A stretch of DNA of 64,000 bases from Alphaproteobacteria bacterium. Its GTDB lineage: Bacteria > Pseudomonadota > Alphaproteobacteria > UBA828. A program made the translations under genes and the position numbers. This document shows, one piece after another, positions 1 to 64,000 of the stretch. The stretch spans positions 126,869-190,868 of the forward strand of contig OZ251509.1 of NCBI GenBank assembly GCA_965242855.1. The letters run 5' to 3'. Under the pieces are notes generated by a model. It did no database searches. It worked only from the letters and a program-made list of their open reading frames with translations, and was not told where the DNA came from. How positions within the stretch are numbered: position 1 is the first letter of the stretch; the number at the start of each line of letters is the position of its first letter.

Positions 1-295
1 CACCCAGGAAGAGGCCAATCTCGACTTCACCGCCGGGCGCGTCGACCTGTTGCTGGCCGACTCCGTCGTCCTGATGGAAGGCTTCCTCGCCACCCCCGAC
101 GGGCAGGGCGCCGAGTTCGTCGGGCCGGACTTCACCGATCCGCGCTGGTTCGGCGAGGGCGTCGGCATCGCCGTGCGCAAAGACGATACGGCGCTACGCG
201 ATGCGCTGAACCGGGCGATCGAGACGATCCGGGCCGACGGCACCTACCGGACGATCGCCGCCAGGTATTTCGATTTCGACGTCTACGGCGACTGA
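1..295 (+). CDS. Amino-acid ABC transporter periplasmic substrate-binding protein, C-terminal fragment (gene starts upstream of window)
   Basis: Reading frame open from window edge; C-terminal sequence ...GIAVRKDDTALRDALNRAIETIRADGTYRTIAARYFDFDVYGD typical of HisJ/ArgT-type polar amino acid binding proteins; followed by two permease genes. Confidence 0.7.
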   Translation, partial: TQEEANLDFTAGRVDLLLADSVVLMEGFLATPDGQGAEFVGPDFTDPRWFGEGVGIAVRKDDTALRDALNRAIETIRADGTYRTIAARYFDFDVYGD

Positions 296-370
296 CCGGC
301 GGGGTCTTCCTGCGCGCCGGCGCGCGCCGCCCCTTCGCCCGCAAGGGGAAGGGGCATACGGGGGAGCCGG

Positions 371-1060
371 ATGTTCGATCTCCAGGGCTACGGCTGGATG
401 CTGTGGCGGGGCCTGGAGCTCACCGTCGTCGTCGGGCTGTGCGCGATGGCGGTGGCGTTGGCCATGGGCCTGCTCGGCGCCTGGGGCAAGCTCTCGCGGT
501 CGCGGGCCGCGCGAACGCTCGCCGGCGCTTACACGACCGTCGTCCGCGGTGTGCCGGAGCTGCTCCTGATCCTGCTCGTCTATTACGGCGTCCCGACGCT
601 GATCCAGGACGCGGCGTCCGGCGCCGGCCTCGACCTGACCCTCGATCTTGACCCGCTGGTCGCGGGCGTCGCCACCTTGGGCGTCATCTACGGTGCCTTC
701 GCGGCGGAGGTCTTCCGCGGCGCCTTCCTCGCCGTGCCGCACGGCCAGATCGAGGCCGCGCGGGCGGCGGGCATGGGGCCGGCGCTGACCTTCCGCCGCG
801 TCGTCCTGCCGCAGATGTGGCGCTTCGCCCTTCCCGGCCTCGGCAACGTGTGGATGGTTCTGATCAAGGCCACGGCCCTGGTCTCGGTGATCCAGCTCGA
901 GGAGCTGATGCGCAGCGCCGACATCGCGGCGCGCGCGACCCGGATGCCGTTCACCTTCTTCTTCGTCGCCTCGCTGTTCTATCTCGGCATCACCGTCGTC
1001 TCGACGGCGGTCCAGCGGCGCGCCGAGGCCTGGGCCAACCGCGGCCTCCGCCGCGCCTGA
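371..1060 (+). CDS. Polar amino-acid ABC transporter permease (HisQ-like)
   Basis: 229 aa multi-TM protein with ABC permease EAA-type region (…EAARAAGMGPALTFRRVVLPQM…); gene order SBP-permease-permease. Confidence 0.8.
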   Translation: MFDLQGYGWMLWRGLELTVVVGLCAMAVALAMGLLGAWGKLSRSRAARTLAGAYTTVVRGVPELLLILLVYYGVPTLIQDAASGAGLDLTLDLDPLVAGVATLGVIYGAFAAEVFRGAFLAVPHGQIEAARAAGMGPALTFRRVVLPQMWRFALPGLGNVWMVLIKATALVSVIQLEELMRSADIAARATRMPFTFFFVASLFYLGITVVSTAVQRRAEAWANRGLRRA

Positions 1061-1068
1061 GGCCGGCG

Positions 1069-1791
1069 ATGGACCTCGCCATCGTCTGGGAGAGCCTGCC
1101 CCGCCTGCTGGGCGGCGCCGCGTTGACCCTGGAGATCACGCTGGTGAGCGTCGCGATCGGCCTGTGCCTGGCGGTCCCGCTCGCGGTGCTGCGGCTTTCG
1201 CGCCACCCGCTTCTGTGGATGCCGGTTTACGGCTACATCTTCTATTTCCGCGGGACCCCGCTCCTGGTGCAGCTCTTCCTCGTCTATTACGGCTCCGGGC
1301 AGTTCCAGCCGTTGCTCGACCGCATCGGGCTGTGGGTGCTGTTCCGCGAGGCTTATTTCTGCGCCGTCCTGACGCTCACCCTGAACACCGCGGCCTATAC
1401 CGCGGAGATCCTGCGCGGCGCGATCCAGGCGGTGCCGCGCGGCGAGATCGAGGCGGCGCGCGCCTTCGGCATGTCCGGGGTCCTGCTCTACCGGCGCATC
1501 GTCCTGCCCAAGGCGTTCCGCCTGGCGCTGCCGGCCTACACCAACGAGGTGGTGTTCCTGCTCCAGGCGACGTCGCTGGTCTCGGTCATCACGCTCCTCG
1601 ACCTGACCGGCGTCGCCCGCATCCTCGTCGCCCGCAGCTTCGAGCCCTACAAGCTCTACATCGCGGCCGGCCTGATCTACCTCGCGATCACCTATGCCTT
1701 CGTCTTCGTCTCCCGACGCCTCGAGCGCCGCCTCTCCGCCCACCTCCGCGCGCCCTCCGGCGACAGGCTTCCCGCCCCAGGCGCCCGCTGA
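1069..1791 (+). CDS. Polar amino-acid ABC transporter permease (HisM-like)
   Basis: Start MDLAIVWESLPRLLGG chosen inside longer ORF 817..1791; TM-rich, EAA loop (…EIEAARAFGMSGVLLYRRIVLPKA…). Confidence 0.8.
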   Translation: MDLAIVWESLPRLLGGAALTLEITLVSVAIGLCLAVPLAVLRLSRHPLLWMPVYGYIFYFRGTPLLVQLFLVYYGSGQFQPLLDRIGLWVLFREAYFCAVLTLTLNTAAYTAEILRGAIQAVPRGEIEAARAFGMSGVLLYRRIVLPKAFRLALPAYTNEVVFLLQATSLVSVITLLDLTGVARILVARSFEPYKLYIAAGLIYLAITYAFVFVSRRLERRLSAHLRAPSGDRLPAPGAR

Positions 1792-1824
1792 CCGCTATTC
1801 TTTGGGGATTATACGCCTGACTAG

Positions 1825-2672
1825 GTCATGTACCCATAAAGATGGTATAGTTTCCCATCGGCATGGGGAAGTTGCGGAGGGAGGGAGTTTGGAATGGCAC
1901 GTTTTGATCTGACGGATGAGGAGTGGTCGGTGATCGCGCCGCTGCTTCCCAACAAGCCGCGCGGGGTGCCACGTGTCGATGATCGGCGGGTTCTGAACGG
2001 GATTTTTTACATTCTGCGCACGGGTTCTCCGTGGCGCGACCTGCCGGGGCGCTACGGCCCGTATACGACGGTGTACAACCGCTACAACCGCTGGGCCAAA
2101 CAGGGGGTGTGGCTGCGCGTCTTCGAGGCGTTGCGCGCCCAGGCGCCGGAGGCGCTTCATCTCATCGACACTTCGATCGTGCGCGCCCATCAACACGCGG
2201 CGGGCGGAAAAAAGGGGGCGCGGATCACGCCATCGGTCGTTCTCGTGGCGGACTGAGCACCAAGGTTCACGTCGTGGTCGATAGCCGCGGCCTGCCGGTC
2301 AAGTTCTTGCTCACCCCCGGTCAAGCCTCCGACAAGGGAAGCGTTGCCGACCTGCTGGCCGGCCTCGACCCGGCGCAGGACACGGTCTGCGACCGCAGCT
2401 ACGACGCCAGGGCGATCCGCGATCTGATCGCCAAGCATGGCTCCAGGCCCCATATCCCGACCCAGAAGAACCGCAAGGTCCGGTACAGCGTCGATCCCGC
2501 GCTCTATCGCCAACGCAATCTGGTCGAGCGGTTCTTCAACAAACTCAAACACTTCCGAGGCATCGCCACCCGCTACCACAAGCTCACCAGGAACTTCCTC
2601 GCCGCAATCGCTCTCGCCGCAATCCGTATCCATATCAAATATAATGAGTCCACGGCCTAGCCAAATCTTCTT
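1825..2672 (+). mobile_element. IS5-family insertion sequence, IS427 group (approx 0.85 kb); ends approximate
   Basis: Contains orfA/orfB transposase with A6G slippery site; flanked by CTAG tetranucleotides at 1821-1824 and about 2670-2673 (IS427-group elements target CTAG-like sites); imperfect terminal IRs (ctaggtcatgtacccat / rc ctaggccgtggactcat). Confidence 0.8.
1894..2660 (+). CDS. IS5-family (IS427-group) DDE transposase, orfA (1894-2256) fused to orfB (frame +2, to 2660) by programmed -1 ribosomal frameshift
   Basis: orfA MARFDLTDEEWSVIAPLLP…HTH; orfB …DDE_Tnp_1 C-terminal (…RNLVERFFNKLKHFRGIATRYHKL…); slippery heptamer gcggAAAAAAGgggg at about 2205-2215 in the overlap. Confidence 0.85.
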
Positions 2673-3062
2673 GAAGTGAGCGCCGGGGTTGCCAAGGCCG
2701 CCGATCGTGATATCCTGCAAGGGTTCGTCAAGGAGCGCGTGGCGGTGAGGGCCACGGTCTGCACGGACGATCCGGCGGCCTGCAAGGGGATGGCGGACAC
2801 GCGCCACGAGGCGGTCAACCATTCGGTTGGCGAATACGCTCGCGGCATGGCGCACACGAATGGAATGGAGTCGCTCTGGCCCATGTTCAAGCGCGCCTGC
2901 CACGGCACGTTCCATCACCTGTCCGGGAAACACCCGAACCACCATGCCCGAGAGTTCGTCGGGCGGCACAACGTCCGCAATCTCGATACCATCGCGCAAA
3001 TGTCCACACTGGCGCGGGGCATGGTGGGGAAGCGGCTGCAGTGCAGGGAGTTGGTGGCATGA
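2673..3062 (+). pseudogene. IS1595-family (ISXO2-like) transposase, C-terminal ~128 aa fragment; N-terminus missing
   Basis: …HTNGMESLWPMFKRACHGTFHHLSGKHPNHHAREFVGRHNVRNLDTIAQM… matches conserved C-terminus of IS1595/ISXO2-like DDE transposases; begins directly at the IS5 right end, with no room for the ~200 aa N-terminal part. Confidence 0.75.
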
Positions 3063-3772
3063 GCGACTCGACTCTCGACGAGATTCTTGAAGACGGTCGC
3101 AAGGAAAGCCCACAACAACGTTCGGGAAGTGGCGCACAATACAATCCCATTAGCAGCGTTTGGGAGGGAAGCGATGGGGAACTTCTCGAACAGATGCTGA
3201 GGTTTTATGCATCGATCCCACCGGACCCTATTCTGGACTCCACCTATAACACAGGGCGATTCTGGAAGAACTCAAACCGGCGTATCGTCTCAATGGACAT
3301 AGATCCAAAGTACAAGACGATGATCGTCGGTGACAATCGGGAAATGGTGGGCATTCCTACGTCTACTTTTGGAACCGTTGTTTATGATCCGCCTCACGTG
3401 GGACCGCAAGGACGCGACAAGAGCAGAAAGAGGTTTGATGAGGATTTCGGGGCGACGGTTGAGTGTGGCAAGAGCCAAGGATGGAGCCTCAGCTATCTGT
3501 ATCCTCCTTTCCTAAAGCAGGCGAAAAGAGTGTTGAAGCCTCGCGGTCTTCTGTTGGCGAAAATCACAGATATGGTGAACTGTCATAGATCGAAATGGGC
3601 GCACTGTGATTTCATGAAAATGGCCGAAGAATCCGGCTTCACCGTTTGTGATTTGATCGTCAAGATTCGAAGTGGACCGATGGTCTCAACGAAATGGAAA
3701 ACCGCCCATCATGCCAGAAAGCGACATTGTTTCTGGATCATTTGTCGCAACGGACGCAGCTGTGAGAGATGA
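3059..3772 (+). CDS. Putative DNA methyltransferase (small gamma-class N6A/N4C-type; motif IV DPPH)
   Basis: …ILDSTYNTGRFW… (weak motif I) about 50 aa before …TVVYDPPHVG… (D/N-PP-Y/H catalytic motif) and …FLKQAKRVLKPRGLLLAKITD… (typical RVLKpgG post-catalytic motif); lower GC than host; immediately upstream of a GIY-YIG nuclease gene. Start taken at MSDSTL (M7 of ORF 3041..3772). Confidence 0.55.
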   Translation: MSDSTLDEILEDGRKESPQQRSGSGAQYNPISSVWEGSDGELLEQMLRFYASIPPDPILDSTYNTGRFWKNSNRRIVSMDIDPKYKTMIVGDNREMVGIPTSTFGTVVYDPPHVGPQGRDKSRKRFDEDFGATVECGKSQGWSLSYLYPPFLKQAKRVLKPRGLLLAKITDMVNCHRSKWAHCDFMKMAEESGFTVCDLIVKIRSGPMVSTKWKTAHHARKRHCFWIICRNGRSCER

Positions 3773-3775
3773 TCT

Positions 3776-4255
3776 GTGCGGAGCTATGATCTGCTTAGCG
3801 TGGATGAGCTCGGGCGCAACGCAGCGCGGGCACTGATGGAGCATCCCCCGAACGATTTGCCGCCGAAAGAATCGTTTGGGGGAGGTGGCGTCTACACGCT
3901 GCACTACGTTGGCTCATTTTACGCTTATACTGGCATGAGCGATGAAGTGCCGATCTACGTTGGCAAGGCCGATCTGCCAGGAAAGCGTCAAGGGCGGACA
4001 AGGACGCGCCACCAGACCCCGGCGCTTTATCGTCGATTGGTGAAGCACGCCGAGTCGCTTGATAGCGCACAGAATCTGCACCTCCACGACTTTCGGTGCA
4101 GATGGCTGGTGCGGGACGCCGTTTGGATCGGTCTGACGGAACAGGTCTTGATCGCAGAATACAGCCCGCTTTGGAATGCCGCCGCCGACATAGCGGCCGG
4201 GATCGAGAAACATCGGGCAGGAAGAAATCGTCATGCGCAAAAAGGCGCTGGCTAG
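3776..4255 (+). CDS. Putative GIY-YIG family type II restriction endonuclease (Eco29kI/Hpy188I-like), 159 aa, GTG start
   Basis: GVYTLHY…(17 aa)…IYVGKA = GIY…YIG spacing; downstream Arg cluster (RQGRTRTRHQ), His91, Glu128, Asn134 in positions expected for GIY-YIG catalytic residues; 4-nt spacing after the MTase gene; stop codon overlaps the right TIR. Confidence 0.5.
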   Translation: MRSYDLLSVDELGRNAARALMEHPPNDLPPKESFGGGGVYTLHYVGSFYAYTGMSDEVPIYVGKADLPGKRQGRTRTRHQTPALYRRLVKHAESLDSAQNLHLHDFRCRWLVRDAVWIGLTEQVLIAEYSPLWNAAADIAAGIEKHRAGRNRHAQKGAG

Positions 4256-4297
4256 TTAGACGTATAATCCCCTTACCTTTCGGTGCCGGATCTGCTT

Positions 4298-4326
4298 CAC
4301 GCCGCGGCGGCCGCCGTGGCTTTTTT
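4298..4326 (+). terminator. Rho-independent terminator-like hairpin plus T6 (probable original hisM terminator, now displaced about 2.5 kb by the inserted element)
   Basis: GC-rich imperfect palindrome gccgcggcggccgccgtggc followed by tttttt (4321-4326). Confidence 0.45.
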
Positions 4327-4338
4327 CAGGGGCGGCGG

Positions 4339-5960
<1,622 letters not shown>

Positions 5961-5964
<4 letters not shown>

Positions 5965-6989
5965 CGCCCCGTCAGCTTGCGCGGGTCGAAGGCGTCGCGC
6001 ACGGCCTCGCCCACGAAGATCAGCAGGCTCAGCATCAATGCCAGGACGACGAAGCCCGCGATGCCGAGCCAGGGGGCCTGCAGGTTGGCCTTGCCTTGCC
6101 GCAGCAGCTCGCCCAGCGAAGGCTCCCCCGGCGGCAGGCCGAAGCCCAGGAAGTCGAGCGAGGTGAGCGAGGTGATCGCACCCACCAGGATGAAGGGCAG
6201 GAAGGTGATGGCGGAGACCATCGCGTTGGGCAGCCCGTGGCGCAGGATGATCGCCGTGTTGCCGACGCCCAGCGCCCGCGCCGCGCGGATGTAGTCGAAG
6301 TTGCGCACCCGCAGGAACTCCGCGCGCACCACCCCCACCAGGGCCATCCAGCTGAACAGCAGCAGGATCGTGAGCAGCACCCAGAACCCCGGCTCCACGA
6401 TGCTGGAGAGGATGATCAGGATGAACAGCTGCGGCAGGCCGGACCACACCTCGATGAAGCGCTGGAAGGCGAGATCGATCCAGCCGCCGAAGAACCCCTG
6501 CACCGCCGCCGCCGCGATGCCGACGATGGAGGCGAGAAAGGTGAGGGCGAGGCCGAACAGCACGGAGAGCCGGAAGCCGTAGATCACGCGGGCGAGCACG
6601 TCCCGCCCCTGGTCGTCGGTCCCGAGCCAGTTGTCGGCGGAAGGCGGGGCCGGCGCCGGCACCGGCAGGTCGTAATTGATCGTCCGATAGCCGTAGGGGA
6701 CGAGCGGCCACACCATCCACCCCTTCTCGGCGATGAGATCGGCCACGTAAGGATCGCGGTAGTCGGCTTCCGTCTCGAAGTCGCCGCCGAACTCCGTCTC
6801 CGCGTATTCGAAGAGGATGGGGAAGTAGAGCGTCCCGTCGTACTCCATGACGATGGGCCGGTCGTTGGCGACGAATTCCGCGAACAGCGTGAACAGGAAG
6901 AGCCCGAGGAAGAGCCAGAAGGACACGTGACCCCGCCTGTTGGCGCGGAAATTATGCAGCCTGCGCCGCGCGAGGGGGGACAGCGCCAC
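5961..6989 (-). CDS. yejE: Peptide ABC transporter permease YejE
   Basis: 342 aa; N-terminal MALSPLARRRLHNFRANRRGHVSFWLF… typical of YejE/OppC-like permeases; operon position. Confidence 0.85.
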
Positions 6990-6992
6990 CGC

Positions 6993-8099
6993 TCAGACCT
7001 CCCGCGATTCGAAGTCGATGCGCGGGTCGATGACGACGTACATCAGGTCGCCGATCAGGTTCACGACCAGCCCCAGGAGGGTGAAGAAGAAGAGCGTTCC
7101 GAAGATGATCGGGTAGTCGCGTTTCAACAGCGCCTCGAAGCCGAGCAGGCCCAGGCCGTCGAGCGAGAAGATCACCTCGATCAGGAGGACGCCGGTGAAC
7201 AAGATGCCGATGAAGGCGCCGGGCAGGCCGGCCACCACGATCAGCATGGCGTTGCGGAAGACGTGGCCGTAGAGGACGCGCCGCTCCGGCAGCCCCTTGG
7301 CGCGCGCGGTGACGACGTAATGCTGGGAGATCTGATCCAGGAAGGAGTTCTTGGTCAGCATCGTCGTCGTCGCGAAGCCGCTCACCGCCATCGCCGCGAT
7401 GGGCAGCGCCAGATGCCAGAAATAGTCCTCGATCTTGCCGAGCAGCGAGAGCTCCGCGAAGTCGCTCGAGACCAGCCCCCGCAAGGGGAACCAGTCCAGG
7501 TAGCTGCCGCCCGCGAAAAGCACGATGAGGAGAATCGCGAAGATGAAGTTGGGAATGGCGTAGCCCACGATGATCGCCCCGCTCGTCCAGACGTCGAAGC
7601 GCTCGCCGTCGCGCACCGCCTTGGCGATGCCGAGCGGGATGGAGATCAGGTAGGCGAGCAGCGTGGTCCACAGCCCGAGCGAGATCGACACCGGCAGCTT
7701 GTCGATCACGAGGTCCACCACCCGGTCGTCGCGGAAGAAGCTCGTCCCGAAGTCGAACCGCGCGTACTGGCCCATCATGTGGAGGAAGCGTTCGAGCGGC
7801 GGCTTGTCGAAGCCGTATTCCTTCTCCAGCCGGGCGATCAGTTCCGGGTCGAGACCGCGCGCGCCGCGGTATTCGCCGCCGGCGTCGCCCGCGAGGGCGC
7901 TGCGCGCGTCCGTGCCCGTTTCCCCCGGGCCCGCGCCGGAGACCCGCCCGGCGGCGTCCACGGCCGTTCCCGTGAGCTGGGCGATGGCCTGTTCGACCGG
8001 CCCGCCGGGGGCGATCTGGATGATCGCGAAATTGATCACCATGATCGCGAACAGCGTGGGCACGATCAGCAGCAGGCGGCGGACGATATAGGCGAACAT
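6993..8099 (-). CDS. yejB: Peptide ABC transporter permease YejB
   Basis: 368 aa; [37 protein letters not shown]… OppB/YejB-type N-terminus. Confidence 0.85.
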
Positions 8100-8152
8100 G
8101 GCGCGCGGTGCGTCCTATCCGGAGCGCGCCTTCCCGGAGCGCGGCCCCGCGC

Positions 8153-9991
8153 TCAACGCCGGCCTTCGCGGTGGGCGGCCAACGCCGCCTCCTTCTCCCG
8201 GTCCACCCACCAGGTGTCGGCGATGCCCAGGGCGTAGCGCGGCTTGACCGCCGGCCGGCCGAATTTGTCCCAATAGACGAGGTGATGCGTCCCCTTGAAC
8301 CATTGCGGGACGATGTAATGGCCCCAGAGCAGCACCCGGTCCAGGGCGCGCACGGCGGCGGTGAGTGTCGGCCGGTCCGTGGCGGCGACGATCTCGGCGA
8401 TGAGCGCGTCGACGACCGGATCCTCGATCCCCGACGAGTTGAGCGAGCCCGCGCGGTCTGCGGTGTCGGAGGCAAAATAGGCGTTGAGCTCCGCGCCGGG
8501 CGAGAGGCTGAGCACGAAGCGCCGGGTGGTGATGTCGAAATCGTGCTCCTTCAGGCGGTTCTCGTATTGCGGCCCGTCCACCAGCCGCAGCGTCGCCTCG
8601 ATGCCGACACGCTTCAGGTTGCGCGCGAAGGGCGCGATGACGCGCTCGAAGGTCGGCTCGAAATAGAGGAACTCGATCTCCATCGCCTCGCCCGTCTCGC
8701 GGTGGACGAGCCTGCCGTCGGCCAGCGCCCAGCCCGCTTCCGCGAACAGCGTCCGGGCGCTGCGCAGGTTGCGCCGGTTGTTGCCGGAACCGTCGGTGCG
8801 GGGCGGCGCGAAGGCTTTCGTGAAGACCTCCGCCGGCACGGCGCCGCGGTGGGGCTCCAGGAACGCCAATTCCGCCTCCGAGGGCAGGCCGCGCGCAGCC
8901 AGGTCCGAATTTTCGAAATAGCTCTTCATGCGTTCGTAGAGGCCGTAGAACAGGTTTTCGTTGAGCCATTCGAAGTCGAAGACGTAGGAGAGCGCCTCGC
9001 GCACCCGGCGATCCCGGAACTTCGGCAGGCGCGTGTTGATGAAGTAGGCCTGCACGCCGGACGGCGTGTTGTCGGGCAGGATTTCCCTGATCAGTCGGCC
9101 TTCCGCCACGGCCGGGATGTCGTAGGCGGTGGCCCAGGTCTTGGAGGTGAACTCCTCGTGGAAGTCGAATTCGCCCGCCTTCAGCGCCTCCACGATTACC
9201 GTCCGGTCGCGGTAGTAGTCGAAGCGGATTTCGTCGAAATTGTGACGCCCGGCGTTCACCGGCAGATGGGCGCCCCAATAGTCCGGGACCCGCTCGTAGA
9301 CGACGGCCCGGCCCGGGTCGACCCGGCCCACCCGATAGGGCCCGCTGCCGAGCGGCGGCTCCATGGTGGTCTCGCCGAAGGCGCGGCCTTCGTAATAGGC
9401 CTTCGAGAGGATCGGCATCCCGCCGATGATCAGCGGCAGCTTGCGGTTGCCGCGATCGCCCAGGCGGAAGACGACCGCGCGCGCGCCTTCCGCCTCCACG
9501 CCCTCCACCCCCGCCAGCAGGACGGCGTAGTTGGGGTGCCCCTCTTGCGTCAGGGTTTCGAAGGAGAACGCCACGTCGGCGGCGGTGACCGGCGTCCCGT
9601 CGTGCCAGCGGGCCTCGGGCCTGAGCGTGAAGCGGAGCCGGCTCCGGTCGGGCGCCAGTTCGACATGGGAGGCGACCAGCCCGTAGGCCGAATCCGGTTC
9701 GTCGGCCGCGCCTTCCAGCAGCGTTTCGAAGGGCAGGCCCGCGCCGGCCGCGCTCACGCCCTTGAGCGTGAACGGATTGAGCGTGTCGTAGGAATCGACG
9801 GCGGCCAGACGCAGCGTCCCGCCCTTCGGCGCGGCCGGCTCCGCATAGTCGAAATGGGTGAAGTCCGGCCCGTATTTCAGGTCGCCGAAAAGCGACAGCC
9901 CGTGCTTCGTCTGGGCCCCCGCCGCCCCCGCCGAAACGAGCGCGAGGCAGAACAGCAGCGCGGCCGCCGCGCGCGCGCCGAAGCTCGTCAT
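8153..9991 (-). CDS. yejA: Peptide ABC transporter periplasmic substrate-binding protein YejA (SBP family 5)
   Basis: About 612 aa with signal peptide MTSFGARAAAALLFCLALVSAGAAGA; start chosen at MTSF with GGAGG RBS; family 5 SBP length and composition. Confidence 0.8.
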   Translation of the reverse strand: MTSFGARAAAALLFCLALVSAGAAGAQTKHGLSLFGDLKYGPDFTHFDYAEPAAPKGGTLRLAAVDSYDTLNPFTLKGVSAAGAGLPFETLLEGAADEPDSAYGLVASHVELAPDRSRLRFTLRPEARWHDGTPVTAADVAFSFETLTQEGHPNYAVLLAGVEGVEAEGARAVVFRLGDRGNRKLPLIIGGMPILSKAYYEGRAFGETTMEPPLGSGPYRVGRVDPGRAVVYERVPDYWGAHLPVNAGRHNFDEIRFDYYRDRTVIVEALKAGEFDFHEEFTSKTWATAYDIPAVAEGRLIREILPDNTPSGVQAYFINTRLPKFRDRRVREALSYVFDFEWLNENLFYGLYERMKSYFENSDLAARGLPSEAELAFLEPHRGAVPAEVFTKAFAPPRTDGSGNNRRNLRSARTLFAEAGWALADGRLVHRETGEAMEIEFLYFEPTFERVIAPFARNLKRVGIEATLRLVDGPQYENRLKEHDFDITTRRFVLSLSPGAELNAYFASDTADRAGSLNSSGIEDPVVDALIAEIVAATDRPTLTAAVRALDRVLLWGHYIVPQWFKGTHHLVYWDKFGRPAVKPRYALGIADTWWVDREKEAALAAHREGRR

Positions 9992-10091
9992 GGGACCTCC
10001 GTTCGAACCGCCGCCGGACTGTAGCCGAATCCCGCCGCCCGCGGTAGACGCGGACTTCACAGGCCGGCGCGGGCGTCGTACCTTCGGCGGG

Positions 10092-10658
10092 ATGCCGCGC
10101 TATCCCACCAGCGGGGGGCCGATCGTCCGCCGCGTGCCCGAGGGCGACGACCGGCCGCGCCTCGTCTGCGACATCTGCGGCTTCATCCGCTACGAGAACC
10201 CCAAGATCGTCGTCGGCGCGGTCGCCACCTGGGAGGGGCGCATCCTGCTCTGCCGCCGGGCCATCGAGCCGCAGGCCGGGTTCTGGACCCTGCCCGCGGG
10301 CTTCCTCGAACTGCGGGAGGACCCGGCCCAGGGCGCGCGCCGCGAGGCCCGCGAGGAGGCGGGCGCGGAGATCGCCATCGACGCGCTGCTCGGGGTCTAT
10401 ACGATCCCCCGCATCGGCTTGGTGCAGCTGATCTACCGGGCGCTTCTGGCCCGGCCGGACATCGCGGCCGGCCATGAGAGCCTTGCCGTGGCGCTTTTCG
10501 AGCCGGCCGGGATTCCGTGGGGCGAACTCGCCTTCCCCTCGGTGACGTGGGCGCTGCGCCACCACGCCGCGGCGCCCGCAAGCGGCGCCTTCGCACCCTT
10601 CACCAACCCCGAAGGCGACGTCGGCGACTACCGGCCCGGCGTCGCCGCCCGCCGCTGA
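10092..10658 (+). CDS. NUDIX hydrolase
   Basis: Nudix box GFWTLPAGFLELREDPAQGARREAREEAG (GX5EX7REUXEEXGU); start MPRYPTSGG chosen inside ORF 9858..10658. Confidence 0.75.
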   Translation: MPRYPTSGGPIVRRVPEGDDRPRLVCDICGFIRYENPKIVVGAVATWEGRILLCRRAIEPQAGFWTLPAGFLELREDPAQGARREAREEAGAEIAIDALLGVYTIPRIGLVQLIYRALLARPDIAAGHESLAVALFEPAGIPWGELAFPSVTWALRHHAAAPASGAFAPFTNPEGDVGDYRPGVAARR

Positions 10659-10784
10659 GCGTGCGTCGTGCCCCCCGCGTTAGGGAATGCCCGGGCCCGC
10701 GCGCGACCGAGCGCCGCCATGACCCCGCGGCCCGGAGCACGGAAGGCGCTTCCCGGCCTCGACGCCCGGAAGGCATGAGAAACG

Positions 10785-12557
10785 GTGGGCAGACGTAATC
10801 GAGAAAGGGACGCTCGCGCCGCTCGCAAGCCTCGTCCCCGCGAGAAACCGGCGGCCTCGCGCGCGCCTCGCGAGGCCGCGCCGGAGGCGCCGCGTCCCCT
10901 TGGGAGAATCGCGCTCCGTCTCCCCGACTTCTTCGCGTCGTCCATCGGTGAAACCCGCTGGTTCGCCCCGGCGTTGACCGCGGCCTACGCCCTGTTGCTG
11001 GCCTTCACCCTGTTCCACCATGAGATGTGGCGCGACGAGGTGCAGGCCTGGATGTTCGCGCGCGACAGCACGGGGCCGCTGGATCTGTTCCGCAACATGG
11101 AGTACGAGGCGAGCCCGATGTTGTGGCATCTGTTGCTGATGCCGATAACGCGGCTGACGTCCTCTCCGGTCGGAATGCAGCTTCTCCATCTGGCGATCGC
11201 CTCCGCCGCCATTTTCGTCGTCGCGCAGTACGCGCCGTTCGGCCCGCTTCAGAAGATATTGTTTTCCTTCGGCTATTTCCCTCTCTATGAATATGGAGTG
11301 ATGTCCCGCAACTACGCGCTCGGCCTGCTGTGCGTCGTCGTGGCGTGCGCGCTCATGCGGCGGCGTTACCGAAGGCCGCTGTGGTTGGCTCTGACGCTGG
11401 CTTTGATGAGCCACACCAGCGCCCACGCCTGCATCGTCGCCATCGGCATCCTGCTCGCCCTGATGCTCGATTTCTTTCTCAATCGCCGTGCCCTGGCGGA
11501 GGATGACGAAGTGGATGGTCGAAAACTTTACGTCGGCTTCGCCATCGCTTCCATCGTGATCCTGCTTTCGGTGCTGCAAACGATTCCGCCGGCCGATGTG
11601 ACCAAATCCGCCGGAAGTGTGACGTGGCACCATTCGTGGTTTCTGGGGTTGAGCGCGTCGTGGCTGCAAGAAATTCTGGCGTTGATCCCGTTCGCCGTCT
11701 TTTTCCCCGTCGATCCGAGGTTCGTTCCGGTGGTGGGGTTGACTCCGGAGCATCCGGAGGCGGTTTATGGCGTATTCATGGCGGTGGCGCTCGTGATTTC
11801 CGTCGTCGCTTTCTACTGGCGGAAGCCTGTCGCGCTGGCCTTGTTTCTTGGCCTCGTAGCGGGGCTGTTGGGGTTTTCCTACGTGATGCATATCGGTTCA
11901 TTCCGGCATCATGGATTCCTTCTGGTCGCGCTTCTGGTGCTGGTCTGGGGCGGAAGAGACTTGGTCGGGCGTTCCGCCGGGAGCGACGTCCGCCTCGTGG
12001 CCGGCGGAAGGTTCAAGATCGATGGAAAGCGCATAGGAAGCGTTCTGCTGACGGTTTTCCTGGCGATGCATGCGTTCGGCGGCTTGAGAGCCGTCGCTAT
12101 CGAGGTCGAGCGCCCCTTTTCCCACGGCGCGCGCGCGGCAGCGTACATCCAGGAAAACGGCCTGGAATCCCTGCCGATGATCGGTTTCCCGGACTGGTCC
12201 GCCAGCACCGTGCTCGGGCATCTGTCGCCACAAAAGCGGATCCACTACGTCCAGGGGAATCGGCAGGGCTCCTTCGTGATCTACGACGGGGCGCGGATCG
12301 GAGCCGGGCCGGGCGGCAGCACTTACATCTCGACATTGGTATCGCAAACGCACGCCCTGGCTGCCCGGAACGACGGCAAAGTGCTGATGATCCTGGCAGG
12401 CGAGCTGGAGATTCCGCCCGGTTATCGGCGTATCCGGCTGCTCGCGTCTTTCACGGGAGCCATCGCCGTGGACGAGAATTTCTTCCTGTATCTCTACGAA
12501 GCGCCCGCGGACGGGCCCGCGGGCGGGAATGAAGACACGCGCACGCCGGGCGCGTGA
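10785..12557 (+). CDS. GT-C fold membrane glycosyltransferase (ArnT/PMT-like, GT39/GT83-type), lower GC; start uncertain
   Basis: Multi-TM N-terminal region with DE motif in first loop (…HHEMWRDEVQAWMF…), then a ~200-aa soluble C-terminal domain; Arg-rich N-terminus may be over-extended. Confidence 0.5.
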   Translation: MGRRNRERDARAARKPRPREKPAASRAPREAAPEAPRPLGRIALRLPDFFASSIGETRWFAPALTAAYALLLAFTLFHHEMWRDEVQAWMFARDSTGPLDLFRNMEYEASPMLWHLLLMPITRLTSSPVGMQLLHLAIASAAIFVVAQYAPFGPLQKILFSFGYFPLYEYGVMSRNYALGLLCVVVACALMRRRYRRPLWLALTLALMSHTSAHACIVAIGILLALMLDFFLNRRALAEDDEVDGRKLYVGFAIASIVILLSVLQTIPPADVTKSAGSVTWHHSWFLGLSASWLQEILALIPFAVFFPVDPRFVPVVGLTPEHPEAVYGVFMAVALVISVVAFYWRKPVALALFLGLVAGLLGFSYVMHIGSFRHHGFLLVALLVLVWGGRDLVGRSAGSDVRLVAGGRFKIDGKRIGSVLLTVFLAMHAFGGLRAVAIEVERPFSHGARAAAYIQENGLESLPMIGFPDWSASTVLGHLSPQKRIHYVQGNRQGSFVIYDGARIGAGPGGSTYISTLVSQTHALAARNDGKVLMILAGELEIPPGYRRIRLLASFTGAIAVDENFFLYLYEAPADGPAGGNEDTRTPGA

Positions 12558-12570
12558 GGGGATCACGAGC

Positions 12571-13506
12571 ATGGCGGTTCCCGGCGACATCGCGGTTCTC
12601 GTCCCCTGTTACAACGAGGCCGCGACGGTCGCGCGGGTCGTGCGAAGCTTCCGGGAGGCGCTGCCCAAGGCGCGAATCGTCGTCTGCGACAACGGCTCCG
12701 ACGACGGCACGGCCGCCGCCGCGCGCGAAGCCGGCGCGGAAGTGCGCCACGAGGCTGCGCGCGGCAAGGGCCATGCGGTGCGGCGCCTGTTCGCCGCCCT
12801 CGAGGCCGACGCCTACGTGCTGGTGGACGGCGACGCGACCTATGACGCGCCCAGCGCCCCCGCGATGGTCCGGATGCTGCGCGAGGACCATCTGGACATG
12901 GTGGTGGCCCGCCGCCGCCCCTCCGCGGGCGCGGCGTACCGCCCCGGCCACCGCTTCGGCAACCGGCTGCTGTCCGGCGCCGTCCACCGCATGTTCGGCG
13001 ACGACGTGCGCGACATATTGTCCGGCTACCGGGTGTTTTCGCGGCGCTTCGTCAAGTCCTTCCCGGGGCGGGCCGGCGCCTTCGAGATCGAGGCCGAGCT
13101 GACGGTCCACGCGCTGCAACTGCGCCTTTCGGTGGGGGAGATGGACACGCCCTATCACCCGCGCCCGGCGGATTCGCACAGTAAGCTCGACACTTGGCGC
13201 GACGGCTTCCTCATCGCCTTCGCGATCCTCCGCCTGTTCGCCCTGGAGCGTCCGTTCCGCTTCTTCCTGGGCCTGGCGCTGGCGTTCTTCGCGGCGGCCA
13301 CCGTCCTGTTCGTGCCGGTGTTGGGCGAGTATCTGGAGACGGGGCTGGTGCCCAAGCTGCCCACCCTGGTCGTCGCCGTCGGCGGCTACGCCCTGGCCTT
13401 CATCGCCCCCATCGTCGGCCTCCTCCTCCACGCCCTCTCCATCGGCCGCCGCGAGGCCAAACGCCTCGCCTACCTCTCCGCCCGCCCCATCGCCCCCGCC
13501 GATTGA
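12571..13506 (+). CDS. GT2 polyprenyl-phosphate glycosyltransferase (ArnC/DPM1-like)
   Basis: …VLVPCYNEAATV…VVCDNGSDDGT…VLVDGDATYD… GT2 DXD/ED motifs plus C-terminal TM helices; start MAVPGD. Confidence 0.8.
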   Translation: MAVPGDIAVLVPCYNEAATVARVVRSFREALPKARIVVCDNGSDDGTAAAAREAGAEVRHEAARGKGHAVRRLFAALEADAYVLVDGDATYDAPSAPAMVRMLREDHLDMVVARRRPSAGAAYRPGHRFGNRLLSGAVHRMFGDDVRDILSGYRVFSRRFVKSFPGRAGAFEIEAELTVHALQLRLSVGEMDTPYHPRPADSHSKLDTWRDGFLIAFAILRLFALERPFRFFLGLALAFFAAATVLFVPVLGEYLETGLVPKLPTLVVAVGGYALAFIAPIVGLLLHALSIGRREAKRLAYLSARPIAPAD

Positions 13507-13509
13507 CCG

Positions 13510-13532
13510 GCGCGCCCTGGGCGCGCGGGGCG
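13510..13532. terminator. GC-rich hairpin between convergent genes (possible bidirectional terminator, no U-tract)
   Basis: ggcgcgcc ctg ggcgcgcg: 7-8 bp perfect stem with 3-nt loop, between GT2 stop (13506) and ftsY stop (13533). Confidence 0.3.
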
Positions 13533-14477
13533 CTAGGCGTCGAGGCCGAGCAGCGCGTGGGCGAAGGCGCGGGCCTCGAAGGGGCGGAGGTCGTCGGCGC
13601 CTTCGCCGATGCCCAAGGCCACCACCGGCACGCCGAAGCGGCGCGCCAGCGCCACCAGCACGCCCCCCTTCGCCGTGCCGTCGAGCTTGGTCATCGCCAG
13701 GCCGTCCACGGCGATTGCCTCGCGGAACATTTCGACCTGCCCATGCGCGTTCTGCCCGGTGGTCGCGTCGAGGACGAGAAGGCGGTTGTGCGGTGCCTGC
13801 GGGTCGAGCTTCTTCACCACCCGGTCGATCTTCCGCAGCTCCGCCATCAGATGCGCCTTGTTCTGGAGCCTGCCGGCGGTGTCGATCAGGAGCACGTCCG
13901 CCGCTTCCGCGCGTGCCCGCGCGAGCGCGTCGTAGGCGAGTCCGGCCGGGTCCCCGCCGCCGCCTTCGCGGGCCACCACCGGCGCGCCGGCGCGCGCGCC
14001 CCACGCCGCGAGCTGCTCGGCCGCCGCGGCGCGGAAGGTATCGCCCGCCGCCAGCATGACCCGCCGGCCCTCGCCGCCCAGGCGGCAGGCGAGCTTGCCG
14101 ATGGTGGTCGTCTTGCCCGTGCCGTTGACGCCGGCGACCAGGATCACGTGCGGCTTGGCGCCCGCGTCGATCTCCAGCGCCCCCTCCACGGGCGCGAGAG
14201 CGGCGGCGATCTCCCGCGCCAGCGCGCGTCGCACCTCGTCGGCGCTCGCCCGCCGGCCGAGGCCGCGCGCCTTCAGTGCCGCCGTCAGCTCGGCCGCCGT
14301 CGCGGCGCCCAGGTCGGCGGCGATCAGCAGCTCCTCCAGCCGCTCCAGCGCCGCCTCGTCGAGTGCGCCGCCGGCCAGGATCGTCCCGATGCCGGCGCTC
14401 AGGCGCCGGGAGCTCCGGTCCAGCCCCGCCTTGAGCCGCGCGAACAGGCCGCGCGCCCCGCCGTCGCCTTCGCTCAT
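13533..14477 (-). CDS. ftsY: Signal recognition particle receptor FtsY
   Basis: GVNGTGKTTTIGKLA…LLIDTAGRLQNKAHLMAELRKI…LDATTGQNA… SRP GTPase motifs; start MSEGDGG overlaps mtaB stop by 4 nt. Confidence 0.9.
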   Translation of the reverse strand: MSEGDGGARGLFARLKAGLDRSSRRLSAGIGTILAGGALDEAALERLEELLIAADLGAATAAELTAALKARGLGRRASADEVRRALAREIAAALAPVEGALEIDAGAKPHVILVAGVNGTGKTTTIGKLACRLGGEGRRVMLAAGDTFRAAAAEQLAAWGARAGAPVVAREGGGGDPAGLAYDALARARAEAADVLLIDTAGRLQNKAHLMAELRKIDRVVKKLDPQAPHNRLLVLDATTGQNAHGQVEMFREAIAVDGLAMTKLDGTAKGGVLVALARRFGVPVVALGIGEGADDLRPFEARAFAHALLGLDA

Positions 14478-15724
14478 CCGGCGGGCGTCCCCCGCAGCCC
14501 GTCGCCGGCCACGCCCGCGATGCGGACGCGCGCCACCGCCCCCGGCGCCCCCGCCGCGCGGTCGAGCGAAACCTTGGCGAAGCACTCGTCCCGCCCGAGC
14601 GCCGGCTTCTCCAGCAGCACCCGGCTTTCGCGCCCGATGCGGCCTTCAAGGAAGCGCCGGCGCGGCGCGGCGCCCGCCTCCCGCAGCCGGGCGGCGCGGG
14701 CGCGACGCTCGGCGGGGGGGACCTGCGGCATCCGCGCCGCCGGCGTGCCCGCGCGCGCCGAATAGGGGAAGACGTGGAGCCAGACCAGCCCGGCCTCCGC
14801 GACCAGCCGCCGCGTGTTCTCGAACATCGCCGGAGTCTCGGTCGGGAAGCCGGCGATCAGATCGGCGCCGAAGGCGATCTCCGGGCGCAGCGCGCGCAGA
14901 CGCCGGCAGAGGGCCAGCACGTCCGCCCGCCGGTGGCGCCGCTTCATGCGCTTGAGCACCAGGTCGTCGCCCGCCTGGACGCTCAGATGCAGATGCGGCA
15001 TCAGCCGCGGCTCCTCGGCGAAGAGCCGCTCCAGCGCCGGGTCCACCTCCACCGGGTCGATGGAGGAGAGCCGCAGTCGCTCCAGGGCGGGGACCGCCGC
15101 CAGCAGCCGCCGCGCCGTCTCGCCCAGGGAGGGCCGGCCCGGCAGGTCGCGCCCGTAATGGCCGAGATCGACTCCCGTCAGCACCGCCTCGCGGTAGCCG
15201 TTCTCCACCAGGGCGTGCAGCTGCCGGATGATCTGGCCCGGCGGCACGCTCCGGCTGGGGCCGCGGCCAAAGGGGATGACGCAGAAGGTGCAGCGATGGT
15301 CGCAGCCGTTCTGGACCTGCACGAAGGCGCGGGCGCGCCCCTCCGGACCGGCGACGGGATGGCCTGCGTTCTCCCGCGCCGCCATGATGTCGCCGACGGC
15401 GACGCGCGGCCCCGCCTCCGGCGCGAAGCGCGCGGCCTCCAGCTTCTCCCGGTTGCCGAGCACGCGGTCGACCTCGGGCATCGCGGCGTAGCGCGCCGGG
15501 TCGATCTGCGCGGCGCAGCCGGTGACGACGAGGGTGGCCTCCGGGTTGCGCCGCCGCGCCCGGCGGATGGCCTGGCGCGTTTGCCGCTCGGCCTCGGCGG
15601 TGACGGCGCAGCTGTTGACGATCACGGCGTCCGTCAGGCCGGCGGCGCGGGCGCGGGCGCGCACGATCTCCGACTCGCAGGCGTTGAGCCGGCAGCCCAG
15701 GGTGACGACCTCCGGTCCGCTCAT
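14474..15724 (-). CDS. mtaB: tRNA methylthiotransferase, MtaB/MiaB-like radical SAM
   Basis: MSGPEVVTLGCRLNACESE… (UPF0004 N-domain with 3 Cys), radical SAM core FVQVQNGCDHRCTFCVIP; the 783-aa ORF's first ~360 aa overlap dapF in another frame and are rejected; ATGA overlap with dapF stop. Confidence 0.8.
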   Translation of the reverse strand: MSGPEVVTLGCRLNACESEIVRARARAAGLTDAVIVNSCAVTAEAERQTRQAIRRARRRNPEATLVVTGCAAQIDPARYAAMPEVDRVLGNREKLEAARFAPEAGPRVAVGDIMAARENAGHPVAGPEGRARAFVQVQNGCDHRCTFCVIPFGRGPSRSVPPGQIIRQLHALVENGYREAVLTGVDLGHYGRDLPGRPSLGETARRLLAAVPALERLRLSSIDPVEVDPALERLFAEEPRLMPHLHLSVQAGDDLVLKRMKRRHRRADVLALCRRLRALRPEIAFGADLIAGFPTETPAMFENTRRLVAEAGLVWLHVFPYSARAGTPAARMPQVPPAERRARAARLREAGAAPRRRFLEGRIGRESRVLLEKPALGRDECFAKVSLDRAAGAPGAVARVRIAGVAGDGLRGTPAG

Positions 15725-16539
15725 GCCGGCAGCGTGCCCGTGAAGGCGAGGGTGGCGGCCCCCGTCATCTCGACATGGCCGTCGTCGCGCCAGCGCACGT
15801 CCAGCGTGCCGCCGTCCAGCGCCACGGCGACGGCGCGCCCCGTCAATCCGCGCCGGGCGGCGGCGACGGCGGCGGCGCAGGCGCCCGTGCCGCAGGCGCG
15901 GGTGACCCCGGCCCCGCGCTCCCAGACCCGGAGCCGCAGGCGGTCCCGGCCGACGCGCGCGGCGACGCCGATATTCGCGCGGTCGGGGAAGAGCGGATCG
16001 GTCTCCAGAGCGGGGCCGGCTTCTTCCAGCGGCACCGCGTCGGCGTCCTCCACGAAGAACACCGCGTGCGGATTGCCGACGTTGACGGCCACCGCGTCCG
16101 AGAGCGGCCCGGCCGCCACGCCCACATGCAGCGTATCCATGGCGCGGGCGAGCGGAATGGCGCGCCAGTCGAGCCGCGCGGCCCCCATGTCGACGCGCAC
16201 GGCGCCGTTCCCGCCTGCGCGGGCCACCAGCGGGCCGGCGGCGGTTTCCAGCACCACCCGGTCGCGGCCGCTTTCGTCCAGCAGCAGCCGGGCGGCGCAG
16301 CGGGTGCCGTTGCCGCAGGCCGCGACCTCGCCGCCATCGCGGTTCCAGATGCGGAGAAAGGCGTCCGCCCCGGCCCCCCGCGCCGGTTCCAGCGCGAGCA
16401 CCTGGTCGCAGCCCACGCCCGTGCGCCGGTCCGCGATGGCCCGCACCCGCGCGCGATCGAGCGCGATCCGCTCCCGCCGCCCGTCGAACACCACGAAGTC
16501 GTTCCCGAGCCCGTGCATCTTGAAAAACGCCACCCCCAT
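15721..16539 (-). CDS. dapF: Diaminopimelate epimerase
   Basis: FFKMHGLGNDFVVFD…; catalytic Cys in ACGNGTRC and TRACGTGACAA. Confidence 0.9.
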   Translation of the reverse strand: MGVAFFKMHGLGNDFVVFDGRRERIALDRARVRAIADRRTGVGCDQVLALEPARGAGADAFLRIWNRDGGEVAACGNGTRCAARLLLDESGRDRVVLETAAGPLVARAGGNGAVRVDMGAARLDWRAIPLARAMDTLHVGVAAGPLSDAVAVNVGNPHAVFFVEDADAVPLEEAGPALETDPLFPDRANIGVAARVGRDRLRLRVWERGAGVTRACGTGACAAAVAAARRGLTGRAVAVALDGGTLDVRWRDDGHVEMTGAATLAFTGTLPA

Positions 16540-16757
16540 CCCCCGGTTTATAGAGACCCCCCGCCCCCGCCGTCCACCGCCGCCGCGCGCCGCAACGTTC
16601 GGGCCGCCCTCGCCGCCGACGAGCGGAGCCAGCCTGTGGATCAGCCCTTCCGCGTCGTCGGCGAGAACGAGATCGAACAGGAAGTCCTGCTGCGATCCGG
16701 CTCGAAGCTTCGCGGTGCCGGGATCGTCGACAACGCGGACGAGGGGAGCCGGTCGTG

Positions 16758-17165
16758 CCTCGGTTTGAAATTTTCGAGGTTCGCCGCGCTATGTTGCAAA
16801 CCGAGACGCCGCCATCCCATCGCAAGGGACGACAGAATTTTTATCAGGATTCCTGGATTCCCGCTTTCGCGGGAATGACGGGGAGTAGATGCGGGAATGA
16901 CGGATCTTCGGCACCGGGCCTTGCCCCCTCGCGCCAATGGCCTTCATCGGGCCGCCATTCCCCCGCTTTCGCGGGGGCAGGCTCCGCAAGCGCGGGCCGT
17001 CATTCCCGCGAAAGCGGGAATCCATGTCGATCGATCCCGTCGGGAGCGCCTGGGTTTGACATTTTCAGGGTTTGCCGCGCCGCGAAGCGCACTATGCATA
17101 ATGCATAAATGGCGAACACAAACCCGCCCGGCACGCCATATTGCAAACCGAGACACTACCAGGGG
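16758..17165. repeat. Repeat cluster: two direct copies of a promoter-like module (ggtttgaMattttcRgg…tatRttgcaaaccgagac) flanking a set of palindromic REP-like hairpins (ttcccgctttcgcgggaa / ttcccgcgaaagcgggaa)
   Basis: Module A1 16762-16807, hairpins 16855-16881, 16889-16904, 16957-16980, 16998-17023, module A2 17053-17156 (with ~50-nt AT-richer insert). The same hairpin family recurs at 36213-36387. Confidence 0.6.
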
Positions 17166-17365
17166 GCCGTTGCGGGTGTACGTTCTCGAGGTGATCGAGG
17201 AGGAGCGGACTGTATGGTGGGCATCGGCGATCGCATGAACGGCGCCGGGATGATCGTCTTCCGCAACGGCTTTTCCCGGTCGGATTGAGAGCGCCCCACA
17301 CGCTCTCCGATCGTGGATGCGCCCTATACTGTGCTTGAACACGCGAGCGCGATCGGGGGAGAACG

Positions 17366-18307
17366 ATGGCCGAAGGCGAGGGTACGGGCCGCACGGGCGA
17401 CCGGCTCAAGCAGCTGCGGGCCTTCTGCCACGCCGCGCGGCTGGAGAGCATGTCCAAGGCGGCCGAGCGGCTGGACATCACGCAGCCCGCCGTCTCCCAG
17501 CACATCCGGGCGCTGGAGCGCGAGTTCGCGACGACCTTCTTCGAGCGCCGCGGCCCGCGCATTGCGCTGACGCCGGCGGGCGCCGGCCTCTTCCGCCTCG
17601 CCATGCCGCTGGTGCAAGGCGTGGAGCGCCTGCCGGAGACCTTCGCCGCGCACGTCAACGACGAGGTCGCGGGCGAGGTGCGCGTGCTGGCGGGACTCAC
17701 CGCCGCCACCTTCCTGCTGCCCGACTATCTCAAGCGCTTCCGGGCGGCGCACGAAGGCGTGAAGGTGACGCTGCGGACGGGGGGGCTCGCGGACGGCCTC
17801 GGCCTGCTCCACGACCGCGAGGTGGATTTCGCGCTGGGGGGGATGGAGATCGTGCCGGAGCGGCTGGAGTTCCACCCCTTCCGCACCTGCCGTTACGTGC
17901 TCATCGCCCCGCCCGGCCACCCGCTGACGGAGGGCAGCAGGACGGCCGGGCCCCGGGACATCGCCTCCTGGCCTATCGTGATGCCGGCGCGGGGGACGTC
18001 CGCGCGCGAGGCGGGCGAGCTCGCGGCCCGGCATTTCGGCGTGGCGCTGAAGGTCGCCGTGGAGACCCGAGGCTGGAGCGTCATCAAGCAGCTGGTGGAG
18101 CGCGGCATCGGCATCGCCTTCGTGCCCGACATGTGCGTGGGAGAGAGCGACGCGGTGCGCACGGTGCCGATCGAGAAGCGCGTGGCGCAGGCCATCCGCC
18201 CCTTGAGCTACGGCGTTATTCTCTCCCGCCCCGAGTTCCTGCCCCTGGCCGCCCGCCGCCTGATCCAGACCATGATCCCCACCTTCCCCGGCCCTCCGGC
18301 ATTCTGA
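17366..18307 (+). CDS. LysR-family transcriptional regulator
   Basis: N-terminal wHTH LKQLRAFCHAARLESMSKAAERLDITQPAVSQHIRALE; ~310 aa with LysR substrate-binding domain. Confidence 0.85.
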   Translation: MAEGEGTGRTGDRLKQLRAFCHAARLESMSKAAERLDITQPAVSQHIRALEREFATTFFERRGPRIALTPAGAGLFRLAMPLVQGVERLPETFAAHVNDEVAGEVRVLAGLTAATFLLPDYLKRFRAAHEGVKVTLRTGGLADGLGLLHDREVDFALGGMEIVPERLEFHPFRTCRYVLIAPPGHPLTEGSRTAGPRDIASWPIVMPARGTSAREAGELAARHFGVALKVAVETRGWSVIKQLVERGIGIAFVPDMCVGESDAVRTVPIEKRVAQAIRPLSYGVILSRPEFLPLAARRLIQTMIPTFPGPPAF

Positions 18308-18411
18308 GGGCGCCCGTTCTCCGCGGCGCGGCCCTCCCGCCCCGCGCGGCGGAGAACAAAAATGCGGGGGTGCGCTAACATGGCGGCGTAACGACGGCCA
18401 GGGAGCGCGAC

Positions 18412-20439
18412 ATGGCGGCCTATCCGCGCCTTTTCTCCGAATGGAAAATCCGCGAGACGACGATCAGGAACCGGGTCGTCTTCCCCCCCACCTGCCCGAG
18501 CTGGGTCTCGGACCCGTGGAACGGGCTCTTCACCGACATGGCCACCGCCTATTACCGCGAGCGGGCGAAGGGCGGAGTCGGGCTCATCATCATCGGCGCG
18601 GCGCATGTCCACCCGAGCTCGATCATGGCGCCGCTGCTGATGCCGCAGCTCTTCGACGACCGCCAGATCGAACCGCTCTCGCGCATCGCCCGCGCGGTCC
18701 ACGCCGAAGGCTGCAAGCTCGCCATCCAGCTCTGGCACTCGGGGGTGCGCGGCTTCCCCACCTACAAGCAGGAGGCCTCCTACGACCCGGACGCCACCTG
18801 GTACACGCTTTCGCCGAGCCAGGTGCCGCTCGGCGAGTTCCCCGGCGCCTCGACGCCGAAGGAGCTGGACGAGGACGAGATCGAGGAGCTGCTGGCGGCC
18901 TACGGGGCGGCCGCCGCGCGCGCCCTGGCCGCGGGGCTGGACGGAGTCGAGCTGCATCTGAGCCACGGCTACCTGCCCTGGCAGTTCATCTCCCCCCTCT
19001 ACAACAAGCGCACCGACCGCTGGGGCGGTTCGCCGGAGAACCGCCTGCGCTTCCCCGTCGAGGCGCTGGCGCGGATGCGCGCGGCGGCGGGCGCGGAAAA
19101 ATTCGTCGGCTACCGCATCAACTCCACCTCCTTCTGGCCCGGCGACCTCGACATCGACGACGTGCGCACCATCGTGGCCGCGATCGAGCGCCGGGCGGAC
19201 GTGGATTACGTCAACGTCTCGGCGGGCGTCCACCACGCCTTCATCCACACGCCGATGGAATTCGAGGCCGGGTGGGAGCGCGGCTACGCCCGCAAGATTC
19301 GCGAGGTGTCGTCGAAGCCGGTGCTGCTGGTGGGCCGCATCACCACGCCGGACGTGGCCGAGCGCCTGCTGGAGGCGGGCGACGGCGACGCCATCTGCCT
19401 CGCCCGCCAGCTCTTCACCGACCCGTACTGGGCGAAGAAGGCGCAGGAGAACCGCGCCGACGACATCCGCTCCTGCGTCGCCGCCAATTTCTGCTGGAAG
19501 AGCGTGAGCCGGGGCGGGCGGGTGCAATGCATCTACAACCCGGCCGTGGGCCGCGAGGCGGCGTGGGGCGAGGGCACCCTCGACCGGACGGCGCGGCCGA
19601 AACGCATCCTGGTGATCGGCGGCGGCCCGGCGGGGCTGGAATATGCGCGCATCGCCGCCGCCCGCGGGCACGCGGTGACGCTCTACGAGGCGGAAGCCGA
19701 GACCGGCGGCCACGTGCGCGTGCAGTCCCTGCTGCCGAGCCGCGCCGAATACGGCGAGATCGGCCGCTGGCTCGCGGCGCAGGCGGAGAAGAACGGCGCG
19801 ACCATCGTCACCGGCGCGCCGGTGACGGAGGAGGACCTCGACCGGGCGCTGACGGCCGTGGCTCCCGACCACGTGGTGGTGGCCACCGGATCGCGGGTGG
19901 CGGTGGACGGCTTCCAGGGCTGGACGGGCGAGGCGCTGCCGGGCTGGGAGACGGGCAATTGCGTGGGCTGGGACGAGGTGGCGCTCGCGCGGGCGAAGCC
20001 GCGCGGCAAGGTCATGGTGCTGGACGACCTGTGCGACGTGGTGGCCCCGCTGACGGCCGTCGCCGCCAGGGAAGGCGGCGCAGACGCGGTGACCCTGGTC
20101 ACGCGCTGGCCGATGGTCGGCATGGAGACCATCCTCGACGTCTATCTCGACTGGATCCTGCCGAAGCTCTACCGCGCCGGCGTGGAGGTGTGCGTGGACC
20201 ACTTCGTGCGCCGCATCGCGGGCCGGGAGGTCACGCTCTACAACGTCCACCACGAGGAGGCGGAGCGCGTGCTGGAGGCGGACTGGATCGTCATGGCGAC
20301 GGGCCGGCGCTCGGAGAACGGCCTCGGCAAAGCGGTGGCCGCCCGCGGCCTCTCCGTCGAGACCATCGGCGACGCCACCGCCCCCCGCTCCGCCTACGAG
20401 GCGGTCTACGAGGGTCACCGCCAAGCCCGCAAAATCTGA
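18412..20439 (+). CDS. Old-yellow-enzyme-type FMN oxidoreductase fused to FAD/NAD(P)-binding domain (2,4-dienoyl-CoA reductase-like family)
   Basis: 675 aa; OYE TIM-barrel N-half (…HGYLPWQFISPLYNKRTDRWGGSPENR…), C-half Rossmann VIGGGPAGLEYA; only a partial Cys cluster (C-x5-C-x11-C). Confidence 0.75.
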   Translation: MAAYPRLFSEWKIRETTIRNRVVFPPTCPSWVSDPWNGLFTDMATAYYRERAKGGVGLIIIGAAHVHPSSIMAPLLMPQLFDDRQIEPLSRIARAVHAEGCKLAIQLWHSGVRGFPTYKQEASYDPDATWYTLSPSQVPLGEFPGASTPKELDEDEIEELLAAYGAAAARALAAGLDGVELHLSHGYLPWQFISPLYNKRTDRWGGSPENRLRFPVEALARMRAAAGAEKFVGYRINSTSFWPGDLDIDDVRTIVAAIERRADVDYVNVSAGVHHAFIHTPMEFEAGWERGYARKIREVSSKPVLLVGRITTPDVAERLLEAGDGDAICLARQLFTDPYWAKKAQENRADDIRSCVAANFCWKSVSRGGRVQCIYNPAVGREAAWGEGTLDRTARPKRILVIGGGPAGLEYARIAAARGHAVTLYEAEAETGGHVRVQSLLPSRAEYGEIGRWLAAQAEKNGATIVTGAPVTEEDLDRALTAVAPDHVVVATGSRVAVDGFQGWTGEALPGWETGNCVGWDEVALARAKPRGKVMVLDDLCDVVAPLTAVAAREGGADAVTLVTRWPMVGMETILDVYLDWILPKLYRAGVEVCVDHFVRRIAGREVTLYNVHHEEAERVLEADWIVMATGRRSENGLGKAVAARGLSVETIGDATAPRSAYEAVYEGHRQARKI

Positions 20440-20605
20440 AGCTTTCAGGGGCGCTGCCGGCGCCGGGTGCATGGATATCGAATCGACGCCTCGAAACACC
20501 CGGCAGAAACCCGGAGCCTTCGATCACGACACCCATCCATGGCAAGGCACGGACAGAAAACCCTGTGCAGAAGCCTCTGCGCGCCAAACGCATGGGAAAG
20601 GCGCG

Positions 20606-21247
20606 CTACTCCTCCATCAGGACGTCGTGGGCCAGGCGGGCGACGACGGCGTCGAGACCCGCGCCGCTGCGGCAGTTCGTGACCAGCACGGGCTTGCCCG
20701 CGCGCACCGCCTCCGCCTCGCGCCGCATCGCCGGGAGGTCGACGCCGACATGGGGCGCCAGATCGCTCTTGTTGACGATCAGCAGGTCGGCCCGGACGAC
20801 GCCCGGGCCCCGCTTGCGCGGGATGTCGCCGCCGCCCGAGACGTCGATCACGAACAGCCAGTAATCGACCAGATCAAGGGAGAAGGTGGAGGCGAGGTTG
20901 TCGCCGCCGCTCTCGATCAGGATCAGGTCGAGCGGGCGCAGGTGCTCCTCCAGGCGGTCGGCCGCCTCGATGTTGAGGGTCGGGTCCTCGCGGATCACGG
21001 TATGCGGGCAGGCGCCCGCCTCCACCCCGACCACCCGATCCGGGGTGATCAGGCCGCCGCGCTGGAGCCGCTCGGCGTCCTCCCGGGTGACGAGATCGTT
21101 GGTCACGACGGCGAGCGCGGTGCCGCGGGCGGCGAAGAGCGGCAGCAGCCCCTCGATGAGGGCGGTCTTGCCCGAGCCGACCGGCCCGCCGATCCCGACC
21201 CGCGCGCAGCTCCCGGCCGCGCTTGCCCGCGCCGCGTCGTTCGTCAC
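20606..21247 (-). CDS. ureG: Urease accessory GTPase UreG
   Basis: [10 protein letters not shown] (P-loop), …[15 protein letters not shown]…[17 protein letters not shown]…[11 protein letters not shown]… diagnostic of UreG; start taken at in-frame GTG (VTNDAAR) overlapping ureE stop (GTGA). Confidence 0.8.
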
Positions 21248-21702
21248 CCGCTCCCCCGCTCTTCGACCAGCCGCGCCCGGCCGTCCGCGAGATGGGCTTC
21301 GAGACGCGCCATGTAGCCCTCCCGCGCGCCGTCCAGCGCCACTTCGAGAAAGGCGCCCCGGAAGCGCACGCGCCAGTGCAGGTTGCCGCAGAAATAGCCG
21401 AGATCGAGCGCCGCCGCCACGTCCCGCGGCGCCAACGCGAGCCACGTCGTCTCGCGCATGCGGACGACCACGGCGCGCTCCTCCTCCAGCAGGAGCACCG
21501 CGCCGTCGGCCAGGCGCTGCGCGCGCGGGAGCGCGACCGCGCAGTCGGTCCCCTTGTCGGTCTTCATCCGCAGGCGCCGGCGCGCCGTGTCGGCCGCATC
21601 GAGGACGATGTACTCGACGCGGCCGGCATGGCCCAGCGCATGGAGCTTCTCGGCGAACGCGGCATCGGCCGCGCGGCCCAGGATCCGGTTCAGACGCAGC
21701 AT
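21244..21702 (-). CDS. ureE: Urease accessory metallochaperone UreE (no His-rich tail)
   Basis: …[58 protein letters not shown]… aligns with UreE core including the G-N-x-H metal-site motif. Confidence 0.7.
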
Positions 21703-21845
21703 CGCCCGGGGCGCCTCCCTCGCCGCTCCAAGCCTACGGCCGTTCCCGCCGCCGGCAAGAGAGGGACACGAATTTGAATCCGTGAACCGCCGTCTTTTTT
21801 GGGGTAAGTAAGGGGCGCGGGGCCGCGCCGCGTCGAACGGGGAGG

Positions 21846-22724
21846 ATGCTTGTGAGCGATCTACGATACGAGGCGCCGGAGACGGTGGAGGCCGCGACCC
21901 GGCTCCTCGCCGATGCGGACGGCACGGCCCGGGCGCTGGCCGGCGGCACCGACCTCCTGGTGCAGCTGCACACCGGCGTCGTGCGACCCGCGCTCATCGT
22001 CGACCTGAAGCGTATCCCGGCGCTGACGCGCGTGGAGGCGGACGAGAGCGGCTTCCGAATTGGCGCCGCCGTGCCGGGCGCGGTGCTCGGCAAGAACGCC
22101 GCCGTCAAGGCGGCCTGGCCGGGCGTGGTCGAGGCGCTGGAACTGATCGGCTCGACCCAGATCCAGGGCCGTGCCTCGCTCGGCGGTAATTTGTGCAACG
22201 GTTCGCCCGCGGCCGACGCCGTCCCGGCGCTGATCGCCGCCGGCGCGACCTGCGAGGTGGCCGGCCCCGGCGGCAACCGCTCCGTGCCGGTGGAGGAGGT
22301 GGTCACGGGGCCCGGCAGGCTCTCCCTCGACAAGGGTGAAATCGTGGTGTCGTTCATCCTGCCCACGCCGCCGCCGCGCGCGGGCGACGCCTATCTTCGC
22401 TTCATCCCGCGGACCGAGATGGATATCGCGGTGGTCGGCGCCGGCGTCGCGCTCGCCCTGGACGAGGCGGGCATCTGCACCCATGCGCGGCTCGGCCTGG
22501 GCGCGGTCGCGCCGACGCCGCTGCTGGTCGAGGCGGGAGCGAAGGCGTTGATCGGCGGCGCCGTGGACGACGCCGCGCTGGCGCGCCTCGCCGCCGCCGC
22601 CTGCGCCGCCTGCGACCCGATCGACGACAAGCGCGGAACGGTCGAATACCGCATCAAGGTGGCGGGGGTGCTGGCGCGGCGCGCGGCGCGCGCCGCCCTC
22701 GAACGCGCGAGGGAGAAGCGATGA
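21846..22724 (+). CDS. Molybdo-hydroxylase FAD-binding medium subunit (CoxM/XdhB-like)
   Basis: AGGTDLLVQLH… FAD-binding PCMH domain, 292 aa, C-terminal CO_deh_flav_C-like region. Confidence 0.85.
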   Translation: MLVSDLRYEAPETVEAATRLLADADGTARALAGGTDLLVQLHTGVVRPALIVDLKRIPALTRVEADESGFRIGAAVPGAVLGKNAAVKAAWPGVVEALELIGSTQIQGRASLGGNLCNGSPAADAVPALIAAGATCEVAGPGGNRSVPVEEVVTGPGRLSLDKGEIVVSFILPTPPPRAGDAYLRFIPRTEMDIAVVGAGVALALDEAGICTHARLGLGAVAPTPLLVEAGAKALIGGAVDDAALARLAAAACAACDPIDDKRGTVEYRIKVAGVLARRAARAALERAREKR

Positions 22725-23227
22725 CGAAATACCACGTCTCCGCGACGGTCAACGGCGAGCCGGTGGAGTTCCTCTGCGCGGCCGAGCAGACCCTGCTCGA
22801 CGTCCTCCGGGACGAGCTCGACCTGACCGGCACCAAGGAGGGCTGCGCCACCGGCGATTGCGGCGCGTGCAGCGTGACCGTGGACGGACGGCTGGTCTGC
22901 GCCTGCCTGATGCTGGGCGCCGAGGCTCAGGGCCGCGCGATCGGCACCATCGAGGGCATGGCCGAGGGCGACAGGCTGCATCCGCTGCAACAGCGGTTCC
23001 TCGAGGACGCGGCGCTCCAATGCGGCGTCTGCACGCCGGGCTTCCTGGTCGCGGCGAAGGCGCTGCTCGACGAGAATCCCGACCCGACGGAGACGGAGGC
23101 CCGCTACTGGCTGGCCGGGAATCTCTGCCGCTGCACCGGGTACGACAAGATCATCCGGGCCGTGATGACGGTCGCGCGTTCACGCGCGCGGGGCCACGCG
23201 ACGGCCGCCGAGGCGAGAGGAGAATAG
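22721..23227 (+). CDS. Molybdo-hydroxylase (2Fe-2S)-binding small subunit (CoxS-like)
   Basis: CATGDCGACSV (plant-type [2Fe-2S]) and QCGVCTPG…CRCTGY (second [2Fe-2S]); translationally coupled. Confidence 0.9.
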   Translation: MTKYHVSATVNGEPVEFLCAAEQTLLDVLRDELDLTGTKEGCATGDCGACSVTVDGRLVCACLMLGAEAQGRAIGTIEGMAEGDRLHPLQQRFLEDAALQCGVCTPGFLVAAKALLDENPDPTETEARYWLAGNLCRCTGYDKIIRAVMTVARSRARGHATAAEARGE

Positions 23228-23230
23228 ACC

Positions 23231-25519
23231 ATGGCAACCGCCCAACCGGACACCCGCAACGGAAACGGCTCGCTCAAATACGTCGGCACGCGCCACGTCC
23301 GCCCGGACGGCGTCGACAAGGTCACCGGCCGGGCCAAATTCGGCGCCGATTTCGCGCTCCCCGGGATGCTGGTGGGCAGAGTCCTGCGCAGCCCGCACGC
23401 GCATGCGCGCATCCGCTCCATCGATACGGCGAAGGCGCGGGCGCTCCCCGGCGTGAAGGCGGTGGTGACCCGCGACGAGATGCCGGAAGTCCCCTCCCAG
23501 TGGGTGCCGGCCGGCGAGGTGCAGGTGAACTTCCGCGACATGTCGGAGAACGTCATGGCGCGCGGCAAGGCGCTTTACGACGGCCACGCGGTGGCGGCGG
23601 TGGCGGCGACCACGACGGCGGTCGCCAGGCAGGCGCTGGCGCTGATCGATGTCGACTACGAGGTGCTGCCGCACGTGATCGACGTGGAGGAGGCGATGAA
23701 GCCGGACGCCCCTCTGCTCCACGAGGACATGATCACGGAAGGCGTGGAGCCGACGCCCGACAAGCCCTCCAACGTCTTCAAGAAGGTCGCATTCGCGAGC
23801 GGCGACGTCGAGGCCGGCTTCGCGGCCGCCGACGCGGTGGTCGAGCGCGCGTTCACCACCAAGCCTGTCCACCAGGGCTATATCGAGCCTCACGCGGTGG
23901 TCGCGAGCGCGGGCGAGGACGGCCAGTGCCAGATCTGGTGCTCGACCCAGGGGCAGTTCACCGTGCGCGCCTACTGCGCCAACCTGCTCGGCATGGACAT
24001 GGCGGACATCCGGGTCACGCCGTCCGAGATCGGCGGCGGGTTCGGCGGCAAGACGGTCGTCTATCTCGAGCCGATCGCGCTCCGGCTGTCGCAGCTCGCG
24101 GGCCGGCCGGTCAAGATGGTGATGTCCCGCGCGGAGGTGTTCCGCGCCAGCGGCCCCACCTCCGGTGGCGCGGTGAAGATCAGGATGGGCGCCACGAAGG
24201 ACGGCCGGATCACCGCCGCCCGGGCTTGGCTCGCCTACCAGGCGGGGGCCTTCCCCGGCTCGCCGATCCAGCCCGGCTGCATGTGCGTGTTCGCGCCCTA
24301 CGACATCGAGAACGCCGAGGTCGTGGGCTACGACGTGGTGGTGAACCGCCCGAAGGTCGCGGCCTACCGCGCGCCGGGCGCGCCGATCTCCGAGTTCGCG
24401 GCCGAGGCCGTGATCGACGAGCTCGCCAAGAAGCTCGCCATCGACCCCGCCGAATTCCGTATCCGCAACGCGGCCAGGGAAGGGACGCGCGCGCTCTACG
24501 GCCCGAAATTCGGCCCCATCGGCTGCGTCGAAACCCTGGAGGCCGCCCGCGACAGCGACCACTACAGAACGCCGCTCGGGCCGAACCAGGGGCGCGGCAT
24601 CGCCACCGGCTTCTGGTTCAACATCGGCGGCGAATCCTGCGCCACCATCAACATCACCGAGGACGGCACGGCAACGGTGGTCGAGGGCAACCCGGACATC
24701 GGCGGCTCGCGCGCCTCGATCCAGCTCATGGCGGCGGAGGCCCTGGGGATCGCGCCCGACAAGGTACGGCCGCTGGTCGCCGACACGAGTTCGATCGGCT
24801 ACACCTTCCTCACCGGCGGCAGCCGCGTCACCTTCGCCACCGGTATGGCCGTCGTCGAGGCGGCGGGCCAGGTGGTGCAGGCGCTGCGGGAGCGGGCGGC
24901 GAAGATCTGGGAGATCCCGATCGAAGCGGTCGTCTGGGAGGACGGCCAAGCCAAGCCCGCGGGCAGCAACGCCGGCGCGTTCGAACCCATGAGCCTGGCC
25001 GAGATCGCCGCCCAGGCCGGCAAGACTGGAGGGCCGATCACGGCGACCGCCTCGATCAACGCGCAGGGCGCGGGGCCGGGCTTCGGCACCCATGTGTGCG
25101 ACGTCGAGGTCGATAAGGAGACCGGCCGGGTCACCGTCCTGCGCTATACCGCCGTGCAGGACGCCGGGCGCGCGGTGCATCCGAGCTACGTCGAGGGCCA
25201 GATCCAGGGCGGTGCCGCGCAGGGCATCGGCTGGGCGCTGAACGAGGAGTACATCTACGACGAGCGCGGGCGCCTCGAGAACCCGGGCTTCCTCGACTAC
25301 CGGATGCCGGTGGCCTCCGACCTGCCGATGATCGACGCGGTGATCGTCGAAGTGCCGAATCCGAACCACCCCTACGGGGTGCGCGGGGTCGGCGAAGTCC
25401 CGATCATCCCGCCGATGGCGGCGGTCGCGAACGCGGTCGAGAACGCCACCGGCGTGCGCATGACCGACCTGCCGATTTCGCCGCCGCGCCTGCTCGCCGC
25501 GCTCGACAACGGGGGCTGA
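23231..25519 (+). CDS. Xanthine dehydrogenase-family molybdopterin-binding large subunit (CoxL-like, form II-type)
   Basis: 762 aa; Ald_Xan_dh_C / MoCo-binding domains; active-site loop AAYRAPGAP resembles the AYRGAGR form II motif rather than VAYRCSFR of bona fide CO dehydrogenase. Confidence 0.85.
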   Translation: MATAQPDTRNGNGSLKYVGTRHVRPDGVDKVTGRAKFGADFALPGMLVGRVLRSPHAHARIRSIDTAKARALPGVKAVVTRDEMPEVPSQWVPAGEVQVNFRDMSENVMARGKALYDGHAVAAVAATTTAVARQALALIDVDYEVLPHVIDVEEAMKPDAPLLHEDMITEGVEPTPDKPSNVFKKVAFASGDVEAGFAAADAVVERAFTTKPVHQGYIEPHAVVASAGEDGQCQIWCSTQGQFTVRAYCANLLGMDMADIRVTPSEIGGGFGGKTVVYLEPIALRLSQLAGRPVKMVMSRAEVFRASGPTSGGAVKIRMGATKDGRITAARAWLAYQAGAFPGSPIQPGCMCVFAPYDIENAEVVGYDVVVNRPKVAAYRAPGAPISEFAAEAVIDELAKKLAIDPAEFRIRNAAREGTRALYGPKFGPIGCVETLEAARDSDHYRTPLGPNQGRGIATGFWFNIGGESCATINITEDGTATVVEGNPDIGGSRASIQLMAAEALGIAPDKVRPLVADTSSIGYTFLTGGSRVTFATGMAVVEAAGQVVQALRERAAKIWEIPIEAVVWEDGQAKPAGSNAGAFEPMSLAEIAAQAGKTGGPITATASINAQGAGPGFGTHVCDVEVDKETGRVTVLRYTAVQDAGRAVHPSYVEGQIQGGAAQGIGWALNEEYIYDERGRLENPGFLDYRMPVASDLPMIDAVIVEVPNPNHPYGVRGVGEVPIIPPMAAVANAVENATGVRMTDLPISPPRLLAALDNGG

Positions 25520-25546
25520 GGCGGTACGCTAGGCGCACGCTCCGGG

Positions 25547-26512
25547 GTGCCACGCGACGAGAGACAGGGCGACACGGAGGCGCGCATGGGCGCGCTCTTT
25601 GCGGAAGAGGCACCCGGGAGGCCGGCCGAGGCGTCGTCCGGACGGTGCGGAGGAGAGACGACATACGGGCGGGAATCCGTCCCCGACCCCCTCCAGCGCA
25701 AAGACAACTTGGCCTTCCTGCATGATTTGAGTCAGCACGGTGTGAGCGTGAAGCTCGTCGTCACCTCCCCGCCCTACAATCTCGGGAAGGACTACGAAGC
25801 CAGAACCTCGTTGGAGGACTACGTCGAGGCGCAGCGGCGTGTGATCGCCAAGTGCGTCCGGGTCCTGCATCCGCGCGGCTCACTCTGCTGGCAGGTGGGT
25901 AACTACGTCGCGGACGGGGAGATCACCCCACTCGACACCCTCCTCTATCCCGTGTTCCGGGACCAGGGGTTGAAGCTCCGCAACCGCATCGTCTGGCATT
26001 TTGGCCATGGCCTGCATTGCACGAAGCGACTCTCCGGCCGCTACGAGACGATCAACTGGTGGACCAAGGGCGACAACTATACGTGGAACCTGGACAATAT
26101 CCGCGTGCCGTCGAAATACCCCCACAAGCGGCACTTCAAGGGGCCGAACGCCGGCAAGCTCTCGGGCAACCCGAAGGGCAAGAACCCGAGCGACGTTTGG
26201 TCGTTCCCGAACGTCAAGAACAACCATCCGGAGAAGACGATCCACCCGTGCCAGTTCCCGGTCGAATTGGCGGAGCGTCTGGTGTTATCGATGACGGACC
26301 CGGGCGATGCTGTGCTCGACCCGTATATGGGCGTGGGCAGCACCATCATCGCCGCCCTGATGCACGGCCGCGCGGCCTACGGTTGCGACACCGTCCGCGA
26401 ATATGTGGAGATCGCGCGCGCGAGGGTGGAGCGGTTGCGGTCCGGCACCCTCCGCACCCGCCCGATGGGCAAGCCCATCTACGACCCGACCCTGCCCAGG
26501 GGCGGCCATTGA
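25547..26512 (+). CDS. Beta-class DNA methyltransferase (N4-cytosine/N6-adenine; M.BglII-like); true start may be internal (M14 at 25586 or later)
   Basis: Motif IV …LVVTSPPYNLGKDY… precedes motif I …VLDPYMGVGSTIIAA… (beta order: IV-TRD-I); GC drops from about 25690; N-terminal 45 codons are host-like GC-rich. Confidence 0.8.
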   Translation: MPRDERQGDTEARMGALFAEEAPGRPAEASSGRCGGETTYGRESVPDPLQRKDNLAFLHDLSQHGVSVKLVVTSPPYNLGKDYEARTSLEDYVEAQRRVIAKCVRVLHPRGSLCWQVGNYVADGEITPLDTLLYPVFRDQGLKLRNRIVWHFGHGLHCTKRLSGRYETINWWTKGDNYTWNLDNIRVPSKYPHKRHFKGPNAGKLSGNPKGKNPSDVWSFPNVKNNHPEKTIHPCQFPVELAERLVLSMTDPGDAVLDPYMGVGSTIIAALMHGRAAYGCDTVREYVEIARARVERLRSGTLRTRPMGKPIYDPTLPRGGH

Positions 26513-27123
26513 TGCGGATCGTGGATCACTATTCGCACTTGAATGGCGAGGAATATCTTTTGGTGCACCATCCGAAGTTGTGGGAAGAGGTGAAATCCGT
26601 GATCGGCGATGTCAACGCGGGGGCCTGTCGAACCAAGAAGTCGAAGGAGCGGCGTCGCAAAGACCAGTTGCTTTACTCTCCCCCAGACATGAACCGTGCC
26701 TTCAAGGCTGGCCTCAAGAAGCGGGGATGGAGCGAGCGTCGTAAAAACTTCTATGTGGCGGCTGACGAAAAGCTCATGCGGGCTATTCACGGAGAATCGG
26801 AGGAAAAACAGAAAAAAGTGATCAAGAAAGCCGGATACGAACCGATCATGTCCTATAACCAGACCGATTTCGTGAAGAACCGTGTCGCGGTCGAGGTTCA
26901 GTTCGGCAAGTATGCATTCGTCGCTCATGACCTGTTCGTCAAGCATTTGAGCTTCTATGTTTCGGATATCATCGACGTGGGAATCGAGATCCTTCCCATG
27001 AAGGAACTGGAGCGTGAAATGTCGTCGGGTGTCCCATATTACGAACGCGATTTGCTGAACGTCATTCGCCAAGGCAGGGGTGTGCCGGCAGTTCCACTCG
27101 TACTTGTCGGTGTCGCACCTTGA
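26513..27123 (+). CDS. BglII-family type II restriction endonuclease
   Basis: MRIVDHYSHLNGEEYLLVHHPKLWEEVKS… / …VAVEVQFGKYAFVAHDLFVKH… / …VPLVLVG… parallel R.BglII blocks (DYNHADEILNPQLWKEIEE; VEVQFSNYPFL…FHKS; VPIRLVG); ATG overlaps the MTase stop (TGATG); AT-richer codon usage. Confidence 0.7.
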
Positions 27124-27307
27124 TGTATGCGCTTGCTCGACAGTCGATGCATCTTCCGTTCAAAAGGCGTCCCACGGTGAGGCACCACGGCAAGCGCTTT
27201 ATCGGTCTTTCAGGTTTTCCAGGTCACGCGGTGCGTTGACAGCTTGAATGCGCCGCCGGACCGCACATGAGTGGAGCATGCGCACCGGGAGCGTCCCGAA
27301 CGCCGGC

Positions 27308-29085
27308 TCACCCTTCCAGTTCGTAGGCCTCGATGGCGGCGTCGCGGCCGCGCACGGGATAGCGGCCGCGGAACGCGAGGACGGCGCGCCCGGACGCGAG
27401 CGTCGCCGTTTCTCCGCTCAGCAGGATGGCGCACTCGCCGCCGCAGGACGCCTCCTTGCAGAACTGCTCGAGCCGCGCGGCGACGTTCACCGTGTCGCCG
27501 ATCAGCGTGTAGTTGACCCTGCCTTCCGCGCCGATGTTGCCGACGATCGCGGGCCCCGTGTGGATGCCGATCCGCATCGCGACCGCGTCGACCCCGGCCG
27601 CGCGGCGACGCGCGTTCTCCGCCGCAACGCTCGCGCGGATGGCGGCGGCGGCGCGCAGCGCCCGGTCGGCCGCGTTCGCGCCGTCCTCTTCCCAGAAGGC
27701 CATGAGCGAATCGCCGATATATTTGTCGACAGTGCCCCCCTCCGCTTCGACGCAGCCGACCAGGATGGAAAAGTGCGCGTTCAGGAGCCGCGCCACCTCC
27801 GCCGGCGGCATCCGCTCCGAAAGCGTCGAGAAACCCGCGATGTCCGTGAACATCACGGTCACCCGTTTTTCCTCCGAGACCACCGGTGCGTCGCGCGCGA
27901 CGAGGCGGCGGACGAGTTGCCGCGGCACGTAGGTTTCGAACCAGCGCAGGCCGGCAATCATCCTGTTGAAGGCGCGGGCGGCTTCGTCCAGCTCGCGCAC
28001 CCGGCTGGGCTTCAGCGGGGCGACGCGGCCGAATTCGAGCGCCGCCACCGAGCCCGCGGCCGCGGCGAGCGCCTTGACGGGGGCGCTGACGCGGCGGCCG
28101 AGGAAGACGGCGATGGCCACGCTCACCAGGATGACGACGCCGCCCGCGATGCCGGCCGCGACCAGCCGGTTCCACTCGACGCCGAGGCCGTCCTCCGGCC
28201 CCGCATAAATCCCCGCCGTCAACGGCACCCGGCCCAGGCCGTCGATCCTGGTGTGGATGAACCCGTATTCCTCGCCGTCGATCGTCACCACATGCCCGTT
28301 CACCCCTTCGGCGAGATCGATGAGCAACTCCCGGAAGTCCGGGCTGCGGAAACGGGCGAGGACGCGATCGCCCACCTCGTCCAGCCGCGGCAGGGGAACG
28401 TCGTCGTCCCGCCGGTAGGAGCCGCCCGCCATGTTGCGATGGGCGAGCACGTGGTCCTCGCCGTAGAGAACGAACAGGTTGCCGCCCAGGGAACCGGCGC
28501 CGGCCCCGGCGATGAATCGCGACAGGTCGCCGACGGTGACCGCCGACAGCAGCACGCCCAGATAGCGATCGCCTTCCCAGACCGGCGTCCGCACCGTGAG
28601 AAGCGTCGAGCCGACGAGCTCCTCCCACACCGCGCCGCTCCAGAACGGCCGGCGCGGGCGATCCCGCGCGGCGGCCAGGGTGGAGGCCAGCTCCGGGAGA
28701 TCGTCGACATGCGCTTCCTCGGATACGCCGCGCCCCCGGAGGACACGCACGACCCTGCCGTCGGCATGCACGAATCCCATGCCCAGGATCTGCCGGGCCG
28801 CCGCCGTCGTCGTCAGCAGCGCCTGGGCGAAGCGCGCGTCGTCGGCAGGGTCCAGCGCGCCGGACTCGATCATGCCGGCGATGTAGGAATTCGCATCCTC
28901 GACCGGCTGCAGATGGCCGCGGACCTCCCGCACGAACGAGGAGATGGCGAGATGCGCGCGGTCACCCAACAGCGCCAGCGTGTTCCTCTGGGCGGTCCAC
29001 ATGGAGATGCCCTGCACGAGCATCATGCCGACCAGGATCAGCAGCCCGAAGCCCGTCACCAGAACCGTCGTGATCGATGGCTTCA
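27308..29085 (-). CDS. Class III adenylate/guanylate cyclase with N-terminal TM-flanked periplasmic sensor domain and HAMP
   Basis: Start MKPSITTVLVTGFGLLILV (GGAGG RBS); …VTVMFTDIAGFSTLSE…YIGDSLMAFW…GIHTGPAIVGNIG…GDTVNVAARLE… cyclase motifs; upstream 470-aa extension of the 1062-aa ORF is rejected. Confidence 0.8.
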
Positions 29086-29136
29086 TCCGGAGGCCCCCTC
29101 CCCTCCATCGCGCCGCCCCTCGCCCTGGGGCTCGCG

Positions 29137-30873
29137 TCAGAGAGGCACGGTTCCGCGCTCCCGCGGGGGGACGAGGAAGTCGAGGTCGCAGCCGCGGTCG
29201 GCCTGTTCGACATGGGCCAGATGGAGGGCGAGGTAGCCGCGTTCGCCGCCGGGCGGCGGCGGCGGCGGGCGCCAAGCCGCGGCGCGCGCGTCCAGGGTCT
29301 CTTGCGGGATGTCCAGCACGAGCGACCGCGCCGCCACGTCGAGCGCGATCGAATCGCCGGTCTCGACCAGAGCGAGCGGCCCCCCGACCGCCGCCTCGGG
29401 GCTGGCGTGGAGCACCACGGTGCCGAAGGCGGTGCCGCTCATGCGGGCGTCCGAGATGCGCACCATGTCCTTGACGCCGGCCGCGGCGAGCTTGCGGGGA
29501 ATCGGGATGTAGCCGGCCTCCGGCATCCCCGGCGCGCCTCTGGGCCCGGCGTTGCGCAGGACCAGGACGTCGTCCGGGGTCACGTCGAGCGCGGGGTCGT
29601 CGATCCGCGCCGTCACGTCGGCCACCGAGTCGAAGACCACGGCGCGCCCGGTGTGGCGGCAGAGGGCGGGCGTGGCCGCGGACTGCTTGACGATGGCGCC
29701 GCCCGGCGCGAGGTTGCCGCGCAGCACGGCGATGCCGCCCTCCGGGTGGATCGGGTCGCCGCGCCCGCGCACCACCGCCTGTGCCCAGGGGGCGGGGGCG
29801 GCTTCGATCTCCGCGCCGAGGGTGCGGCCGGTCACGGTCATGCAGTCGAGATGGAGCCGGGGCGCCAGCGCGCGCAGCACGGGCGCCAGGCCGCCGGCCC
29901 GGTTCAGGTCCTCCATGTAGTGGCGGCCGGAGGGCTTGAGGTCCACCAGCACCGGCGTCTCCCGGCCGAGCCGGTCGAGGGCGTCCAGGTCGAAGGCGAA
30001 GCCGAGGCGCCCGGCGAGGGCCGCGAGATGGATCACGGCGTTGGTCGAGCCGCCGATCGCGAGCATCACCCGGAGCGCGTTGGTGAGGGCGGCCGGAGTC
30101 AGGATGCGGTCTGGCGTCAGCCTCTCGGCGGCGAGGGCCACGGCGCGGGCGCCGGTCTCGCGGGCGATGCGGAAGCGGTCGGCGAGCACCGCCGGAATCG
30201 CCGCGCCGCCCGGCAGCATCATGCCGAGGGCCTCGGTGACGCAGGCCATGGTGCTCGCCGTCCCCATCACCATGCAGGTCCCGGCCGAGGGCATGAGCCG
30301 GCCGCCGATCTCGTCGATCTCCGCCTCGTCGATCCGCCCGCCCCGATGCTCGCTCCAGTAGCGGCGGCAATCGGTGCAGGCGCCCAGCCGCTCGCCCCGA
30401 TGGCTGCCGGTCAGCATCGGGCCGGTGACCAGATGAATGGCCGGGCGGTTGGCGCTCGCGGCGGCCATGAGCTGGGCCGGCACGGTCTTGTCGCAACCGC
30501 CGATCAGCACCACGGCGTCGAGCGGATGCGCGCGGATCATCTCCTCCGTGTCCATCGCCATGAGGTTGCGGAAGAGCATGGTCGTCGGGTTCATGAAGGG
30601 TTCGCCGAGCGCGATCGTCGGGAAGGCCAGCGGCAGCCCGCCGGCGGCCAGCACGCCGCGCTTTACCGCCTCCACCAGCTGCGGCACGGTGCCGTGGCAG
30701 CTCACAAGGTCGCCCGCCACCGAGGCGATGCCGATCACCGGCCGATCCAGTTCAGCCTCGGTGTAGCCCATCGACTTCGCGAACGCCTTGCGCAGGAACA
30801 GTGAGAAGGCGGGATCGCCGTAATCGGTGAGCGCGCGCCCGAGCCCGGTCGCGTCTTTCGTCGTTTTCGCCAT
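29137..30873 (-). CDS. IlvD/EDD-family dehydratase (dihydroxy-acid / sugar-acid dehydratase)
   Basis: 578 aa from MAKTTKDATGLG; CDK…(C-x-x-…GTC) [2Fe-2S] ligands …GGCDKTVP…SAGTCMVMGTASTM…, C-terminal …RMSGTAFG…. Confidence 0.85.
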   Translation of the reverse strand: MAKTTKDATGLGRALTDYGDPAFSLFLRKAFAKSMGYTEAELDRPVIGIASVAGDLVSCHGTVPQLVEAVKRGVLAAGGLPLAFPTIALGEPFMNPTTMLFRNLMAMDTEEMIRAHPLDAVVLIGGCDKTVPAQLMAAASANRPAIHLVTGPMLTGSHRGERLGACTDCRRYWSEHRGGRIDEAEIDEIGGRLMPSAGTCMVMGTASTMACVTEALGMMLPGGAAIPAVLADRFRIARETGARAVALAAERLTPDRILTPAALTNALRVMLAIGGSTNAVIHLAALAGRLGFAFDLDALDRLGRETPVLVDLKPSGRHYMEDLNRAGGLAPVLRALAPRLHLDCMTVTGRTLGAEIEAAPAPWAQAVVRGRGDPIHPEGGIAVLRGNLAPGGAIVKQSAATPALCRHTGRAVVFDSVADVTARIDDPALDVTPDDVLVLRNAGPRGAPGMPEAGYIPIPRKLAAAGVKDMVRISDARMSGTAFGTVVLHASPEAAVGGPLALVETGDSIALDVAARSLVLDIPQETLDARAAAWRPPPPPPGGERGYLALHLAHVEQADRGCDLDFLVPPRERGTVPL

Positions 30874-30925
30874 CGCGCCGTCCGCTACGCCGCCGACGCG
30901 GCCCTCTCGCTCCTGCGGCGGGCGA

Positions 30926-31741
30926 TCACTCGGGGACCAGCCCGCAGCTGACGCCGCCGTCGATGGGAAGCGCGATCCCGGTGATCCACGCGGCCTCGTC
31001 CGAAGCGAGATAGACGAAGCCGCCGGCGACTGAGGCCGGGTCGCCCACGCCGAGAGGATGGAGCTTCTCGAGCCGCGCCGCGAACCCCTCCGGATCGTCG
31101 AGTTGGGAGAGATGGTATTCGACCATCGGCGTCCGCACCCAGCCGGGGCAGATGCAATTGACCCGGATGCGGTCCCTGGCACCGTCCAGCGCCAGGCATT
31201 TCGTCAGCGTGACGACGGCGCCCTTGGAGGTTCCGTAGGCCACCTGCCCGGGGGTTCCGATCAGCCCGGCGATCGAGGCGGTGTTCAGGATCGCGCCGCC
31301 GCCGCGCGCGCGCATGTGGCCCCAGATCGCCTTGGCCGTCCGGTAGATGCTGGTGACGTTGACGTCGAGCTGGCGGTCCCAGTCCGCGCGCGCCACGTCC
31401 TCCGCTGTGCCGATCACCGCTTGGCCGGCGTTGTTGATCAGGATGTCGACATGGCCGAGCGCCTCGATCGCACCGACGACGAGCGCCGCCACGTCGTCGT
31501 CCTGCGTGACGTCGGCCTCGATGGGGAAGGCGGCGCCGCCCCGGTCCTCGATCGCGCGCGCGGTGGCGGCGTTGTCTTCGGCGCTGAGGCCCGCGCAGAC
31601 GACCGCCGCGCCCTCCCGCGCGAAGCGCTCCGCCGTCGCCCGGCCGATGCCGGAGCCGGCGCCGGTGACGATCGCCGTCTTGCCCGCGAGCCGCCGCGTC
31701 TCCGGCGCCTGTCGCTCGCCCCCGCAATCGCGCGTCGACAT
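30926..31741 (-). CDS. SDR-family oxidoreductase
   Basis: TGAGSGIGRA (TGxxxGxG), NNAG, YGTSK catalytic triad; start MSTRDCGG. Confidence 0.85.
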   Translation of the reverse strand: MSTRDCGGERQAPETRRLAGKTAIVTGAGSGIGRATAERFAREGAAVVCAGLSAEDNAATARAIEDRGGAAFPIEADVTQDDDVAALVVGAIEALGHVDILINNAGQAVIGTAEDVARADWDRQLDVNVTSIYRTAKAIWGHMRARGGGAILNTASIAGLIGTPGQVAYGTSKGAVVTLTKCLALDGARDRIRVNCICPGWVRTPMVEYHLSQLDDPEGFAARLEKLHPLGVGDPASVAGGFVYLASDEAAWITGIALPIDGGVSCGLVPE

Positions 31742-31809
31742 GGCCCCTCCCCGGCCCCGGACCATAGCGGCCTCCTCACCGGCCGGCAAAGCCCCACCGG
31801 CGCAAGGTA

Positions 31810-32439
31810 TTACCGGCCGCCGCCCAGTTCGGTGAACGCGGCGGGGAATTCGTCCCTGCTGAACACCAGCCGGAAGGTGCCCTTGGTCGGGCCGGCGCGC
31901 ACGGTCATCGTGCTGCAGTTGAACGCGCCCTGGAGGGTGTCCAGCACGCGCTTCTTGTATTCGGTCTCGGCGTTGTCGAGATGGACGCCCTTGGTCTCGG
32001 ACACCGGCACGTGCGGCTTACCCTCGGATTCCCCGGCAAGCGCCACGAAATCGGGCCAGATGCGGTCGCGCTTCCAACCCTTCAGACAGTAATCGCCGCC
32101 TTGGCGCGCGGCCACGCGATGCCACCATCGCAACGCTTTCTGTTCGTCGAGATAGCGCGCGAAATTGCGCTCCAGGTTGGAAGCGAACTGGTGCATGAGG
32201 ACCAGCTCGAACGGGTTGAGTTGCGGGGGTTCGCCGGTGCTCCGGGCGAGCGGGCCCGTGTCCTCGGGCACGACGATTTCGTATGTCTCGACCATGCGGA
32301 AATTGTACAGGCCCGCATTGAGATCGAAGCGGATGTCGCCCCGCCCGAGCTTGTCGCGGAAGATGCGCTCCGCCCGCCTTTCGACTTCGCCGCCTGCCAA
32401 GTGTTCGGAATCGTGTCCGACAGGCGGCGGACGAACCAT
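31810..32439 (-). pseudogene. Possible 5'-truncated restriction-enzyme nuclease-domain fragment (PD-(D/E)xK-like; resembles C-terminal regions of type III/ISP Res subunits)
   Basis: …KALRWWHRVAARQGGDYCLKGWKRDRIWPDFVALAGESEGKPHVPVSETKG… contains D…PD-x17-E-x-K pattern; no plausible N-terminal domain or upstream partner before the divergent SDR gene at 32612. Confidence 0.3.
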
Positions 32440-32611
32440 GACAGCCGGACCGTCTTGTCGATCTCCAGCATGCGGTCGGCATGACGGCCCCTCCCTTCGG
32501 CGCCGACGACCGTAGCCGCTTGCTCACGCCCGGCAACGGGAACGCGAACAAAAGAGAAAATTTCCCGCAGGCGCGGTCGACTCGAGGGCGGGGAAGGCGA
32601 TAGGGTGGGGC

Positions 32612-33427
32612 ATGAGGCTGCGCGAGAAGCGCGCGATCGTGACCGGCGGCGGACGCGGCATCGGCCGTGAAATCGGCCGCCGTTTCGCGGCCGAGGGCGC
32701 GCATGTCCTGCTCGCCGACATCGACGGCGCGCGCGCGGCGGCCGCAGCCGCGGAGATCACGGAGGCGGGAGGGCAGGCCGATGCGTGCGCGGCCGACCTC
32801 GGCGCGGTCGCGGGCGCCGACCGCCTGTTCGAGGCGGCGCGCGCCTCCTTCGACGGGCGGCTCGACATCCTGATCAACAACGCCGGGATCGCCCATCACG
32901 GCGCCTTCCTGGAGCTCTCCCTGGAGGACTGGGAGCGGGTCTTGCGCAACAACCTGACCAGCGCCTTCCTCTGCGCCCAGCGGGCGGCGCGGGTCATGGC
33001 GGCGCACGGGGACGGCGGGCGGATCGTCAACATCGGCTCGATCTCCGGGCAGCGCGGCAGCTACGGGCGCACGGCCTACGGCGTCGCCAAGGCCGGCCTC
33101 CACCAGATGACGCGGATCATGGCGGTCGAGCTGGGCCCGCGGAACATCGCCGTCAACGCCATCGCGCCCGGCCCCATCGACACCGGCATCACCAGCTTCG
33201 GCCCCGACCAGGAGCGCCGCTACCTGGAGCGCATCCCGCTCGAACGCTTCGGCCAGGCCCCCGACATAGCCGGCGCGGCGCTGTTCCTCGCGAGCGGCGA
33301 CGCGGCCTACGTCACCGGCGCCGTGGTGAACGTGGACGGCGGCTTCGACGCGGCGGGGCTGATCTTCAGCTATGCCGAGCTGACCACCGTCAAGAGCGAC
33401 GTCCGCGACCCGGCGAAGAGCGACTGA
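32612..33427 (+). CDS. SDR-family oxidoreductase
   Basis: VTGGGRGIGREIG, NNAG, YGVAKAG motifs. Confidence 0.85.
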   Translation: MRLREKRAIVTGGGRGIGREIGRRFAAEGAHVLLADIDGARAAAAAAEITEAGGQADACAADLGAVAGADRLFEAARASFDGRLDILINNAGIAHHGAFLELSLEDWERVLRNNLTSAFLCAQRAARVMAAHGDGGRIVNIGSISGQRGSYGRTAYGVAKAGLHQMTRIMAVELGPRNIAVNAIAPGPIDTGITSFGPDQERRYLERIPLERFGQAPDIAGAALFLASGDAAYVTGAVVNVDGGFDAAGLIFSYAELTTVKSDVRDPAKSD

Positions 33428-34179
33428 TGCGTGTCGCCGAAAGCGTCGCCCTCGTCACCGGCGCCGCCGGCGGCATCGGCCGCGCCCTGGTGGCGGAACT
33501 GACGACGCGGCGCGCCCACCGCATCCTCGCCGCCGACCTGCCGGGGCCGCTGGCCGAGGCGGCGTTCCCGGCGGGAGGCCCGGTCGAACCGCTCGCCCTC
33601 GACGTGACGGACGAGGCGGCCGCGCGCGCCGCCGCGGCCGCCCATCCCGGCGTCACGCTGGTGGTCAACAACGCCGCGATCGTGCATTTCGAGGGGATCG
33701 TCGGCGCCTCGCGCCTCGCCCGGGCGCGCGCCCTGTTCGAGGTCAATTTCTGGGGCTGCCTCCACATGGCCCGCGCCTTCGCCCCGGTGCTGGCGCGGAA
33801 CGGCGGCGGCGCCCTGGTCAACGTGCTCTCCGAGGTGGCGCGGGCAAGCGCGCCGTTCGTCGGGCCCTATTCCGCGAGCAAGGCCGCGGCGTGGTCGGCG
33901 ACCCAGGCCATGCGGGCCGAGCTCCGCGCGCAAGGCACCCATGTGCTCGCCGTCTTCCCGAGCTCCACCGACACGCCCATGCTGGCCGGCATCGGCGGCG
34001 ACAAGCAGCCGCCGGAGGCGGTGGCGCGCGGCCTGCTCGACGCGCTGGAGGAGGGGAAGGAGGACGTCTCGATCGGCGCCCACTCGGTCGAGATCGAGGC
34101 GACGATGCGGCGCGACCCGAAGGCGGTCGAGCGCGAATTCGCGGCCTTCCTCCCCGGCGCGCCGGCCATCCCCGATTAG
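33427..34179 (+). CDS. SDR-family oxidoreductase (second, translationally coupled; stop/start TGATG)
   Basis: VTGAAGGIGRAL, NNAA, YSASKAA motifs. Confidence 0.8.
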   Translation: MRVAESVALVTGAAGGIGRALVAELTTRRAHRILAADLPGPLAEAAFPAGGPVEPLALDVTDEAAARAAAAAHPGVTLVVNNAAIVHFEGIVGASRLARARALFEVNFWGCLHMARAFAPVLARNGGGALVNVLSEVARASAPFVGPYSASKAAAWSATQAMRAELRAQGTHVLAVFPSSTDTPMLAGIGGDKQPPEAVARGLLDALEEGKEDVSIGAHSVEIEATMRRDPKAVEREFAAFLPGAPAIPD

Positions 34180-34191
34180 GGACGGCGCGCT

Positions 34192-36168
34192 CTACAGCGC
34201 CAGGGCGGCCCGGTGGCCGTCGTGGATCGCCGAGGCCGCATCGCGCGGCAACAGGCAATCGCCGATGCGGCGCACCGGGAATCCCGCCGCCTCCAGCGCG
34301 CCGGCGAGGCCGTCGCGAGCGATTCGCGGAGTGGCATAGGCCAGCAGGGCCACGTCCTCGACGGTGGTTTCGGCGCCGGTGAGCACGTGGCGGCAGGCGA
34401 CGCGGCCTCCCTTCCGCGCCACCGGCTCCGTCAGCCGCCGCACGTCGACCTCGAGCCGGGCCAGGCGCCGGTCCACGCCCAGGCGGGACATCAGGTTGAC
34501 GGCGCGGGCGATCTCGGCGGCAGGGGTCAGCAGCACGACGCGCGCGAAGCGCCGGGCCAGCAGGTCGACCGCCGCGTAACAGGCGGGAGTCTGGTCCATG
34601 TCGAGCAGCACGGCCGTGCCGGGCGCCGGCGGTGCGCCGGCGGCGTCCGCGTGGGCGAGGCTCTCGACGGCGCGCCGCAGGTCGACCGCCTCCACCTCCT
34701 CCGCCAGCGCCGGCGGCCGGCGCATCGCGGCGCCCGTCGCCAGCACCACCGCGTCCGGCGCGAAGGCCCGCAGCGAATCGACCGTGGCCGTTTCGCCCAG
34801 GCGGAAAACGACGCCCGCCTCGATCGCCCGTTCGTGTTGGAAGGCCGCCGTCCCCGCCACCTCGGCCCGGCCCGGCAGGCGCGCTTCGAGCCGCGCCGCG
34901 CCGCCCGGCTCCCCGCCCGCCGAGAAGACGGTCACCGCGTGGCCGCGCGCCGCCGCGGTCCAGGCCGCCTCCAGGCCCGCGAGGCCGGCGCCGACCACCG
35001 CCACCCGCCGCCGCGCCGTCGCCCGCGGCGGCCGCCAGCCCGCCTCGTCCGCGCCGGCCAGCACCGGGTTCTGGAAGCAGCGGATGGGCCGGCCGGCGTG
35101 GATCTCGCCCCAGCAGTAGTTGCAATAGGTGCAGCGGCGGATCGCGCCGGCGCGGCCGGTGCGCGTCTTGCGCGGCCAGTCGGCGTCGGAGATCAGCGCG
35201 CGGCTGAAGCCCACCAGGTCGCAGGCCCCGGCCGCCAGCGCCGCCGCCGCCGCCTCGGCCGATTCGATGCGGCCCAGCGCGATCGTCGGGAGCCCGCCGG
35301 CGGCTTCGCGCAGCCGCGCGTGCAGCGCGAGGAAGGGCCGGGGCGGGTAGTGCATGTCCGGCAGGTGCGAATCGAATTGAGGACCGAAGGCGCCCTGGCT
35401 GAAGCAGAGATAGTCGAGGACGCCGTCCGCGACGGCGGCGCGGGCGATGCGCGCGGCCTCGTCCGGGTCGATCCCGCCCGGCAGCTTCTCGTCGGCCGGG
35501 AGCTTGATGCCGACGACGAAGCCGGCGCCGCAGGCGGCGCGGACGGCGGCCAGCACCTCGCGCATGAAGCGGGTGCGGCCCGCGAAGCCGCCGCCGTAGC
35601 CGTCCGTCCGGTCGTTGCAGGCGGGCGAGAGGAACTGCGCGATGAGGTAGCCGTGGGCGCCGTGCAGCTCGACTCCGCCGAAGCCCGCGCGTTGCAGGCG
35701 CAGGGCGCTCTCGGCGTAGCCGGCGACGATGCCCGGGATTTCCATCTCGGCCAGCGGGCGGGCGGCGTTCCAGTAGAGCGCCTCCGGCCGCGCGGAGGCC
35801 CCCACCGGCACCGAATCGAGGCCCCAGAGCTGCTGGCGCCCGATATGGCCGAGCTGGCCTATCAGCAGGCAGCCCGCGCCTGCGACCGCCGCCGCCCAGC
35901 GCGCGAAGCCGTCGTCATTGGCCGCGTCGTGGGCGCTCACCAGAATCGGCGCGCCGCTGCTCGTCGGATGCACGTTGAGGAGCTCGCTCACGATCATCGC
36001 CGCCCCGCCCTCGGCGCGCGCCCGGTGGTAGGCGATCAGGCGATCCGTGACCATGCGCCCGCGCCCGAGGCCGGTCACGGTGGCGGTGTGGACGATGCGG
36101 TTGCGCAGCCGGCGGCGCCCCAGGGCGAGGGGGCTGAACAGCGTCTCGAACGCGGAGGCGGCCGCCAT
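34192..36168 (-). CDS. 2,4-dienoyl-CoA reductase-like OYE/FAD/NAD(P) oxidoreductase with [4Fe-4S] motif
   Basis: 658 aa; OYE barrel (…HGAHGYLIAQFLSPACNDRTDGYGG…), CTYCNYCWGEIHAGRPIRCFQNP (C-x2-C-x2-C-x11-C), Rossmann VVGAGLAGLEAA. Confidence 0.8.
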   Translation of the reverse strand: MAAASAFETLFSPLALGRRRLRNRIVHTATVTGLGRGRMVTDRLIAYHRARAEGGAAMIVSELLNVHPTSSGAPILVSAHDAANDDGFARWAAAVAGAGCLLIGQLGHIGRQQLWGLDSVPVGASARPEALYWNAARPLAEMEIPGIVAGYAESALRLQRAGFGGVELHGAHGYLIAQFLSPACNDRTDGYGGGFAGRTRFMREVLAAVRAACGAGFVVGIKLPADEKLPGGIDPDEAARIARAAVADGVLDYLCFSQGAFGPQFDSHLPDMHYPPRPFLALHARLREAAGGLPTIALGRIESAEAAAAALAAGACDLVGFSRALISDADWPRKTRTGRAGAIRRCTYCNYCWGEIHAGRPIRCFQNPVLAGADEAGWRPPRATARRRVAVVGAGLAGLEAAWTAAARGHAVTVFSAGGEPGGAARLEARLPGRAEVAGTAAFQHERAIEAGVVFRLGETATVDSLRAFAPDAVVLATGAAMRRPPALAEEVEAVDLRRAVESLAHADAAGAPPAPGTAVLLDMDQTPACYAAVDLLARRFARVVLLTPAAEIARAVNLMSRLGVDRRLARLEVDVRRLTEPVARKGGRVACRHVLTGAETTVEDVALLAYATPRIARDGLAGALEAAGFPVRRIGDCLLPRDAASAIHDGHRAALAL

Positions 36169-36212
36169 GCGGCGACGCTATGTCTCCGCCCCGCCGGCCG
36201 CAACCGCAGCCG

Positions 36213-36420
36213 CCGCTTTCGCGGGAATGACGGGGCCCCGCCTCCGCCGTCGGGTTCGTCCTCGCGCCCCCTTCGAACCCGCGGCGTCGCGCCTCCCCCC
36301 ACCGCGCACCAATCGGGACGTTTCCCCCGCTTTCGCGGGAACAGGCTCCGCAGGCGCGGACCGTCATTTCCGCGAAAGTGGGAATCCATCTCCCTCGCTG
36401 CGCCATGTTGCAAACCGAGG
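36213..36420. repeat. Second locus of the palindromic REP-like repeat family plus partial promoter-like module
   Basis: ccgctttcgcgggaatgacgg (36213-36233), tttcccccgctttcgcgggaacagg (36321-36345), cgtcatttccgcgaaagtgggaatcc (36362-36387), catgttgcaaaccgagg (36404-36420); near-identical to units at 16855-17023. Confidence 0.6.
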
Positions 36421-36849
36421 CACTGCCCACACATGACGACAGGGGTAATATGGCGCGATGAAGACGTTCCTCGACATCCACGACGACCCGCGCACGGGCG
36501 GCGGCGCCGTCGAACCGGATGATCGGTGAAGCCGCCGGTTTCATGGGCTTCCTGCAACGCTTCGCGCGCCGCCCGCCTGTCGTGGGCGATGCCGTTCACG
36601 CCGCCCGCAACGCGGCGGTCTGCGTCGCGCATGGCGCCGAGGCGCTGCTCGCGCGGGACCGCGATTTCCCGTCGGGCGCGCGTTCGAGGCTGGCGGGCGC
36701 CTTGGGACCCGGCGCCCGTCAATCGCGCGCTGTGGGCGCTCCCTGGCGCGGCCCGGCCGCTTCGAGGCGGTGCGGACATTGCGCCGCGTGGGCGGGTGGC
36801 TTGACAATCGGCGCGCGCCGTTCAATCGAACCTTGAAGGGAACCCCGCG

Positions 36850-37782
36850 ATGAACCGCTGGCTTGCCTTGATCATGCTTTGCGGCGCCCTGGCGTTGCCG
36901 GCGCTTCCCGTTCACGCCGACGCGACGGGCGATTTGTTCGAGGCGGCGGAAAGCGGAACCGCTTCCGAAGTGAAGGCCGCGCTCGCTGCCGGCGCGGACC
37001 CCGGCGCGCGCGATAATATCGGCGAAACGCCGCTTCACGCGGCGGCGGGGAACAATGCCAACCCTTCCGTGATTACGGCGTTGATCGAAGGCGGTGCGGA
37101 CCCCGGCGCGCGTGGCAAATTCGGCTACACGCCGCTTCATGATGCGGCGCAAGCCAATTCCAACCCTTCCGTGATAGCGGCATTGATCGAAGGCGGCGCG
37201 GACCTCGGCGCGCGCATGGAAGACGGCGACATGCCACTTCACTTGGCGGCGACGTTCAATTCCAACCCTTCCGTGATAGCGGCGTTGATAGAAGCTGGTG
37301 CGAACCCCGGCGCGCGCAACGAAGACGGCGCAACGCCGCTTCACTTGGCGGCGGGGAACAGTGCTTTCGCCATCAAGGCGTTGATCGAAGGCGGTGCGGA
37401 CCCCGGCGCGCGTAACAAAAAGGGCGAAACGCCGCTTCATAAGGCGATGCGCACTCCCTACCTAATCGTCCGGTTCTTGATTGAGGAGTTGATCGAAGAA
37501 GGCATGTACCAAACCGAACTTTCCGTGTTCCTTTCCGGGGTAGCGGCGTTGATCGAAGCTGGTGCCGACCCAGACGCGCGCAACGAAGACGGCGCAACGC
37601 CGCTTCACTTGGCGGCGGCATACCATTCCAACCCTTCCGCGATTGAGGCGTTGATCAAGTACGGCGCGAACCCCGGCGCGCGTGATTACGACGGCTTCAC
37701 TCCCTTCGATTATGCGCAAGAGAACGACGCCTTGAAGGGAACCGAAGCCTACTGGCTATTGAACGAAGGCCGGTTCGAGTAG
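36850..37782 (+). CDS. Secreted ankyrin-repeat protein (about 7 ANK repeats, Sec signal peptide)
   Basis: MNRWLALIMLCGALALPALPVHA signal; repeated G-TPLH-AA…NPSVI-ALIE-GADPGAR units; nucleotide-level near-tandem repeats. Confidence 0.85.
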   Translation: MNRWLALIMLCGALALPALPVHADATGDLFEAAESGTASEVKAALAAGADPGARDNIGETPLHAAAGNNANPSVITALIEGGADPGARGKFGYTPLHDAAQANSNPSVIAALIEGGADLGARMEDGDMPLHLAATFNSNPSVIAALIEAGANPGARNEDGATPLHLAAGNSAFAIKALIEGGADPGARNKKGETPLHKAMRTPYLIVRFLIEELIEEGMYQTELSVFLSGVAALIEAGADPDARNEDGATPLHLAAAYHSNPSAIEALIKYGANPGARDYDGFTPFDYAQENDALKGTEAYWLLNEGRFE

Positions 37783-37962
37783 GGTGGCGTTCTCCGGCGG
37801 TCCTGGCGTGAACAGGGCTTCAAGGCACCCGGCCTGCGGTGCCGGTGCGGCCGCTTCGAGGCTGGCGGTGTGGACGTCGTTTCCGGAACTGCGGACGCGC
37901 GACCCGTTCGCGGCCGCATGACGGCGGTGCCGGGAGCCGGCGCGGCGGACGCGGGAGGGGGC

Positions 37963-39636
37963 ATGGACTGCGATTTCGTCGTCGTCGGCGGGGGCACGGC
38001 GGGGTGCGTGCTGGCGCACCGCCTCTCGGCCGACCCGGCGAACCGGGTGACGCTGATCGAGGCCGGCGGCGAGGCGCGCCATCCGGCGATCCGCGTCCCG
38101 CTGATGGCGGGATACGTCTATTTCCTGCGTTCGATCAACTGGAATTACGAGAGCGCGCCCGAGCCCCATCTCGACGGCCGCCGCATCCCCTGGCCGCGCG
38201 GCAAGGTGCTGGGCGGCACCTCGGCGATCAACGGCATGATGTACATGCGCGGCAACCGCCGCGACTACGACGACTGGCGCCGCCGCGGCCTCGAGGGCTG
38301 GGACTACGCGAGCGTGCTCCCCTACTTCAAGCGCGCCGAGGGGCACGGCGCGCGCCGCGACGCCTATCACGGGACGGACGGGCCGCTCGGCGTCGAGCAG
38401 GCGCGCGCGGACAACCCGCTCTACGCGGTCTTCCTGCGCGCCTGCGCGGAACTCGGCCTGCCGCGCAACGACGACTTCAACGGCGCGACGCAGGAGGGCG
38501 TGGGCCGGCAGGATTTCTGCTACCGCCGCGGGCGGCGGGAGGACGCGGGCCATGCCTTCCTGCGGCCGGTGCGCCGGCGCCCCAATCTGCGGGTGCTGAC
38601 CCGCGCCCACGCCGAGCGCCTGCTCTTCGAGGGCCGCCGCGTCACGGGCGTCGCCTGCCGGCGGCGCGGGCGGGCCTGCGCGGTGCGCGCCCGCCGCGCG
38701 GTGGTGCTCGCCTGCGGCACCGTCGGCTCGCCGGCGCTGCTGCAACGCTCGGGTCTCGGCGCACCGGCGCATCTCCGGCCGCTCGGCATCCCCGTCGTCG
38801 CCGAAAGCCCGGAGGTAGGGCGCAACCTGCAGGACCACGCGGGCGTCTACGTCCAATACGCCTGCACGCGGCCGGTCACGCTCTACGGCCTGATGCGCCC
38901 CGACCGGGCGGCCTTGGCCTGCCTGCGCGCTTGGCTCTTCGGCGCCGGCCCGGGCGCCTCGGTCGCGCTGGAGGCCGGCGGCTTCGCCCGCTCGCGCGAG
39001 GGGCTGGAGGCGCCGGACCTGCAACTCACCTTCCTGCCCGGCCTCACGCTCGACGTGACGCGCGCGAAGCAGGGCCGCCACGGCTTCCTCGTCCATTGCT
39101 ACCAGCTCCGCCCCGAGAGCCGCGGCGCGATCCACATCGTCTCCGCCGCCCCGGACGCCGCCCCGGAGATTCGTCCGGACACGCTGGGCGCCGACGCCGA
39201 CCGCCGCGTGGCCCGCGACGCCGTCCGCCTGGCGCGCCGGATCGTGAACGGGGCGCCGTTCGCCCCGTGGCGCGGCGCGGAGATCGCGCCGGGCGCGGGC
39301 GTCCGCACGGACGCGGAGATCGACGCCTGGGTGCGCGGCAACCTCACCACCGTCTGGCACCCGGTCGGCACCTGCCGCATGGGCGCGGACGCGGGCGCCG
39401 TGGTGGACGCGGCCCTCCGGGTGCGCGGCGTCGAGGGGCTGTTCGTGGCGGACGCCTCCGTCATGCCGGCGATCCCCAGCGGCAACACCGCCGCGCCGAC
39501 GATGATGATCGCCGAGAAGGCCGCCGACGCGATCCTCGGCAAGCCGCCGCTCCCGCCGGAGGACCCGGCGGCGCCACCGGCGCGCGCCGAACGAGGAGCG
39601 GTCACGCCTCGGGACGGGCGCCGAAGAGGAGGGTGA
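37963..39636 (+). CDS. GMC-family FAD oxidoreductase (choline dehydrogenase-like)
   Basis: MDCDFVVVGGGTAGCVLAHRLS (GxGxxG), GMC signature …GKVLGGTSAINGMMYMRG…, C-terminal …WHPVGTCRMG…; start chosen at MDCDF (alternatives 37870/37918). Confidence 0.85.
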   Translation: MDCDFVVVGGGTAGCVLAHRLSADPANRVTLIEAGGEARHPAIRVPLMAGYVYFLRSINWNYESAPEPHLDGRRIPWPRGKVLGGTSAINGMMYMRGNRRDYDDWRRRGLEGWDYASVLPYFKRAEGHGARRDAYHGTDGPLGVEQARADNPLYAVFLRACAELGLPRNDDFNGATQEGVGRQDFCYRRGRREDAGHAFLRPVRRRPNLRVLTRAHAERLLFEGRRVTGVACRRRGRACAVRARRAVVLACGTVGSPALLQRSGLGAPAHLRPLGIPVVAESPEVGRNLQDHAGVYVQYACTRPVTLYGLMRPDRAALACLRAWLFGAGPGASVALEAGGFARSREGLEAPDLQLTFLPGLTLDVTRAKQGRHGFLVHCYQLRPESRGAIHIVSAAPDAAPEIRPDTLGADADRRVARDAVRLARRIVNGAPFAPWRGAEIAPGAGVRTDAEIDAWVRGNLTTVWHPVGTCRMGADAGAVVDAALRVRGVEGLFVADASVMPAIPSGNTAAPTMMIAEKAADAILGKPPLPPEDPAAPPARAERGAVTPRDGRRRGG

Positions 39637-40969
39637 CGTTGATCCGCCGGTTGGCGTAGCCGGGGCGGAAGCGGACGGCGCCGCTTTCGTGAATCAGGCT
39701 GGAATCGAAGATCACCGCGCGGTTGCAGCGGTAGGGCACGCGCACCGCCGCCCTGCCGGCTACGCGGCGCTCCAGCGGCGCCGGGTCCAGGTTGTAGTCC
39801 GCGAAGCGCCAGCCCGGCGGCACCGCCGCGTCGTACACCACCAGCCCCGAGCGCGCCGGGTCGAGGCAGGCCTCGTCCGGCGTGATCCAGAGATTGACGT
39901 TGACGGCCGCCGCGTCCGCGTGCTTGCGGGTGCCGCCGCCGTCCTGGCCGTATTTGAACGCCCACGCCTGGAGCGGCCGGTGCCCGCCGAAGATTCGCGG
40001 CAGCCGTTCGCCGAGCGCGCGGGCGAGGGCGAGCACGACCGGGTGGTCGAAGCCCTCGTGCAGATAGGCGCCCAGATAGCCGCCGTGCTCCTTGCAGTCG
40101 AACCAGATCGTCGCCTCCAGGCAGAAGCGCCGGAGGGCGGCCAGGGCCGGCGCGCTCAACAGGCCGTCCACCACGACGAGGGCGGGCGCGGCGGAGGCGT
40201 AACGCCGCTGGATAGCCGCCGCGTCGAGGCCCGGATCGAGGACGGGGGAGACGGCCGCCTCCGGCGGGCGGTGGATCAGACGGTTGAAGAAAGGCCCGAT
40301 CAGGTGCCGCTCCTCCGCGTCGAGCGCGCGCGGGGCCGCAGGCGCCTGCGCGCCGCCGAAGCCCGCGAGCACCCGGCGGAGGCCGTCCCGCGCCTCGGCG
40401 AGCGCCGGCGCCGCCCGGCCCCGCGCCAGCAGATGGTCGAGCTGTTCCAGGTCGTGTTCGAGCTTGGCGCGCGAGGCGGCGCGGAAGGTCGCCTCCTGCA
40501 CCGGGTCGAGGACCGGCGCCGCCGCCCCGGCGCCGTCCCGCCGGGGGAAGCCGCGATGCAGCGCGAGCGCCGAGCGGAACCACTTCACGGCCTCTTCCAG
40601 CCGCCCCCGCCGCTTGAGGACCGTCCCGAGATTGACGCGGGCGGCGAGCGAGCCCGGCGCCAGCGCCAGCGCGCTCCGGAAGGCCCGCTCGGCCGCCGCG
40701 TCGTCGCCCTGCCCGAGCGCGAGATTACCCAGGGCGATGCGCAGCCCCGCCTTGCCGGGCGCGAGGGAGACGGCGGTCTCGAAGGCGCTCCGCGCCCGGT
40801 CGAGCGCGCCCCGGTCGGCGGCGACGAGGCCGCGGACGTAATGCGCGCCCGCGTCGCGCGGGTCGCGGGCGAGGGCCGCGCCGGCGAGCGCCTCCGCCTC
40901 GTCCCCCCGGCCCGCCTGCCAGGCGGCGAACGCCGCGCATCGGGCGCGCACCGCCCGCCCGCCTTGCAT
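39602..40969 (-). CDS. TPR-repeat protein with C-terminal putative 2OG-Fe(II)-oxygenase/cupin-like domain; start uncertain (40969 or 41014)
   Basis: TPR-like helices (AHYVRGLVAADRGALDRARSAFETAVSLAP…); C-terminal …KHADAAAVNVNLWI…IFDSSLIHESG… with H-x-D…H arrangement; opposite-strand ORF 39689..41026 rejected. Confidence 0.5.
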   Translation of the reverse strand: MQGGRAVRARCAAFAAWQAGRGDEAEALAGAALARDPRDAGAHYVRGLVAADRGALDRARSAFETAVSLAPGKAGLRIALGNLALGQGDDAAAERAFRSALALAPGSLAARVNLGTVLKRRGRLEEAVKWFRSALALHRGFPRRDGAGAAAPVLDPVQEATFRAASRAKLEHDLEQLDHLLARGRAAPALAEARDGLRRVLAGFGGAQAPAAPRALDAEERHLIGPFFNRLIHRPPEAAVSPVLDPGLDAAAIQRRYASAAPALVVVDGLLSAPALAALRRFCLEATIWFDCKEHGGYLGAYLHEGFDHPVVLALARALGERLPRIFGGHRPLQAWAFKYGQDGGGTRKHADAAAVNVNLWITPDEACLDPARSGLVVYDAAVPPGWRFADYNLDPAPLERRVAGRAAVRVPYRCNRAVIFDSSLIHESGAVRFRPGYANRRINVTLLFGARPEA

Positions 40970-40988
40970 ATGGCGCCCGGGCGGCCGC

Positions 40989-42611
40989 TCAGCCGCTCTG
41001 CGCGAGTCCGTCACGGGTCACCCTGAAGCCGGCCTTCTCCCGGTCCCAGGTCGCGGCCGTGACGCCCTCGGCGCGCAGCTCCACCTTGCGCACCTTCTGC
41101 GTCGGCGTGCGCGGCAGGTCGTCCTTGAACTCGATGAAGCGCGGGACCATGAAGTAGGGCATCTCGGCCGCGCAATGGCGCAGCAGCGCCTCCTCCGTGA
41201 GGGTCGCGCCCGGCGCGCGCACCGCCACCACCTTCACCTCGTCCTCGCCGACCGCGGCCGCCACCGCCACCGCGGCCGCCTCGGCCACCGCCGGGTGCTT
41301 GCCGACGATCCGCTCCACTTCGAACGACGAGATGTTCTCGCCGCGGCGGCGGATCGCGTCCTTCATCCGGTCGTGGAAGAAGAGAAAGCCCGCCTCGTCC
41401 ATGTGGCCGCGGTCGCCGCTGTGGAACCACAGGTTGCGGAAGGCCGCGAGCGTCGCCTCCGGCAGGCCGTCATAGCCCTCCATCAGGATGTGCGGGTGCT
41501 TCGCCCGGACGACGATCTCGCCCGCCTCGCCGCGCGGCCGCTCCCGGTCCATCTCGTCGACGACGGCGATCTCGTACCAGGACGCGGCGCGGCCGGCGGC
41601 GCCCTTCGGCGTCGCCTCGCCGGGCCGGGTGTAGGCGACGATGTTGGCCTCGGTCGAGCCGTAGCCCTCGGTCATGCGCAGGCCGAAGCGGGCCTGGAAC
41701 TCCTCGAGCACGTCGTGCGGGTTGGGCACCGCGTAGATCATGCGCAGGGGGTTGTCGGCGTCGTCCGCGCGCGGCGGCGCGGCGTGGAGCATGTGGCAGA
41801 TGCCGCCCACGGCCACCGTCACCGTCGCCCCGTGCGCGCGCACGTCCGGCCAGAACCGCCCGACGCTGAAGCGCGGGCGCAGCACCATGCGGCAGTCGGC
41901 GAGCATGGTGCCGAGCAGGATGAATTTGCCGGCGATATGGAAGAAGGGCAGGAAGTTGTACGTCACGTCGTCCGGCCCGAGGGAGACGATCTCGTTGAAG
42001 ACCACGGCGAAGGACAGCGCGAAGTGGTGGTTGATGACCACGCCCTTGGACGGCCCGGTGGTGCCCGAGGTGAACATGATGCAGGCGGTATCGGTCGCCG
42101 CCACGGCGCGCGCCGGGGCGGGGCCGCCGCCGGCCGCGAGCGCCTCGAGCGACAGCACCGCGCCGGGGAGCGCGCGCCGCGCCGCCGCCGGGTCGCCGTC
42201 CACGACGAAGGTCGCGAGGGCGGGGCAGCGCCCGGCGATGGCGGCGACCGTGGGGACGAACGCCGCGTCCAGGACCATCGCCTCCACCCGCGCGCTGCCC
42301 AGGATGTGCGCCAGGACGTCGCCCCGACAGGCGGTGTTCACCGGCACTTCGACGGCGCCCGCCTTCGCCGTGGCGAACCAGACGAACACGTGGTTCGGCG
42401 TGTTCTCCATCATCACGGCGACGCGCGCGCCGTGTTCGATGCCGCGCGCGGCGAGGCCGGCGGCGAGGCGCCCGGCCTCCCGGTCGAGCGCGGCGTAGCC
42501 GTAGTCGCGCCCGTCCCAGTGCATCACCGGATGCTCCGGGCGCTCCGCCGCGCGCCGCTCGAGCAGGCGGTGGACCAGCCAGGTTTCCGCGTTCTCGCCG
42601 ATGGTCAGCAT
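40989..42611 (-). CDS. AMP-dependent synthetase/ligase (acyl-CoA synthetase family)
   Basis: AMP-binding signature MFTSGTTGPSKGV, …TEGYGSTE…, …SGDRG…, C-terminal …PRTPTQKVRK…. Confidence 0.85.
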   Translation of the reverse strand: MLTIGENAETWLVHRLLERRAAERPEHPVMHWDGRDYGYAALDREAGRLAAGLAARGIEHGARVAVMMENTPNHVFVWFATAKAGAVEVPVNTACRGDVLAHILGSARVEAMVLDAAFVPTVAAIAGRCPALATFVVDGDPAAARRALPGAVLSLEALAAGGGPAPARAVAATDTACIMFTSGTTGPSKGVVINHHFALSFAVVFNEIVSLGPDDVTYNFLPFFHIAGKFILLGTMLADCRMVLRPRFSVGRFWPDVRAHGATVTVAVGGICHMLHAAPPRADDADNPLRMIYAVPNPHDVLEEFQARFGLRMTEGYGSTEANIVAYTRPGEATPKGAAGRAASWYEIAVVDEMDRERPRGEAGEIVVRAKHPHILMEGYDGLPEATLAAFRNLWFHSGDRGHMDEAGFLFFHDRMKDAIRRRGENISSFEVERIVGKHPAVAEAAAVAVAAAVGEDEVKVVAVRAPGATLTEEALLRHCAAEMPYFMVPRFIEFKDDLPRTPTQKVRKVELRAEGVTAATWDREKAGFRVTRDGLAQSG

Positions 42612-42696
42612 CGCCCCTCCCGCGCGCCCCGCTCCCCACTATAGCCGCGCCGCCGCGATCCTGGCACGCTCCGCGCCGGGACCCGGGGGAGAGGCC

Positions 42697-44385
42697 GTGC
42701 TCAAACGGATCAGGCTGGGCTCCGGGCTGGTGCTGTTCGTCTTCGTGGCGACGCATCTCGTGAACCACGCCTGGGGGCTGGCGTCGCTGGAGGCGCTGGC
42801 GGCCGCGCGCGACGTGTTCGTCGCCGTGTGGCGCAGCTGGCCCGGCACGGTCGCCCTCTACGGGGCCCTGCTCGCGCATTTCGCCGTCGTCCTCTGGAGC
42901 CTGTACGAGCGCCGCACGCTGCGGCTGAAGCCCGCCGAGCTGGCCCAGGTGGCGCTGGGCGCCGCCATCCCGCTGCTGCTTGTCCAGCACGTGCTGGGGA
43001 CCCGCGGCCTGCACGAGATCTTCGGCACGGTCGACGACTACACCTACGAGATTCTCGTCCTCTGGGTCTTCACGCCGGAGAACGGCATGATCCAGATGGT
43101 GCTGCTCGCGGTCACCTGGGGGCATGGCTGCCTGGGCCTGCATTTCTGGATCAAACTGAGGCGCTGGTACCGGCCGGCGGCGCCCTGGCTCCTCGCCTTC
43201 GCGGTGATCCTGCCGCTCGCCGCGGCCGCGGGCTTCGTGGCGGCCGGGCGGGAGATCGCGGCCCTCGCCCGCGCGGATCCGTTCTGGCTCGAGGACGCCG
43301 TCGCCGCGCTCAACTGGCCCGGCGCGGAGGCGCTGGCCTGGTACGAAACTTGGCGCTTCCGCGGCTGGGTGGTGTTGGGCGGGATTCTGGCGCTGGTCAT
43401 GCTGGCGCGCTACGCGCGGCTCGCGATCGGGCGGCGGCGCGGCATGGTTCGCCTCGCCTATGGCGGCGGCCGGATCGTCGAGATCCGCCCGCCGACGACC
43501 GTGCTCGAGGCGAGCCGCGAGGCCGGCATTCCGCACGCCTCCGTCTGCGGCGGGCGGGGGCGCTGCTCGACCTGCCGTGTGCGCGTCGGCGCCGGCGCCG
43601 AGCATCTGGAGCCGGCGAGCGCGGAAGAGGCGCGGGTGCTGCGGCGGGCCGACCTGCCCGAGCGCGTCCGCCTCGCCTGCCAGCTGCGCCCGACCCGCGA
43701 CCTGGAGGTCACGCCCCTCCTGCTCGCCAACGTGGACCCGCGCGAGGTGTTCCGCCGCTCCGACCGCCGGGAGGGCGAGCGCGAGGTGGCCATCCTCTTC
43801 GCCGACATCCGCTCCTTCACGCGCTTCGCCGAGAAGAAGCTCCCCTACGACGTGGTCTTCGTGCTCAACTGCTACTTCCGCTCCATGGGGCAGGCGGTGT
43901 TGAACGCCGGCGGCGAGATCGACAAGTTCATCGGCGACGGCGTGATGGCCCTGTTCGGCGCCGCCACCGGGCCGGAGGAGGCATGCCGGCGGGCGCTCGC
44001 CGCGGCGCGGGAGATGGGGGCGGCGCTGGAGGAGCTCAACGCCTCGCTGCGGAACGACCTGGGCGAACCGCTGCGCATCGGCATCGGCGTCCATCTCGGC
44101 TCCGTCATCATGGGCGAGATGGGCTTCGGCGCGGCGACCTCCTTCACCGCGATCGGCGATGCCGTGAACACGGCGAGCCGCATCGAGACGGCGACCAAGG
44201 ATTACGGCTGCCAGCTCGTCGTCTCCGAGGAGGTGGCGCAGCGCGCCGGCGTCGACCTGGGCGCCCATGCGCTGCACGCGCTCGCCGTGCGCGGGCGCTC
44301 CGAGCCGGTCGCCGTCCGCGCTGTCCCCCGCGCCGCCGACCTGCCCGAAATCCCCCTCTCCGCCCGCCGCCCCCGCCCTCGCTGA
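42697..44385 (+). CDS. Multi-domain class III adenylate cyclase: N-terminal His-rich polytopic membrane domain + plant-type [2Fe-2S] ferredoxin domain + cyclase domain
   Basis: GTG start with GGGGGAGAGG RBS; TM helices with conserved His (THLVNHAW…LLAHFAVVLW…LLVQHVLG…VTWGHGCLGLHFW); ferredoxin CGGRGRCSTCRV…C; cyclase …AILFADIRSFT…FIGDGVMALFG…GIGVHLGSVIMGEMG…GDAVNTASRIE. Confidence 0.75.
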   Translation: MLKRIRLGSGLVLFVFVATHLVNHAWGLASLEALAAARDVFVAVWRSWPGTVALYGALLAHFAVVLWSLYERRTLRLKPAELAQVALGAAIPLLLVQHVLGTRGLHEIFGTVDDYTYEILVLWVFTPENGMIQMVLLAVTWGHGCLGLHFWIKLRRWYRPAAPWLLAFAVILPLAAAAGFVAAGREIAALARADPFWLEDAVAALNWPGAEALAWYETWRFRGWVVLGGILALVMLARYARLAIGRRRGMVRLAYGGGRIVEIRPPTTVLEASREAGIPHASVCGGRGRCSTCRVRVGAGAEHLEPASAEEARVLRRADLPERVRLACQLRPTRDLEVTPLLLANVDPREVFRRSDRREGEREVAILFADIRSFTRFAEKKLPYDVVFVLNCYFRSMGQAVLNAGGEIDKFIGDGVMALFGAATGPEEACRRALAAAREMGAALEELNASLRNDLGEPLRIGIGVHLGSVIMGEMGFGAATSFTAIGDAVNTASRIETATKDYGCQLVVSEEVAQRAGVDLGAHALHALAVRGRSEPVAVRAVPRAADLPEIPLSARRPRPR

Positions 44386-44904
44386 CGCCGCACGCCGGGC
44401 GCCGGCGTGCGGGGATGTTGCGCCCGTCGGCGCCGGCGCCGATCGGAAAGGACGCCCCGTCTGTGAGGGCGCCCTTGCGCCGGAGGATGGGGCCGTCGTC
44501 GCCCGCGCGGCGCCGGCGCTCGCGGGTGGCGGACGCGCTCGGCATTGCTTGGTCGGAGGGCCTGCCGGACCGGCTTTCGCTGCTGGAGGGCATCGCGGCG
44601 CGGGCGCTGCGAGGGAAGGGGGAGGGGGGCACCCCTCCCGGCCTCCCCCCTGCCAGGGGGGAGGAGAGTAGAAGGCGGCGCGGGAGATCAAGCGGGTCGA
44701 CGTCGATGTCGGCCGCATCGGCCCCGCCGGTCGCAAGGCGGCCGGCGGCCTGGACCGCGCTTCACGCTCCGCCCGCGGGCGCGGCGGCGTCCTGTCGCGG
44801 GTAGGCCCGCAACTTCGCGTCCTCGATTTCGTCCCCGCGAACGTCGTGGGGGCGGGAACCCGTCTCCGACGATGACGGCGGCGCCGTCCTCGCCGATGGC
44901 CGCG

Positions 44905-46308
44905 CTACCCGGCGAGCGCCGGCGGGATGCGGGTGTGCCAGTCGGTCGCCTGCTGGTAGGCCCAGCCGATGCGGAGCGCCGTCGCTTCGTCGTGGCCGCG
45001 GCAGACGACGTGCAGCGAGAGGGGCAGCCCCCCGGCGGTGAAGCCGTTCGGCAGGGCGAGGGCGCACCAGTCGAGCCAGTTGACCGGCCGCGTGAAGCGG
45101 GCCGGGGTCTTCGTCTGATCGATGGCGGCCACCGGCGGCGCCGGCGTTTCCACGGTCGGCGTGAGCCAGGCGTCGAAGCCGTCGAGCGCCGCCAGCGCCG
45201 CCCGCTTGTCCTCCGTGCGGCGGCGCAGAAGATTTTGATAGTCGGCGGCGGAGACGCCGCGGCCGATCCGGATGCGCGGGCGCACGTCGTCGTCGATCGG
45301 CAGCGCCGGATCGTCGACCAGAGCGCCCAGCAGGGCGTAGCCCTCCGCGCCGATCAGGCGGCCCACCAGGGCGCCGTAACGGGCCGTGGATTGCGGCAGC
45401 GCCAGCGGAGCCGTGCGCGCGCCTTCCGCCGTCAGGGCCAGGGCGGCGGCGTCGTAGGCCGCCAGCACCTCGGCGTCGACGCCTTCGCGCTCCGCCTCCG
45501 ACAGCAGGCCGAGACGCAGCCCCGCCACGCCGCGGCGGAGGGCGGGCAACGGATCGTCCGGCGGGCGCCGCAATGTGGGCGGGTCGGCCTCGTCCGGGCC
45601 TTGCAACAGCGCGTAGAGGCGGGCGGCGTCCTCGACCGAGCGCGCCATCGGCCCCGGCGTGTCGAGGGTGGGCGCCAGCGGCAGCACGCCGGCGGCGCTG
45701 ATCCGCCCGATGGTCGTCTTCAGGCCGGTGAGGCCGCACCAGGCGGAGGGGATGCGCACCGAGCCGCCGGTGTCGGTGCCGATCGCCCAAGGCGCGAGGC
45801 GGGCGGCGACGGCGACGCCGGAGCCGCTGCTGGAGCCGCCGGCGGCGCGGTGGGTTGCGCCGTCCCACGGGTTGCGGGGCGCGCCCATGTGGCGGTTGGT
45901 GCCCCAGCCGCCCATGGCGAACTCCACCGTGTGGGTCTTGCCGAGGACGATCATGCCCGCGGCCATCGCCCGGCGCGCGAGGGTGGCCGTCGCCGGCGAC
46001 ACGCGCCCCGCCCAGTGGCGGCTGCCGCCCGTCGTCACGCGGCCCTCGATATCGACCAGGTCCTTCAAGGCGATGGGCACGCCATGCCAGGGGCCGACGG
46101 CGTGGCCCGCGCGGAGCGCCTTGTGCGCCGCCTCGGCGGCGAGCAGCGCGTCGTCGCGATAGACCGCGACGAAGGCGCCGAGGGCGGGGTCGTGCGCCTC
46201 GATGCGGGCCAGCAGGGACTCCACGAGATCGACCGGGCTTGCACGCCCCGCCCGCATCTCCGCGGCCGCCCCGCCGGCCGTCATGAACGCGAGATCGGCT
46301 GTGGGCAC
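44905..46308 (-). CDS. Amidase (amidase signature family)
   Basis: …GGSSSGSGVAVAARLAPWAIGTDTGGSVRIPSAWCG… AS signature with Ser-cisSer-Lys triad context. Confidence 0.85.
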   Translation of the reverse strand: MPTADLAFMTAGGAAAEMRAGRASPVDLVESLLARIEAHDPALGAFVAVYRDDALLAAEAAHKALRAGHAVGPWHGVPIALKDLVDIEGRVTTGGSRHWAGRVSPATATLARRAMAAGMIVLGKTHTVEFAMGGWGTNRHMGAPRNPWDGATHRAAGGSSSGSGVAVAARLAPWAIGTDTGGSVRIPSAWCGLTGLKTTIGRISAAGVLPLAPTLDTPGPMARSVEDAARLYALLQGPDEADPPTLRRPPDDPLPALRRGVAGLRLGLLSEAEREGVDAEVLAAYDAAALALTAEGARTAPLALPQSTARYGALVGRLIGAEGYALLGALVDDPALPIDDDVRPRIRIGRGVSAADYQNLLRRRTEDKRAALAALDGFDAWLTPTVETPAPPVAAIDQTKTPARFTRPVNWLDWCALALPNGFTAGGLPLSLHVVCRGHDEATALRIGWAYQQATDWHTRIPPALAG

Positions 46309-46402
46309 GGCAGGCTCCTCCCCCGTTGCGACCGGGGATTACATACCACGCCCGCGTCGGTACGCGGACCGGGAGGCCGGCGCGCCAAACGAAGAAGCGG
46401 GC

Positions 46403-46803
46403 TCAGGCGGGATCGGGGGCGAAATCCTCGCCGTAGCGGGTGGAGGTTCCGGTGGTGTGGAAGGTCTCCCACGCCACGCCTTGCGGGTCGCGCACCCACG
46501 TCTTGTCGCCGCGCGCGTAGCAGCAGCGGGCGTCCGCCTGGTCCACATGCGGCGCGCCGGCCGCCTTGAGCCGCCCGGCGAGGGCGCCGAGCTCCGCCGC
46601 GCTCTCGACCTGGATTCCCAGATGGTCGATGCCGGGCGCGCGGCCGCAGCGCGTCGAGATGGACAGGTTCACGCGCGGGTCGTCGAGCATCCACTTCGCG
46701 TAATCGGGCTTTTGCACGGTCGGCTCCGCGTCGAACAGGGTGGTGTAGAACGCGACCGAACGGGCGAGATCGGTCACTTCGATGTTGACGTGCAGGCGCT
46801 TCA
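46403..46803 (-). CDS. VOC-family metalloenzyme, ArsI/CadI-like (vicinal Cys-Cys)
   Basis: MKRLHVNIEVTDLARSVAFYTTLFDAEP…DHLGIQVE…ARCCYARGDKTWVRDPQGVAWETF; CC pair as in the ArsI C-As lyase; it is the C-terminal part of an 814-aa composite ORF, the rest of which is rejected. Confidence 0.6.
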
Positions 46804-46863
46804 TGCCGTCCTCCGCCGGTCGGTGGTCCCCGCCCGCACAGATGGGGCGCAGGCCCGGCCCCG

Positions 46864-47781
46864 TCAAGCGCCCGCCCGCCCCGCCGCCGCGCGCCGCGCC
46901 GAGTGGATCAGCAGCGCCACGCCCGCCAGCATGAGCGCGGCGGCGGCCCAAGCCCAGGCGCTGTGGCTCTCGCCGAAGAAGAGGATGCCCCAGCCGAGCC
47001 CGGCCGCCACCACCACGTAGTTGAACTGCGAAAAGAACACCGGCCCGGCCGCGCGCACGATGATCAGGAAGGTGACGTACATCGTGACGGTGACGGCGGC
47101 GGCGCCCAGGATCGCGAGGTCGGCGGCGGCCTCCGGCCCCGGCACGACGTAGATCTCCCCGAGCCCCGCCATCGTCGGCGCCAGCATGAGCGCGGCGGCC
47201 GACACGATTCCCGCGGCGAAGGCGAGCACCGGCGTCTCCGGCGGGTCGATCAGCGCCGCGAGGTTGTTGGTCAGCGCGAAGGACGCCGGCGCCAGCAGGG
47301 CGAGCAGAAACCACCAGACCATGCCCGGCTCGGGCAGGGAGAATTCCGGCACCGCCATCAGCAGGATGCCGCCCACGCCGCAGGCCACGCCCGCGAGGCC
47401 CAGCTTGCGCGGGCGCTCCAGCCCGAGCGCCAGCGCGATCAGGTAGGTGAGCGGCGGCGACAGGATCACCACCATCGAGAGGACGCCCGTCGGCAGCTTC
47501 GGCGCGAGCCAGGTGACGAGCGCCACCGGCGCCGCGATACCGAACAGCCCGATGGCGAAATAGGCGGCGAGATGGCGCGGCGCCAGCGGGGGCAGTACGC
47601 GGCGCCAGGCGGCGGCGGCCAGCAGCAGGACGGCGGCGACCAGCGTCTGCCAGAAGGCGAAGGCGACCGGCGGCGTCCCGCCGTCCACGGCGATCTTGTT
47701 CATCGTGAAGATCAGCGGATAGACCGCGCCGACCGTGAACAGGAGGACGATCGGGACGGCGAGCGGCCCGCGGCGGCGCAT
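46864..47781 (-). CDS. DMT-superfamily (EamA-like) transporter
   Basis: 305 aa, about 10 TM helices, two EamA-like halves. Confidence 0.8.
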   Translation of the reverse strand: MRRRGPLAVPIVLLFTVGAVYPLIFTMNKIAVDGGTPPVAFAFWQTLVAAVLLLAAAAWRRVLPPLAPRHLAAYFAIGLFGIAAPVALVTWLAPKLPTGVLSMVVILSPPLTYLIALALGLERPRKLGLAGVACGVGGILLMAVPEFSLPEPGMVWWFLLALLAPASFALTNNLAALIDPPETPVLAFAAGIVSAAALMLAPTMAGLGEIYVVPGPEAAADLAILGAAAVTVTMYVTFLIIVRAAGPVFFSQFNYVVVAAGLGWGILFFGESHSAWAWAAAALMLAGVALLIHSARRAAAGRAGA

Positions 47782-47811
47782 GATGGGCCGGGAGGCCGGG
47801 GGAGGGGCGGC

Positions 47812-48609
47812 CTACACGGCCCGCGCGGCGGCGGGCTCCGCGAGCAGGCAGTCGTCGGCGAGCGGAACGAGGGGCGCGAAGTCGCGGTGGGCGATGTGCG
47901 CCGGCCGCGCGAAACGCCGGATCGCGTTGGCCGTCGCGTTGGTCGAGAGATAGACCGTCCGCCGCCCCCAGGGCGACATGTTGGGCGCCGAGCCGTGCAC
48001 CAAGTTGCAATGGAAGAAGAGCGCCGCGCCCGGCGCGCCCTTGGGTGCCACGATCCCGCCTTCGGCCGCCAGCCGGGCGACGGTCGCGTTGTCGATGGTC
48101 CAGAGCGGGTAGCTCGTGGTGGCGGTGTCGTGGCTGGCGTCGATCCGCCCCGCCTTGTGGGAGCGCGGGATGAGCATCAGCGGGCCGTTGAACTCCGTCA
48201 CCTCGTCGAGGAAGACGGCGAGATTCATCGCCCGCGGCGCGGGCATCAGGTCGTCGCGCGCCCAGGTGCCGTAGTCCTGGTGCCACTGCCACACGTCGCC
48301 GTCGAAGGCGGCCTTGGCGTTGACCTTGAACTGGTGGATGTAGACCGCCCCGCCGAGCGCCTGCATCGCCGGCCCGAGCAGGCGCGGATGGCGCGCGAGG
48401 CGGGCGAAGAGCGCGTTGTAGGTATGGACGGCGAAGGCCGTGCGCACCGCGCCGCCCTGCCGCTCGCGCACGATTTCCGGCCCCTTGCGGGCAAAGACGG
48501 CCGGCAATTCGGCCCGCAGCGCCGCCGTTTCCGCGTCCGAGAACAGGCCCGGGAGGAACAGGAAGCCCTCGCGGTCCAGCGTCTCCCGTTGCCCGGCCGA
48601 GAGTTCCAT
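47812..48609 (-). CDS. Phytanoyl-CoA dioxygenase (PhyH)-family Fe(II)/2OG oxygenase
   Basis: …WHQDYGTWARDD… (H-x-D) and …LFFHCNLVHGSAPN… (distal His); start MELSAGQRETLDREGFLFL. Confidence 0.7.
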   Translation of the reverse strand: MELSAGQRETLDREGFLFLPGLFSDAETAALRAELPAVFARKGPEIVRERQGGAVRTAFAVHTYNALFARLARHPRLLGPAMQALGGAVYIHQFKVNAKAAFDGDVWQWHQDYGTWARDDLMPAPRAMNLAVFLDEVTEFNGPLMLIPRSHKAGRIDASHDTATTSYPLWTIDNATVARLAAEGGIVAPKGAPGAALFFHCNLVHGSAPNMSPWGRRTVYLSTNATANAIRRFARPAHIAHRDFAPLVPLADDCLLAEPAAARAV

Positions 48610-48742
48610 CTCCCCACCATGCGCCCCCGCCCTCCTTCCCGTCAAGCAGCGCGCGGCGGCGATGCAACGCGGCCGCGCCGCCTCTTCCCGGTCGGCGGCG
48701 GGTCGGCGGACGCCCGCCGGCCGCCGTGTGGTATCCTCGGCC

Positions 48743-49933
48743 ATGCTCGAGGCGCGCATCCGCGACGTGGCGTTGCTGGCGCTCTGCCAGGCGCTGTTCC
48801 TGACCTCCACCGCGGCGGTGATCGCCGCCGCGGCCCTGATCGGCCACGGCCTCGCCGAGACGAAGACGCTAGCGACGCTGCCCATCGGCATCCAATTCAT
48901 GGTGACGATGGCGGCGACCGTCCCGGCCTCGCTTCTGATGAAGCGCATCGGCCGGCGCGAAGGCTTCACCGTCGGCGCCTTCATCGGGCTCGCCGGCGCG
49001 CTCACCGCCTGTTGGGGGATCCTGGCCGGCGATTTCGTCCGCTTCTGCCTGGGCTCGGCGCTGATCGGCGCGTTCAACGGCTTCGCCCAGTATTACCGGT
49101 TCGCCGCGGCCGACGCGGCGAGCGCCGCCTTCAAGAGCCGCGCGATCTCCCTGGTGCTCGCCGGCGGCGTGGTCGCCTCGTTCGGGCCGCTGCTCGCCGA
49201 CTGGTCGATGGACATGCTGGCGCCCGTCGCCTTCGCCGGGGTCTACGTCTCGGTGGCCGCGCTCTACGCGGCGACCCTGGTCGTGCTCCGCTTCGTCACC
49301 ATCCCGCCGCCGGGCGCCGAGGAGCGCGGCGGGGAGGGACGGCCGTTGCCCGTGATCATGCGCCAGCCCGCCTTCGTCGTGGCGGTGCTCGGCTCGCTGA
49401 TCGGCTACACGATGATGTCGCTGCTGATGACCGCGACGCCGCTGGCCATGCGGTTCTGCGGGTTCGGCTTTTCGGAATCGGCGCAGACCATCCAGTGGCA
49501 CGTGCTCGGCATGTTCGCCCCTTCCTTCGTCACCGGGCATCTGATCCGGCGCTTCGGCACGCCGACGGTGATGGGGAGCGGCGCGCTCCTGATCGCGCTT
49601 TGCGTCGCCTGCAACCTCCAGGACGTGACGCTGGTCAATTTCTGGCTCGGCGCGATTCTGCTCGGCGTCGGCTGGAACTTCCTGTTCATCGGCGGCACCA
49701 CCCTGGTGACCGATCTCCACAGCCCGGCCGAGAAGGCGAAGACCCAGGCTGCCCACGACTTCATCGTGTTCGCCGGCGTGGCGGCGGCGGCGCTTCTCTC
49801 GGGCGCCGCGCACGAGGCCTTCGGCTGGCAGGCGATGAACTACGCCGTGATCCCGTTCCTGGTCGCGGTGCTGGCGAGCCTGGCGTGGCTCGGCCGCCGC
49901 CACGGCGGGGCCGTCGCCACGCCGGCCGGATGA
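48743..49933 (+). CDS. MFS transporter
   Basis: 12 predicted TM helices; MFS loop motif …LMKRIGRREGF…. Confidence 0.8.
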   Translation: MLEARIRDVALLALCQALFLTSTAAVIAAAALIGHGLAETKTLATLPIGIQFMVTMAATVPASLLMKRIGRREGFTVGAFIGLAGALTACWGILAGDFVRFCLGSALIGAFNGFAQYYRFAAADAASAAFKSRAISLVLAGGVVASFGPLLADWSMDMLAPVAFAGVYVSVAALYAATLVVLRFVTIPPPGAEERGGEGRPLPVIMRQPAFVVAVLGSLIGYTMMSLLMTATPLAMRFCGFGFSESAQTIQWHVLGMFAPSFVTGHLIRRFGTPTVMGSGALLIALCVACNLQDVTLVNFWLGAILLGVGWNFLFIGGTTLVTDLHSPAEKAKTQAAHDFIVFAGVAAAALLSGAAHEAFGWQAMNYAVIPFLVAVLASLAWLGRRHGGAVATPAG

Positions 49934-49939
49934 GCCGGG

Positions 49940-50185
49940 TTAGCCGCCGCCGATCCGGGGCAGGAAGCAGACCTCGCTGTCCGGTCCGACCGCCGCGAAC
50001 AAGTCGTCCTGGTGGATTTCGGCATCGACCGCGACGGCCATGCCTTCCTCGAGTTCCCGCCCGATGCCGGCGTAGCGGGCCTCCAGCGCGCGGATCACTC
50101 CGCGGACATCGCGCGCCTCGACCTCGGTTTCGGTGACGCCGCCGGTATAGCGCGCCAGGCTCGACGGCAGGACGACCCGGGCCAA
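49940..50185 (-). CDS. MoaD/ThiS-family beta-grasp sulfur-carrier protein (C-terminal GG)
   Basis: 81 aa ending …EVCFLPRIGGG; MoaD-like pattern. Confidence 0.65.
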   Translation of the reverse strand: MARVVLPSSLARYTGGVTETEVEARDVRGVIRALEARYAGIGRELEEGMAVAVDAEIHQDDLFAAVGPDSEVCFLPRIGGG

Positions 50186-50327
50186 GGCGCTACCGGCCGT
50201 CGCCGATCCGGCGGGTGGACGTCGGTCTCTCGAGCCTCTGGCGATTCATGCCCGCAGCCCATCACGTTCCGCCTCCCGCCGCAAGGAAGCGCCGGGCGAC
50301 CGGCCCCGGGGCGGCGCCCGCGGCCCG

Positions 50328-51371
50328 CTACGGGTCGCGCCCCAGGGCGGCCATCAGGGCGCGCCATTCACGCGCGTTCAGCCCGCTCGTTTCCCGGTCG
50401 ACCGCTTCCCCGGCCACCATGCGCCGGACCACGGCGAGGGCGTCCGCCGAGAGCGAAACCGCGTCGCGCACGTAGTCCCGGAACGCCCGGTGCGTCTCCG
50501 GGACCCAGCGCGCGACGACGTCATCCAGGATCCTCTCGGCATAGGCGCGGATTTCATACTGCGCATGCGCGTCGGCCCGGAGCGCGAGGAAGTGCAGGAG
50601 GTTGTGCAGATCGCTCTTCCAGTAGAACTGCGTGTAGTAGTTGACGGGAAGCACCGTCCGCGCGAGCTCGCGGGCGATTCCGGCGCGCTCCGGGTCCTTG
50701 CGCGCGCCGGTCTCGTCCTCGTTGAGCAGGTTCTCGTAGACGCCGTAGGACGTCTTGGAATGCGCGTTGATGCGCGAGAGCGCTTTGGTCGCTTCCTCTT
50801 TCGCCAGCGCGCCTTCTCGACCCTGCTTGTTGGACCTGGATTGAGTCAGAAGCGCCTTCCGCCTGCCCGTTACCTCACCCGTCTCGAACAAGTCGGTCAT
50901 ACCGGTGCGGCTGCTGCGCTGACGCTTTATCTGCTCCTCCAATATGGGTTGAAGATGCGCCGCGTCGGGAACGTAGAACTCGCGGTCCAGCCGGGAGTAG
51001 CGCGCGGAATACTCGTTGACGCTGGCGGTGCGGTGGCGGAGCCACTGCCGCGCGACGAAGAGCGGCAGTTTGACGTGCAGCTTGATCTCGCACATCTCGA
51101 ACGGCGTCGTGTGCCGGTGGCGCAGGAGATAGCGGATCAGGTCCCGGTCCTCCCGCGCCTTCCGCGTGCCCCGCCCGTAGGAGACCCGCGCCGCTTGGAC
51201 GATCGCCGAATCGTCGCCCATGTAGTCGATCACCCGGACGAAACCATGATCGAGCACCTCCAGGGGCCGGTAGAGGATGTCCTCCAGCGCCGGCACGATG
51301 ACGCGCCGGGTCTCGCACGCCGCCGCGCGCTGGGCCTCGATCTCGGCCGGGCCGCCTTCGTCGATCGGCAT
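50328..51371 (-). CDS. thyX: FAD-dependent thymidylate synthase ThyX (with internal insertion)
   Basis: ThyX signature [15 protein letters not shown] (RHRxxS), …[19 protein letters not shown]…; 347 aa, longer than typical ThyX. Confidence 0.85.
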
Positions 51372-51462
51372 CCCGCGATCCTATGCGATTCGCGCCGCGC
51401 CGCCTTGACTCGCCCGCCCGCCCATGCGCGCATCGGGGGCGCGGGGAACACGGGGAAGGCGT

Positions 51463-52374
51463 ATGAGCGGACTCTACGACGGCCCGATCGTCGATGCCCA
51501 CCACCACCTCTGGGCGCTCGGCTCCGGTCGCTATGCGTGGCTGACCGGGGAGCCGCGCGAGACGGTCTTCGGCAACACCGCGCCGCTGATGCGCGACTAC
51601 GGGCTCGCCGACTATCTGGCGGACATGGCCGGCGTCGCTCCCGTCAAGTCGGTCCACATCCAGGCGAGCTTCGACGACCCGCTCGGTGAAACCCGCTGGC
51701 TCCAGGGGATCGCCGACGCGCACGGCTTCCCGCACGGGATCGTCGCCTTCGCCTCTCTCGCCGAGCCCGGCATCGAGGCCACCCTGGAGGCGCTGCGGGC
51801 GCATGCCAACGTCCGCGGCATCCGCCAGATCACGAGCTGGCACCGCAACCCGGCCTGGACCTTCACGGACCGCGCCGACCTCATGCAGGACCCTGCCTGG
51901 CGCCGGGGCTTCGGCCTGCTGCGCAAGCACGATCTCCCCTTCGACATGATGATCTATTCCGGGCAGTTGGGCGACGCGCTCGCGCTCGCCCGCGCTTTCC
52001 CCGACACCCAAATCCTCCTCAACCACACCGGCAGCCCCGCCGACCGCGACGCGGACGGCATAAGGGGATGGCGCGAAGGCATGACCGCCCTCGCGCGGGC
52101 CGGGAACGTCGCCGTCAAGATCTCCGACCTCGGCGCCTACGACCACGACTGGACGGTGGAGAGCATACGGCCCTTCGTCCTGCACGCGATCGAGGCCTTC
52201 GGCGTCGCGCGCTGCATGTTCGCGAGCGACTTTCCGGTGGCCGGGCTGCACGGTGGCGCGGACGCCGTGTACGGCGCCTTCAAGACCATCGTCGCCGACC
52301 TGAACGCGGACGAGCAGCGGGCGCTCTTCCACGACAACGCGCTCCGCTTCTACCGGCTGGATCGCGACCGGTAG
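51463..52374 (+). CDS. Amidohydrolase-2 family metal-dependent TIM-barrel hydrolase
   Basis: N-terminal …IVDAHHHLW… metal-binding motif; …ILLNHTGSP…; …MFASDFPV… C-terminal motif. Confidence 0.75.
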   Translation: MSGLYDGPIVDAHHHLWALGSGRYAWLTGEPRETVFGNTAPLMRDYGLADYLADMAGVAPVKSVHIQASFDDPLGETRWLQGIADAHGFPHGIVAFASLAEPGIEATLEALRAHANVRGIRQITSWHRNPAWTFTDRADLMQDPAWRRGFGLLRKHDLPFDMMIYSGQLGDALALARAFPDTQILLNHTGSPADRDADGIRGWREGMTALARAGNVAVKISDLGAYDHDWTVESIRPFVLHAIEAFGVARCMFASDFPVAGLHGGADAVYGAFKTIVADLNADEQRALFHDNALRFYRLDRDR

Positions 52375-52518
52375 AGGGGAACCAAGGCCGGCCCTGCAAC
52401 GCGAACCGGGAGGAACCGTCCATGCTCGCTGCTGCTTTTCCGACGCGACGCGCAAGCTGTTCCCGGCGGCGCAAGCCTGGAGTGCTTCCGAAGTGAGTGT
52501 GAGAAACGCGCCATCCGC

Positions 52519-52640
52519 CGGCGCGAACCTTGGCGCGCGATGAAGACGGCGCGACTCCCTTCGGCTATGCGAGAAGACACAACGAGGCGTTGCAGGGAAC
52601 CGAGGCTTACTGGCGGTTGAACGAAGCCCGGTTCAAGTAG
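52519..52640 (+). pseudogene. Degenerate 3' remnant of an ankyrin-repeat gene (paralogous to the 3' end of 36850..37782)
   Basis: About 120 nt alignable with 37660-37782: …DEDGATPFGYARRHNEALQGTEAYWRLNEARFK* versus …DYDGFTPFDYAQENDALKGTEAYWLLNEGRFE*; upstream frame is broken. Confidence 0.6.
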
Positions 52641-53607
52641 ACCCGCCCCTGCCCCCCGGTTGTGGGCCGGATCGCGCTGTCGGCCCGACGCCGACGAAGG
52701 CGTCGAAGCGGGCGAAAAAAGCCGCGCGGACGGAGTCGGTCTCCATCAGGAGTTCGTGGCGTGCGGCGGGAATCGTGACGAACGCGCAGTCGGGTAGGCG
52801 CGCGGCGAGGCGGGCCTGGGCGGCGTTCGAGACCACCCGGTCGGCGCCGGCGGCGACGATCAGGACGGGCAGGCGGACGGCCGCCGCAAAGCCCGCGCGC
52901 CGCAGGACGGCGGCCGAGCGCATGGTGGCGGCGAGCCAGCCCAGGGTCGGCCAGCCGACGGCCAGCGCCGGGTTTTCGCGCAGCAGCGCCTCGTTGCGCG
53001 CGAAGCGGCGACGGTCGCGCGTGAGCGGGTTGCCGTCGAAGGCCGGCGGGTAACCGGCCCCGCCCGGCGCGGCGCATGCGCCCAACCCTAGCGCCACGGC
53101 GGCGCCGGCGAGCACGACGGCCAGCGCGCGGCGCGCAGGCCCCAGGGCGAGAGCGATCAGCGGCGCGGCGAGGACCAGCCGGTCCGCGAACCAGGGCGCG
53201 GGGCGGCGGGCGGCGAAATGGGCGGCGCAATGGCGGAGCGCGACATGCGCCCCCATCGAATGGGCCAGCACCACGATCGGACGCGGGGCGGCGGGGAGGA
53301 CGATCCGCTCCAGGAAGCGATCGAGATCTGCGAGATAGTCTTCGTAGCGCCCGACATGGCCCTTGCGCGGGTCGGCGAGCGCCCGGCCCGAGCCGCCCTG
53401 ACCGCGCCAGTCGAACGAGAACACGGCGCAGCCCCGGGCCTGCAGGTCGCCCGCCGTCTCGCCATATTTCTCGATGAATTCGGCGCGCCCTTGCAGGAGC
53501 ACCACGGAGCCCCCGGCGGCGCCCGCCGGCGCGGGCCAGAGCGCCGCGCGCAGGCGCGCGCCGTCGCCGGCCTCGAGCGTGGCGAAGCGGGGGGCCGGCC
53601 CGCGCAC
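52633..53607 (-). CDS. Alpha/beta hydrolase (lysophospholipase-like)
   Basis: …VLAHSMGAHVAL… (G-x-S-x-G nucleophile elbow), …PVLIVAAGADRVV…, …ARHELL…. Confidence 0.75.
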   Translation of the reverse strand: MRGPAPRFATLEAGDGARLRAALWPAPAGAAGGSVVLLQGRAEFIEKYGETAGDLQARGCAVFSFDWRGQGGSGRALADPRKGHVGRYEDYLADLDRFLERIVLPAAPRPIVVLAHSMGAHVALRHCAAHFAARRPAPWFADRLVLAAPLIALALGPARRALAVVLAGAAVALGLGACAAPGGAGYPPAFDGNPLTRDRRRFARNEALLRENPALAVGWPTLGWLAATMRSAAVLRRAGFAAAVRLPVLIVAAGADRVVSNAAQARLAARLPDCAFVTIPAARHELLMETDSVRAAFFARFDAFVGVGPTARSGPQPGGRGGST

Positions 53608-53613
53608 CGGGCT

Positions 53614-54561
53614 TCAGCCGCCGGGCGCGGCGGGAAGCAGGCCCTCTTCGCGCATCCAGGCGCAGAGATCGGCGAACATGGCGCGTAGCGGGACGGGCTT
53701 GAAGCCGAGTTCGCGGATCGCCTTGTCGCAGTTCAGGATCTGGGTCCGCTCCATCATGAACCGGACCTCCGGGCTGGCGTCCGGATCGGGTTCGCGCGCC
53801 GGGCGCGGCGGCTTGGCGCCGGTGAGTTCGGCGACGACGCGGGCGGCCTCCGCGAAGCGCGCGACGGCGCCGGCGAGGAGGTAACGCTCGCCGCGCCGGC
53901 CCTTGTGGTAGGCGGCGATGTGGGCCCTGGCCGTCTCGTCGACGTGGCAGAAGCTGCCGCCGCCGGTGCCGACCGTGGCCATGGCACCGCGGGCGATGGC
54001 CTGGACGAAGGGCCCCCAGATCACCCGGTCGTAGGGGCCGACCACGCTGCCCGGATTCACGCACACCGCGTCGAGGCCGGAGGCCGCCGCTTCGAGCACC
54101 ATGTCCTCTGCCGCCTTCTTGGTGCGGAAGTAGTTGATCGGGATGGCGTCCGCGTTGGAGGGCGCGGCCTCGTCGATCTCCACGCCGTCGTGGAGGCCGA
54201 AGGCGGCGCCGGTCGAGGTATGGACGAAGCGCCCGGCGCCTTTCGCCCGCGCCGCCTCGATCACCGCGCGGGTGCCGTCCACGTTGGCGCGGGTCTGGTC
54301 GTCGTCGCCTGCCGCCGCGAAGCTGACGTTGCCGGCGACGTGGAAGACGGCGTCGACGCCCTCCGGCATGGCCCGCGTCACGGACTCGCGGTCCGCCACG
54401 TCGCCCACCGCGAGCGCCGCCGGGAAACGCCGCAGGTAGGTGAGGTCCGAGCGCGCGCGGTGCATCGCCGTCACCGACCAGCCGGCCTCGTCCAGCCGCT
54501 TCACCAGGTTGACGCCGATGAACCCCGAGGCGCCGGTGACGAAGGCGGTCTTCCCGGTCAT
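53614..54561 (-). CDS. NAD(P)-dependent epimerase/dehydratase-family (extended SDR) protein
   Basis: VTGASGFIGVNLVKRL (GxxGxxG), …YFRTKKAAE… (YxxxK). Confidence 0.8.
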   Translation of the reverse strand: MTGKTAFVTGASGFIGVNLVKRLDEAGWSVTAMHRARSDLTYLRRFPAALAVGDVADRESVTRAMPEGVDAVFHVAGNVSFAAAGDDDQTRANVDGTRAVIEAARAKGAGRFVHTSTGAAFGLHDGVEIDEAAPSNADAIPINYFRTKKAAEDMVLEAAASGLDAVCVNPGSVVGPYDRVIWGPFVQAIARGAMATVGTGGGSFCHVDETARAHIAAYHKGRRGERYLLAGAVARFAEAARVVAELTGAKPPRPAREPDPDASPEVRFMMERTQILNCDKAIRELGFKPVPLRAMFADLCAWMREEGLLPAAPGG

Positions 54562-54589
54562 GCGTCTCTCCCCGTTGCGGCGCCGCGGC

Positions 54590-56098
54590 TCACCGCCAGA
54601 CCGGCTTGCCGCTGCCCGACAGCCCGTAGGATTCCCACTTGTCGGTCACCGCCCGCACCACGTCGTCGGCCATGCGGATGCGCGTTCCCCAGGTCCGGCT
54701 CGTCTCGGGCGGGAGCTTGCTCGTCGCGTCGAGGCCGATCTTGGCGCCGAGGCCCGCTTGCGGGCTCGCGAAATCGAGATAGTCGATGGGCGTATTCTCG
54801 ATGATCGCGATGTCGCGCGCCGGGTCCATGCGCGTCGCAACGGCCCACATCACGTCCTTCCAGTCGCGCGCGTCGATGTCGTCGTCCACCACGATCACCC
54901 ATTTCGTATACATGAACTGCCGGAGATAGGACCAGACGGCCATCATGATCCTCCGGGCCTGGCCGGCGTAGGTCTTCCGGATCGCGACCACGGCGATGCG
55001 GTAGCTGCACCCTTCCGGCGGCAACCAGAAATCGACGATCTCGGGGAACTGCTGCGCGAGCAGAGGAACGAAGACCTCGTTGAGCGCCGCGCCGAGGACG
55101 CTCGGCTCGTCCGGCGGGCGACCGGTATAGGTCGAAAGGTAGATCGGGTCGCGCCGCATGGTGATGGCCGAGACGGTGAACACAGGGAAGGGCTCGACCG
55201 CGTTGTAGTAACCGGTGTGGTCGCCGTAGGGGCCCTCGTCGCGGTAGTCGTCCAGGCTGACGTGCCCCTCGATGACGATCTCGGCCTCGGCCGGAACCTC
55301 GAGCGGCACGGTTTTCGCCCGCACCAGCGCGACCTTGGCCCCGCGCAGGAGCCCGGCGAAGCGGTATTCCGAGAGCGTGTCCGGCACCGGCGTCACCGCC
55401 GCCAGGATGGTGCCGGGGTCAGCGCCGATCACCGCCGCGGCGGGGAGCGGCGCGCGCCTCGAAGCCGCCCAGCGCCGGTGCTGTTGGGCGCCGCCCCGGT
55501 GCGCGAGCCAGCGCATCAGCGTCTTGTCGCGCTCCAGCACCTGCATCCGGTAGATGCCGAGGTTGTAATCGTCTTCGCGGGCACCGCCCGGTCCCTTCGT
55601 CACGACCAGCGGCCAGGTGATCAGCGGCGCCGGTTCGCCGGGCCAGCAGGTCTGAATCGGCAGGCGGGAGAGGTCGATCTCCCCGCCGGTGAGCACCACG
55701 TCCTGGGCCGGTCCGTCGCCCACGGTCTTCGGCTTCATCGCCCGCACGGCGTTGAGCAGCGGCAGCATCCCCACGGCCTCGCGCCAGCCGCCCGGCGGCT
55801 CCGGCTGGCGCAGGAAGGCGAGGGTCTCGCCGACCGCGCGGAGGTCGCCGGGCTCCCGGTTCATGCCCCAGGCGACGCGCTCGATCGTTCCGAACAGGTT
55901 GACCAGCACCGGCGCGTCGTAGCGCGCGCCGTCCGCGCCCGTGGCGTTCTCGAAGAGCACGGCCGGCCCGCCTTCCGCGATCAGACGGGTCTGGATCTCG
56001 GTCATTTCGAGATGGGTGGAGACCGGCGCCGAAACCCGCTCGAGCCGGCCAGCGCCCTCCAGGCGGGCGATGAAGTCGCGCAACGATCGATAGGCCAT
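54590..56098 (-). CDS. UbiD-family (prenyl-FMN-dependent) decarboxylase
   Basis: Start [14 protein letters not shown]; about 500 aa with UbiD family blocks (…[10 protein letters not shown]…, …[11 protein letters not shown]…). Confidence 0.85.
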
Positions 56099-56283
56099 GG
56101 GCGCCCCGATCCGCCGGGATGCGCCGGCGCGTCGGGCTCCGCGGGCGCGGGCGGCGGCGCAGAACCGGCACCATTCTACCGCCGCCCGCCGCGGGCGACC
56201 AATCCGCCGGTTGACGGCCCGGAGAGGGGGCGGCATGGTGCGCGCGTCGGGGCGCGGGCGCGCGGGACAGGGCGGCGGAGCGG

Positions 56284-58293
56284 ATGCCTTCCAGAGCGAT
56301 CGAGGAGTCCCGCCCGCGCGCCGATCACGCGGCGCTGGCGAATGCCATCCGCGCGTTGTCGATGGACGCCGTGGAGCGCGCCAAATCCGGCCATCCGGGC
56401 ATGCCGCTCGGCCTCGCCGACGTGGCGACCGTGCTCTTCCGCCGGTTCCTGAAATTCGACCCCTCGCGGCCGCACTGGCCCGATCGGGACCGCTTCGTCC
56501 TCTCGGCCGGCCACGGCTCGATGCTGCTCTACGCGCTGCTCTATCTCACCGGCTACCCGGACATCGACATCGAGGAGATCCGGAACTTCCGACAGCTGGG
56601 CAGCCGGACCGCCGGCCACCCCGAGCGCGGGCTCGCCGCCGGAATCGAGACGACCACGGGACCGCTGGGCCAGGGGCTCGCGAACGCGGTCGGCATGGCG
56701 CTGGCCGAGCGGAACATGGCGGCGCGCTTCGGCGACGACCTGGTGGATCACCGCACCTATGCCGTCGCCGGCGACGGCTGCCTGATGGAGGGGATCAGCC
56801 AGGAGGCAATTTCCCTCGCCGGCCACCTGAAGCTCGACCGCCTGACCATCCTCTACGACAGCAACGGGGTCTCGATCGACGGCCCGACCGGCCTCGCCTC
56901 CTCCGACGATGCCGTGGCCCGCTTCGAGGCCGCGGGCTGGCACGCCCAGCGAGCGGACGGCCACGACCCGGAGGCGATCGATGCGGCGCTCGCCGCCGCC
57001 GCCGCCGCGCCCGCGCCCGCGCTGATCGAGTGCCGCACGGTGATCGGCTATGGAGCGCCGGCCAAGGCGGGGACGGCGGCCTGCCACGGGGCGCCGTTGG
57101 GCACGGGCGAGATCGCCGGTGCGCGCGAGGCGCTGGGCTGGCCGCATCCGCCCTTCCTGGTGCCGCCCGACATTCTCGCCGCCTGGCGCGCCGCCGGCGC
57201 CCGCGGCGCGGCGGTGCGGACGGCGTGGGAGGCGCGCCGCGCCGCGCTGGACGGAAGCGAGCGGGCGGCCTTCGACGCGGCCGTCGCGGGCGGCGTACCG
57301 AGCGCCGTCGGCACCGCGCTCGCCGCGCTCAAGGAACGCCTTCTGGAGGAGCGGCCGACCGTCGCCACGCGGGCCGCGAGCAAGCGGGCGCTCGCCGCGG
57401 CGGCCGACGCGCTGCCCGTCCTGATCGGCGGCTCGGCGGACCTCTCCGATTCCAACGGCGTGAAACCCGCCGGAATGGCGACGATTGCGCCCGGCGATTA
57501 CGGCGGGCGCTACCTCCATTACGGCGTGCGCGAGCACGCCATGGGGGCGATCATGAACGGCATGGCGCTCCACGGCGGCGTCATCCCCTATGGCGGCAGC
57601 TTCCTCGTGTTCACCGATTATTGCCGGCCCGCCCTGCGGCTCTCGGCGTTGATGCGTCTCCGCGTCATCTACGTGATGACCCACGATTCGATCGGCCTCG
57701 GCGAGGATGGCCCGACGCATCAGCCCTGCGAGCATCTCGCCGGCCTCAGGGCGATCCCCAACCTCCTCCTGTTCCGGCCGGCCGACGCGGTCGAGACGAC
57801 GGAGTGCTGGGAATTGGCGCTGGCGAACGCCGAGCGGCCGTCCGTCCTGGTGCTGACGCGCCAAGCGGTGCCCTGCCTGCGCGAGGGCGGCACCGGCAAC
57901 GCCTGCGCGCGCGGAGGGTACGTCCTGCGCGAGGCGTCGGGCGGGCGACCACGGGCGGTCCTGCTCGCGACCGGTTCCGAATGCGCGGTCGCCGCGGAGG
58001 CGCGGCGCACGCTTGAAGCGGACGGCGTCCCGACCCGGCTCGTCTCCCTCCCCTGCTGGGCGCTCTTCGACCAGCAGGACGAAGCCTACCGCCAGGACGT
58101 GCTCGGCGACGCCGGGGCGGTGCGGGTCGCCGTCGAGGCGGCGAGCCCGCTCGGCTGGGACCGCCATGTCGGACCGGCAGGCGCCATGGTGGGCATGTGC
58201 GACTTCGGCGCTTCGGCACCGGCGCAGGACCTCTACGCCCATTTCGGCATCACGGCGGAGGCGGTCGTCGCCGCGGTGCGGGAGCGGTTGTAG
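56284..58293 (+). CDS. tkt: Transketolase
   Basis: …[18 protein letters not shown]…, …[13 protein letters not shown]…, TPP- and pyrimidine-binding domains; 669 aa. Confidence 0.95.
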
Positions 58294-58299
58294 CCGCGG

Positions 58300-59189
58300 G
58301 TGAAAAGTCGCCCGATCGACCTAATCCAGGAGAGCGCCATGATCGCTCAACGCATCGGCTCCTATGTCGAGGTCGCGCCCGGCATCGACATCTACTACGA
58401 GGACGAGGGAGAGGGGACGGCGCTGATCCTCATCCCCGGCTGGACCTTCACGACCAGGGTCTTCGACCATCAATTCGCCGCGTTTTCCGACTCCCATCGG
58501 GTCATTTCGTTCGACCCCCGCAGCCACGGCCGCTCGACGGTGACGAGCGACGGCAACAACTACGCCACCCAGGCCGTCGATCTGGCCAAGCTCCTCGAAC
58601 ATCTGAACGTCGAGAACCCGGTCATCCTGGGCTGGTCCGCGGGGGCGCTGACCGCGTGGCACCATGTCCGCAATCGGGGCACCGACGGGATTCGCGGGTT
58701 CGTCTCGATCGACATGCCGCCGCTCGGGATGAGCTGCGACCGGAGCGACTGGGTCGAGGGCGCGCTCCCCGATCTGGCGGGGTTCTTTCAGGGTGTCCAG
58801 ACCGCGCAGGGCCAGCGCGGCGTCATCACCTGGTATGCCGACAACGTCATGATCGAAGGGGCGATGACGCCGTCATGATCGAAGGGGCGATGACGCCGGA
58901 GACGACCGCCTGGATCGTCGAGCAATCCCTGGCGACGCCGCCGATCGTCGCCGCCAATCTCATCGCCGACGTGTGCTTCGCGAACTATCTGGAAGAGGCG
59001 AAGAGGGTGGACGCGGACGTCCCGGCGCTGTTCTGCGTCGCCACCCATTGGTCGGAGACGGCCAGGCCGTTTCTGGCCAGGCACTGCCCGAACGCTCGCG
59101 TCGAGGCCTTCGGCGGCCACATGATGTTCTGGGAATATTCCGAGAGGTTCAACGCACTCCTCGCGGACTTCCTCGCCACAATCGGCTGA
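58300..59189 (+). pseudogene. Alpha/beta-hydrolase gene disrupted by a perfect 26-bp tandem duplication (58846-58871 = 58872-58897), causing a frameshift
   Basis: Frame A (58300..58878) ends …WYADNVMIEGAMTPS*; frame B continues …VMIEGAMTPETTAWIVEQ… to 59189. Removing one copy of gtcatgatcgaaggggcgatgacgcc restores a single ~290-aa ORF with HGRS/GWSAG nucleophile elbow. Confidence 0.7.
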
Positions 59190-59394
59190 ACGCCGCATGT
59201 CCGCGCCGCTCGATCGAGCCGACGATCCTCTCGTCTCCGGGGGCCGGTACGGTGGGCGAACGCGCATGACGGTCCTTCCGGCAGCTCTCCAATCAAGGCG
59301 CGATCTTGACCGGGAGGGCGTGTCCCGATGGCCTGCGACGTTGTGACGTTCTCTCGCTTTCGGGGCCGGTGAAGCAAGCAGAGGCGTCCGATCC

Positions 59395-59856
59395 GTGAAT
59401 CTGGAGCAGACATTGAGGAATGCGGTCGGCCGCCGCCGCTCCGGTCAACTGGACAACGAGGCGCAGGTAAAGCACGCAGTCATACTGCCGATCCCTGCAT
59501 GCGTTGGAGTGGGGCTACGCCGATTCTGGACCGGTCAAGGCCGAGTATTCGCAGGATCCGGCCGCGTTGACTACGCGCACCAAGATAGCACCTCAAGCAC
59601 TTCAGAATCGTTAGAGATTGTTGAAGGTGCACATGAAAAGACAAGCAAGTCGTCTTCGCAACTCATACAAGGTAATGCGAAGAGCGGGGAGATACCTCAA
59701 GACATTGTGCGCGATTTGATGCACGTAATATTGGAGACACCTGGACTATTAAACGAGAAAACCATTCTTTATTTGGAAAGCAAAAAGAATTCCGTGGGAA
59801 CAGAGTTGCCCCTTCCCTGTGATTCGAAAAATCTCGGAATGAGCGAAAATCAGTGA
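59395..59856 (+). CDS. Orphan ORF in an AT-rich island (hypothetical; possibly a decayed fragment)
   Basis: Region about 59560-59940 is much more AT-rich than surroundings; ORF has no recognisable domain. Confidence 0.2.
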   Translation: MNLEQTLRNAVGRRRSGQLDNEAQVKHAVILPIPACVGVGLRRFWTGQGRVFAGSGRVDYAHQDSTSSTSESLEIVEGAHEKTSKSSSQLIQGNAKSGEIPQDIVRDLMHVILETPGLLNEKTILYLESKKNSVGTELPLPCDSKNLGMSENQ

Positions 59857-60230
59857 GTATAACCGGTAATGGACGACAAAAACATATGCCGAGCGGTGGT
59901 ATGTATGCAAAGAGTAGTGGAAGAAGCATCATCGTCATAATTACGAGAAACTAGCCGAGTGGAGCGAGTCGTTGATGGCTGTCGCAGACGATCCCAAAGC
60001 GAGGGATTGTTTGGCACGCATAGCGTACCGGCTTTCTGCCTGTGCCGACAAGTACGAGTCGTGAATCCGCTGTTCAGCGTGGAATGTCGACTCCCCATTG
60101 GCGGGCGCGCCCTTTCCTTCCTTCCTGCGGCTTGGAACACGAGCGGATCCGGGTTACGGTCCGCCCGCGTCGGCCGCCTCGCCAAGTTCGAGGCATCCGG
60201 GCCGAGCGGCGTATCGGGAGCGGAGGGAGC

Positions 60231-61235
<1,005 letters not shown>

Positions 61236-61237
61236 CG

Positions 61238-62455
61238 GTGCCGGCCGCGCGGACGTTCCGCTCTCTCGACGATATCGAGGTCACCGGCAAGCGCGTCCTC
61301 GTCCGGGTCGACCTCAACGTGCCGATGCGTGAGGAGGCGGTGGGCGATACCACCCGCATCGACCGGGTGGCGCCGACCTTGGCCGAGCTGGCGGACAGGC
61401 GCGCGCGGGTCGTCGCCATGTCCCATTTCGGCCGGCCGCGGGGCAAGGCGGTCGCCGCCATGTCGCTGGCGCCGCTCCGGGCACCGCTTTCCCGCGCGCT
61501 CGGCGGCCGGCCGGTCCGTTTCGCCCCCGACTGCATCGGCGCCGAGGCCGCCGCCGCCGTGGAGTCGCTCGCGCCCGGTGGCGTCGCCCTCCTGGAGAAC
61601 CTGCGCTTCCACGAGGGCGAGGAGGCGAACGATCCGGGCTTCGCCGCCGCCCTCGCCGCCCTCGCCGACGTCTACGTCAACGACGCCTTCTCGGCCGCGC
61701 ACCGCGCCCATGCCTCGACGACCGCCGTGGCGGCGCGCCTGCCGAGCGCGGCCGGGCGTCTCATGCAGGCCGAGCTGGAAACCTTGAGCGAGGCCTTTCG
61801 CGACTCCGCACGGCCCGTCGTCGCCGTCGTGGGCGGCGCCAAGGTCTCGACCAAGCTCACGCTTCTCACCAACCTGACCGAGCGGGCCGATTCCCTGGTC
61901 GTGGGCGGCGGGATGGCGAACACCTTCCTCCAGGCACAGGGGTTCCCGGTCGGCAAATCGCTCTGCGAACCCGCCCTCGCGGCGGACGCGCGCCGGATCA
62001 TGCGCGCCGCCGCGGACAGGGGGTGCGACATCCTGCTGCCGCCGGACGCGATGGTCGCGCGGCGGTTCGAGGAGAATGGCGAAGCCCGCGCGGTGCCCGC
62101 CGACGCGGTGCCCGAGGACGGAATGATCCTCGACTTGGGACCTCGCGCCGCGGCCCGGATCGAGGAACGCCTCGCCGCCGCACGCACCCTGCTGTGGAAC
62201 GGCCCGCTCGGGGCCTTCGAGATCCCGCCCTTCGACGGCGCGACGGTCGCTTGCGCCCGCGCGGCCGCGCGTCTGACCCGGGCCGGGGGGTTGCGCTCCA
62301 TCGCCGGCGGCGGCGACACGATCGCGGCGCTCCGCCACGCCGGGGTCTTCGACTCCTTCAGCTACGTCTCGACCGCCGGCGGCGCCTTTCTGCACTGGCT
62401 CGAGGGGCGGACGCTGCCCGGTGTCGCCGCGCTGGCGATCGAAGGCGTCGCATGA
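61238..62455 (+). CDS. pgk: Phosphoglycerate kinase (GTG start)
   Basis: …RTFRSLDDIEVTGKRVLVRVDLNVP…, …GGGMANTFL…, …STAGGAFLHWLEG…. Confidence 0.95.
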   Translation: MPAARTFRSLDDIEVTGKRVLVRVDLNVPMREEAVGDTTRIDRVAPTLAELADRRARVVAMSHFGRPRGKAVAAMSLAPLRAPLSRALGGRPVRFAPDCIGAEAAAAVESLAPGGVALLENLRFHEGEEANDPGFAAALAALADVYVNDAFSAAHRAHASTTAVAARLPSAAGRLMQAELETLSEAFRDSARPVVAVVGGAKVSTKLTLLTNLTERADSLVVGGGMANTFLQAQGFPVGKSLCEPALAADARRIMRAAADRGCDILLPPDAMVARRFEENGEARAVPADAVPEDGMILDLGPRAAARIEERLAAARTLLWNGPLGAFEIPPFDGATVACARAAARLTRAGGLRSIAGGGDTIAALRHAGVFDSFSYVSTAGGAFLHWLEGRTLPGVAALAIEGVA

Positions 62456-62982
62456 CCGAACCGGCGCGGCGGCAGCCGGCGATCGTGGCGCGTGAGCCGC
62501 GCCCGGCGGTCGCGACGCGCGAGCCGCGTCCGGCGATTATCGTGCATGACCTCCGCCATGCCGAGGGCGCCTTGCGAGCGGCGCGGGCGACCGGCGTCCC
62601 CGTCACCCTGTGGTCGGCGCCGGGCGCCAGCGACTACGCAGGGCTCGGCTTCCTCGGCGCCGTCTTCGACCAGGCGGCGGCGGCGGTCCCCGAAGCCGTC
62701 CACGACGTGGTCGTCGATTGCGGCGCGAGCGTCGTCCTCGCCCACGAAGCGCTCCGGCGCGGCTTCCTCGGCGTGGCCTTCTCCGGCCGCGGGCGGATGC
62801 GCGCGGCGCTCGAAGCCGTCGCCGCCGCACAAGGCGGGCGGCTGAGCGCGGCGCGGCCGGGGCGCAGCGCCCTCGATCTGGGCCGGTCCGAAACGCCCGA
62901 GCGGGACTGCGCCGCCTGGCTGGCGGCAAAGGCGAAGCGGCGCATCGGCTCTAGCAAAAAGGCGGCGTCTCCGTCAGGATAG
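62452..62982 (+). CDS. Hypothetical protein between pgk and fba (ATGA-coupled to pgk)
   Basis: 176-aa ORF, no recognisable motif; position conserved-looking (coupled start). Confidence 0.4.
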   Translation: MTEPARRQPAIVAREPRPAVATREPRPAIIVHDLRHAEGALRAARATGVPVTLWSAPGASDYAGLGFLGAVFDQAAAAVPEAVHDVVVDCGASVVLAHEALRRGFLGVAFSGRGRMRAALEAVAAAQGGRLSAARPGRSALDLGRSETPERDCAAWLAAKAKRRIGSSKKAASPSG

Positions 62983-62986
62983 CAGC

Positions 62987-63910
62987 ATGAAGATCACCCG
63001 GCGCGTCGGGAAAATCCTCTCCTGGTACGAGAGCGACAACCCCGGCACCAAGGCCAATCTTGCCCGCATTCTGATGCACGGGCGGCTCGGCGGCACCGGG
63101 AGGCTGGTCGTCCTGCCGGTGGACCAGGGCTTCGAGCACGGGCCGGCCCGGAGTTTCGCGCCGAACCCGCCGGCCTATGACCCGCATTACCATTGGCGGC
63201 TCGCAATCGACGCCGGGCTCAGCGCCTTCGCGAGCCCGCTCGGCATGATCGAGGCGGGCGCCGACAGCTTCGCCGGCGCGATTCCGACGATCCTCAAGGT
63301 CAACAGCGCCAATTCCCTCGCTTCGACCAAGGACCAGGCGGTGACGGCGTCCGTGCGGGACGCGCTGCGGCTGGGCTGCGCCGCCATCGGCTTCACCATC
63401 TATCCCGGGTCCGAGCACCAGTACGAGATGATCGAGGAGATCCGGGAACTCGCCGCCGAGGCGAAGGCGCACGGCCTCGCGGTGGTCGTCTGGTCCTACC
63501 CCCGCGGCGGCGCGCTTTCGAAGGAGGGCGAGACGGCGCTCGACGTGGTGGCCTACGCGGCCCACATCGCGGCCCTGGCGGGCGCCCATGTCATCAAGGT
63601 GAAGCCGCCGACGGCCCATCTCGAACAGGAGGCCGCTGCCGCTTCCTACCGCGCGGGTGGCATCGGCGAAGGCGGGCTCCCGGCGCGGATCGCCCACGTC
63701 ATGCGGGCGGCCTTCGGCGGGCGCCGGCTGGTGGTCTTCTCCGGCGGCGCCGCGAAGGACCTGAACGGGCTCTACGAGGAGGTCCGCGCGATCCACGCCG
63801 GCGGGGGCAGCGGCTCGATCATCGGCCGCAACAGCTTCCAGCGCCCCCGCGACGAGGCCCTCGCCATGCTCGATACCATCACCGGCATCTACCGGGGCGG
63901 GAGAGGCTGA
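62987..63910 (+). CDS. fba: Class I fructose-bisphosphate aldolase
   Basis: MKITRRVGKILSWYESDNPGTKANLARILMHGRLGGTGRLVVLPVDQGFEHGP… characteristic of bacterial class I FBA; Schiff-base Lys in …AHVIKVKPP…. Confidence 0.9.
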   Translation: MKITRRVGKILSWYESDNPGTKANLARILMHGRLGGTGRLVVLPVDQGFEHGPARSFAPNPPAYDPHYHWRLAIDAGLSAFASPLGMIEAGADSFAGAIPTILKVNSANSLASTKDQAVTASVRDALRLGCAAIGFTIYPGSEHQYEMIEEIRELAAEAKAHGLAVVVWSYPRGGALSKEGETALDVVAYAAHIAALAGAHVIKVKPPTAHLEQEAAAASYRAGGIGEGGLPARIAHVMRAAFGGRRLVVFSGGAAKDLNGLYEEVRAIHAGGGSGSIIGRNSFQRPRDEALAMLDTITGIYRGGRG

Positions 63911-64000
63911 GTGGTGGCGATATCCCCTCTCACGGTGGACGAGAGACTCGACGCCACCGCGGCGCCAAGCGCCATGCTCCACATCTGTCTGACCGGGGCC

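Follow-up and report, generated by a model that had tools for sequence, protein, structure and literature searches.

A probable fossil IS1595-family transposon with restriction-modification cargo and its intact multi-copy relatives

How did a putative restriction-modification (R-M) gene pair come to lie in the spacer behind a polar amino-acid permease gene, and what is left there of its activity and mobility? The locus belongs to a 64-kb stretch of DNA (hereafter the window), for which a first-pass annotation, made from the sequence alone, proposed an IS1595-type transposon with an R-M passenger, later hit by an IS5-family insertion. This core reading agreed with the intact relatives and the empty-site strains found in the present analysis, and the block at 1804-4272 is very probably the fossil of a compact IS1595-family transposon (a 'transporter IS') with R-M cargo, in a copy that is no longer autonomous (Table 1).

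The near-perfect 21-bp inverted repeats claimed for its ends were recovered by alignment with 19/21 matches (GGGGATTATACGCCTGACTAG at 1804-1824 versus GGGGATTATACGTCTAACTAG, the reverse complement of 4252-4272), and the pair extended to 22/25 when the intruding insertion sequence (IS) at 1825-2660 was taken out of the left repeat. A degenerate search for further copies, suggested in the same annotation and performed over the 64 kb with ≤3 mismatches, returned 1804-1824 and 4252-4272 as the sole two sites, and 0/100 dinucleotide shuffles gave a match. The left-end sequence was also found at other loci (L086/L088, L107, L112, L106 and L099). The block, already described as lower in GC, had values of 0.48-0.60 inside versus ~0.70-0.73 in the host flanks, and the gene order given for it was reproduced with ORFs and Pfam/NCBIfam models: an IS5-family IS, the ~128-codon end of an IS1595 transposase, a small methylase and a GIY-YIG nuclease. 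The presumed 8-bp target duplication was degenerate: TATTCTTT and TTACCTTT agreed at 5/8 positions and, combined with the copies present at the same locus in L090 (TATTCTCT / TTTCCTTT), at 6/8 at best. Neither tRNAs nor Rfam families were present in the window.

Table 1. Features of the transposon-like block and its immediate surroundings, with positions in the window.
Feature	Position	Strand	Remarks
Host polar amino-acid ABC permease gene (HisM/OccM-like)	1069..1791	+	Pfam BPD_transp_1, E=2e-17; stop at 1789-1791
Presumed 8-bp target duplication, left copy, degenerate	1796..1803	.	TATTCTTT
Left terminal inverted repeat, outer 21 bp	1804..1824	+	Continues at 2661-2664, beyond the intruding IS
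IS5-family IS, ~832-836 bp, plus second CTAG target copy	1825..2660	+	Imperfect ends GGTCATGTACCCAT / GGCCGTGGACTCAT
Inner 4 bp (CCAA) of left repeat and retained left end up to TTGAAG hexamer	2661..2676	+	Alignment with L086, L090
IS1595-family transposase remnant, C-terminal 128 codons	2676..3062	+	Zinc ribbon and front of DDE domain gone
Cargo gene 1: DNA methyltransferase-like, 237 aa	3059..3772	+	DPPH motif; intact; start overlaps transposase stop (ATGA)
Cargo gene 2: Eco29kI-like GIY-YIG restriction nuclease, 159 aa	3776..4255	+	Pfam RE_Eco29kI, E=5e-31; PADLOC REase_II
Second deletion junction	4231..4247	+	Alignment with L001, L010, L086; common to L090
Right terminal inverted repeat, 25 bp	4248..4272	-	Reverse complement GGGGATTATACGTCTAACTAGCCAG
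Presumed 8-bp target duplication, right copy, degenerate	4273..4280	.	TTACCTTT
Hairpin and T6, intrinsic-terminator-like, outside the element	4301..4326	+	8 bp stem, 7 GC pairs, 4-nt loop

The transposase remnant matched positions 59-153 of the 153-position Pfam profile DDE_Tnp_IS1595 (PF12762; E=2e-15) and was 53% identical to residues 188-316 of the L003 transposase; against NF033547 it covered positions 119-215 of 215 with 63.7 bits, which is under the cutoff of 75 bits because the protein is truncated. Two deletions were recognized in the backbone: one, just past the TTGAAG hexamer, took ~600 bp, namely the promoter region of the left end together with the first ~187 codons of the transposase. 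The other deleted a small backbone ORF, so that the nuclease frame now runs into the right repeat, which explains why the nuclease stop codon (TAG at 4253-4255) is located inside this repeat, as had been noticed before. The element is now unable to move by itself; an IS splits its left end. Since, in addition, no cognate IS1595 transposase was found in the 64-kb window, its present-day mobility is doubtful.

The intruder belongs to the IS5 family. It contained two overlapping ORFs, orfA (1894-2256, Pfam DUF4096) and orfB (2031-2660, Pfam DDE_Tnp_1), scoring 136 and 158 bits with NF033580 (cutoff 110); orfB was in the -1 frame, with an A6G slippery run at ~2208-2214 within GGAAAAAAGGGG (~2206-2217). 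Its ends matched each other at 10/14 positions, it was single-copy within the window, and CTAG was present on both sides (1821-1824 and 2657-2660), pointing to a simple insertion inside the left repeat. Deleting it in silico restored ...CTAGCCA, as in the repeats of the relatives. We take it to be a member of the IS427-like group, judging from the ISfinder features of that group, with which it has in common a size of ~0.83 kb, two ORFs that overlap, an A6G -1 frameshift site, DUF4096 and DDE domains, and insertion into CTAG with a 2-4-bp duplication.

The product of the first cargo gene is methylase-like, to judge from its predicted fold, its DPPH motif and its gene linkage. The AF2 model, of moderate quality (pLDDT 68), had a class I SAM-methyltransferase fold, and its structural matches included CcrM and M.TaqI; all family-invariant residues were present, and the gene, adjacent to the nuclease gene in the window, co-occurred with it at 67/89 loci. 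The Pfam N6_N4_Mtase match was weak and below the cutoff, no NCBIfam or PADLOC model matched the protein, the family profile had no match among PDB sequences, and exact-sequence look-ups for the window methylase and nuclease gave no record. Among 856 homologs the best 120 were 70-90% identical; proteins of this identity extended from Alphaproteobacteria to Chloroflexota, Acidobacteriota, Planctomycetota and a cyanobacterial sponge symbiont, and were mostly labelled 'hypothetical protein' in the sources. The plasmid collection contained methylases of just 22-26% identity, and such distant plasmid homologs were annotated as DNA methyltransferase. One further candidate homolog, an L097 protein adjoining an IS1595-domain gene, was rejected as not homologous. 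Between the window and L090, dN/dS was 0.75 in the transposase remnant, 0.11 in the methylase, 0.17 in the N-terminal part of the nuclease and 0.16 in hisM. With a dN/dS of 0.11 the intact methylase gene is under purifying selection, which suggests that its product most likely still methylates the genome of the window strain.

The nuclease is in a different state. The earlier claim that an R-M system had been delivered holds in that a putative methylase and an Eco29kI-like nuclease are both present, but the nuclease is not intact: an in-frame 126-bp (42-codon) deletion with a junction at ~4178-4186 removed the segment VDGFGN..PG.GR..S.WD.LHPGR.WA, and the C-terminal tail is a replaced one. The gap, evident in comparison with L090, L001 and Eco29kI, starts right after the last catalytic residue (Asn), whereas the L090 ortholog is full-length and matched Eco29kI in the PDB (3mx1, E=5e-35). 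In the window the nuclease has most likely lost its activity, even though the aligned catalytic residues are all still there, and the locus would then be an R-M module on its way to a solitary methylase.

Intact relatives of ~2.5-3.2 kb combined near-identical ends with a full IS1595 transposase, the methylase, an Eco29kI-like nuclease and the small ORF. Their ends were located by a scan for GG..CC inverted repeats plus duplications, the 12-mer repeat core being variable among them. The repeats were ~25-30 bp long (GGGG(A/C)TTATACG..T.ACT(A/T)GCCA), and the transposase, a protein of ~312-324 aa with zinc-ribbon and DDE domains, had a stop overlapping the methylase start; the L086 protein (Zn_ribbon_IS1595 plus DDE domain) scored 173.7 bits against NF033547, and the sources name such homologs only 'IS1595 family transposase'. 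The backbone ORF at the end of the element encoded 52-72 aa with the motif ..IDATPE(E/Q)AARA.FS.VKP.DP.. and occurred only in copies bearing terminal repeats. Perfect 8-bp target duplications were present at seven independent insertions of intact relatives; 8/8 duplications were found for L003/L012, L046, L065, L069, L086 and L088, and also for L099 and L112. Near-identical copies occupied different sites of one genome in L086/L088 and in L053-L069, the former pair being identical at 2572/2580 positions at two sites in a genome with at least 8 methylase copies. The L001/L010 lineage had lost the transposase independently and kept the repeats and the methylase, with most of the nuclease gene gone in L001. 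A metagenome scan for the repeat pattern produced 11 contigs, mostly with short ends or solo repeats, and one element in which the transposase was frameshifted and a small GIY-YIG ORF was present.

At 66/80 genome loci the methylase gene was found without an adjacent transposase, terminal repeat or small ORF, so the R-M pair is not obligatorily transposon-borne; an origin of all methylase copies from the transposon was rejected, as no repeat or small-ORF remnants were found around these 66 loci. Close relatives of the transposase (68-90% identity) with the same ends and small ORF were associated with three other unrelated methylase plus nuclease/putative-nuclease pairs, so that the slot filled here by the novel DPPH methylase and Eco29kI-like nuclease held, elsewhere, one of three other combinations: N6_N4 methylase plus HNH nuclease, Dam-like methylase plus SacI-like nuclease, or C5 methylase plus an uncharacterised 324-aa protein. 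We lean, by a narrow balance, towards an undescribed family of compact IS1595-type transposons specialised for type II R-M cassettes, with a conserved backbone and an exchangeable slot, of which the window copy would be a member.

At the host locus, homologs of the permease at 98% identity are called His/Glu/Gln/Arg/opine or octopine/nopaline permease in the sources. The element begins 12 bp past the hisM stop (1789-1791; left repeat from 1804), in accordance with the first-pass annotation, and an ABC-ATPase gene lies convergently with the permease gene. An empty site was found in L092-L095, whose flanks are 96-97% identical and which have just 51 bp between hisM and the ABC-ATPase gene. The coding flanks of occupied and empty haplotypes were 96-98% identical up to the stop codons on both sides, and the spacers differed by several indels, the 51-bp spacer aligning only partly. 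The hairpin-T6 begins 28 bp beyond the right repeat; it was found in L090 and is missing from the empty haplotype L092. The notion that the element had split hisM from its terminator is right as to the existence of the hairpin-T6, but the split itself is not supported, the empty haplotype having no such terminator. Because of this absence and the divergence of the intergenic sequences, no clean insertion footprint or target duplication can be read at the locus: the comparison with related genomes that had been recommended thus yielded the empty hisM/ABC-ATPase site, but not the exact ends or the duplication.

Several other histories can be set against this one. If the R-M genes were a resident chromosomal island and the repeats unrelated to them (by chance, REP-like or from another element family), a poor target duplication would be expected, as would the many homologous methylase/nuclease pairs that elsewhere have no transposase or repeats nearby; this is extremely improbable, since the strains with 96-97% identical flanks are without the whole block, the same repeats bound full-length transposons with 8/8 duplications in unrelated genomes, shuffling never reproduced the repeat, and the GC of the block is foreign to the host. 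Arrival of an already decayed element within a larger foreign segment by homologous recombination, with no transposition at this site, is distinctly unlikely. It would fit the degenerate duplication, the indels between occupied and empty spacers, among them the entire 3' half of the hairpin together with the T-tract, and the synonymous divergence from L090, which is higher in the element (~0.17) than in hisM (0.07). The same facts are, however, accounted for by an old insertion with a decayed duplication, and the coding flanks remain closely similar right up to their stop codons, the repeats adjoin host-like spacer, and the T-rich 8-mers on both sides are still alike.

IS-mediated adjacent deletions are a known phenomenon, and the IS lies only 16 bp from the deletion junction; the first-pass annotation ascribed the loss of most of the transposase to the IS5-family insertion into an intact IS1595 transposon. 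This explanation, very improbable also in view of the CTAG evidence for a simple insertion, is refuted by L090: both L090 and L091 have the identical junction (GCCAAATCTTCTTGAAG...) in an orthologous element from which the IS is missing, so the deletion is older than the insertion. Whether the shortened nuclease might still be active, making the element a defence or addiction module and not an orphan methylase, is a separate matter, and such activity appears unlikely. In its favor are the in-frame nature of the deletion, the equivalents of the critical Eco29kI residues (Y49, R104, H108, E142 and N154; PMC2241918), which align together with the second motif tyrosine, and the purifying selection on the N-terminal part (dN/dS 0.17, window versus L090), but most of that branch predates the 42-codon deletion. 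The missing 42 aa are the most conserved block in common with Eco29kI, the Pfam match covers only profile positions 2-129 of 164, and Eco29kI is a single-domain enzyme thought to bind DNA by loop insertions and terminal extensions (PMC2241918); moreover, nuclease genes of the family were repeatedly disrupted elsewhere, by a deletion in L001, IS insertions in L004 and L006, and apparent frameshifts in L086/L088.

The preferred history, that of a transposed and subsequently decaying unit, would have started with a DDE transposase binding the repeats and inserting the unit into the spacer between the permease gene and the convergent ABC-ATPase gene. The common ancestor of the window strain and L090 would then have lost the ~600 bp of promoter region and transposase codons and, by the second deletion, the small ORF, before the two lineages split. 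In the window lineage only, the IS5-family IS would have entered the CTAG inside the left repeat, and the 126-bp in-frame deletion would have taken the conserved segment following the catalytic Asn of the nuclease. The locus is a dated series of R-M decay, in which the transposase was lost first and the nuclease next, while the methylase was kept under selection; the window/L090 pair and the L001/L010 pair, two independent lineages, show the same order.

Compared with GIY-YIG systems of the Eco29kI / Cfr42I / NgoMIII type (CCGCGG), nuclease homology, conserved catalytic residues and an adjacent methylase gene are common features, whereas the partner here is a small, largely unannotated DPPH-motif enzyme and the window nuclease is without 42 conserved residues. 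M.Eco29kI is a C5-cytosine methylase. As described in citing papers, tISCpe8 of Clostridium perfringens and MTnSag1 of Streptococcus agalactiae resemble the present elements in having one IS1595-type DDE transposase, ~25 bp repeats and a short duplication; passenger genes with no role in transposition follow the transposase within the repeats. Their cargo, by the same accounts, is lincosamide resistance and mobilisation, in place of a type II methylase and nuclease with a conserved small ORF behind them. The hosts differ as well, being here environmental/sponge-associated Proteobacteria, Binatia, Acidobacteriota and Chloroflexota, among others, and the window copy, unlike those two, is transposase-deleted and interrupted. 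COG3677 transposases are taken here to be of the IS1595/ISXO2 type. Furuta, Abe and Kobayashi (2010, PMC2853133) described two transposon-like R-M units: a Type IIG R-M plus S unit of Neisseria gonorrhoeae, with an 8-bp duplication, 26-bp inverted repeats and the remnant of a COG3677 transposase, and the XorKII unit of Xanthomonas oryzae, with 65-bp repeats and an 8-bp duplication; in-trans mobilisation of such non-autonomous R-M units was raised as a possibility by the same authors. These units correspond to the window element in the R-M genes within repeats, the 8-bp duplication, the empty site in a relative and the degraded transposase-like gene inside, but they involve other R-M types and repeat sequences and are single cases without intact autonomous relatives, whereas full-length multi-copy relatives and a common backbone are documented here. 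MITEs and mobile insertion cassettes such as MIC231 (PMC3129680) likewise kept repeats and cargo after the transposase had gone, and a cognate transposase acting in trans could in principle move them; in the window, by contrast, an 832-836-bp IS interrupts the left repeat, and no such transposase was found within the 64 kb. The transporter IS concept itself goes back to Siguier, Gagnevin and Chandler (2009), as cited in PMC3129680 and PMC5704250. R-M cargo in this IS family had been called not commonly described, and it is uncommon, yet not unprecedented, as the literature already has IS1595 elements with passengers and a transposon-like R-M unit with an 8-bp duplication and a COG3677 remnant (PMC5704250, PMC3129680, PMC2853133).

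The means by which type II R-M genes pass from genome to genome are a matter of long debate, and few well-defined unit transposons are known to carry them. The window locus is an ordinary fossil, yet from it intact relatives can be traced that are multi-copy, have defined ends and 8-bp duplications, and look like a little-described vehicle for R-M genes. Their transposase clade, which is directly testable, carries several unrelated methylase/nuclease pairs in one slot. If the family reading is true, the small ORF would be a candidate factor for transposition or establishment, and the R-M-carrying family would be a concrete, testable vehicle spreading R-M systems horizontally across phyla.

Alignment of the window sequence confirmed the inverted repeats of 21 bp noticed in the first-pass annotation (1804–1824 and 4252–4272, 19/21 positions identical), and a degenerate search allowing up to three mismatches found only these two sites in the 64-kb window and no match in any of 100 shuffled sequences. 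The enclosed block was, as had been noted, lower in GC (0.48–0.60 in the interior against 0.70–0.73 in the flanks), and the ORF and domain searches recovered the same genes that had been read from the sequence (see table).

Features of the window element, of the small right-end ORF in related copies and of transposase relatives with other cargo
Feature	Coordinates	Transposase identity to L086	Evidence, position or cargo
Window: polar amino-acid ABC permease gene (hisM)	end 1791		ORF and domain search
Window: IS5-family IS	orfA 1894–2256; orfB end 2660		ORF and domain search
Window: IS1595 transposase remnant, C-terminal 128 codons	2676–3062		ORF and domain search
Window: methylase-like ORF, 237 aa	3059–3772		ATG overlaps stop codon of transposase remnant
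Window: RE_Eco29kI nuclease gene	3776–4255		stop codon within right repeat
Window: hairpin, then T6	4301–4326
Small ORF in L086	5259–5474
Small ORF in L003	7281–7454
Small ORF in L001	6985–7143
Small ORF in L107	2975–3142
L106	3501–6043	90%	N6_N4 methylase and HNH nuclease
L107–L110	L107:2–3180	80%	Dam-like methylase and SacI-like nuclease
L111–L115	L112:3414–6613	72%	C5 methylase and 324-aa protein of unknown function
L099–L105	L099:3418–5603	68%	157-aa protein of unknown function

Methylase homologs were abundant (856 matches) and showed unusual conservation, the best 120 having 70–90% identity, and in their genomic contexts a recurrent unit was found, consisting of an IS1595 transposase (306–316 aa), the methylase and an RE_Eco29kI nuclease. 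A scan for inverted repeats and duplications detected intact units of 2.5–2.7 kb with repeats beginning GGGGATTATA and perfect 8-bp duplications at L003/L012, L046, L065, L069, L086 and L088. The last two, located at two sites in one Thalassobaculaceae genome with at least eight methylase copies, were identical at 2572 of 2580 positions, and their ends (GGTGCTTATACGCCTAACTAGCCAAA and GGGGATTATACGCCTAACTAGCCAGA) were essentially the same as the window repeat. With such near-identical ends and perfect duplications in the intact relatives, the core of the earlier reading, i.e., restriction-modification (R-M) cargo within an IS1595-type transposon, was borne out: on sequence grounds, the window repeats are the ends of such a transposon enclosing the R-M genes.

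The 249 methylase loci obtained by scanning one genome per species belonged to Alphaproteobacteria, Binatia, Acidobacteriota, Chloroflexota, Planctomycetota, Rhodothermales and a cyanobacterial sponge symbiont. Many hosts of the methylase family (loci L010–L089) were MAGs, apparently sponge-associated according to the record names alone (Ca. Poriferihabitaceae, Ca. Synechococcus spongiarum, bins COS4, IRC3 and RHO1), and the closest relatives of the window came from a single metagenome series, PANK22-1. The Thalassobaculaceae MAG OY729512.2 harbored several copies (L053, L057, L065 and L069), in which the tblastn matches to the transposase were split and the nuclease match was truncated. The right flank of L053 (AAATTTTA) equaled the L065 duplication and its left flank was different, a pattern suggestive of recombination between copies.

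Two kinds of contigs for comparison of the insertion site were reached through permease homologs at 98% identity. In the empty-site strains (L092–L095), with flanks 96–97% identical to those of the window, only 51 bp separated the permease stop from the stop of a convergent ABC-ATPase gene, while L090, with flanks 97–98% identical, carried at the same site a 94–96% identical element lacking the IS5-type IS. The anticipated empty site thus exists, but its spacer aligned only partially with the occupied flanks, and the presumed target duplication (TATTCTTT and TTACCTTT in the window, TATTCTCT and TTTCCTTT in L090) was not cleanly readable. The hairpin-T6 structure proposed as a terminator is present outside the right repeat, but the claim that the element had split it off from hisM is unproven, since neither the T-tract nor the hairpin's 3' half is present in the partly aligning empty spacer. 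At synonymous sites, the window and L090 had diverged by ~0.17 in the element genes (2661–4272) and by 0.07 in the adjacent hisM, possibly reflecting a different mutation or recombination history or an effect of codon usage.

The IS5-family IS occurs once in the window. Its ends are imperfect, matching at 10/14 positions, it contains an A6G slippery run, and orfB is read in the -1 frame; both orfA and orfB scored above the cutoff of NF033580. It was flanked on both sides by CTAG (1821–1824 and 2657–2660), and removal of 1825–2660 restored GGGGATTATACGCCTGACTAGCCAA, matching the right end at 22 of 25 positions and the ...CTAGCCA of the relatives; by this reconstruction, the IS is a later, clean insertion within the left repeat. 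The first-pass annotation had linked the loss of most of the transposase to this insertion, but L090 has the identical deletion junction (after CTAGCCAAATCTTCTTGAAG) without the IS, and the transposase deletion therefore preceded the arrival of the IS, which did not cause it.

With the full-length L086 as a reference, the deletion common to the window and L090 comprised ~600 bp, starting immediately past the hexamer TTGAAG close to the left end and reaching approximately codon 187 of the transposase. Directly 3' of its junction, a promoter-like consensus match was found at 2689–2716 of the window (TTGCCA, 16 nt, TATCCT, with an upstream TG); this candidate promoter could drive a remnant-methylase-nuclease operon, the original left-end promoter region being gone. 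A small right-end ORF was also deleted in both, fusing the nuclease frame into the right repeat, which explains the position of its stop codon. A further in-frame deletion of 126 bp in the nuclease gene (...EYSPLWN/AAADIAAGIE...) was present only in the window, and the L090 nuclease had 42 additional residues at this point (VAVDGFGNNDPGKGRWNQRRSQWDTLHPGRFWATKLQDSLET), which corrects the earlier view of the state of the window nuclease. The full-length L090 protein matched Eco29kI (PDB 3mx1) with E=5e-35, and equivalents of Y49, R104, H108, E142 and N154, critical in Eco29kI (PMC2241918), were aligned in it and kept in the window. The deleted block begins directly after the Asn and represents the best-conserved stretch in common with Eco29kI. 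The nuclease of the window is most likely no longer active. For the window and L090, dN/dS was 0.75 in the transposase remnant; the methylase gave 0.11, the N-terminal part of the nuclease 0.17 and hisM 0.16.

Similar decay was found elsewhere in the family. L010 retained the repeats, methylase, full nuclease and small ORF without a transposase, and its relative L001 had additionally lost the first two-thirds of the nuclease gene; this lineage shows the same order of losses as the window/L090 lineage. Apparent frameshifts were present in the nuclease genes of L086 and L088. In otherwise identical elements, an IS was located between methylase and nuclease (L004:6830–8380) or an IS3-type insertion had reduced the nuclease to 52 codons (L006:4739–6672); the methylase in these two was intact while the nuclease gene was disrupted.

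The methylase family, with an invariant YDPPHVGPQGRDKS block, is mostly labelled 'hypothetical protein' in the databases. The window protein gave no match in NCBIfam, PADLOC or PDB sequences and a Pfam N6_N4_Mtase match below threshold. Its AF2 model (pLDDT 68, pTM 0.70) matched class I SAM methyltransferases, with CcrM and M.TaqI, both DNA methylases, among the matches (18–20% identity), and distant plasmid homologs, located beside small unannotated genes, were labelled as DNA methyltransferases. On the basis of the sub-threshold Pfam match, model fold and distant annotation, the 237-aa ORF would encode a putative amino-type DNA methylase.

The small ORF (52–72 aa, no Pfam match), with the motif ..IDATPE(E/Q)AARA.FS.VKP.DP.. 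or the variant ..VRVKP..YQPS.AELEEP.., was conserved and confined to repeat-bearing copies; whatever their cargo, all of these had it at the right end, apart from the window and L090. In 66 of the 80 genome loci, the methylase (nuclease present or not) had no transposase beside it, and the small ORF was absent there, indicating that the R-M pair can also stand alone as a module. Transposase homologs numbered 5,847 at E<=1e-3. Among those closest to the L086 transposase (68–90% identity), copies were found with different cargo, ends of the same type and the same small ORF. The repeat of L107–L110 was GGGGATTATACG(T/C)CTAACTTGCCAAAA, with flanks pointing to two sites; L111–L115 had repeats identical at 30/30 positions and the duplication CTTCTATC, and the duplication of L099–L105 was CTTCGATA. 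Although this sample is small (five look-ups, picked for clusters with multiple or long contigs), it suggests that the backbone of the transposon has a slot for exchangeable R-M genes.

Two further loci were observed. The metagenome contig Ga0209544_1004852 (L121:1–2800, inward orientation) held an element that shared the terminal repeat and the small ORF but had a frameshifted transposase; its cargo slot was occupied by a GIY-YIG-like ORF of 107 aa, encoded on the other strand, instead of a methylase/nuclease pair. L097:1–2307, from a related genome, lies upstream of the orthologous operon for amino-acid transport; here, a protein of 497 aa containing an IS1595 transposase domain was followed by coiled-coil, OmpA-like and DUF8245 (weak HNH match) genes with overlapping stops and starts, which may represent another IS1595-linked cargo set; its 240-aa protein, considered as a methylase relative, was unrelated to the window methylase.

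COG3677 transposases are, we assume, of the IS1595/ISXO2 type. Passenger-carrying IS1595-family elements ('transporter IS') are established, for example tISCpe8 and MTnSag1, in which the repeats are 25 bp long and the target is duplicated (PMC5704250, PMC3129680); passenger genes are a feature that the window element has in common with them. Transposon-like R-M units with 8-bp duplications, possibly non-autonomous, were described by Furuta et al.; one of them, from Neisseria gonorrhoeae, has repeats of 26 bp and retains the remnant of a COG3677 transposase (PMC2853133). Since both are already described, the window element is most likely a decayed IS1595-type R-M transposon of a known kind. A literature search, covering papers as distinct from ISfinder, TnCentral and REBASE entries, found none on this element family or on cargo exchange, and the family-level reading is possibly new. 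The locus is a fossil, but it leads to a vehicle for R-M genes that is tractable and, it appears, little described.

Follow-up and report, generated by a model that had tools for sequence, protein, structure and literature searches.

A long-standing argument holds that restriction-modification (R-M) systems act as selfish mobile genes, but to our knowledge few clear examples exist of an autonomous insertion sequence that demonstrably transposes and carries a whole R-M operon as its cargo. The Eco29kI R-M system is plasmid-borne. A REBASE survey counted 310 systems for CCGCGG, all of the m5C type, and DraI of Deinococcus radiodurans, which consists of R.DraR1 and M.DraR1, is a CCGCGG system of the m4C type (PMC10855626). 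Among the amino-methyltransferases, the M.NruI/M.Sbo13I subgroup has been defined with a motif IV that reads DPPY and a G-x-G loop in motif I (PMC2890505). In Xanthomonas oryzae, R-M genes have been found between imperfect inverted repeats (IRs) with an 8-bp duplication (Furuta et al., 2010; PMC2853133).

The 64-kb stretch of DNA analyzed here (hereafter the window) carries a methyltransferase (MTase) gene next to a GIY-YIG nuclease gene, so that an Eco29kI-type nuclease is paired with a little-studied subgroup of small gamma amino-MTases. The pair is a genuine type II R-M module borne on a transposon, though a degenerate one, and what is left of it in the window is most likely a leftover methylase and not a working restriction system.

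The IS1595-family element in the window

The IR pattern matches the window at 1804-1826 on the plus strand and at 4250-4272 on the minus strand, with 0 matches expected in shuffles, and the terminal repeats enclose a transposase remnant, the MTase gene and the nuclease gene. The right repeat (IRR, GGGGATTATACGTCTAACTAGCC, 4250..4272, minus strand) overlaps the stop codon of the nuclease and has 0 mismatches to the pattern. The left repeat (IRL) is split by an IS5-type insertion into its first 21 nt (GGGGATTATACGCCTGACTAG, 1804..1824, plus strand) and a remainder that resumes at 2661, and the reconstituted IRL is identical to IRR at 22 of 24 positions. The same type of IR occurs in the related loci L001 and L048, whose IRRs are both homologous to that of the window, and its start, GGGGATTATA, is one that we take to resemble the ISNwi1 group. 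The left flank TATTCTTT (1796..1803, unstranded) and the right flank TTACCTTT (4273..4280, unstranded) may represent a degenerate 8-bp target duplication; 5 of the 8 bases are identical in the window copy, an imperfection that is consistent with an old, decayed insertion. The GC content of the element (48-60%, against about 70% in the flanks) supports acquisition, and no second copy of the element was found within the 64-kb window. The insertion lies between a permease operon, which ends at 1791, and the terminator of that operon (4301-4320).

The insertion that splits IRL is an IS5-family insertion sequence of 832 bp (1825..2656, plus strand; orfA at 1894-2256, orfB frame at 2031-2660), which is bordered by a CTAG duplication (1821-1824 and 2657-2660) and matches Pfam DUF4096 (E = 2.5e-31) and DDE_Tnp_1 (E = 1.9e-18). 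An automatic inverted-repeat search of this insert gave no clear repeats, and its ends were placed manually from the CTAG duplication and from the point where IRL resumes. The IS1595-family transposase gene is reduced to its C-terminal 128 codons (2676..3062, plus strand), without the Zn-ribbon and the N-terminal part of the DDE domain, and the remnant covers positions 59-153 of the 153 of Pfam DDE_Tnp_IS1595 (E = 2e-15) and 119-215 of the 215 of NCBIfam transpos_IS1595. The transposases of intact relatives have 315-324 aa, with IS1595 Zn-ribbon and DDE domains. The preliminary description of this DNA had missed the remnant at 2676-3062 and its transposon setting, as well as a 41-aa deletion in the nuclease. 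The stop codon of the transposase overlaps the start codon of the MTase (ATGA, 3059-3062), and the same overlap is found in L095. With an IS5-family element in IRL and about two-thirds of the transposase gene deleted, the stretch 1804-4272 is dead as a transposon, and the window copy is a defective derivative of an IS1595-family element with passenger genes.

Methyltransferase, nuclease and predicted specificity

The MTase gene (3059..3772, plus strand, ATG start) is intact and encodes a small gamma-type DNA amino-MTase of 237 aa, which is M.NruI/M.Sbo13I-like. Both open reading frames and the motifs quoted for them in the preliminary description are real and far exceed what chance would produce, and its assignment to the gamma class agrees with a class-I SAM-methyltransferase fold in which motifs X-I-II-III precede the catalytic motifs IV-VIII. 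The weak motif I (ILDSTYNTGRFW) lies at residues 58-69, motif II is represented by D80, motif IV (DPPH) occupies residues 110-113 (nt 3386-3397) and RVLKPRG residues 157-163. Instead of the canonical G-x-G, motif I has Y-N-T-G-R, and DPPH takes the place of DPPY in motif IV; both departures are best read as variants rather than as an absence of motifs. DPPH and Y-N-x-G-R are common to the window MTase and its clade, G-x-G is present in more distant members of the HMM family, and the positions align with the DPPY and G-G-G of M.Sbo13I. In the family, D60, D80 and D110-P-P-H113 are invariant or near-invariant, and the amino-MTase tetrapeptide (D)PP(H/Y) is kept without exception.

A total of 856 MTase homologues was found, and identity within the extremely conserved clade is 70% or higher over many phyla. 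M.Sbo13I aligns over its full length (24% identity, BLASTP E = 2e-17 over 240 aa), with an hhalign probability of 99.7% (E = 3.9e-26) in the profile comparison; the MTase gene of pSB13 is taken here to be that of M.Sbo13I from the host, the plasmid size of 5.4 kb and the C-R/M gene layout (PMC2890505). The family profile also matches Mbo45V, TaqI and other DNA MTases. Pfam N6_N4_Mtase, a profile that the preliminary description had named for a check, scores 19.8 bits with the window MTase, under the cut-off of 26.7, and is matched by 19 of 51 family members. With the MTase, NCBIfam gave noise only, a PDB sequence search with the MTase alone gave no match, PADLOC gave marginal matches only, and a plasmid search gave only distant relatives (22-26% identity). 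Purifying selection on the MTase is strong (dN/dS 0.076), and the protein is far more conserved than transposase or nuclease. It adjoins apparently intact Eco29kI-type nuclease genes in at least 30 loci, which would require an active, protecting MTase, and in the window the MTase alone, now solitary, probably stays functional as an enzyme.

The nuclease gene (3776..4255, plus strand, GTG start) encodes an Eco29kI-family GIY-YIG restriction endonuclease (REase) of 159 aa. It matches Pfam RE_Eco29kI (PF09517), the profile that had been named for this protein, with 108 bits against a cut-off of 30.8 (E = 5.2e-31), Eco29kI itself in the PDB (3mx1, E = 2.7e-19) and PADLOC REase_II (E = 7e-27), and NCBIfam gave no match. 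GVY is located at residues 38-40 and IYVGK at 60-64. Residues Y40, Y61, R87, H91, E122 and N134 align with Y49, Y76, R104, H108, E142 and N154 of Eco29kI, whose catalytic roles have been described (PMC1952068), so that all six catalytic residues are kept, among them the Arg/His/Glu/Asn core proposed earlier. A full-length relative, when modelled, can be overlaid on Eco29kI over its entire length (about 190-205 columns, TM about 0.8, 37-39% identity), and Eco29kI is its sole structural match, which agrees with the REase type proposed earlier and speaks against a UvrC or homing type. Readings as a UvrC-type, homing-type or toxin nuclease were rejected, since structure and sequence alike matched Eco29kI alone.

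The gene nevertheless has an in-frame internal deletion of 123 bp (41 codons), with its junction between nt 4177 and 4178, directly after N134, which is seen in comparison both with L001 and with P0271 (92% identical elsewhere). What is lost is the family's second most conserved block, GFG..PG.GR..S.WD.LHPGR, downstream of the catalytic Asn, which corresponds to about residues 155-195 of Eco29kI (DNA complex, PDB 3NIC); G139, R149, Q152, S155, W157, D158, G163 and R164 of this block are invariant among 50 close relatives, and the block is modelled with high pLDDT (83-94) in the full-length relative. The gap is unique to the window nuclease among 31 aligned sequences. In the best 120 homologues listed, 116 have 184-224 aa and the 4 shorter ones 155-178 aa, and minimal, convergent family members of 150-163 aa keep the block and lack the C-terminal helix instead. 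Because 41 residues with a family-wide conserved block are missing, restriction by the window nuclease is most probably abolished, as far as conservation is a guide, and the protein is most likely a defective member of RE_Eco29kI by descent. Its dN/dS against L001 is 0.2, which leaves room for a recent deletion or for some remaining role of the truncated product. The fallback offered in the preliminary description, a homing-type or toxin nuclease beside a non-functional MTase, is reversed by these results, as the MTase is intact and under selection and the nuclease has decayed.

By analogy with every characterized Eco29kI-family enzyme, the predicted site is CCGCGG, and since this sequence is without adenine the predicted mark would be N4-methylcytosine. 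A maximal-order Markov test of observed over expected 6-bp palindromes in 78 M-R modules put every palindrome below 1 and is uninformative because the modules are homologous. A dinucleotide-shuffle test on seven independent elements found CCGCGG 3 times against 15.3 expected (z = -3.3), and CGATCG, CCCGGG, GGGCCC and CGCGCG were depleted equally, so that the depletion of CCGCGG is non-specific and does not identify the recognition site. Across four element lineages, the IRs have no GC-rich palindrome in common on which a CCGCGG-type MTase could act.

Transposition and decay across the family

The pairing of MTase and GIY-YIG nuclease pointed out in the preliminary description is genuine and recurrent, and at about 68 out of 80 related loci the two genes are neighbours. 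The nuclease is disrupted in roughly 25 of the 80 and absent in 12, and a transposase lies directly upstream of the M-R pair in 20, leaving about three quarters without one. Intact relatives are tnp-M-R operons, with or without a further small ORF, in which the genes are translationally packed downstream of the transposase with ATGA overlaps; the small ORF 3' of the nuclease had no Pfam match. Among the closest MTase relatives, the tnp-M-R-orf53 operon is found at five different genomic places.

Mobility is evident from one genome in which a 2564-bp unit with IRs of 29 nt is present in three 100%-identical copies (L048, L050, and L052), with a nuclease gene that contains three stop codons and a further frameshift. 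IRs of 28-29 nt are found in L048, L003, L027, L038, and L095, and perfect 8-bp target duplications border relatives at ten independent insertions that belong to four IR lineages. L001 is a transposase-less M-R unit between IRs, likewise inserted with an 8-bp duplication. The family spans all stages of decay, namely intact elements, elements with a dead nuclease, transposase-less units and MTase-only remnants. With its identical copies and ten target duplications, it offers a clear case of a complete R-M operon carried as cargo on an autonomous, transposing insertion sequence.

Interpretation and relation to known systems

The locus is best explained, with a probability of about 0.8, as a decayed IS1595-family transposon with R-M cargo, in which the MTase is intact, the transposon is dead and the nuclease is most probably dead. 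In intact relatives the unit consists of IRL, transposase, MTase, Eco29kI-family nuclease, small ORF and IRR and moves as a whole, making 8-bp target duplications, and the MTase would protect the host genome at the site cut by the GIY-YIG nuclease. Decay in the window comprises the IS5-family insertion in IRL, the loss of transposase gene sequence and the nuclease deletion, with the MTase surviving. The preliminary description had instead proposed a complete, working compact type II system, in which a naturally short, active nuclease of 159 aa is protected against by the MTase. All six catalytic residues, a frame open to the stop codon with a C-terminal tail that matches relatives, the dN/dS of 0.2 and the existence of convergent family members of 150-163 aa would fit such a system, but it is improbable in view of the 41 residues that every other relative examined has kept. 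The short members retain the GFG..PG.GR..S.W block that is absent here, the gap has no counterpart among the 31 aligned sequences, all but 4 of the best 120 homologues listed are 184-224 aa long, and the lost block is structured and part of the Eco29kI fold. Moreover, the remainder of the element is visibly decaying, and decay of the nuclease with retention of the MTase is common in the 80 loci.

Dam regulates IS10 transposition, and the two proteins might similarly serve the transposon, either by homing-like cutting of empty targets or through an MTase that regulates transposition. The packing of the genes behind the transposase, the far greater conservation of the MTase and its persistence when the nuclease decays would all suit such a service, yet it is very improbable: the recently transposed L048, L050, and L052 carry a broken nuclease, so that the nuclease is not needed for transposition, and in about three quarters of the 80 loci no transposase gene immediately precedes the M-R pair. 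A shared GC-rich palindrome is also missing from the IRs of the four lineages, the nuclease, in the model of its full-length relative, fits a bona fide type IIP REase over the full length, and MTase relatives are paired with ordinary REases, of NruI/Sbo13I and of SmaI-like type (PMC2890505). That the 237-aa protein is no DNA MTase, and is either inactive despite its SAM fold or directed at RNA or protein, adjoining the nuclease as, e.g., an antitoxin-like inhibitor, is hardly credible given its full-length homology to the cloned, protective type II MTase M.Sbo13I and a consistent linkage to restriction nucleases that belong to three distinct folds or families (PMC2890505). The invariant tetrapeptide, the G-x-G at the same place in other members of the wider family, the N6_N4_Mtase matches of 19 of 51 members and the profile matches to Mbo45V, TaqI and other DNA MTases argue in the same direction.

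A more far-reaching and tentative view, which we hold to be unlikely, is that of a self-mobilizing R-M unit that enforces its own retention and whose MTase also has a second role for the element. In such a unit, 2.5-3.3 kb in size and spread across many phyla, a type II R-M operon would be joined onto the end of an IS1595 transposase gene, and the MTase might, e.g., pre-protect new hosts or tune transposition, which would explain why it outlives nuclease and transposase, as in the window. Under the preferred reading of a decayed transposon, the source genome probably has an orphan MTase and an extra methylated motif and not an active restriction barrier, so the practical consequence for the window is modest.

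The nuclease shares Pfam PF09517 and the same six catalytic residues with Eco29kI and Cfr42I (CCGC/GG, type IIP GIY-YIG), and in all of them the nuclease gene adjoins that of the cognate MTase. However, the partner of Eco29kI and Cfr42I is a C5-MTase and that in the window a small amino-MTase, 41 residues present in Eco29kI-family relatives are missing here, and the window module is transposon-borne. DraI, in which an Eco29kI-like GIY-YIG REase is protected by an N4-cytosine MTase (PMC10855626), is proposed as the functional model for the window pair. The earlier statement that this kind of pairing is uncharacterized therefore holds for the MTase subgroup of the window but not for the combination of an Eco29kI-like REase with an m4C MTase as such, and the family may be a source of CCGCGG systems of the m4C type. 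M.DraR1 is described as alpha-class and lies ten ORFs from R.DraR1 (PMC10855626), whereas the window MTase is of the gamma type, resembles M.NruI/M.Sbo13I and has its gene immediately next to that of the nuclease, across a gap of 3 nt (3772 to 3776).

With the M.NruI/M.Sbo13I subgroup (TCGCGA; PMC2890505), which has 253-267 aa compared with 237 aa, the window MTase shares the motif order and the lack of a separate large target-recognition domain, and M.Sbo13I is probably an m4C enzyme. The window MTase differs in having DPPH instead of DPPY in motif IV and N-x-G instead of G-x-G in motif I, its partner is a GIY-YIG REase of the Eco29kI family in contrast to the PD-(D/E)XK type of NruI/Sbo13I, and its clade is much more conserved and transposon-borne. 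The IS1595 "transporter IS" (tISCpe8, MTnSag1) resemble the family in their Zn-ribbon and DDE transposase, in terminal IRs that are about 25-29 bp long, in the genes without a transposition function that these IRs enclose and in an 8-bp target duplication (PMC5704250), but their cargo consists of lincomycin-resistance or mobilization genes, whereas here a type II R-M operon follows tightly behind the transposase. In the Xanthomonas case there is no transposase, and a single empty site was the ground for deducing mobility (PMC2853133), while the window family has ten independent insertions, multiple identical copies and autonomous copies that encode their own transposase.

The operon and its nuclease

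Two plus-strand ORFs lie where the preliminary description placed them, a methyltransferase (MTase) gene at 3059-3772 (ATG start, 237 aa) and a nuclease gene at 3776-4255 (GTG start, 159 aa), and all quoted motifs were found in both proteins, namely DPPH (residues 110-113), RVLKPRG (157-163) and a motif I poor in glycine (ILDSTYNTGRFW, 58-69) in the MTase, and GVY (38-40) and IYVGK (60-64) in the nuclease. The G+C content of the region is 48-60%, compared with ~70% elsewhere in the window. The pair is best supported as a transposon-borne type II restriction-modification (R-M) operon that is now decayed.

The nuclease is unambiguously a member of the Eco29kI restriction-endonuclease family, as the proposed Pfam search confirmed (RE_Eco29kI, PF09517; E 5e-31, 108 bits versus a cut-off of 30.8), with further matches to Eco29kI in the PDB (E 3e-19) and to the PADLOC type II REase models (E 7e-27). 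The proposed GIY-YIG catalytic core is borne out by an HMMER alignment, in which Y40, Y61, R87, H91, E122 and N134 correspond to Eco29kI Y49, Y76, R104, H108, E142 and N154, all required for cleavage according to mutagenesis (PMC1952068). An AlphaFold model of a full-length relative (overall pLDDT 85, pTM 0.81) matched only Eco29kI structures in the PDB (~190-205 columns, TM ~0.8, 37-39% identity). Together with the conserved block described below, this identifies a protein family of restriction-enzyme type, and the UvrC-like or homing kind considered previously was rejected.

Aligned with its closest relatives (at locus L001, 196 aa; protein P0271, 200 aa and 92% identical outside the gap), the window nuclease lacks one in-frame stretch of 41 codons immediately behind N134 (junction nt 4177/4178). 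The absent block reads V-x-V-D-G-F-G-N-N-D-P-G-K-G-R-x-N-Q-R-R-S-Q-W-D-T-L-H-P-G-R..., and eight of its residues (G139, R149, Q152, S155, W157, D158, G163 and R164) are invariant in 50 close homologues. The block is modelled with a pLDDT of 83-94 in the full-length relative, and minimal convergent versions of the family (150-163 aa) keep it and end right after it. Among the best 120 homologues listed, 116 have 184-224 aa and four are shorter (155-178 aa), and the 41-aa gap was seen in no other aligned sequence. Judged by conservation rather than by known DNA contacts of Eco29kI, the window copy is most probably inactive.

The methyltransferase clade

The Pfam search proposed for the MTase matched N6_N4_Mtase at 19.8 bits, below the cut-off, and NCBIfam and PDB sequence searches gave nothing useful. 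The clade is large and strikingly conserved, with 856 homologues, the best 120 listed all being 70-90% identical, and 1192 more distant relatives among 1.8 billion cluster representatives. Ninety-odd positions show no variation in a sample of 26 sequences, and the window protein keeps them all. In a 51-sequence alignment D60, P111 and P112 never vary, while D80, D110 and H113 are almost invariant. Against the L001 gene, dN/dS is 0.076 (dS 0.45). Carriers are labelled Alphaproteobacteria, Dehalococcoidia, Acidobacteriota, Planctomycetota, Rhodothermales, Binatia and Cyanobacteria. Among the host MAG names of the 80 loci L001-L080, many suggest symbionts of sponges or marine symbionts (for example Ca. 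Poriferihabitaceae, Ca. Synechococcus spongiarum, Thalassobaculaceae and Paracoccaceae bins). MTase identity across the phyla of these hosts is no lower than 73%, implying extensive recent horizontal spread.

What decides its affiliation is that the window MTase aligns over its full length with that of pSB13, a 5.4-kb plasmid of Shigella boydii (24% identity, BLASTP E 2e-17; profile comparison, probability 99.7%, E 4e-26). To judge from its host, the size of the plasmid and the C-R/M gene order, the pSB13 system is most likely the cloned Sbo13I. Zhu et al. (PMC2890505) showed that small amino-MTases of gamma order include a distinct subgroup made up of M.NruI and M.Sbo13I, the latter probably an N4-cytosine enzyme. 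In the same alignment DPPH falls on DPPY and Y-N-T-G-R on the G-G-G loop of M.Sbo13I, hence the "weak FxGxG" noted earlier is a clade-specific variant of motif I.

The gene for a 50% identical relative (P0127, L091:3001-4462) is convergent with a gene weakly matching the SmaI restriction-enzyme family, an indication that members of the MTase family pair with REases of several families cutting GC-rich hexamers. More distant relatives are located in phage-like gene strings, and the family thus supplies both R-M partners and orphan MTases. Five viral-classed IMG/VR contigs (L086-L090) also encode relatives (67-77% identity), with a convergent Eco29kI-type gene in L089 and an IS1595-type transposase upstream in L090.

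The transposon and its decay

Among 80 genomic loci encoding a close MTase relative, 68 carry an Eco29kI-family gene or remnant directly downstream, which either follows in the same orientation after a gap of a few nucleotides or is convergent, and this recurrence establishes a real module. By a crude count the nuclease is intact in ~32 or more of the 80, frameshifted or truncated in ~25 or more and absent from 12, so that nuclease decay with MTase retention is common. The earlier proposal of a compact type II R-M system is supported at the level of the module, whereas the window's own copy, with its 41-codon gap, is a relic.

The preliminary description overlooked that the pair sits in a transposon. 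A transposase gene or fragment lies directly upstream in 20/80 loci. The closest MTase relatives show, in five different genomic places, the order transposase (315 aa, Zn-ribbon and DDE_Tnp_IS1595), MTase (ATGA overlap), RE_Eco29kI (184 aa) and a 53-aa ORF, while L001 is a unit of MTase and nuclease between left and right inverted repeats (IRL and IRR) without a transposase. At least eight copies occur in one Thalassobaculaceae MAG, three of which (L048, L050 and L052) share a 100% identical 2564-bp unit with 29-nt inverted repeats at its ends and different perfect 8-bp duplications in the flanks. In total, perfect target duplications of 8 bp flank ten independent insertions, which belong to four inverted-repeat lineages (L003, L027, L038, L040, L048, L050, L052, L095/L098, L096 and L099). 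The nuclease gene of L048, L050 and L052 contains stop codons and, as read from the sequence, a frameshift; since these identical, recently transposed copies carry it broken, the nuclease is dispensable for transposition, which argues against a role in transposition or the homing-type role previously considered.

The same MAG (contig OY729512.2; L033-L035, L038, L040, L048, L050 and L052) holds two sub-lineages, one with an intact transposase, a broken nuclease and 100% identical copies, the other with both genes frameshifted and copies 95-99% identical; every copy retains an intact MTase. Intact relatives have a conserved short fourth ORF (50-72 aa, motif YQPSKAELEE...TPEE) after the nuclease gene, overlapping its stop (L095:4769-4930; L048:about 6260-6474; L001:about 6297-6449); it has no match in Pfam and is missing from the window and from the nearest nuclease relative, P0271. 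In the lineage of L095:2473-5804 (also L096, L098 and L099) the element measures 3.3 kb, with an extra internal IRL-like copy at 4939 and ~870 bp of additional sequence before the true IRR, including a 52-aa minus-strand ORF.

In the window, the IRL (1804-1824, GGGGATTATACGCCTGACTAG) resumes at 2661 and the IRR (4250-4272) overlaps the nuclease stop codon, a pattern of which no match is expected by chance. An 832-bp IS5-family element (1825-2656), present once in the 64-kb window, interrupts the IRL at CTAG, of which one copy now flanks each of its ends. This element is apparently complete, with orfA (DUF4096, 1894-2256) and a DDE orfB frame (2031-2660) that overlap near an A-rich run, a possible frameshift site. 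The IS1595-family transposase is reduced to its C-terminal 128 aa (2676-3062), its TGA overlapping the MTase ATG, with ~590 bp of the gene missing, and the 8-bp flanks are identical at 5/8 positions. The insertion lies between the stop of a plus-strand ABC-permease operon (1791) and, just outside the IRR, a strong plus-strand terminator-like hairpin (4301-4320; 8 bp, 7 G-C, then T6), which looks like the operon's original terminator, now parted from it by 2.47 kb.

Proposed function and comparison with known systems

In intact elements, the MTase would protect the host at the site cut by a GIY-YIG dimer, the transposase would mobilise the whole unit, and the R-M cargo may stabilise the element through post-segregational killing and also give the host a restriction barrier. 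In the window only the MTase is intact, and the expected phenotype is hence that of an orphan methylase. The characterised family members Eco29kI, Cfr42I and R.DraR1 all cut CCGC/GG (PMC4081073, PMC10855626), and since CCGCGG contains no adenine, an amino-MTase partner would make m4C, as in DraI. By this analogy, CCGCGG specificity and m4C methylation are inferred; site-depletion tests for the recognition site did not discriminate between sites.

The components are of known kinds, namely the Eco29kI family and the M.NruI/M.Sbo13I subgroup, as are IS1595 "transporter" ISs, for example tISCpe8 and MTnSag1 (PMC5704250), and transposon-like R-M units with inverted repeats and 8-bp duplications (PMC2853133). 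DraI already combines an REase resembling Eco29kI with an MTase that makes m4C, though a REBASE survey counted 310 CCGCGG systems, all m5C, versus three putative m4C (PMC10855626). The family is moderately interesting. Three features appear to be new: the pairing of an Eco29kI-family nuclease with an M.NruI/M.Sbo13I-like MTase, the tight operon fusion of both to an IS1595 transposase gene in front of them, combined with direct signs of recent transposition, and the wide spread of the module, with many host names suggestive of sponge and marine symbionts.

Follow-up and report, generated by a model that had tools for sequence, protein, structure and literature searches.

We analysed a 64-kb stretch of bacterial DNA (the window; GC = 71%), in which two intergenic regions, locus A and locus B, contain short hairpin-forming repeats (Table 1). 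Locus A occupies an 826-bp spacer with the divergent genes dapF and lysR on either side, and locus B likewise lies between divergent genes, here those of a flavin oxidoreductase and an ankyrin-repeat protein. The gene order dapF-mtaB-ftsY suggests that the host is an alphaproteobacterium. The host is perhaps sponge-associated, a guess that draws on the 'PANK22' sample names of related metagenome contigs and on the secreted-type ankyrin gene. The ankyrin repeats account for the 102-nt tandem repeats at 36962-37719. Two-domain flavin oxidoreductase genes (Oxidored_FMN + Pyr_redox_2) adjoin both loci, at 18412-20439 near locus A and as the left neighbour of locus B, which is probably a coincidence because the two share only 32% identity. 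Upstream, the dapF frame continues without a stop into the variable spacer (16540-16788 in the window; 1432-2418 in the sibling contig L001), and the called lengths therefore differ (328 aa in L001 vs. 272 aa in the window and in the related contig L131); the true start looks like MHGLGNDF at 16519. Elsewhere in the window, positions 2031-4255 form a small mobile island, and sibling contigs share its IS1595 fragment together with a neighbouring gene of ~240 aa that corresponds to the methylase-like ORF.

Table 1. Positions of the features discussed (window coordinates unless another sequence is named; NTS, Neisseria Transformation Sequence; M, inverted-repeat module).
Feature	Position	Strand	Remarks
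IS5-family transposase fragment	2031-2660		within mobile island
IS1595 fragment	2676-3062		within mobile island
DNA methylase-like ORF	3041-3772		weak match; within mobile island
Eco29kI-type GIY-YIG restriction endonuclease	3776-4255		PF09517, E 5e-31
Diaminopimelate epimerase gene (dapF)	15721-16539	minus	Pfam DAP_epimerase, E 1.9e-57; left neighbour of locus A
Locus A variable segment	16599-17265		667 bp of the dapF-lysR spacer; whole composite inside
Module M1	about 16750-16815	plus	complete small copy, 65 nt; repeats D1, D3
NTS copy a	16853-16880	minus	28/28 to NTS consensus; contains dRS3 palindrome ATTCCC-N8-GGGAAT
Half copy b	16891-16903	minus	13 nt, CCGTCATTCCCGC on minus strand
Degenerate NTS-like hairpin c	16952-16981	plus	CCGCCATT-CCCCCGC-TTTC-GCGGGGG-CAGG
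NTS copy d	16998-17025	plus	27/28 to NTS consensus
Module M2	17041-17161	plus	same unit as M1, split by 56-nt insert
LysR-family regulator gene (lysR)	17366-18307	plus	right neighbour of locus A
Flavin oxidoreductase gene	34192-36168	minus	left neighbour of locus B
Locus B half copy a'	36221-36233	minus	GCGGGAATGACGG; left edge of insertion
Locus B ~205-bp block	~36223-36427		a', c', d', M3; approximate boundaries, to within a few bases
Locus B degenerate hairpin c'	36318-36345	plus	part of the ~205-bp block
Locus B NTS copy d'	36362-36389	plus	25/28 to NTS consensus
Module M3	36395-36428	plus	right half only; TCGCTGCGCCATGTTGCAAACCGAGGCACTGCCC
Ankyrin-repeat gene	36850-37782	plus	right neighbour of locus B
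Half-copy sites	L111 520-610, 1400-1490; L018 320-600; L082 80-160; L012 1900-1990; L076 3740-3820; window 16853-16903		5' half copies upstream of full NTS

Anatomy of the composite

The preliminary description reported a module at 16762-16807 that recurs, with an AT-rich insert, at 17053-17156 and brackets a block of hairpins, all of which holds: the two modules (M1 and M2) align as direct repeats (D1, 80%; D3, 79%), the hairpins lie between them, and the insert in M2 spans 56 nt (17081-17136), has an AT-rich centre and contains the palindrome ATGCATAATGCAT. In M1, the arms CTCGGTTTGAAA (16759-16770) and TTGCAAACCGAG (16794-16805) make up a 12-nt inverted repeat, with a predicted DNA fold of -13.6 kcal/mol (z -1.97), and the similarity between M copies reaches outward to GGTCGTGCC, over ~21 nt. 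The left part of M2 lies at 17049-17080 and its right part, CATATTGCAAACCGAGACACTACC, at 17137-17160. Matches to TTGCAAACCGAGAC with at most 2 mismatches number 4 in the window vs. 0.20 expected from shuffled sequence. Read as a dif/Xer site or as a Fur box, the AT-rich insert did not convincingly resemble the respective consensus.

The window contains three full and three partial hairpin copies, all of them intergenic and in two clusters. The four hairpins previously described at locus A are real but not equal, as two are perfect (a and d), one is a variant (c) and one is a half copy (b). Copies a and d form a perfect 28-nt inverted repeat (TGGATTCCCGCTTTCGCGGGAATGACGG at 16854-16881 and CCGTCATTCCCGCGAAAGCGGGAATCCA at 16997-17024) with a 115-nt spacer, and TTCCCGCGAAAGCGGGAA, at up to 3 mismatches, is matched 5 times in the window vs. 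0.09 times expected after shuffling. As single-stranded DNA, copy d is predicted to form a hairpin with an 8-bp stem and a GAAA loop (-9.0 kcal/mol, z -3.26), and the predicted fold of the whole locus A unit reaches -65.9 kcal/mol (z -6.7). Half copy b sits 22 nt upstream of copy a (in the orientation of the NTS, see below), and hairpin c sits 46 nt upstream of copy d.

The hairpin family recurs ~19 kb away, at about 36213-36428, where it is followed by a partial module, as described before. The earlier statement that the partner units are near-identical is borne out for the right part, the 76-nt c-d unit (88% identity, locus A vs. locus B), but not for the composite as a whole, which is 72% identical and in which the left hairpin at locus B is a half copy. 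Aligned end to end, the two loci are colinear, in the order a or a', spacer, c, d, ~15 nt and GCCATRTTGCAAACCGAGRCACTRCC (the right half of M), and this colinearity indicates that one repeated composite comprises the hairpins together with the right half of M. Between the loci, the spacer separating the hairpins shows little conservation, and 97 nt of the locus A composite, made up of the left part of M plus the AT-rich insert, are missing at locus B. Both stem changes in copy d' are C-to-T changes that leave G:T pairs.

The GC content of the composite (16810-17140) is 50-65%, taken in steps of 60 nt, vs. the average of 71% for the whole window, which fits DNA that is constrained by a sequence-specific recognition motif or DNA that was gained recently. 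The recurring peptides IPAFAGMTG and RESGNP, noted earlier, are found in the ORF translations, and a protein database search with an ORF spanning the composite returned no matches.

Identity of the hairpins and their distribution in other genomes

A full-text search with the 20-nt palindrome pointed to work on Neisseria and, through it, to the Neisseria Transformation Sequence (NTS), the 28-nt CGTCATTCCCGCGMAVGCGGGAATCYRG (Chenal et al., Nat Commun 2025; PMC11893778). Within the NTS lies the older dRS3 repeat, ATTCCC-N8-GGGAAT, and the NTS itself is one of the Ssn-related motifs (SRM), which follow the pattern HGTCWYN(0-2)YYVSBRHN(0-5)WNVSBRGN(0-2)RNCYNB, looser than the NTS (PMC11893778). Genes of the Ssn family encode single-domain GIY-YIG proteins of the cd10448 type and often have the motif on either side. 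[quoted passage not shown] Binding of single-stranded DNA and upstream cutting by Ssn are known only for the Neisseria and Wolbachia enzymes, and transposition of NTS/SRM clusters is put forward only as a hypothesis (PMC11893778).

Under the search rule of Chenal et al. (at most 1 mismatch to CGTCATTCCCGCGMAVGCGGGAATCYRG; PMC11893778), copies a (0 mismatches) and d (1 mismatch) count as NTS, and copy d' (3 mismatches) does not. The window has two matches to the dRS3 palindrome, and the non-palindromic flanks that orient the motif (CGTCA on the 5' side and C after the palindrome) are the same in the window copies as in the consensus. The 5' flank of hairpin c, which can also be written TCCCCCGC-TTTC-GCGGGGG, equals the NTS 5' flank at 10/11 positions. 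Both locus A copies, a and d, match the SRM pattern; two further SRM matches in the window (14109 and 40741) look like chance, the pattern being loose. Judged by sequence, it is close to certain that the hairpins are NTS/SRM sequences, a DNA repeat already published in 2025, such that the exact Neisseria NTS is present in an uncultured bacterium with 71% GC. Their earlier designation as REP-type hairpins in a composite repeat was right in kind, the repeated extragenic palindrome family being NTS/SRM. The preliminary description had also allowed for an explanation by a known family in Rfam or ISfinder; a known family does account for the motif, as a published DNA repeat and not via either of these two resources.

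The window copies share with the NTS/SRM-Ssn system the 28-nt sequence (28/28, 27/28 and 25/28 positions), the oriented flanks, the predicted hairpins in single-stranded DNA, and, as far as the window shows, the intergenic and clustered placement. They differ from it in that there is no ssn gene within the 64 kb (best tblastn E value for an Ssn homolog, 0.33), the copy number looks low, the host has a GC content of 71%, the hairpins are fused to the lineage-specific module M, and the full pair is head-to-head, an arrangement that is rare elsewhere. The sole GIY-YIG protein of the window is the Eco29kI-type restriction enzyme of the mobile island. With the Neisseria intergenic mosaic elements (NIMEs), which are built around dRS3, the loci have in common the ATTCCC-N8-GGGAAT palindrome, hairpins that bracket other short repeat units in variable intergenic DNA, and a unit (a+b) that is 84.7% identical over 59 nt to N. 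gonorrhoeae chromosomes. In this comparison, M would be analogous to the RS units between the dRS3 repeats of Neisseria. In contrast to the Neisseria elements, M has no detected similarity in Neisseria records, and no filamentous-phage integration was seen at the window loci.

The exact 25-nt core of the motif, GTCATTCCCGCGAAAGCGGGAATCC, was found in at least 120 stretches from many phyla in a species-representative genome collection. The record titles among the matches listed include, from the proteobacteria, Alpha-, Beta-, Gamma- and Deltaproteobacteria and a Rickettsia endosymbiont, and, from other groups, Dehalococcoidia and other Chloroflexota, candidate-phyla-radiation bacteria, Planctomycetes, Acidobacteria, Nitrospirae and Omnitrophota. 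Among the 149 copies in the matches listed, position -1 is C or T in 96% and position +25 is A in 92%, preferences that agree with the published NTS and with the window copies. In four of the 120 matches listed (L047, L077, L078 and L103), a gene for a GIY-YIG protein of 95-102 aa (Pfam PF01541, E 9e-17) lies within ~250 nt of the hairpins, and the L047 protein has Y13, Y24 and E71 at exactly the spacing of the mutated residues Y6, Y17 and E64 of SsnA. This association of motif and nuclease in other genomes independently reproduces the published NTS-Ssn link. The exact core also occurs in 95 stretches of viral or prophage contigs (IMG/VR, L138-L232), of which two carry an Ssn-like GIY-YIG gene (L157, 2950-3377, where the gene is placed between hairpins, and L199, 10059-10325). 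Phages could thus be a vehicle of the spread of NTS across phyla, prophage calls being such that they may include host flanks.

Half copies of the 5' part of the NTS (CGTCATTCCCGC plus 8-9 nt) precede full NTS on the same strand, with 8/146 upstream vs. 1 downstream. There are one or two half copies per full NTS, most commonly ~20-21 nt upstream, and among the matches listed such upstream half copies occur at seven loci from several phyla (Table 1). The layout of a half copy followed by a full copy is seen in Dehalococcoidia, Omnitrophota, Povalibacter, Burkholderiales and the Rickettsia endosymbiont, and that of a+b also in N. gonorrhoeae. Upstream half copies are not described in Chenal et al. 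2025 (PMC11893778); their directional pattern could hint at how NTS repeats spread. When NTS form close pairs (<1 kb), 30/51 of the pairs are tail-to-tail with a spacing of 42-120 nt (L007-L126, 120 loci listed), which resembles REPIN doublets. Head-to-head pairs are rare (4/51), and the locus A pair (minus, then plus) is of that type.

A BLAST search of the 120 NTS-bearing genome loci listed gave only chance matches of 14-18 nt to module M; a search of a metagenome collection with GCYATRTTKCAAACCGRGRCAY gave a single match, which we attribute to chance because it lies inside a coding region of a low-GC contig; and in a plasmid collection, searched in distant mode, the match was confined to the NTS part. 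Across these listed loci and the metagenome and plasmid searches, no link between M and the Ssn system was found in any other genome. In the collections searched, M thus appears to be an inverted-repeat module restricted to the lineage of the window, and our preferred reading is that of a spacer or end module, specific to this lineage, that belongs to the mosaic and was probably co-mobilised with it.

Probable gain of the composite among related strains

Contigs of related strains were recovered via identical or near-identical proteins. At locus A, the variable segment of the spacer is replaced by 214 bp of unrelated sequence in the strains with ~97% identical flanks (L001 and L130), and by 290 bp in L131-L133 (flanks 95% and 87% identical). 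No NTS was found in any of these contigs, nor anywhere in ~100 kb of related contigs; the NTS family in this lineage may be sparse or decaying. In L131, a lone site that resembles the right half of M, CCATGTTTCAAACCGGGACATTGCC, lies at 1926-1960 (likewise in L132 and L133), where it adjoins a TATACT box that precedes the lysR start by ~45 nt; these strains carry no NTS.

At locus B, the sibling L136 (97% identical flanks) has GCAACCGCCGCCGTTTCCTTTCC joined directly to CATGCGCGACGACAGGGG, with the ~205-bp block missing. The more distant L137 is likewise without the block, and therefore an insertion in the lineage of the window is the simpler reading for locus B. The left edge of the insertion lies inside a hairpin, of which only a half copy is present, and does not coincide with the position at which Ssn is known to cut. 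Neither locus showed a target-site duplication, the junctions of locus B included. The ankyrin gene block (36673-37874) is also missing from L136 and L137, in which only about 280-570 bp separate the oxidoreductase gene from the GMC-oxidoreductase gene. Since the siblings lack the ankyrin block too, the locus B spacer is a general hot spot for change.

The composite entered both intergenic regions after the split from the strains with ~97% identical flanks. The two colinear copies, missing from sibling strains, indicate that the composite is, or recently was, mobile. Because locus B is a clean insertion, it also follows that NTS clusters can be acquired in blocks that include other sequence. 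Such a strain-level gain, in which an NTS block arrives joined to non-NTS sequence, along with the directional pattern of half copies, adds modestly to what was known of the family.

Interpretation of the composite and alternative readings

We favour, with a probability of roughly 70%, the reading that the loci hold NTS/SRM repeats in a recently gained intergenic mosaic that acts as a DNA substrate and not as a promoter or an RNA gene. The NTS is an oriented 28-nt motif with the dRS3 palindromic core, which in other bacteria forms a hairpin in single-stranded DNA that Ssn binds and cuts. In the composite, an NTS on the minus strand with its upstream half copy is followed by a variable spacer, a degenerate hairpin, an NTS on the plus strand and module M, a mosaic layout that resembles the NIMEs of Neisseria and the BIMEs of enterobacteria. 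The composite would function as DNA, on which a hairpin-specific single-strand nuclease and recombination would act. A putative resident Ssn, which we infer to exist in this organism, would act on the window copies, and its action on the composite may underlie the plasticity of both spacers. The composite is best annotated or masked as NTS/SRM, rather than as a promoter or a small RNA.

A stronger version, that the composite is a non-autonomous mobile element moved via a single-stranded DNA intermediate by an Ssn encoded elsewhere, is possible, though we hold it to be unlikely. The clean ~205-bp insertion, the 5' half copies and the breakpoint inside a hairpin would then be footprints of the process, and M would be a lineage-specific end or cargo. 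If true, this would provide natural evidence that NTS/SRM clusters transpose, and a demonstration of such mobility would extend the biological role of the Ssn family beyond transformation in Neisseria.

We also consider it unlikely that the segment 16751-17160 is a MITE, with M as terminal inverted repeats recognised by a DDE transposase encoded elsewhere and with the NTS hairpins as passengers. Over 21 nt, the outer arms GGTCGTGCCTCGGTTTGAAAT and ATTGCAAACCGAGACACTACC show 86% complementarity; a pair of arms is present in M1 as well as in M2, sibling strains do not have the block, and at locus B the NTS block was accompanied by the right half of M. Nevertheless, copy B is without the left end, neither locus has a target-site duplication, no copy of M was found beyond the lineage (120 genome loci listed, metagenome and plasmid collections), and the IS5 and IS1595 fragments of the mobile island (2031-3062) have ends unrelated to M. 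MITEs such as the Correia elements are likewise short, non-coding, strain-variable, bounded by inverted repeats and located in promoter regions; the composite differs from them in that it has no target-site duplication and no cognate IS, one copy misses an end, and its -35-like hexamers are without workable promoter spacing. Of the earlier comparison to a MITE/REP element, what stands is the REP-like kind and the recent mobility, whereas a classical MITE is not supported, given the missing left terminal repeat of copy B and the lack of a target-site duplication.

Very unlikely, in our estimate, is a regulatory role for the M modules, be it as sigma-70 promoters that face outward or inward or as operators for the adjacent LysR-type regulator. 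M does contain the -35-like hexamers TTGAAA, TTGACA and TTGCAA as well as TATGTT, both loci lie between divergent genes, and the lone site in L131-L133 is placed just upstream of TATACT and ~45 nt before lysR. However, TTGAAA (16765-16770) and TATGTT (16790-16795) are 19 nt apart in M1, instead of the 17 nt reported earlier, and 75 nt apart in M2. Scans of both loci gave 0 promoter sites and 0 terminator sites. The spacer of 19 nt (vs. a criterion of 16-18 nt) and the negative promoter scan mean that the sigma-70 reading fails, and with it the earlier suggestion of an element that carries its own promoter. We also reject the LysR operator, because M sites are missing altogether from strains with a 99% identical LysR; moreover, the conserved ~100 bp upstream of lysR, which include TATACT, lie outside the composite. 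A sigma-54 reading of M (GGCACG-N5-TTGC) was likewise discarded, as GG and GC are 11 nt apart (10 nt in the sigma-54 consensus) and the GG varies in the other copies.

The possibility that the composite encodes a family of small structured RNAs, raised in the preliminary description, is very improbable. The locus A unit has the strong predicted fold given above (-65.9 kcal/mol, z -6.7), and both stem changes in d' keep pairs that are G:U-compatible, which says little, since any C-to-T change opposite a G yields a wobble pair. At the gathering threshold, Rfam gave no match anywhere in the window, and scans of both spacers under permissive settings reached at best 23 bits vs. thresholds of at least 160, so that no family comes near its gathering score. 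Further points against an RNA gene are that conservation is poor across the spacer that separates the hairpins, that the hairpin occurs in both orientations, with no conserved flanking transcript across phyla, and that SsnA acts on the hairpin only as single-stranded DNA, not on its RNA form (PMC11893778).

Equally improbable are classical REP/BIME elements moved by RAYT, an IS200/IS605-like Y1 transposase: the extragenic palindromes, arranged in inverted pairs or doublets within mosaics, do look like those of REPINs and BIMEs, and in both systems the repeats are suspected to be spread by a nuclease whose single-copy gene they flank, but the conserved 5' tail is CGTCA here and not the REP-typical GTAG, and the gene that accompanies the hairpin in other genomes, here as in PMC11893778, encodes a GIY-YIG nuclease and not an HUH Y1 transposase, with transposition by Ssn only hypothetical. 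As tail and partner enzyme both differ, we do not regard the hairpins as REP/RAYT elements.

The surroundings of the lysR homologs in other contigs show additional features. In L135, from a 3.67-Mb contig of a more distant relative (LysR 69% identical), a different family of hairpins, of the CCCCCTNGCAGGGGG type, is stacked upstream of lysR at 9800-10000. Giant genes lie beside the lysR homolog in L129 (1-9919 and 12132-20660) and L135 (1-9612), both from related contigs of 3.5-3.7 Mb, and the called products of these genes in the two contigs have 8,705, 12,870 and 11,047 residues.

Follow-up and report, generated by a model that had tools for sequence, protein, structure and literature searches.

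A BstYI-like endonuclease gene and a beta-class amino-methyltransferase gene: a probable restriction-modification pair beside a Mo-hydroxylase operon in an uncultured alphaproteobacterium

The BstYI system of Geobacillus stearothermophilus Y406, a thermophilic Firmicute, cuts R^GATCY with a nuclease of 203 aa (PDB 1sdo/1vrr/2p0j) that is paired with an amino-methyltransferase. BstYI is reported to be insensitive to N6-methyladenine (6mA) (PMC10734518), and M.BstYI has been listed beside two N4-methylcytosine (N4mC) methylases, M.BamHI and M.BglII, with the qualification “possibly” (PMC2890505). The BglII system (R.BglII, PDB 1d2i) is directed at AGATCT; its nuclease has 223 aa, and it comprises the N4mC methylase M.BglII and a controller protein, C.BglII. 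A further RGATCY enzyme of Pfam family PF09195, R.Nph3I, comes from the Nitratiruptor phage NrS-3, a mobile element; its companion methylase makes 6mA, and this mark blocks the nuclease (PMC10734518). The nuclease family has already been named by NCBI as “BglII/BstYI family type II restriction endonuclease”; pairs of this annotation with “site-specific DNA-methyltransferase” occur on plasmid p2 of Sphingobium sp. CAP-1 and in Burkholderia phages.

Here we analyse a gene pair in a 64-kb stretch of DNA from an uncultured, high-GC alphaproteobacterium (the window, to whose positions all coordinates refer; Table 1). An earlier note on this DNA had proposed a BglII-family restriction endonuclease with a beta-class amino-methyltransferase, inserted directly downstream of the large subunit of a Mo-hydroxylase and acquired horizontally. 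Our results support the placement, the two family assignments and the horizontal origin, and they replace BglII by BstYI as the closest relative of solved structure. We consider it very probable, judging from the protein sequences, that the pair is a conventional Type IIP restriction-modification (R-M) system of the BstYI kind; it adds an uncharacterised member to a family that is very large and already bears a name.

Gene arrangement at the locus

The pair lies between a three-gene Mo-hydroxylase operon, which is co-directional with the methylase and nuclease ORFs, and an adenylate cyclase gene that converges on it. Unlike the BglII system with its C.BglII, the pair has neither a controller (C) protein gene nor room for one: we found no suitable ORF, and the spacers measure only 66 bp and 184 bp. 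Scans of both spacers gave no sigma-70-like promoter and no intrinsic terminator; the 66-bp spacer folds no better than shuffled sequence, and the fold of the 184-bp spacer (z-score 0.06) does not rise above its shuffled controls. Direct or inverted repeats flanking the pair are limited to short matches at chance level, no integrase or transposase hallmarks stand beside it, its neighbours being housekeeping genes, and a tRNA scan and an Rfam scan of the 64-kb window returned zero matches. The pair in the window is chromosomal and without the hallmarks of a mobile element.

Table 1. Features of the locus, and nucleotide identity of related contigs to the window by segment
Feature	Window positions	Strand	Remarks
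Mo-hydroxylase FAD subunit gene	21846-22724		Pfam match
Mo-hydroxylase 2Fe-2S subunit gene	22721-23227		Pfam match
Mo-hydroxylase molybdopterin (large) subunit gene	23231-25519		Pfam match
Spacer, large-subunit stop to methylase start	25520..25585	+	66 bp; includes Shine-Dalgarno GGAGG at 25576-25580
Methyltransferase gene	25586..26512	+	308 aa, stop included; beta-class amino-methyltransferase
Motif IV SPPY (catalytic)	25766..25777	+	Residues 74-77 of the 321-aa ORF; invariant in alignment A1
Motif I DPYMGVGST (AdoMet binding)	26318..26344	+	Residues 258-266 of the 321-aa ORF; alignment A1
Methylase stop/nuclease start overlap TGATG	26510..26514	+	Read from the sequence
Restriction endonuclease gene	26512..27123	+	203 aa, stop included; predicted BstYI orthologue
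Codons D119-K133 (DFVKNRVAVEVQFGK)	26866..26910	+	D119, E128, Q130: putative PD-(D/E)XK-type active-site residues
AGATCC, sole RGATCY site within the gene pair	26987..26992	.	In the nuclease gene; none in the methylase gene
Spacer, nuclease gene to cyclase gene	27124..27307	.	184 bp
Adenylate cyclase gene	27308-29086	-	Convergent with the pair
Variable segment	25520-25743		Unalignable to the window (L001, L083, L085, L088; end at ~25743 approximate)
Variable segment	25744-26100		90-91% nucleotide identity to the window
Variable segment	26101-26511		96% nucleotide identity to the window
Variable segment	26512-26900		78% nucleotide identity to the window (L085)
Variable segment	26901-27123		95.5-97% nucleotide identity to the window

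Identity of the two proteins

Pfam searches, which the earlier note had proposed as a check, matched both proteins to the expected families far above the cut-offs. The nuclease covers the whole Endonuc-BglII profile (PF09195; positions 1-163/163, E=5e-35, 121.1 bits vs. a cut-off of 26), as well as 203/203 positions of the PADLOC model REase_II (Type II REase; E=1e-92). The peptide blocks from which a likeness to R.BglII had been deduced are present in its frame (MRIVDHYSHLNGEE..PKLWEEV, VEVQFGKY..FVKH and VPLVLVG), but to BglII itself the similarity is confined to two short stretches with E=0.06; the closest relative among solved structures is BstYI (PDB 1sdo), which aligns residues 1-203 on 1-203 without a gap, at 65% identity and E=7e-87. 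The identity is uneven: residues 1-115 reach only 53%, residues 116-203 as much as 81%. We therefore assign the nuclease, by sequence, as a BstYI orthologue and not as a BglII-like enzyme; the host of BstYI is a thermophilic Firmicute, the present one an uncultured alphaproteobacterium. The sequence comparison with the BstYI system covers the nuclease.

The residues expected to matter are retained. D119, E128, Q130 and K133 do not vary among 15 members of the family, BstYI included; the window nuclease keeps every family-invariant residue, these four and S171 among them, and shares D119, E128, Q130, K133 and S172 with BstYI. D119, E128 and Q130 align with D84, E93 and Q95 of BglII, with which the D-X8-E-X-Q spacing is shared; we take them to be catalytic, as their counterparts are in the structures of BglII and BstYI. 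Purifying selection acts on both genes (dN/dS 0.13-0.17): relative to the sister-species contig L001, dN/dS is 0.17 for the whole nuclease and 0.02 for residues 131-203 (the C-terminal third), as against 0.16-0.32 for flanking genes; values for the methylase are 0.13-0.16, with 0.13 for its core against L001.

The methylase matches Pfam N6_N4_Mtase (PF01555) over nearly the full profile (positions 1-219/221; E=8e-52, 176.8 bits vs. a cut-off of 26.7) and the PADLOC model MTase_II (Type II MTase) at E=1.6e-78, and among solved structures it lies closest to M.RsrI, a beta-class enzyme. Motif IV, SPPY, is N-terminal to motif I, DPYMGVGST, which is the order of the beta group (IV..VIII-TRD-X-I-II-III; PMC2890505), so the earlier assignment to the beta-class amino-methyltransferases holds. 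SPPY is invariant across 18 members of the methylase family.

The start of the methylase gene had been called unclear. The frame is open over 25547..26512 (+), for 321 aa when counted from the outermost GTG at 25547; that codon has no Shine-Dalgarno-like site, whereas GGAGG stands five bases 5' of the ATG at 25586, and gene callers picked the same 308-aa product in contig L081, which is 98.6% identical to the window. The start is most likely ATG 25586 rather than GTG 25547, to judge by these signals. The first 35 codons are GC-rich, but they are the family's own unconstrained, variable N-terminal tail and not host sequence, because many family members, of 304-311 aa, carry an equivalent tail of similar length and poor conservation; some of these tails weakly resemble that of the window methylase (GALFAEEAPGRPA vs. 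PDLFSEATPGEPA).

Target site, methylated base and mode of action

Given the orthology to BstYI, R^GATCY is the expected and likely target of the nuclease, and the earlier caution that the specificity may not be AGATCT was well placed. The Pfam family is named after BglII, the blocks LW.E, VEVQF..Y.F and VP..LVG are common to the nuclease and BglII, and AGATCT and the target predicted here are both hexanucleotides centred on GATC; but the marginal similarity to BglII, as against a full-length, gapless alignment with BstYI, makes a BglII-type enzyme specific for AGATCT very improbable. The base that the methylase modifies is a closer question: PF09195 membership alone cannot fix it, because the R.Nph3I system, with the same family and the same target, uses 6mA. 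A methylase producing RG6mATCY as in Nph3I, with a nuclease that is 6mA-sensitive, unlike BstYI, would also fit the nearest solved relatives of the methylase by overall sequence, the adenine methylases M.RsrI and M.MboIIA, and its best NCBIfam match, an adenine-specific model; that match, however, scores 110 bits, far under the cut-off of 292. Motif IV is SPPY in the cytosine-N4 methylase N4CMT and DPPY in the adenine-N6 methylase CcrM (PMC10406627), and it is the former that the family retains throughout. The nuclease, moreover, is far closer to BstYI, which 6mA does not block, and M.BstYI has been placed, if only as a possibility, with the N4mC enzymes. We infer from the invariant SPPY, the 6mA insensitivity of BstYI and the grouping of M.BstYI that the product is probably N4-methylcytosine, with RGAT4mCY favoured, and we regard the adenine mark as an unlikely outcome; the likeness and difference between the pair and Nph3I are drawn from the published description of that system.

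As a BstYI-type system, the pair would work as follows: the beta-class amino-methyltransferase would mark the RGATCY sites of the host, most likely as N4-methylcytosine, and a homodimeric PD-(D/E)XK-type nuclease would cut R^GATCY sites lacking the mark in phage or plasmid DNA that enters the cell. The methylase gene comes first, and because its stop overlaps the start of the nuclease gene in TGATG, the nuclease is probably translated by coupling and would not be made without the methylase. As no promoter or terminator was detected between the Mo-hydroxylase operon and the pair, it is plausible that the pair is transcribed by read-through from that operon.

There are 36 RGATCY sites in the 64-kb window, so that an active nuclease would require the methylase. 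In the pair, as in the Nph3I system, the nuclease gene contains a target site and the methylase gene is free of them. Avoidance of RGATCY was considered as a sign of activity and rejected: the observed/expected ratio of 0.63 is matched by TGATCA (0.63), and those of CGATCG (0.71) and of relatives without the system (0.72) are similar, which leaves no avoidance specific to RGATCY relative to the other GATC palindromes or to system-free relatives.

The analysis gives this uncultured lineage of alphaproteobacteria a likely RGATCY restriction barrier, probably together with 4mC marking. Such an assignment is of use for reading methylome data and, should the organism ever be brought into culture, for designing DNA to transform it with; its practical value is small, and it raises no new question on how R-M systems work.

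Origin and variation of the pair

The sharp fall in GC content that had been described between about 25690 and 27200 is real: GC is 0.74 at 25400-25699, 0.60-0.66 in the methylase gene and 0.49-0.54 in the nuclease gene, and returns to 0.70 at 27200-27499. The two genes contribute to it differently. GC at third codon positions (GC3) is 0.65 in the nuclease gene, 0.87 in the methylase gene and 0.90-0.95 in neighbouring host genes; because the methylase GC3 is already 0.87, the lower GC of this gene is mostly a matter of amino-acid composition.

Both protein families are very large, our searches having returned at least 8000 candidates for each, all at E <= 0.001. The methylase-then-nuclease order recurs in L001, L081, L086 and L087, on Sphingobium plasmid p2 and in a Burkholderia phage. 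L086 is an unrelated chromosomal context with an orthologous pair whose ends overlap, as they also do in L081 and on plasmid p2. The plasmid and phage pairs are 68-71% identical to the window in the methylase and 60-62% in the nuclease: 68% and 60% for Sphingobium sp. CAP-1 plasmid p2, and 71% and 62% for Burkholderia phage BcepIL02, where the genes are 8 bp apart; Burkholderia phage DC1 also carries an orthologous pair.

The foreign GC3 of the nuclease gene, the absence of the pair from the nine next-closest Mo-hydroxylase loci (L002-L010) and its occurrence on a plasmid and in phages support the horizontal acquisition proposed in the earlier note. The acquisition is old, not recent: L001 and L087, from a sister species with flanks 90-94.5% identical, hold the pair at the same site, so that it was acquired before the two species split. 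The Sphingobium and Burkholderia copies are carried by a plasmid and by phages, whereas the copy in the window is chromosomal and has been resident since before a speciation event. A comparison with relatives lacking the insert had been suggested as a check by synteny. Besides the pair, the nine loci are missing the cyclase and ilvD genes found downstream of it in the window; these more distant relatives, together with L089 and L090, have different neighbours, and distant cyclase homologues stand in other contexts. A scan of contigs with the Mo-hydroxylase large subunit, and of the contigs of cyclase homologues, gave no empty site, and no uninterrupted Mo-hydroxylase/cyclase junction was found among the contigs scanned; wherever a contig has the two flanks in common with the window, the methylase at least is present.

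Even where the flanks of a contig match the window at 98-99% identity, the sequence within the pair can diverge sharply (Table 1). For the nuclease gene, the window and L085 are separated by a synonymous divergence of 0.46-0.61, whereas the value for the flanks is 0.034-0.043; this points to old or exchanged alleles and not to relaxed constraint. The N-terminal half of the window nuclease is 71% identical in amino acids to a conspecific allele and 68-70% identical to the alleles of other taxa. In L085, the nuclease is frameshifted by a 2-bp insertion near window position 26686. In L088, the nuclease gene is wholly gone; the methylase gene is intact, slightly extended at the C-terminal end of its product, and has a GC3 of 0.92. 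An apparent truncation of the nuclease in L083 proved to be a scaffold gap of Ns, with no deletion. Within this clade the pair shows the phases that commonly follow the arrival of an R-M system: alleles that have diverged, one strain whose nuclease is frameshifted and another in which only the methylase survives. The related contigs can be read as a natural series of the R-M life cycle at one site, from intact through frameshifted to methylase-only.

Two readings would deny that the window holds an intact system. That the GC dip and the ORFs arose by chance or by faulty assembly, as in a chimeric contig, is a thought invited by the uncultured source organism and by the scaffold gaps in related contigs (L083), but the same two junctions occur in the independent assemblies L081, L082, L083, L084, L085 and L087 and in the closed MAG chromosome behind L001, and we give this explanation practically no credence. 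It is more serious to suppose that the system is decaying or domesticated, its methylase being retained as an orphan or epigenetic enzyme expressed with the Mo-hydroxylase operon and its nuclease being silent or on its way out. Besides the fully host-like methylase GC3 of the nuclease-free L088 and the frameshift in L085, this supposition can draw on the GC3 of the window methylase, which is far more host-like than that of the nuclease, and on the called methylase start, which overlaps the large-subunit stop in L083, L084 and L085. However, the nuclease ORF in the window is intact with all invariant residues kept; its dN/dS is low, above all in the C-terminal third; a 100% identical nuclease is found, among the matches listed, in two other assemblies from metagenomes or sequencing runs; and the frameshift in L085 could itself be an assembly error. 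We consider decay improbable in the window and retain a conventional, intact BstYI-type system as the preferred reading, while recognising that strains related to this one do without a nuclease gene or carry a damaged one, so that the system can be dispensed with and may be silent in this organism.

It is also conceivable, but doubtful in our judgement, that the locus is a long-lived polymorphism within and across the two species, for which balancing selection or repeated allele replacement could be the explanation. The N-terminal half of the nuclease gene exists in at least three deeply diverged alleles, at 78-83% nucleotide identity, while conspecific flanks are 98-99% identical. The frameshifted and the methylase-only variants coexist with these alleles, and the contrast in codon composition between the two genes belongs to the same pattern. 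If this were so, differences in the N-terminal half might adjust the enzyme's specificity, or its response to methylation, within RGATCY.

Further variation at the site lies in the 184-bp spacer, which differs by indels: a 16-bp indel follows position 27186, and about 70 bp are missing in L001. What is unusual about the pair is only mildly so: the depth of divergence among alleles in the 5' half of the nuclease gene, and the different degrees to which the two genes have ameliorated, an un-ameliorated codon composition persisting in the nuclease beside an ameliorated methylase.

Allelic divergence and composition of the two genes

Comparison of the nuclease 5' half between the window and three related loci (L085 and L084, and the sister-species locus L001) revealed at least three alleles, which share 78-83% nucleotide identity and are each about equally far from the others; identity in the flanks, by comparison, is 98-99% within the species and 90-94.5% between species. 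Within the species, synonymous divergence is raised 10-15 fold. This pattern indicates that the alleles are old or have been exchanged.

The amelioration of the methylase and nuclease genes in the window is unequal: GC at third codon positions (GC3) is 0.87 for the methylase vs. 0.65 for the nuclease, with hosts at 0.90-0.95. The same gap is found in the sister species (methylase, 0.85; nuclease, 0.58), and both genes of the orthologous pair in L086, from another high-GC host, have a GC3 of ~0.68.

Coordinates of the features compared between the window and related contigs
Feature	Window	Related contigs
Unalignable upstream spacer and methylase 5' end	25520-25743	L083/L085:7001-7125; L001:10293-10403
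Methylase segment used for GC3	25691-26512	
Segment replaced in L088	26509-27280	L088:3171-3268
Nuclease gene used for GC3	26512-27123	
Nuclease 5' half	26512-26900	L085, L084, L001
2-bp insertion (AT)	near 26686	L085
16-bp segment absent from the window	27186/27187	L081, L082, L083, L085
End of homology with the sister species	~32483	L087
Second system		L087:1-3237
Orthologous pair and neighbourhood		L086:9288-14936

Variation at the ends of the pair and loss of the nuclease

The upstream spacer and methylase 5' end of the window cannot be aligned with their counterparts on L083, L085 and L001. The window-type allele has a 66-bp spacer and a methylase product of 308 aa; the products of the non-window alleles are 279-297 aa, and the methylase ATG called on L083, L084 and L085 shares bases with the stop codon of the large-subunit gene of the Mo-hydroxylase.

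Downstream of the nuclease, the window lacks the 16-bp segment ATGGCAAGCGTTCGGT. In L081, L082, L083 and L085, this segment and the ACGGCAAGCG that follows it make up an imperfect tandem duplication; ~70 bp are missing from the same spacer in L001.

The entire nuclease gene is gone from L088, a close strain whose cyclase is 93% identical to that of the window, with ~770 bp swapped for ~100 bp of GC-rich sequence. Its methylase is intact, carries a C-terminal extension of 10 residues (..GGHRDGLHPAMRA), has a fully host-like GC3 of 0.92, and is an orphan descended from this restriction-modification system. In L085, with flanks 98-99% identical to those of the window, the 2-bp insertion splits the nuclease gene into two ORFs; it is either a true inactivating frameshift or an assembly error.

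Other systems and neighbourhoods

Next to the gene for a short-chain dehydrogenase, the sister-species contig L087 carries a second, distinct system that resembles a Type III Mod/Res pair: it encodes an N6_N4_Mtase protein of 582 aa and, after it, a ResIII helicase-type protein of 836 aa. In the unrelated host of L086, genes for a PIN-domain protein, an HTH-domain protein (PF13384/PF13518/PF13551/PF13565) and a Mu-type transposase (rve) lie close to the orthologous pair; this neighbourhood is more obviously mobile than that in the window. Finally, L080 (JBNOAI010000003.1), a contig labelled Leptospira interrogans, encodes a large subunit of a Mo-hydroxylase that shares 69% identity with the alphaproteobacterial one of the window; contamination of that assembly or horizontal transfer could account for it.

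Follow-up and report, generated by a model that had tools for sequence, protein, structure and literature searches.

The 64,000-nt stretch of DNA analysed here (the window) carries, between a transketolase gene and the gene for glyceraldehyde-3-phosphate dehydrogenase (GAPDH), an alpha/beta-hydrolase gene that is interrupted by a tandem duplication of 26 bp. The genes and reading frames at this locus are listed below, together with the relatives (L001, L003 and L083, described further on) in which each neighbour is kept.

56284..58293, plus strand: transketolase gene, upstream of the hydrolase; neighbour kept in L001, L003 and L083
58339..59189, plus strand: disrupted alpha/beta-hydrolase gene, 851 nt, or 825 nt (274 codons and a stop) with one copy of the repeat removed; recognised from Pfam, homologues and an AGGAG motif
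58339..58878, plus strand: 5' reading frame of the hydrolase, 179 aa, ending in NVMIEGAMTPS and the stop TGA 58876-58878
58875..59189, plus strand: 3' reading frame of the hydrolase, 104 aa from ATG 58875, carrying His252 (codon 59118-59120)
60232..61235, plus strand: GAPDH gene (gap), downstream; neighbour kept in L001 and L083

Both a scan of the sequence and Tandem Repeats Finder (period 26, 2.1 copies, 100% matches, score 108) bear out the perfect duplication that the initial annotation had placed at 58846-58897. The 26-mer GTCATGATCGAAGGGGCGATGACGCC stands twice in direct succession, and occurs at no other site in the 64-kb window on either strand.

58846..58871, plus strand: copy 1 of the 26-bp unit, encoding V170-P178 (VMIEGAMTP) in the original frame
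58872..58897, plus strand: copy 2 of the 26-bp unit, the extra copy, missing in all relatives

Identity at period 26 spans 58845-58898, i.e. 54 nt, which leaves a 2-nt flanking microhomology (CG); the register is ambiguous by 2 nt within this interval, and calling copy 2 the new one is arbitrary. At 71% G+C, a perfect run of this period would be expected by chance some 1e-10 times per window (about 8e-11), and perfect runs over all periods from 10 to 100 about 7e-9 times. Among tandem duplications with a period of 10-200, just two in the 64 kb are perfect over whole units: the 26-bp unit, and a 12-bp unit, CGCCGCCCCGGA, which is present twice at 39144-39167 and whose length keeps the frame.

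The consequences for the reading frame are those of a tandem-duplication frameshift pseudogene: the 26 added nucleotides, not a multiple of three and 100% identical to their neighbour, shift the frame by +2 and bring in a premature TGA two codons into copy 2. As first described, the two halves of the gene lie in different frames, the 5' part stopping at this TGA and the 3' part reading through to the stop that ends at 59189, and the ATG from which the 3' frame is counted overlaps the premature stop as ATGA (58875-58878). Deleting either copy restores 274 continuous codons. The continuity predicted for the one-copy gene by the initial annotation is thus confirmed, but the length of about 290 aa and the start at 58300 given along with it are not: the true start is almost certainly ATG 58339 and not the mechanical GTG 58300, 13 codons upstream, since AGGAG lies 6 nt before this ATG and the homologues begin at the same residue, and the repaired protein is therefore one of 274 aa. 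The nucleophile Ser100 (codon 58636-58638) remains in the 179-aa fragment, from which the catalytic histidine is missing; the frameshift would thereby separate Ser100 from His252 in the 104-aa fragment, and we infer that activity would be lost. In a public collection of ~15 billion proteins, the exact 179-aa and 104-aa products are both present, on one and the same NCBI/ENA contig (3,564,170 bp) only. As they were deposited separately, the public record treats the disrupted hydrolase as two genes.

The identity of the gene is well founded. Against Pfam, the repaired protein matches Abhydrolase_1 (PF00561, 58.7 bits with a cut-off of 25.8, 9e-16) and Abhydrolase_6 (PF12697, 50.6 bits with a cut-off of 26.3, 5e-13), whilst a search of NCBIfam returned no model above cut-off for it, and it is collinear from end to end with homologues of 273-276 aa at up to 95% identity. 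The claim of an alpha/beta hydrolase with a GWSAG elbow is upheld by these Pfam matches and by the family alignment of 112 sequences, in which W99, S100 and G102 of the elbow are invariant, as is H252 within GGH. The canonical acid after strand 7, at column 227, is more variable (E in 47, D in 34, N in 14, A in 7 and T in 6 of the 112); Asp or Glu is found here in about 72% of the family, with Thr in the window and Ala in the nearest relative, P0001. D125, invariant and positioned after strand 6, could act as an alternative catalytic acid. The Thr at residue 227 might suggest that the gene had died ahead of the duplication; we rejected it as evidence of this, given the variability of column 227 in the family and the invariance of D125. 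P0001 shares 95% identity with the repaired protein, and in its confident AlphaFold model (pLDDT 93.8) the duplicated codons V170-P178 correspond to the end of the cap-domain helix 156-171 and the loop that follows it.

The initial annotation had proposed looking for single-copy sequence in orthologues, and this is what the relatives contain. L001, an ENA metagenome scaffold, is the closest relative found (94-95% nt identity); its genes follow the order seen in the window (transketolase, hydrolase, GAPDH, PGK), and the 26-bp unit stands there exactly once, with identical sequence. Exactly one unit each is likewise present in L083, a second ENA scaffold, in L084, a Logan contig that encodes P0123, and in L003 (OZ241738.1, an alphaproteobacterial MAG chromosome, 90% nt identity). 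L001, L083 and L003 are syntenic with the window (90-95% nt), and L084 is a short contig, judged by its flanks, which align with the window. Further afield, the repaired protein is matched by tblastn without interruption at all 80 genome loci kept, the best locus among GTDB species representatives reaching 89% aa identity. Exact scans of JGI metagenome contigs gave 0 matches for the duplication junction and 0 for the single-copy sequence, and are uninformative. In the relatives, the single unit is ordinary coding sequence with no multi-copy repeat tract. Considering that every relative has one copy, the ancestral state is a single copy, and only the window sequence has the second.

The family as a whole is spread over several phyla. 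Among MAGs (loci L003-L082), identity to the hydrolase is unusually high across phyla: 81-89% in Alphaproteobacteria, 75-78% in Vicinamibacteria/Acidobacteriota, 70-72% in the acidimicrobiian 'Candidatus Spongiisocius', and 81% in one gammaproteobacterial MAG. The genomic context of the gene differs in L002 and L004. Taken together, this high cross-phylum identity and the differing context suggest that the hydrolase may have been exchanged horizontally within a shared, probably sponge-associated habitat. Several metagenomic members of the family (P0044, P0048, P0054, P0060, P0074 and P0108) are truncated or run into unrelated sequence at differing positions; judging from these sequences, the breaks look like independent frameshifts or assembly errors in other samples, and none is at the 26-bp site.

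Other parts of the window also differ between relatives or are repetitive. Just 3' of the hydrolase stop, a 23-bp segment (59269-59291) is present in the window and absent from L001. Beyond it, between the hydrolase stop (59189) and gap (60232), lies a spacer of roughly 1 kb, whose G+C content falls to 44-56% at 59400-60050, as compared with 71% for the genome. The alignment with L001 stops at 59573-60079, whilst that with L083 and L084, at 74%, reaches 59855, the stretch 59856-59973 being missing from both. No Rfam matches were found over 54000-64000, nor any Pfam matches for the ORFs of this spacer, including a 153-aa ORF (59395-59856) without a family. The highest-scoring repeat of the window is a 102-bp unit in 4.5 copies (36990-37439), which arises because a 310-aa ORF (36850-37782, plus strand) with a signal-like N-terminus encodes about seven ankyrin-like repeats of 34 aa (GADPGARxxxGxTPLHxAA...NPSVIxALIE); secreted proteins with such repeats are a typical feature of sponge symbionts. 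Finally, a small ORF after pgk contains a 27-bp tandem repeat (62476-62537, 2.3 copies, 82% matches). The window is one 27-bp unit longer than L001 at 62487, an in-frame gap, and gain or loss of repeat units therefore does occur in this lineage.

When did the 26-bp duplication take place? With L003 as the outgroup, the hydrolase gene of the window has nine private substitutions, six synonymous and three non-synonymous, and in the part beyond the repeat, which is now out of frame, the changes specific to the window are four synonymous and two non-synonymous. Relative to L001, dN/dS is 0.36 for the whole gene and 0.25 downstream of the repeat, and the out-of-frame 3' part has no further stops or indels. 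On this substitution pattern, the gene is one that has been under purifying selection until essentially the present. As the 3' part has not decayed, the duplication is either very recent or not real; the 'very recent' event of the initial annotation is consistent with this, and so is an artefact. In about 5.3 kb of sequence alignable with L001, no difference other than the 26-bp insertion breaks a frame, and the local sequence is therefore not generally error-ridden.

An artefact of assembly, polishing or consensus building is the alternative that deserves the most attention. In that case the gene would be intact in the organism, with a single copy of the unit, and the doubling would have been introduced while the sequence was built, for example through an untrimmed 26-nt overlap or a local re-assembly error. 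The perfect identity of the copies, the undamaged remainder of the gene and the low downstream dN/dS are what such an error would leave behind, and the single copy in every relative, the confinement of the truncated products to one contig and the lack of the junction in the JGI contigs (from which the single-copy sequence is equally missing) point the same way. Set against this is the nature of the data: the source is a single contig of 3.56 Mb, which suggests long accurate reads, and such reads typically err by homopolymer indels of 1-2 nt and not by clean 26-nt duplications. Nor does the sequence contain another frame-breaking indel in the stretch comparable with L001, or another period-26 duplication in the 64 kb, and a microhomology and the foot of an inverted repeat mark the boundaries of the duplication, in keeping with biological slippage. 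We therefore regard an artefact as rather unlikely, though a serious contender. Since every relative examined is single-copy, the better explanation is an ordinary and very recent inactivating mutation: a spontaneous tandem duplication in the lineage or population behind the assembly, which probably turned the hydrolase gene, an accessory one, into a fresh pseudogene.

How could such a duplication have come about? It would have struck a previously intact, selectively maintained gene, most likely through replication slippage or template switching at the 2-nt microhomology CG. In the ancestral sequence, GACAACG and GACGCCG stand 26 nt apart, identical at five of seven positions and with the 3' CG in common. 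A repeat search also revealed an inverted repeat of 13 nt, 12 of them complementary, with the following arms.

58818..58830, plus strand: 5' arm of the 13-nt inverted repeat
58860..58872, plus strand: 3' arm of the 13-nt inverted repeat, ending exactly at the duplication boundary and recurring at 58886-58898

On the minus strand of the single-copy sequence, this inverted repeat folds into a hairpin of -16.9 kcal/mol (z = -2.2); the plus-strand fold has a z of -0.4, and the hairpin signal is modest to marginal. We posit that replication might have stalled at this 13-bp hairpin, whose 3' arm lies at the boundary, and that slipped re-pairing at the microhomology might then have produced the exact duplication, a route that is plausible and unproven. 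A second candidate driver, the 6-bp inverted repeat within the unit itself (CGTCAT/ATGACG), was unsupported, its fold being no better than that of shuffled sequences (z = +0.35).

Could the two copies instead be one position of a switch? In a system resembling phase variation, the duplication would be gained and precisely lost often, and ON cells with one copy would coexist with OFF cells with two. A perfect tandem duplication can revert precisely via slippage or recombination between its copies, and here the gene is otherwise fully intact, so that one deletion would restore it. Any two-copy duplication is, however, reversible in principle, and reversibility alone is therefore no proof of a switch. 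Copy number at the site is constant across the four close and 80 wider relatives, only two copies are present, and there is no repeat tract conserved across the relatives. The product, moreover, looks like a generic cytoplasmic hydrolase and not like a surface protein or part of a restriction-modification system, and to our knowledge generic cytoplasmic hydrolases are a class not usually under phase variation. A precedent does exist in Streptococcus pneumoniae, where intra-ORF duplications in cap3A, cap8E and tts lead to high-frequency phase variation (Waite et al. 2001, 2003, as cited in PMC4022640). Nonetheless, we hold a switch of this kind to be highly improbable at the hydrolase locus. 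The three options put forward initially (recent mutation, switch or artefact) are in this way narrowed and not closed, with nothing in support of a dedicated switch.

A working enzyme might also persist despite the duplication, either as one chain with a 9-aa insertion, made by ribosomal frameshifting, or as two fragments made separately and then reassembled. The overlap of the premature TGA with the in-frame ATG of the 3' part (58875-58877) is an arrangement that can support termination-reinitiation, and in the model the break falls in a cap-domain loop between helices 156-171 and 178-189, outside the core sheet. Yet this ATGA simply arises from reading the original V-M-I codons in another frame, and ATG 58875 is not preceded by a well-spaced Shine-Dalgarno sequence, the nearest candidate (AAGGGG) lying 15 nt upstream. 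Programmed -1 ribosomal frameshifting was discarded too, as there is no in-frame slippery heptamer (X_XXY_YYZ) anywhere in the 5' frame, and in none of the relatives is the gene split, or lengthened by an insertion, at the 26-bp site. From the sequence, an active product of the two-copy allele seems unlikely, and we find such a persisting enzyme barely credible. Perhaps the boldest reading would have the two-copy allele as one state of a reversible switch in a symbiont population, or as a two-piece hydrolase that is made by ATGA-coupled re-initiation and reassembles across the cap-domain loop; the gene would then be regulated or split, not dead, but we see this as a very distant prospect.

Returning to a fresh pseudogene as the preferred explanation, the implications are modest. 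Beyond annotation, where the neighbouring 'genes' of 179 and 104 aa should be merged into a single disrupted alpha/beta-hydrolase gene, the duplication has little wider meaning, and the site is a handy check on the quality of the assembly consensus. If real, it captures gene loss at its first step, in an uncultured alphaproteobacterium with sponge-associated lineages among its relatives; the hydrolase family affected is in other respects well conserved and has a wide distribution among such metagenome-assembled genomes.

Both the protein and the mutation have counterparts in known systems. A Foldseek search with the P0001 model returned chloroperoxidase F, bromoperoxidase A2 and the P. fluorescens aryl esterase (TM 0.80-0.85), and the model superposes on 1a8s, 1brt, 1va4 and 1hkh; the hydrolase is accordingly modelled as a member of the cofactor-free haloperoxidase/aryl-esterase structural class, to which the perhydrolases also belong. 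It has in common with this class the same fold, with a helical cap placed between strand 6 and strand 7, as well as a G-x-S-x-G nucleophile elbow with an invariant Ser and a GGH motif whose His is invariant. On the other hand, identity to the class is just 20-25%, and residue 227 is Thr here instead of the canonical acid. As for the mutation, it is of an ordinary and already well-known kind. The pneumococcal capsule genes discussed in PMC4022640 are similar in that an intra-ORF duplication of tens of bases turns a gene off and its precise loss would restore it; as far as that account goes, they differ from the hydrolase in their recurrent gain and loss, their population heterogeneity and their selectable phenotype, none of which is in evidence here. 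A close parallel comes from lrp of Xenorhabdus nematophila: tandem duplications of 26-116 bp have been documented there as one class of the spontaneous mutations that abolish function (PMC6786866). The hydrolase duplication falls in the same size class and is likewise a perfect head-to-tail copy within an ORF, with frameshift and truncation, arising de novo in an otherwise intact gene. Whilst the lrp duplications were seen to arise in experimental populations under selection, what we have for the hydrolase is a single snapshot, from one assembly.
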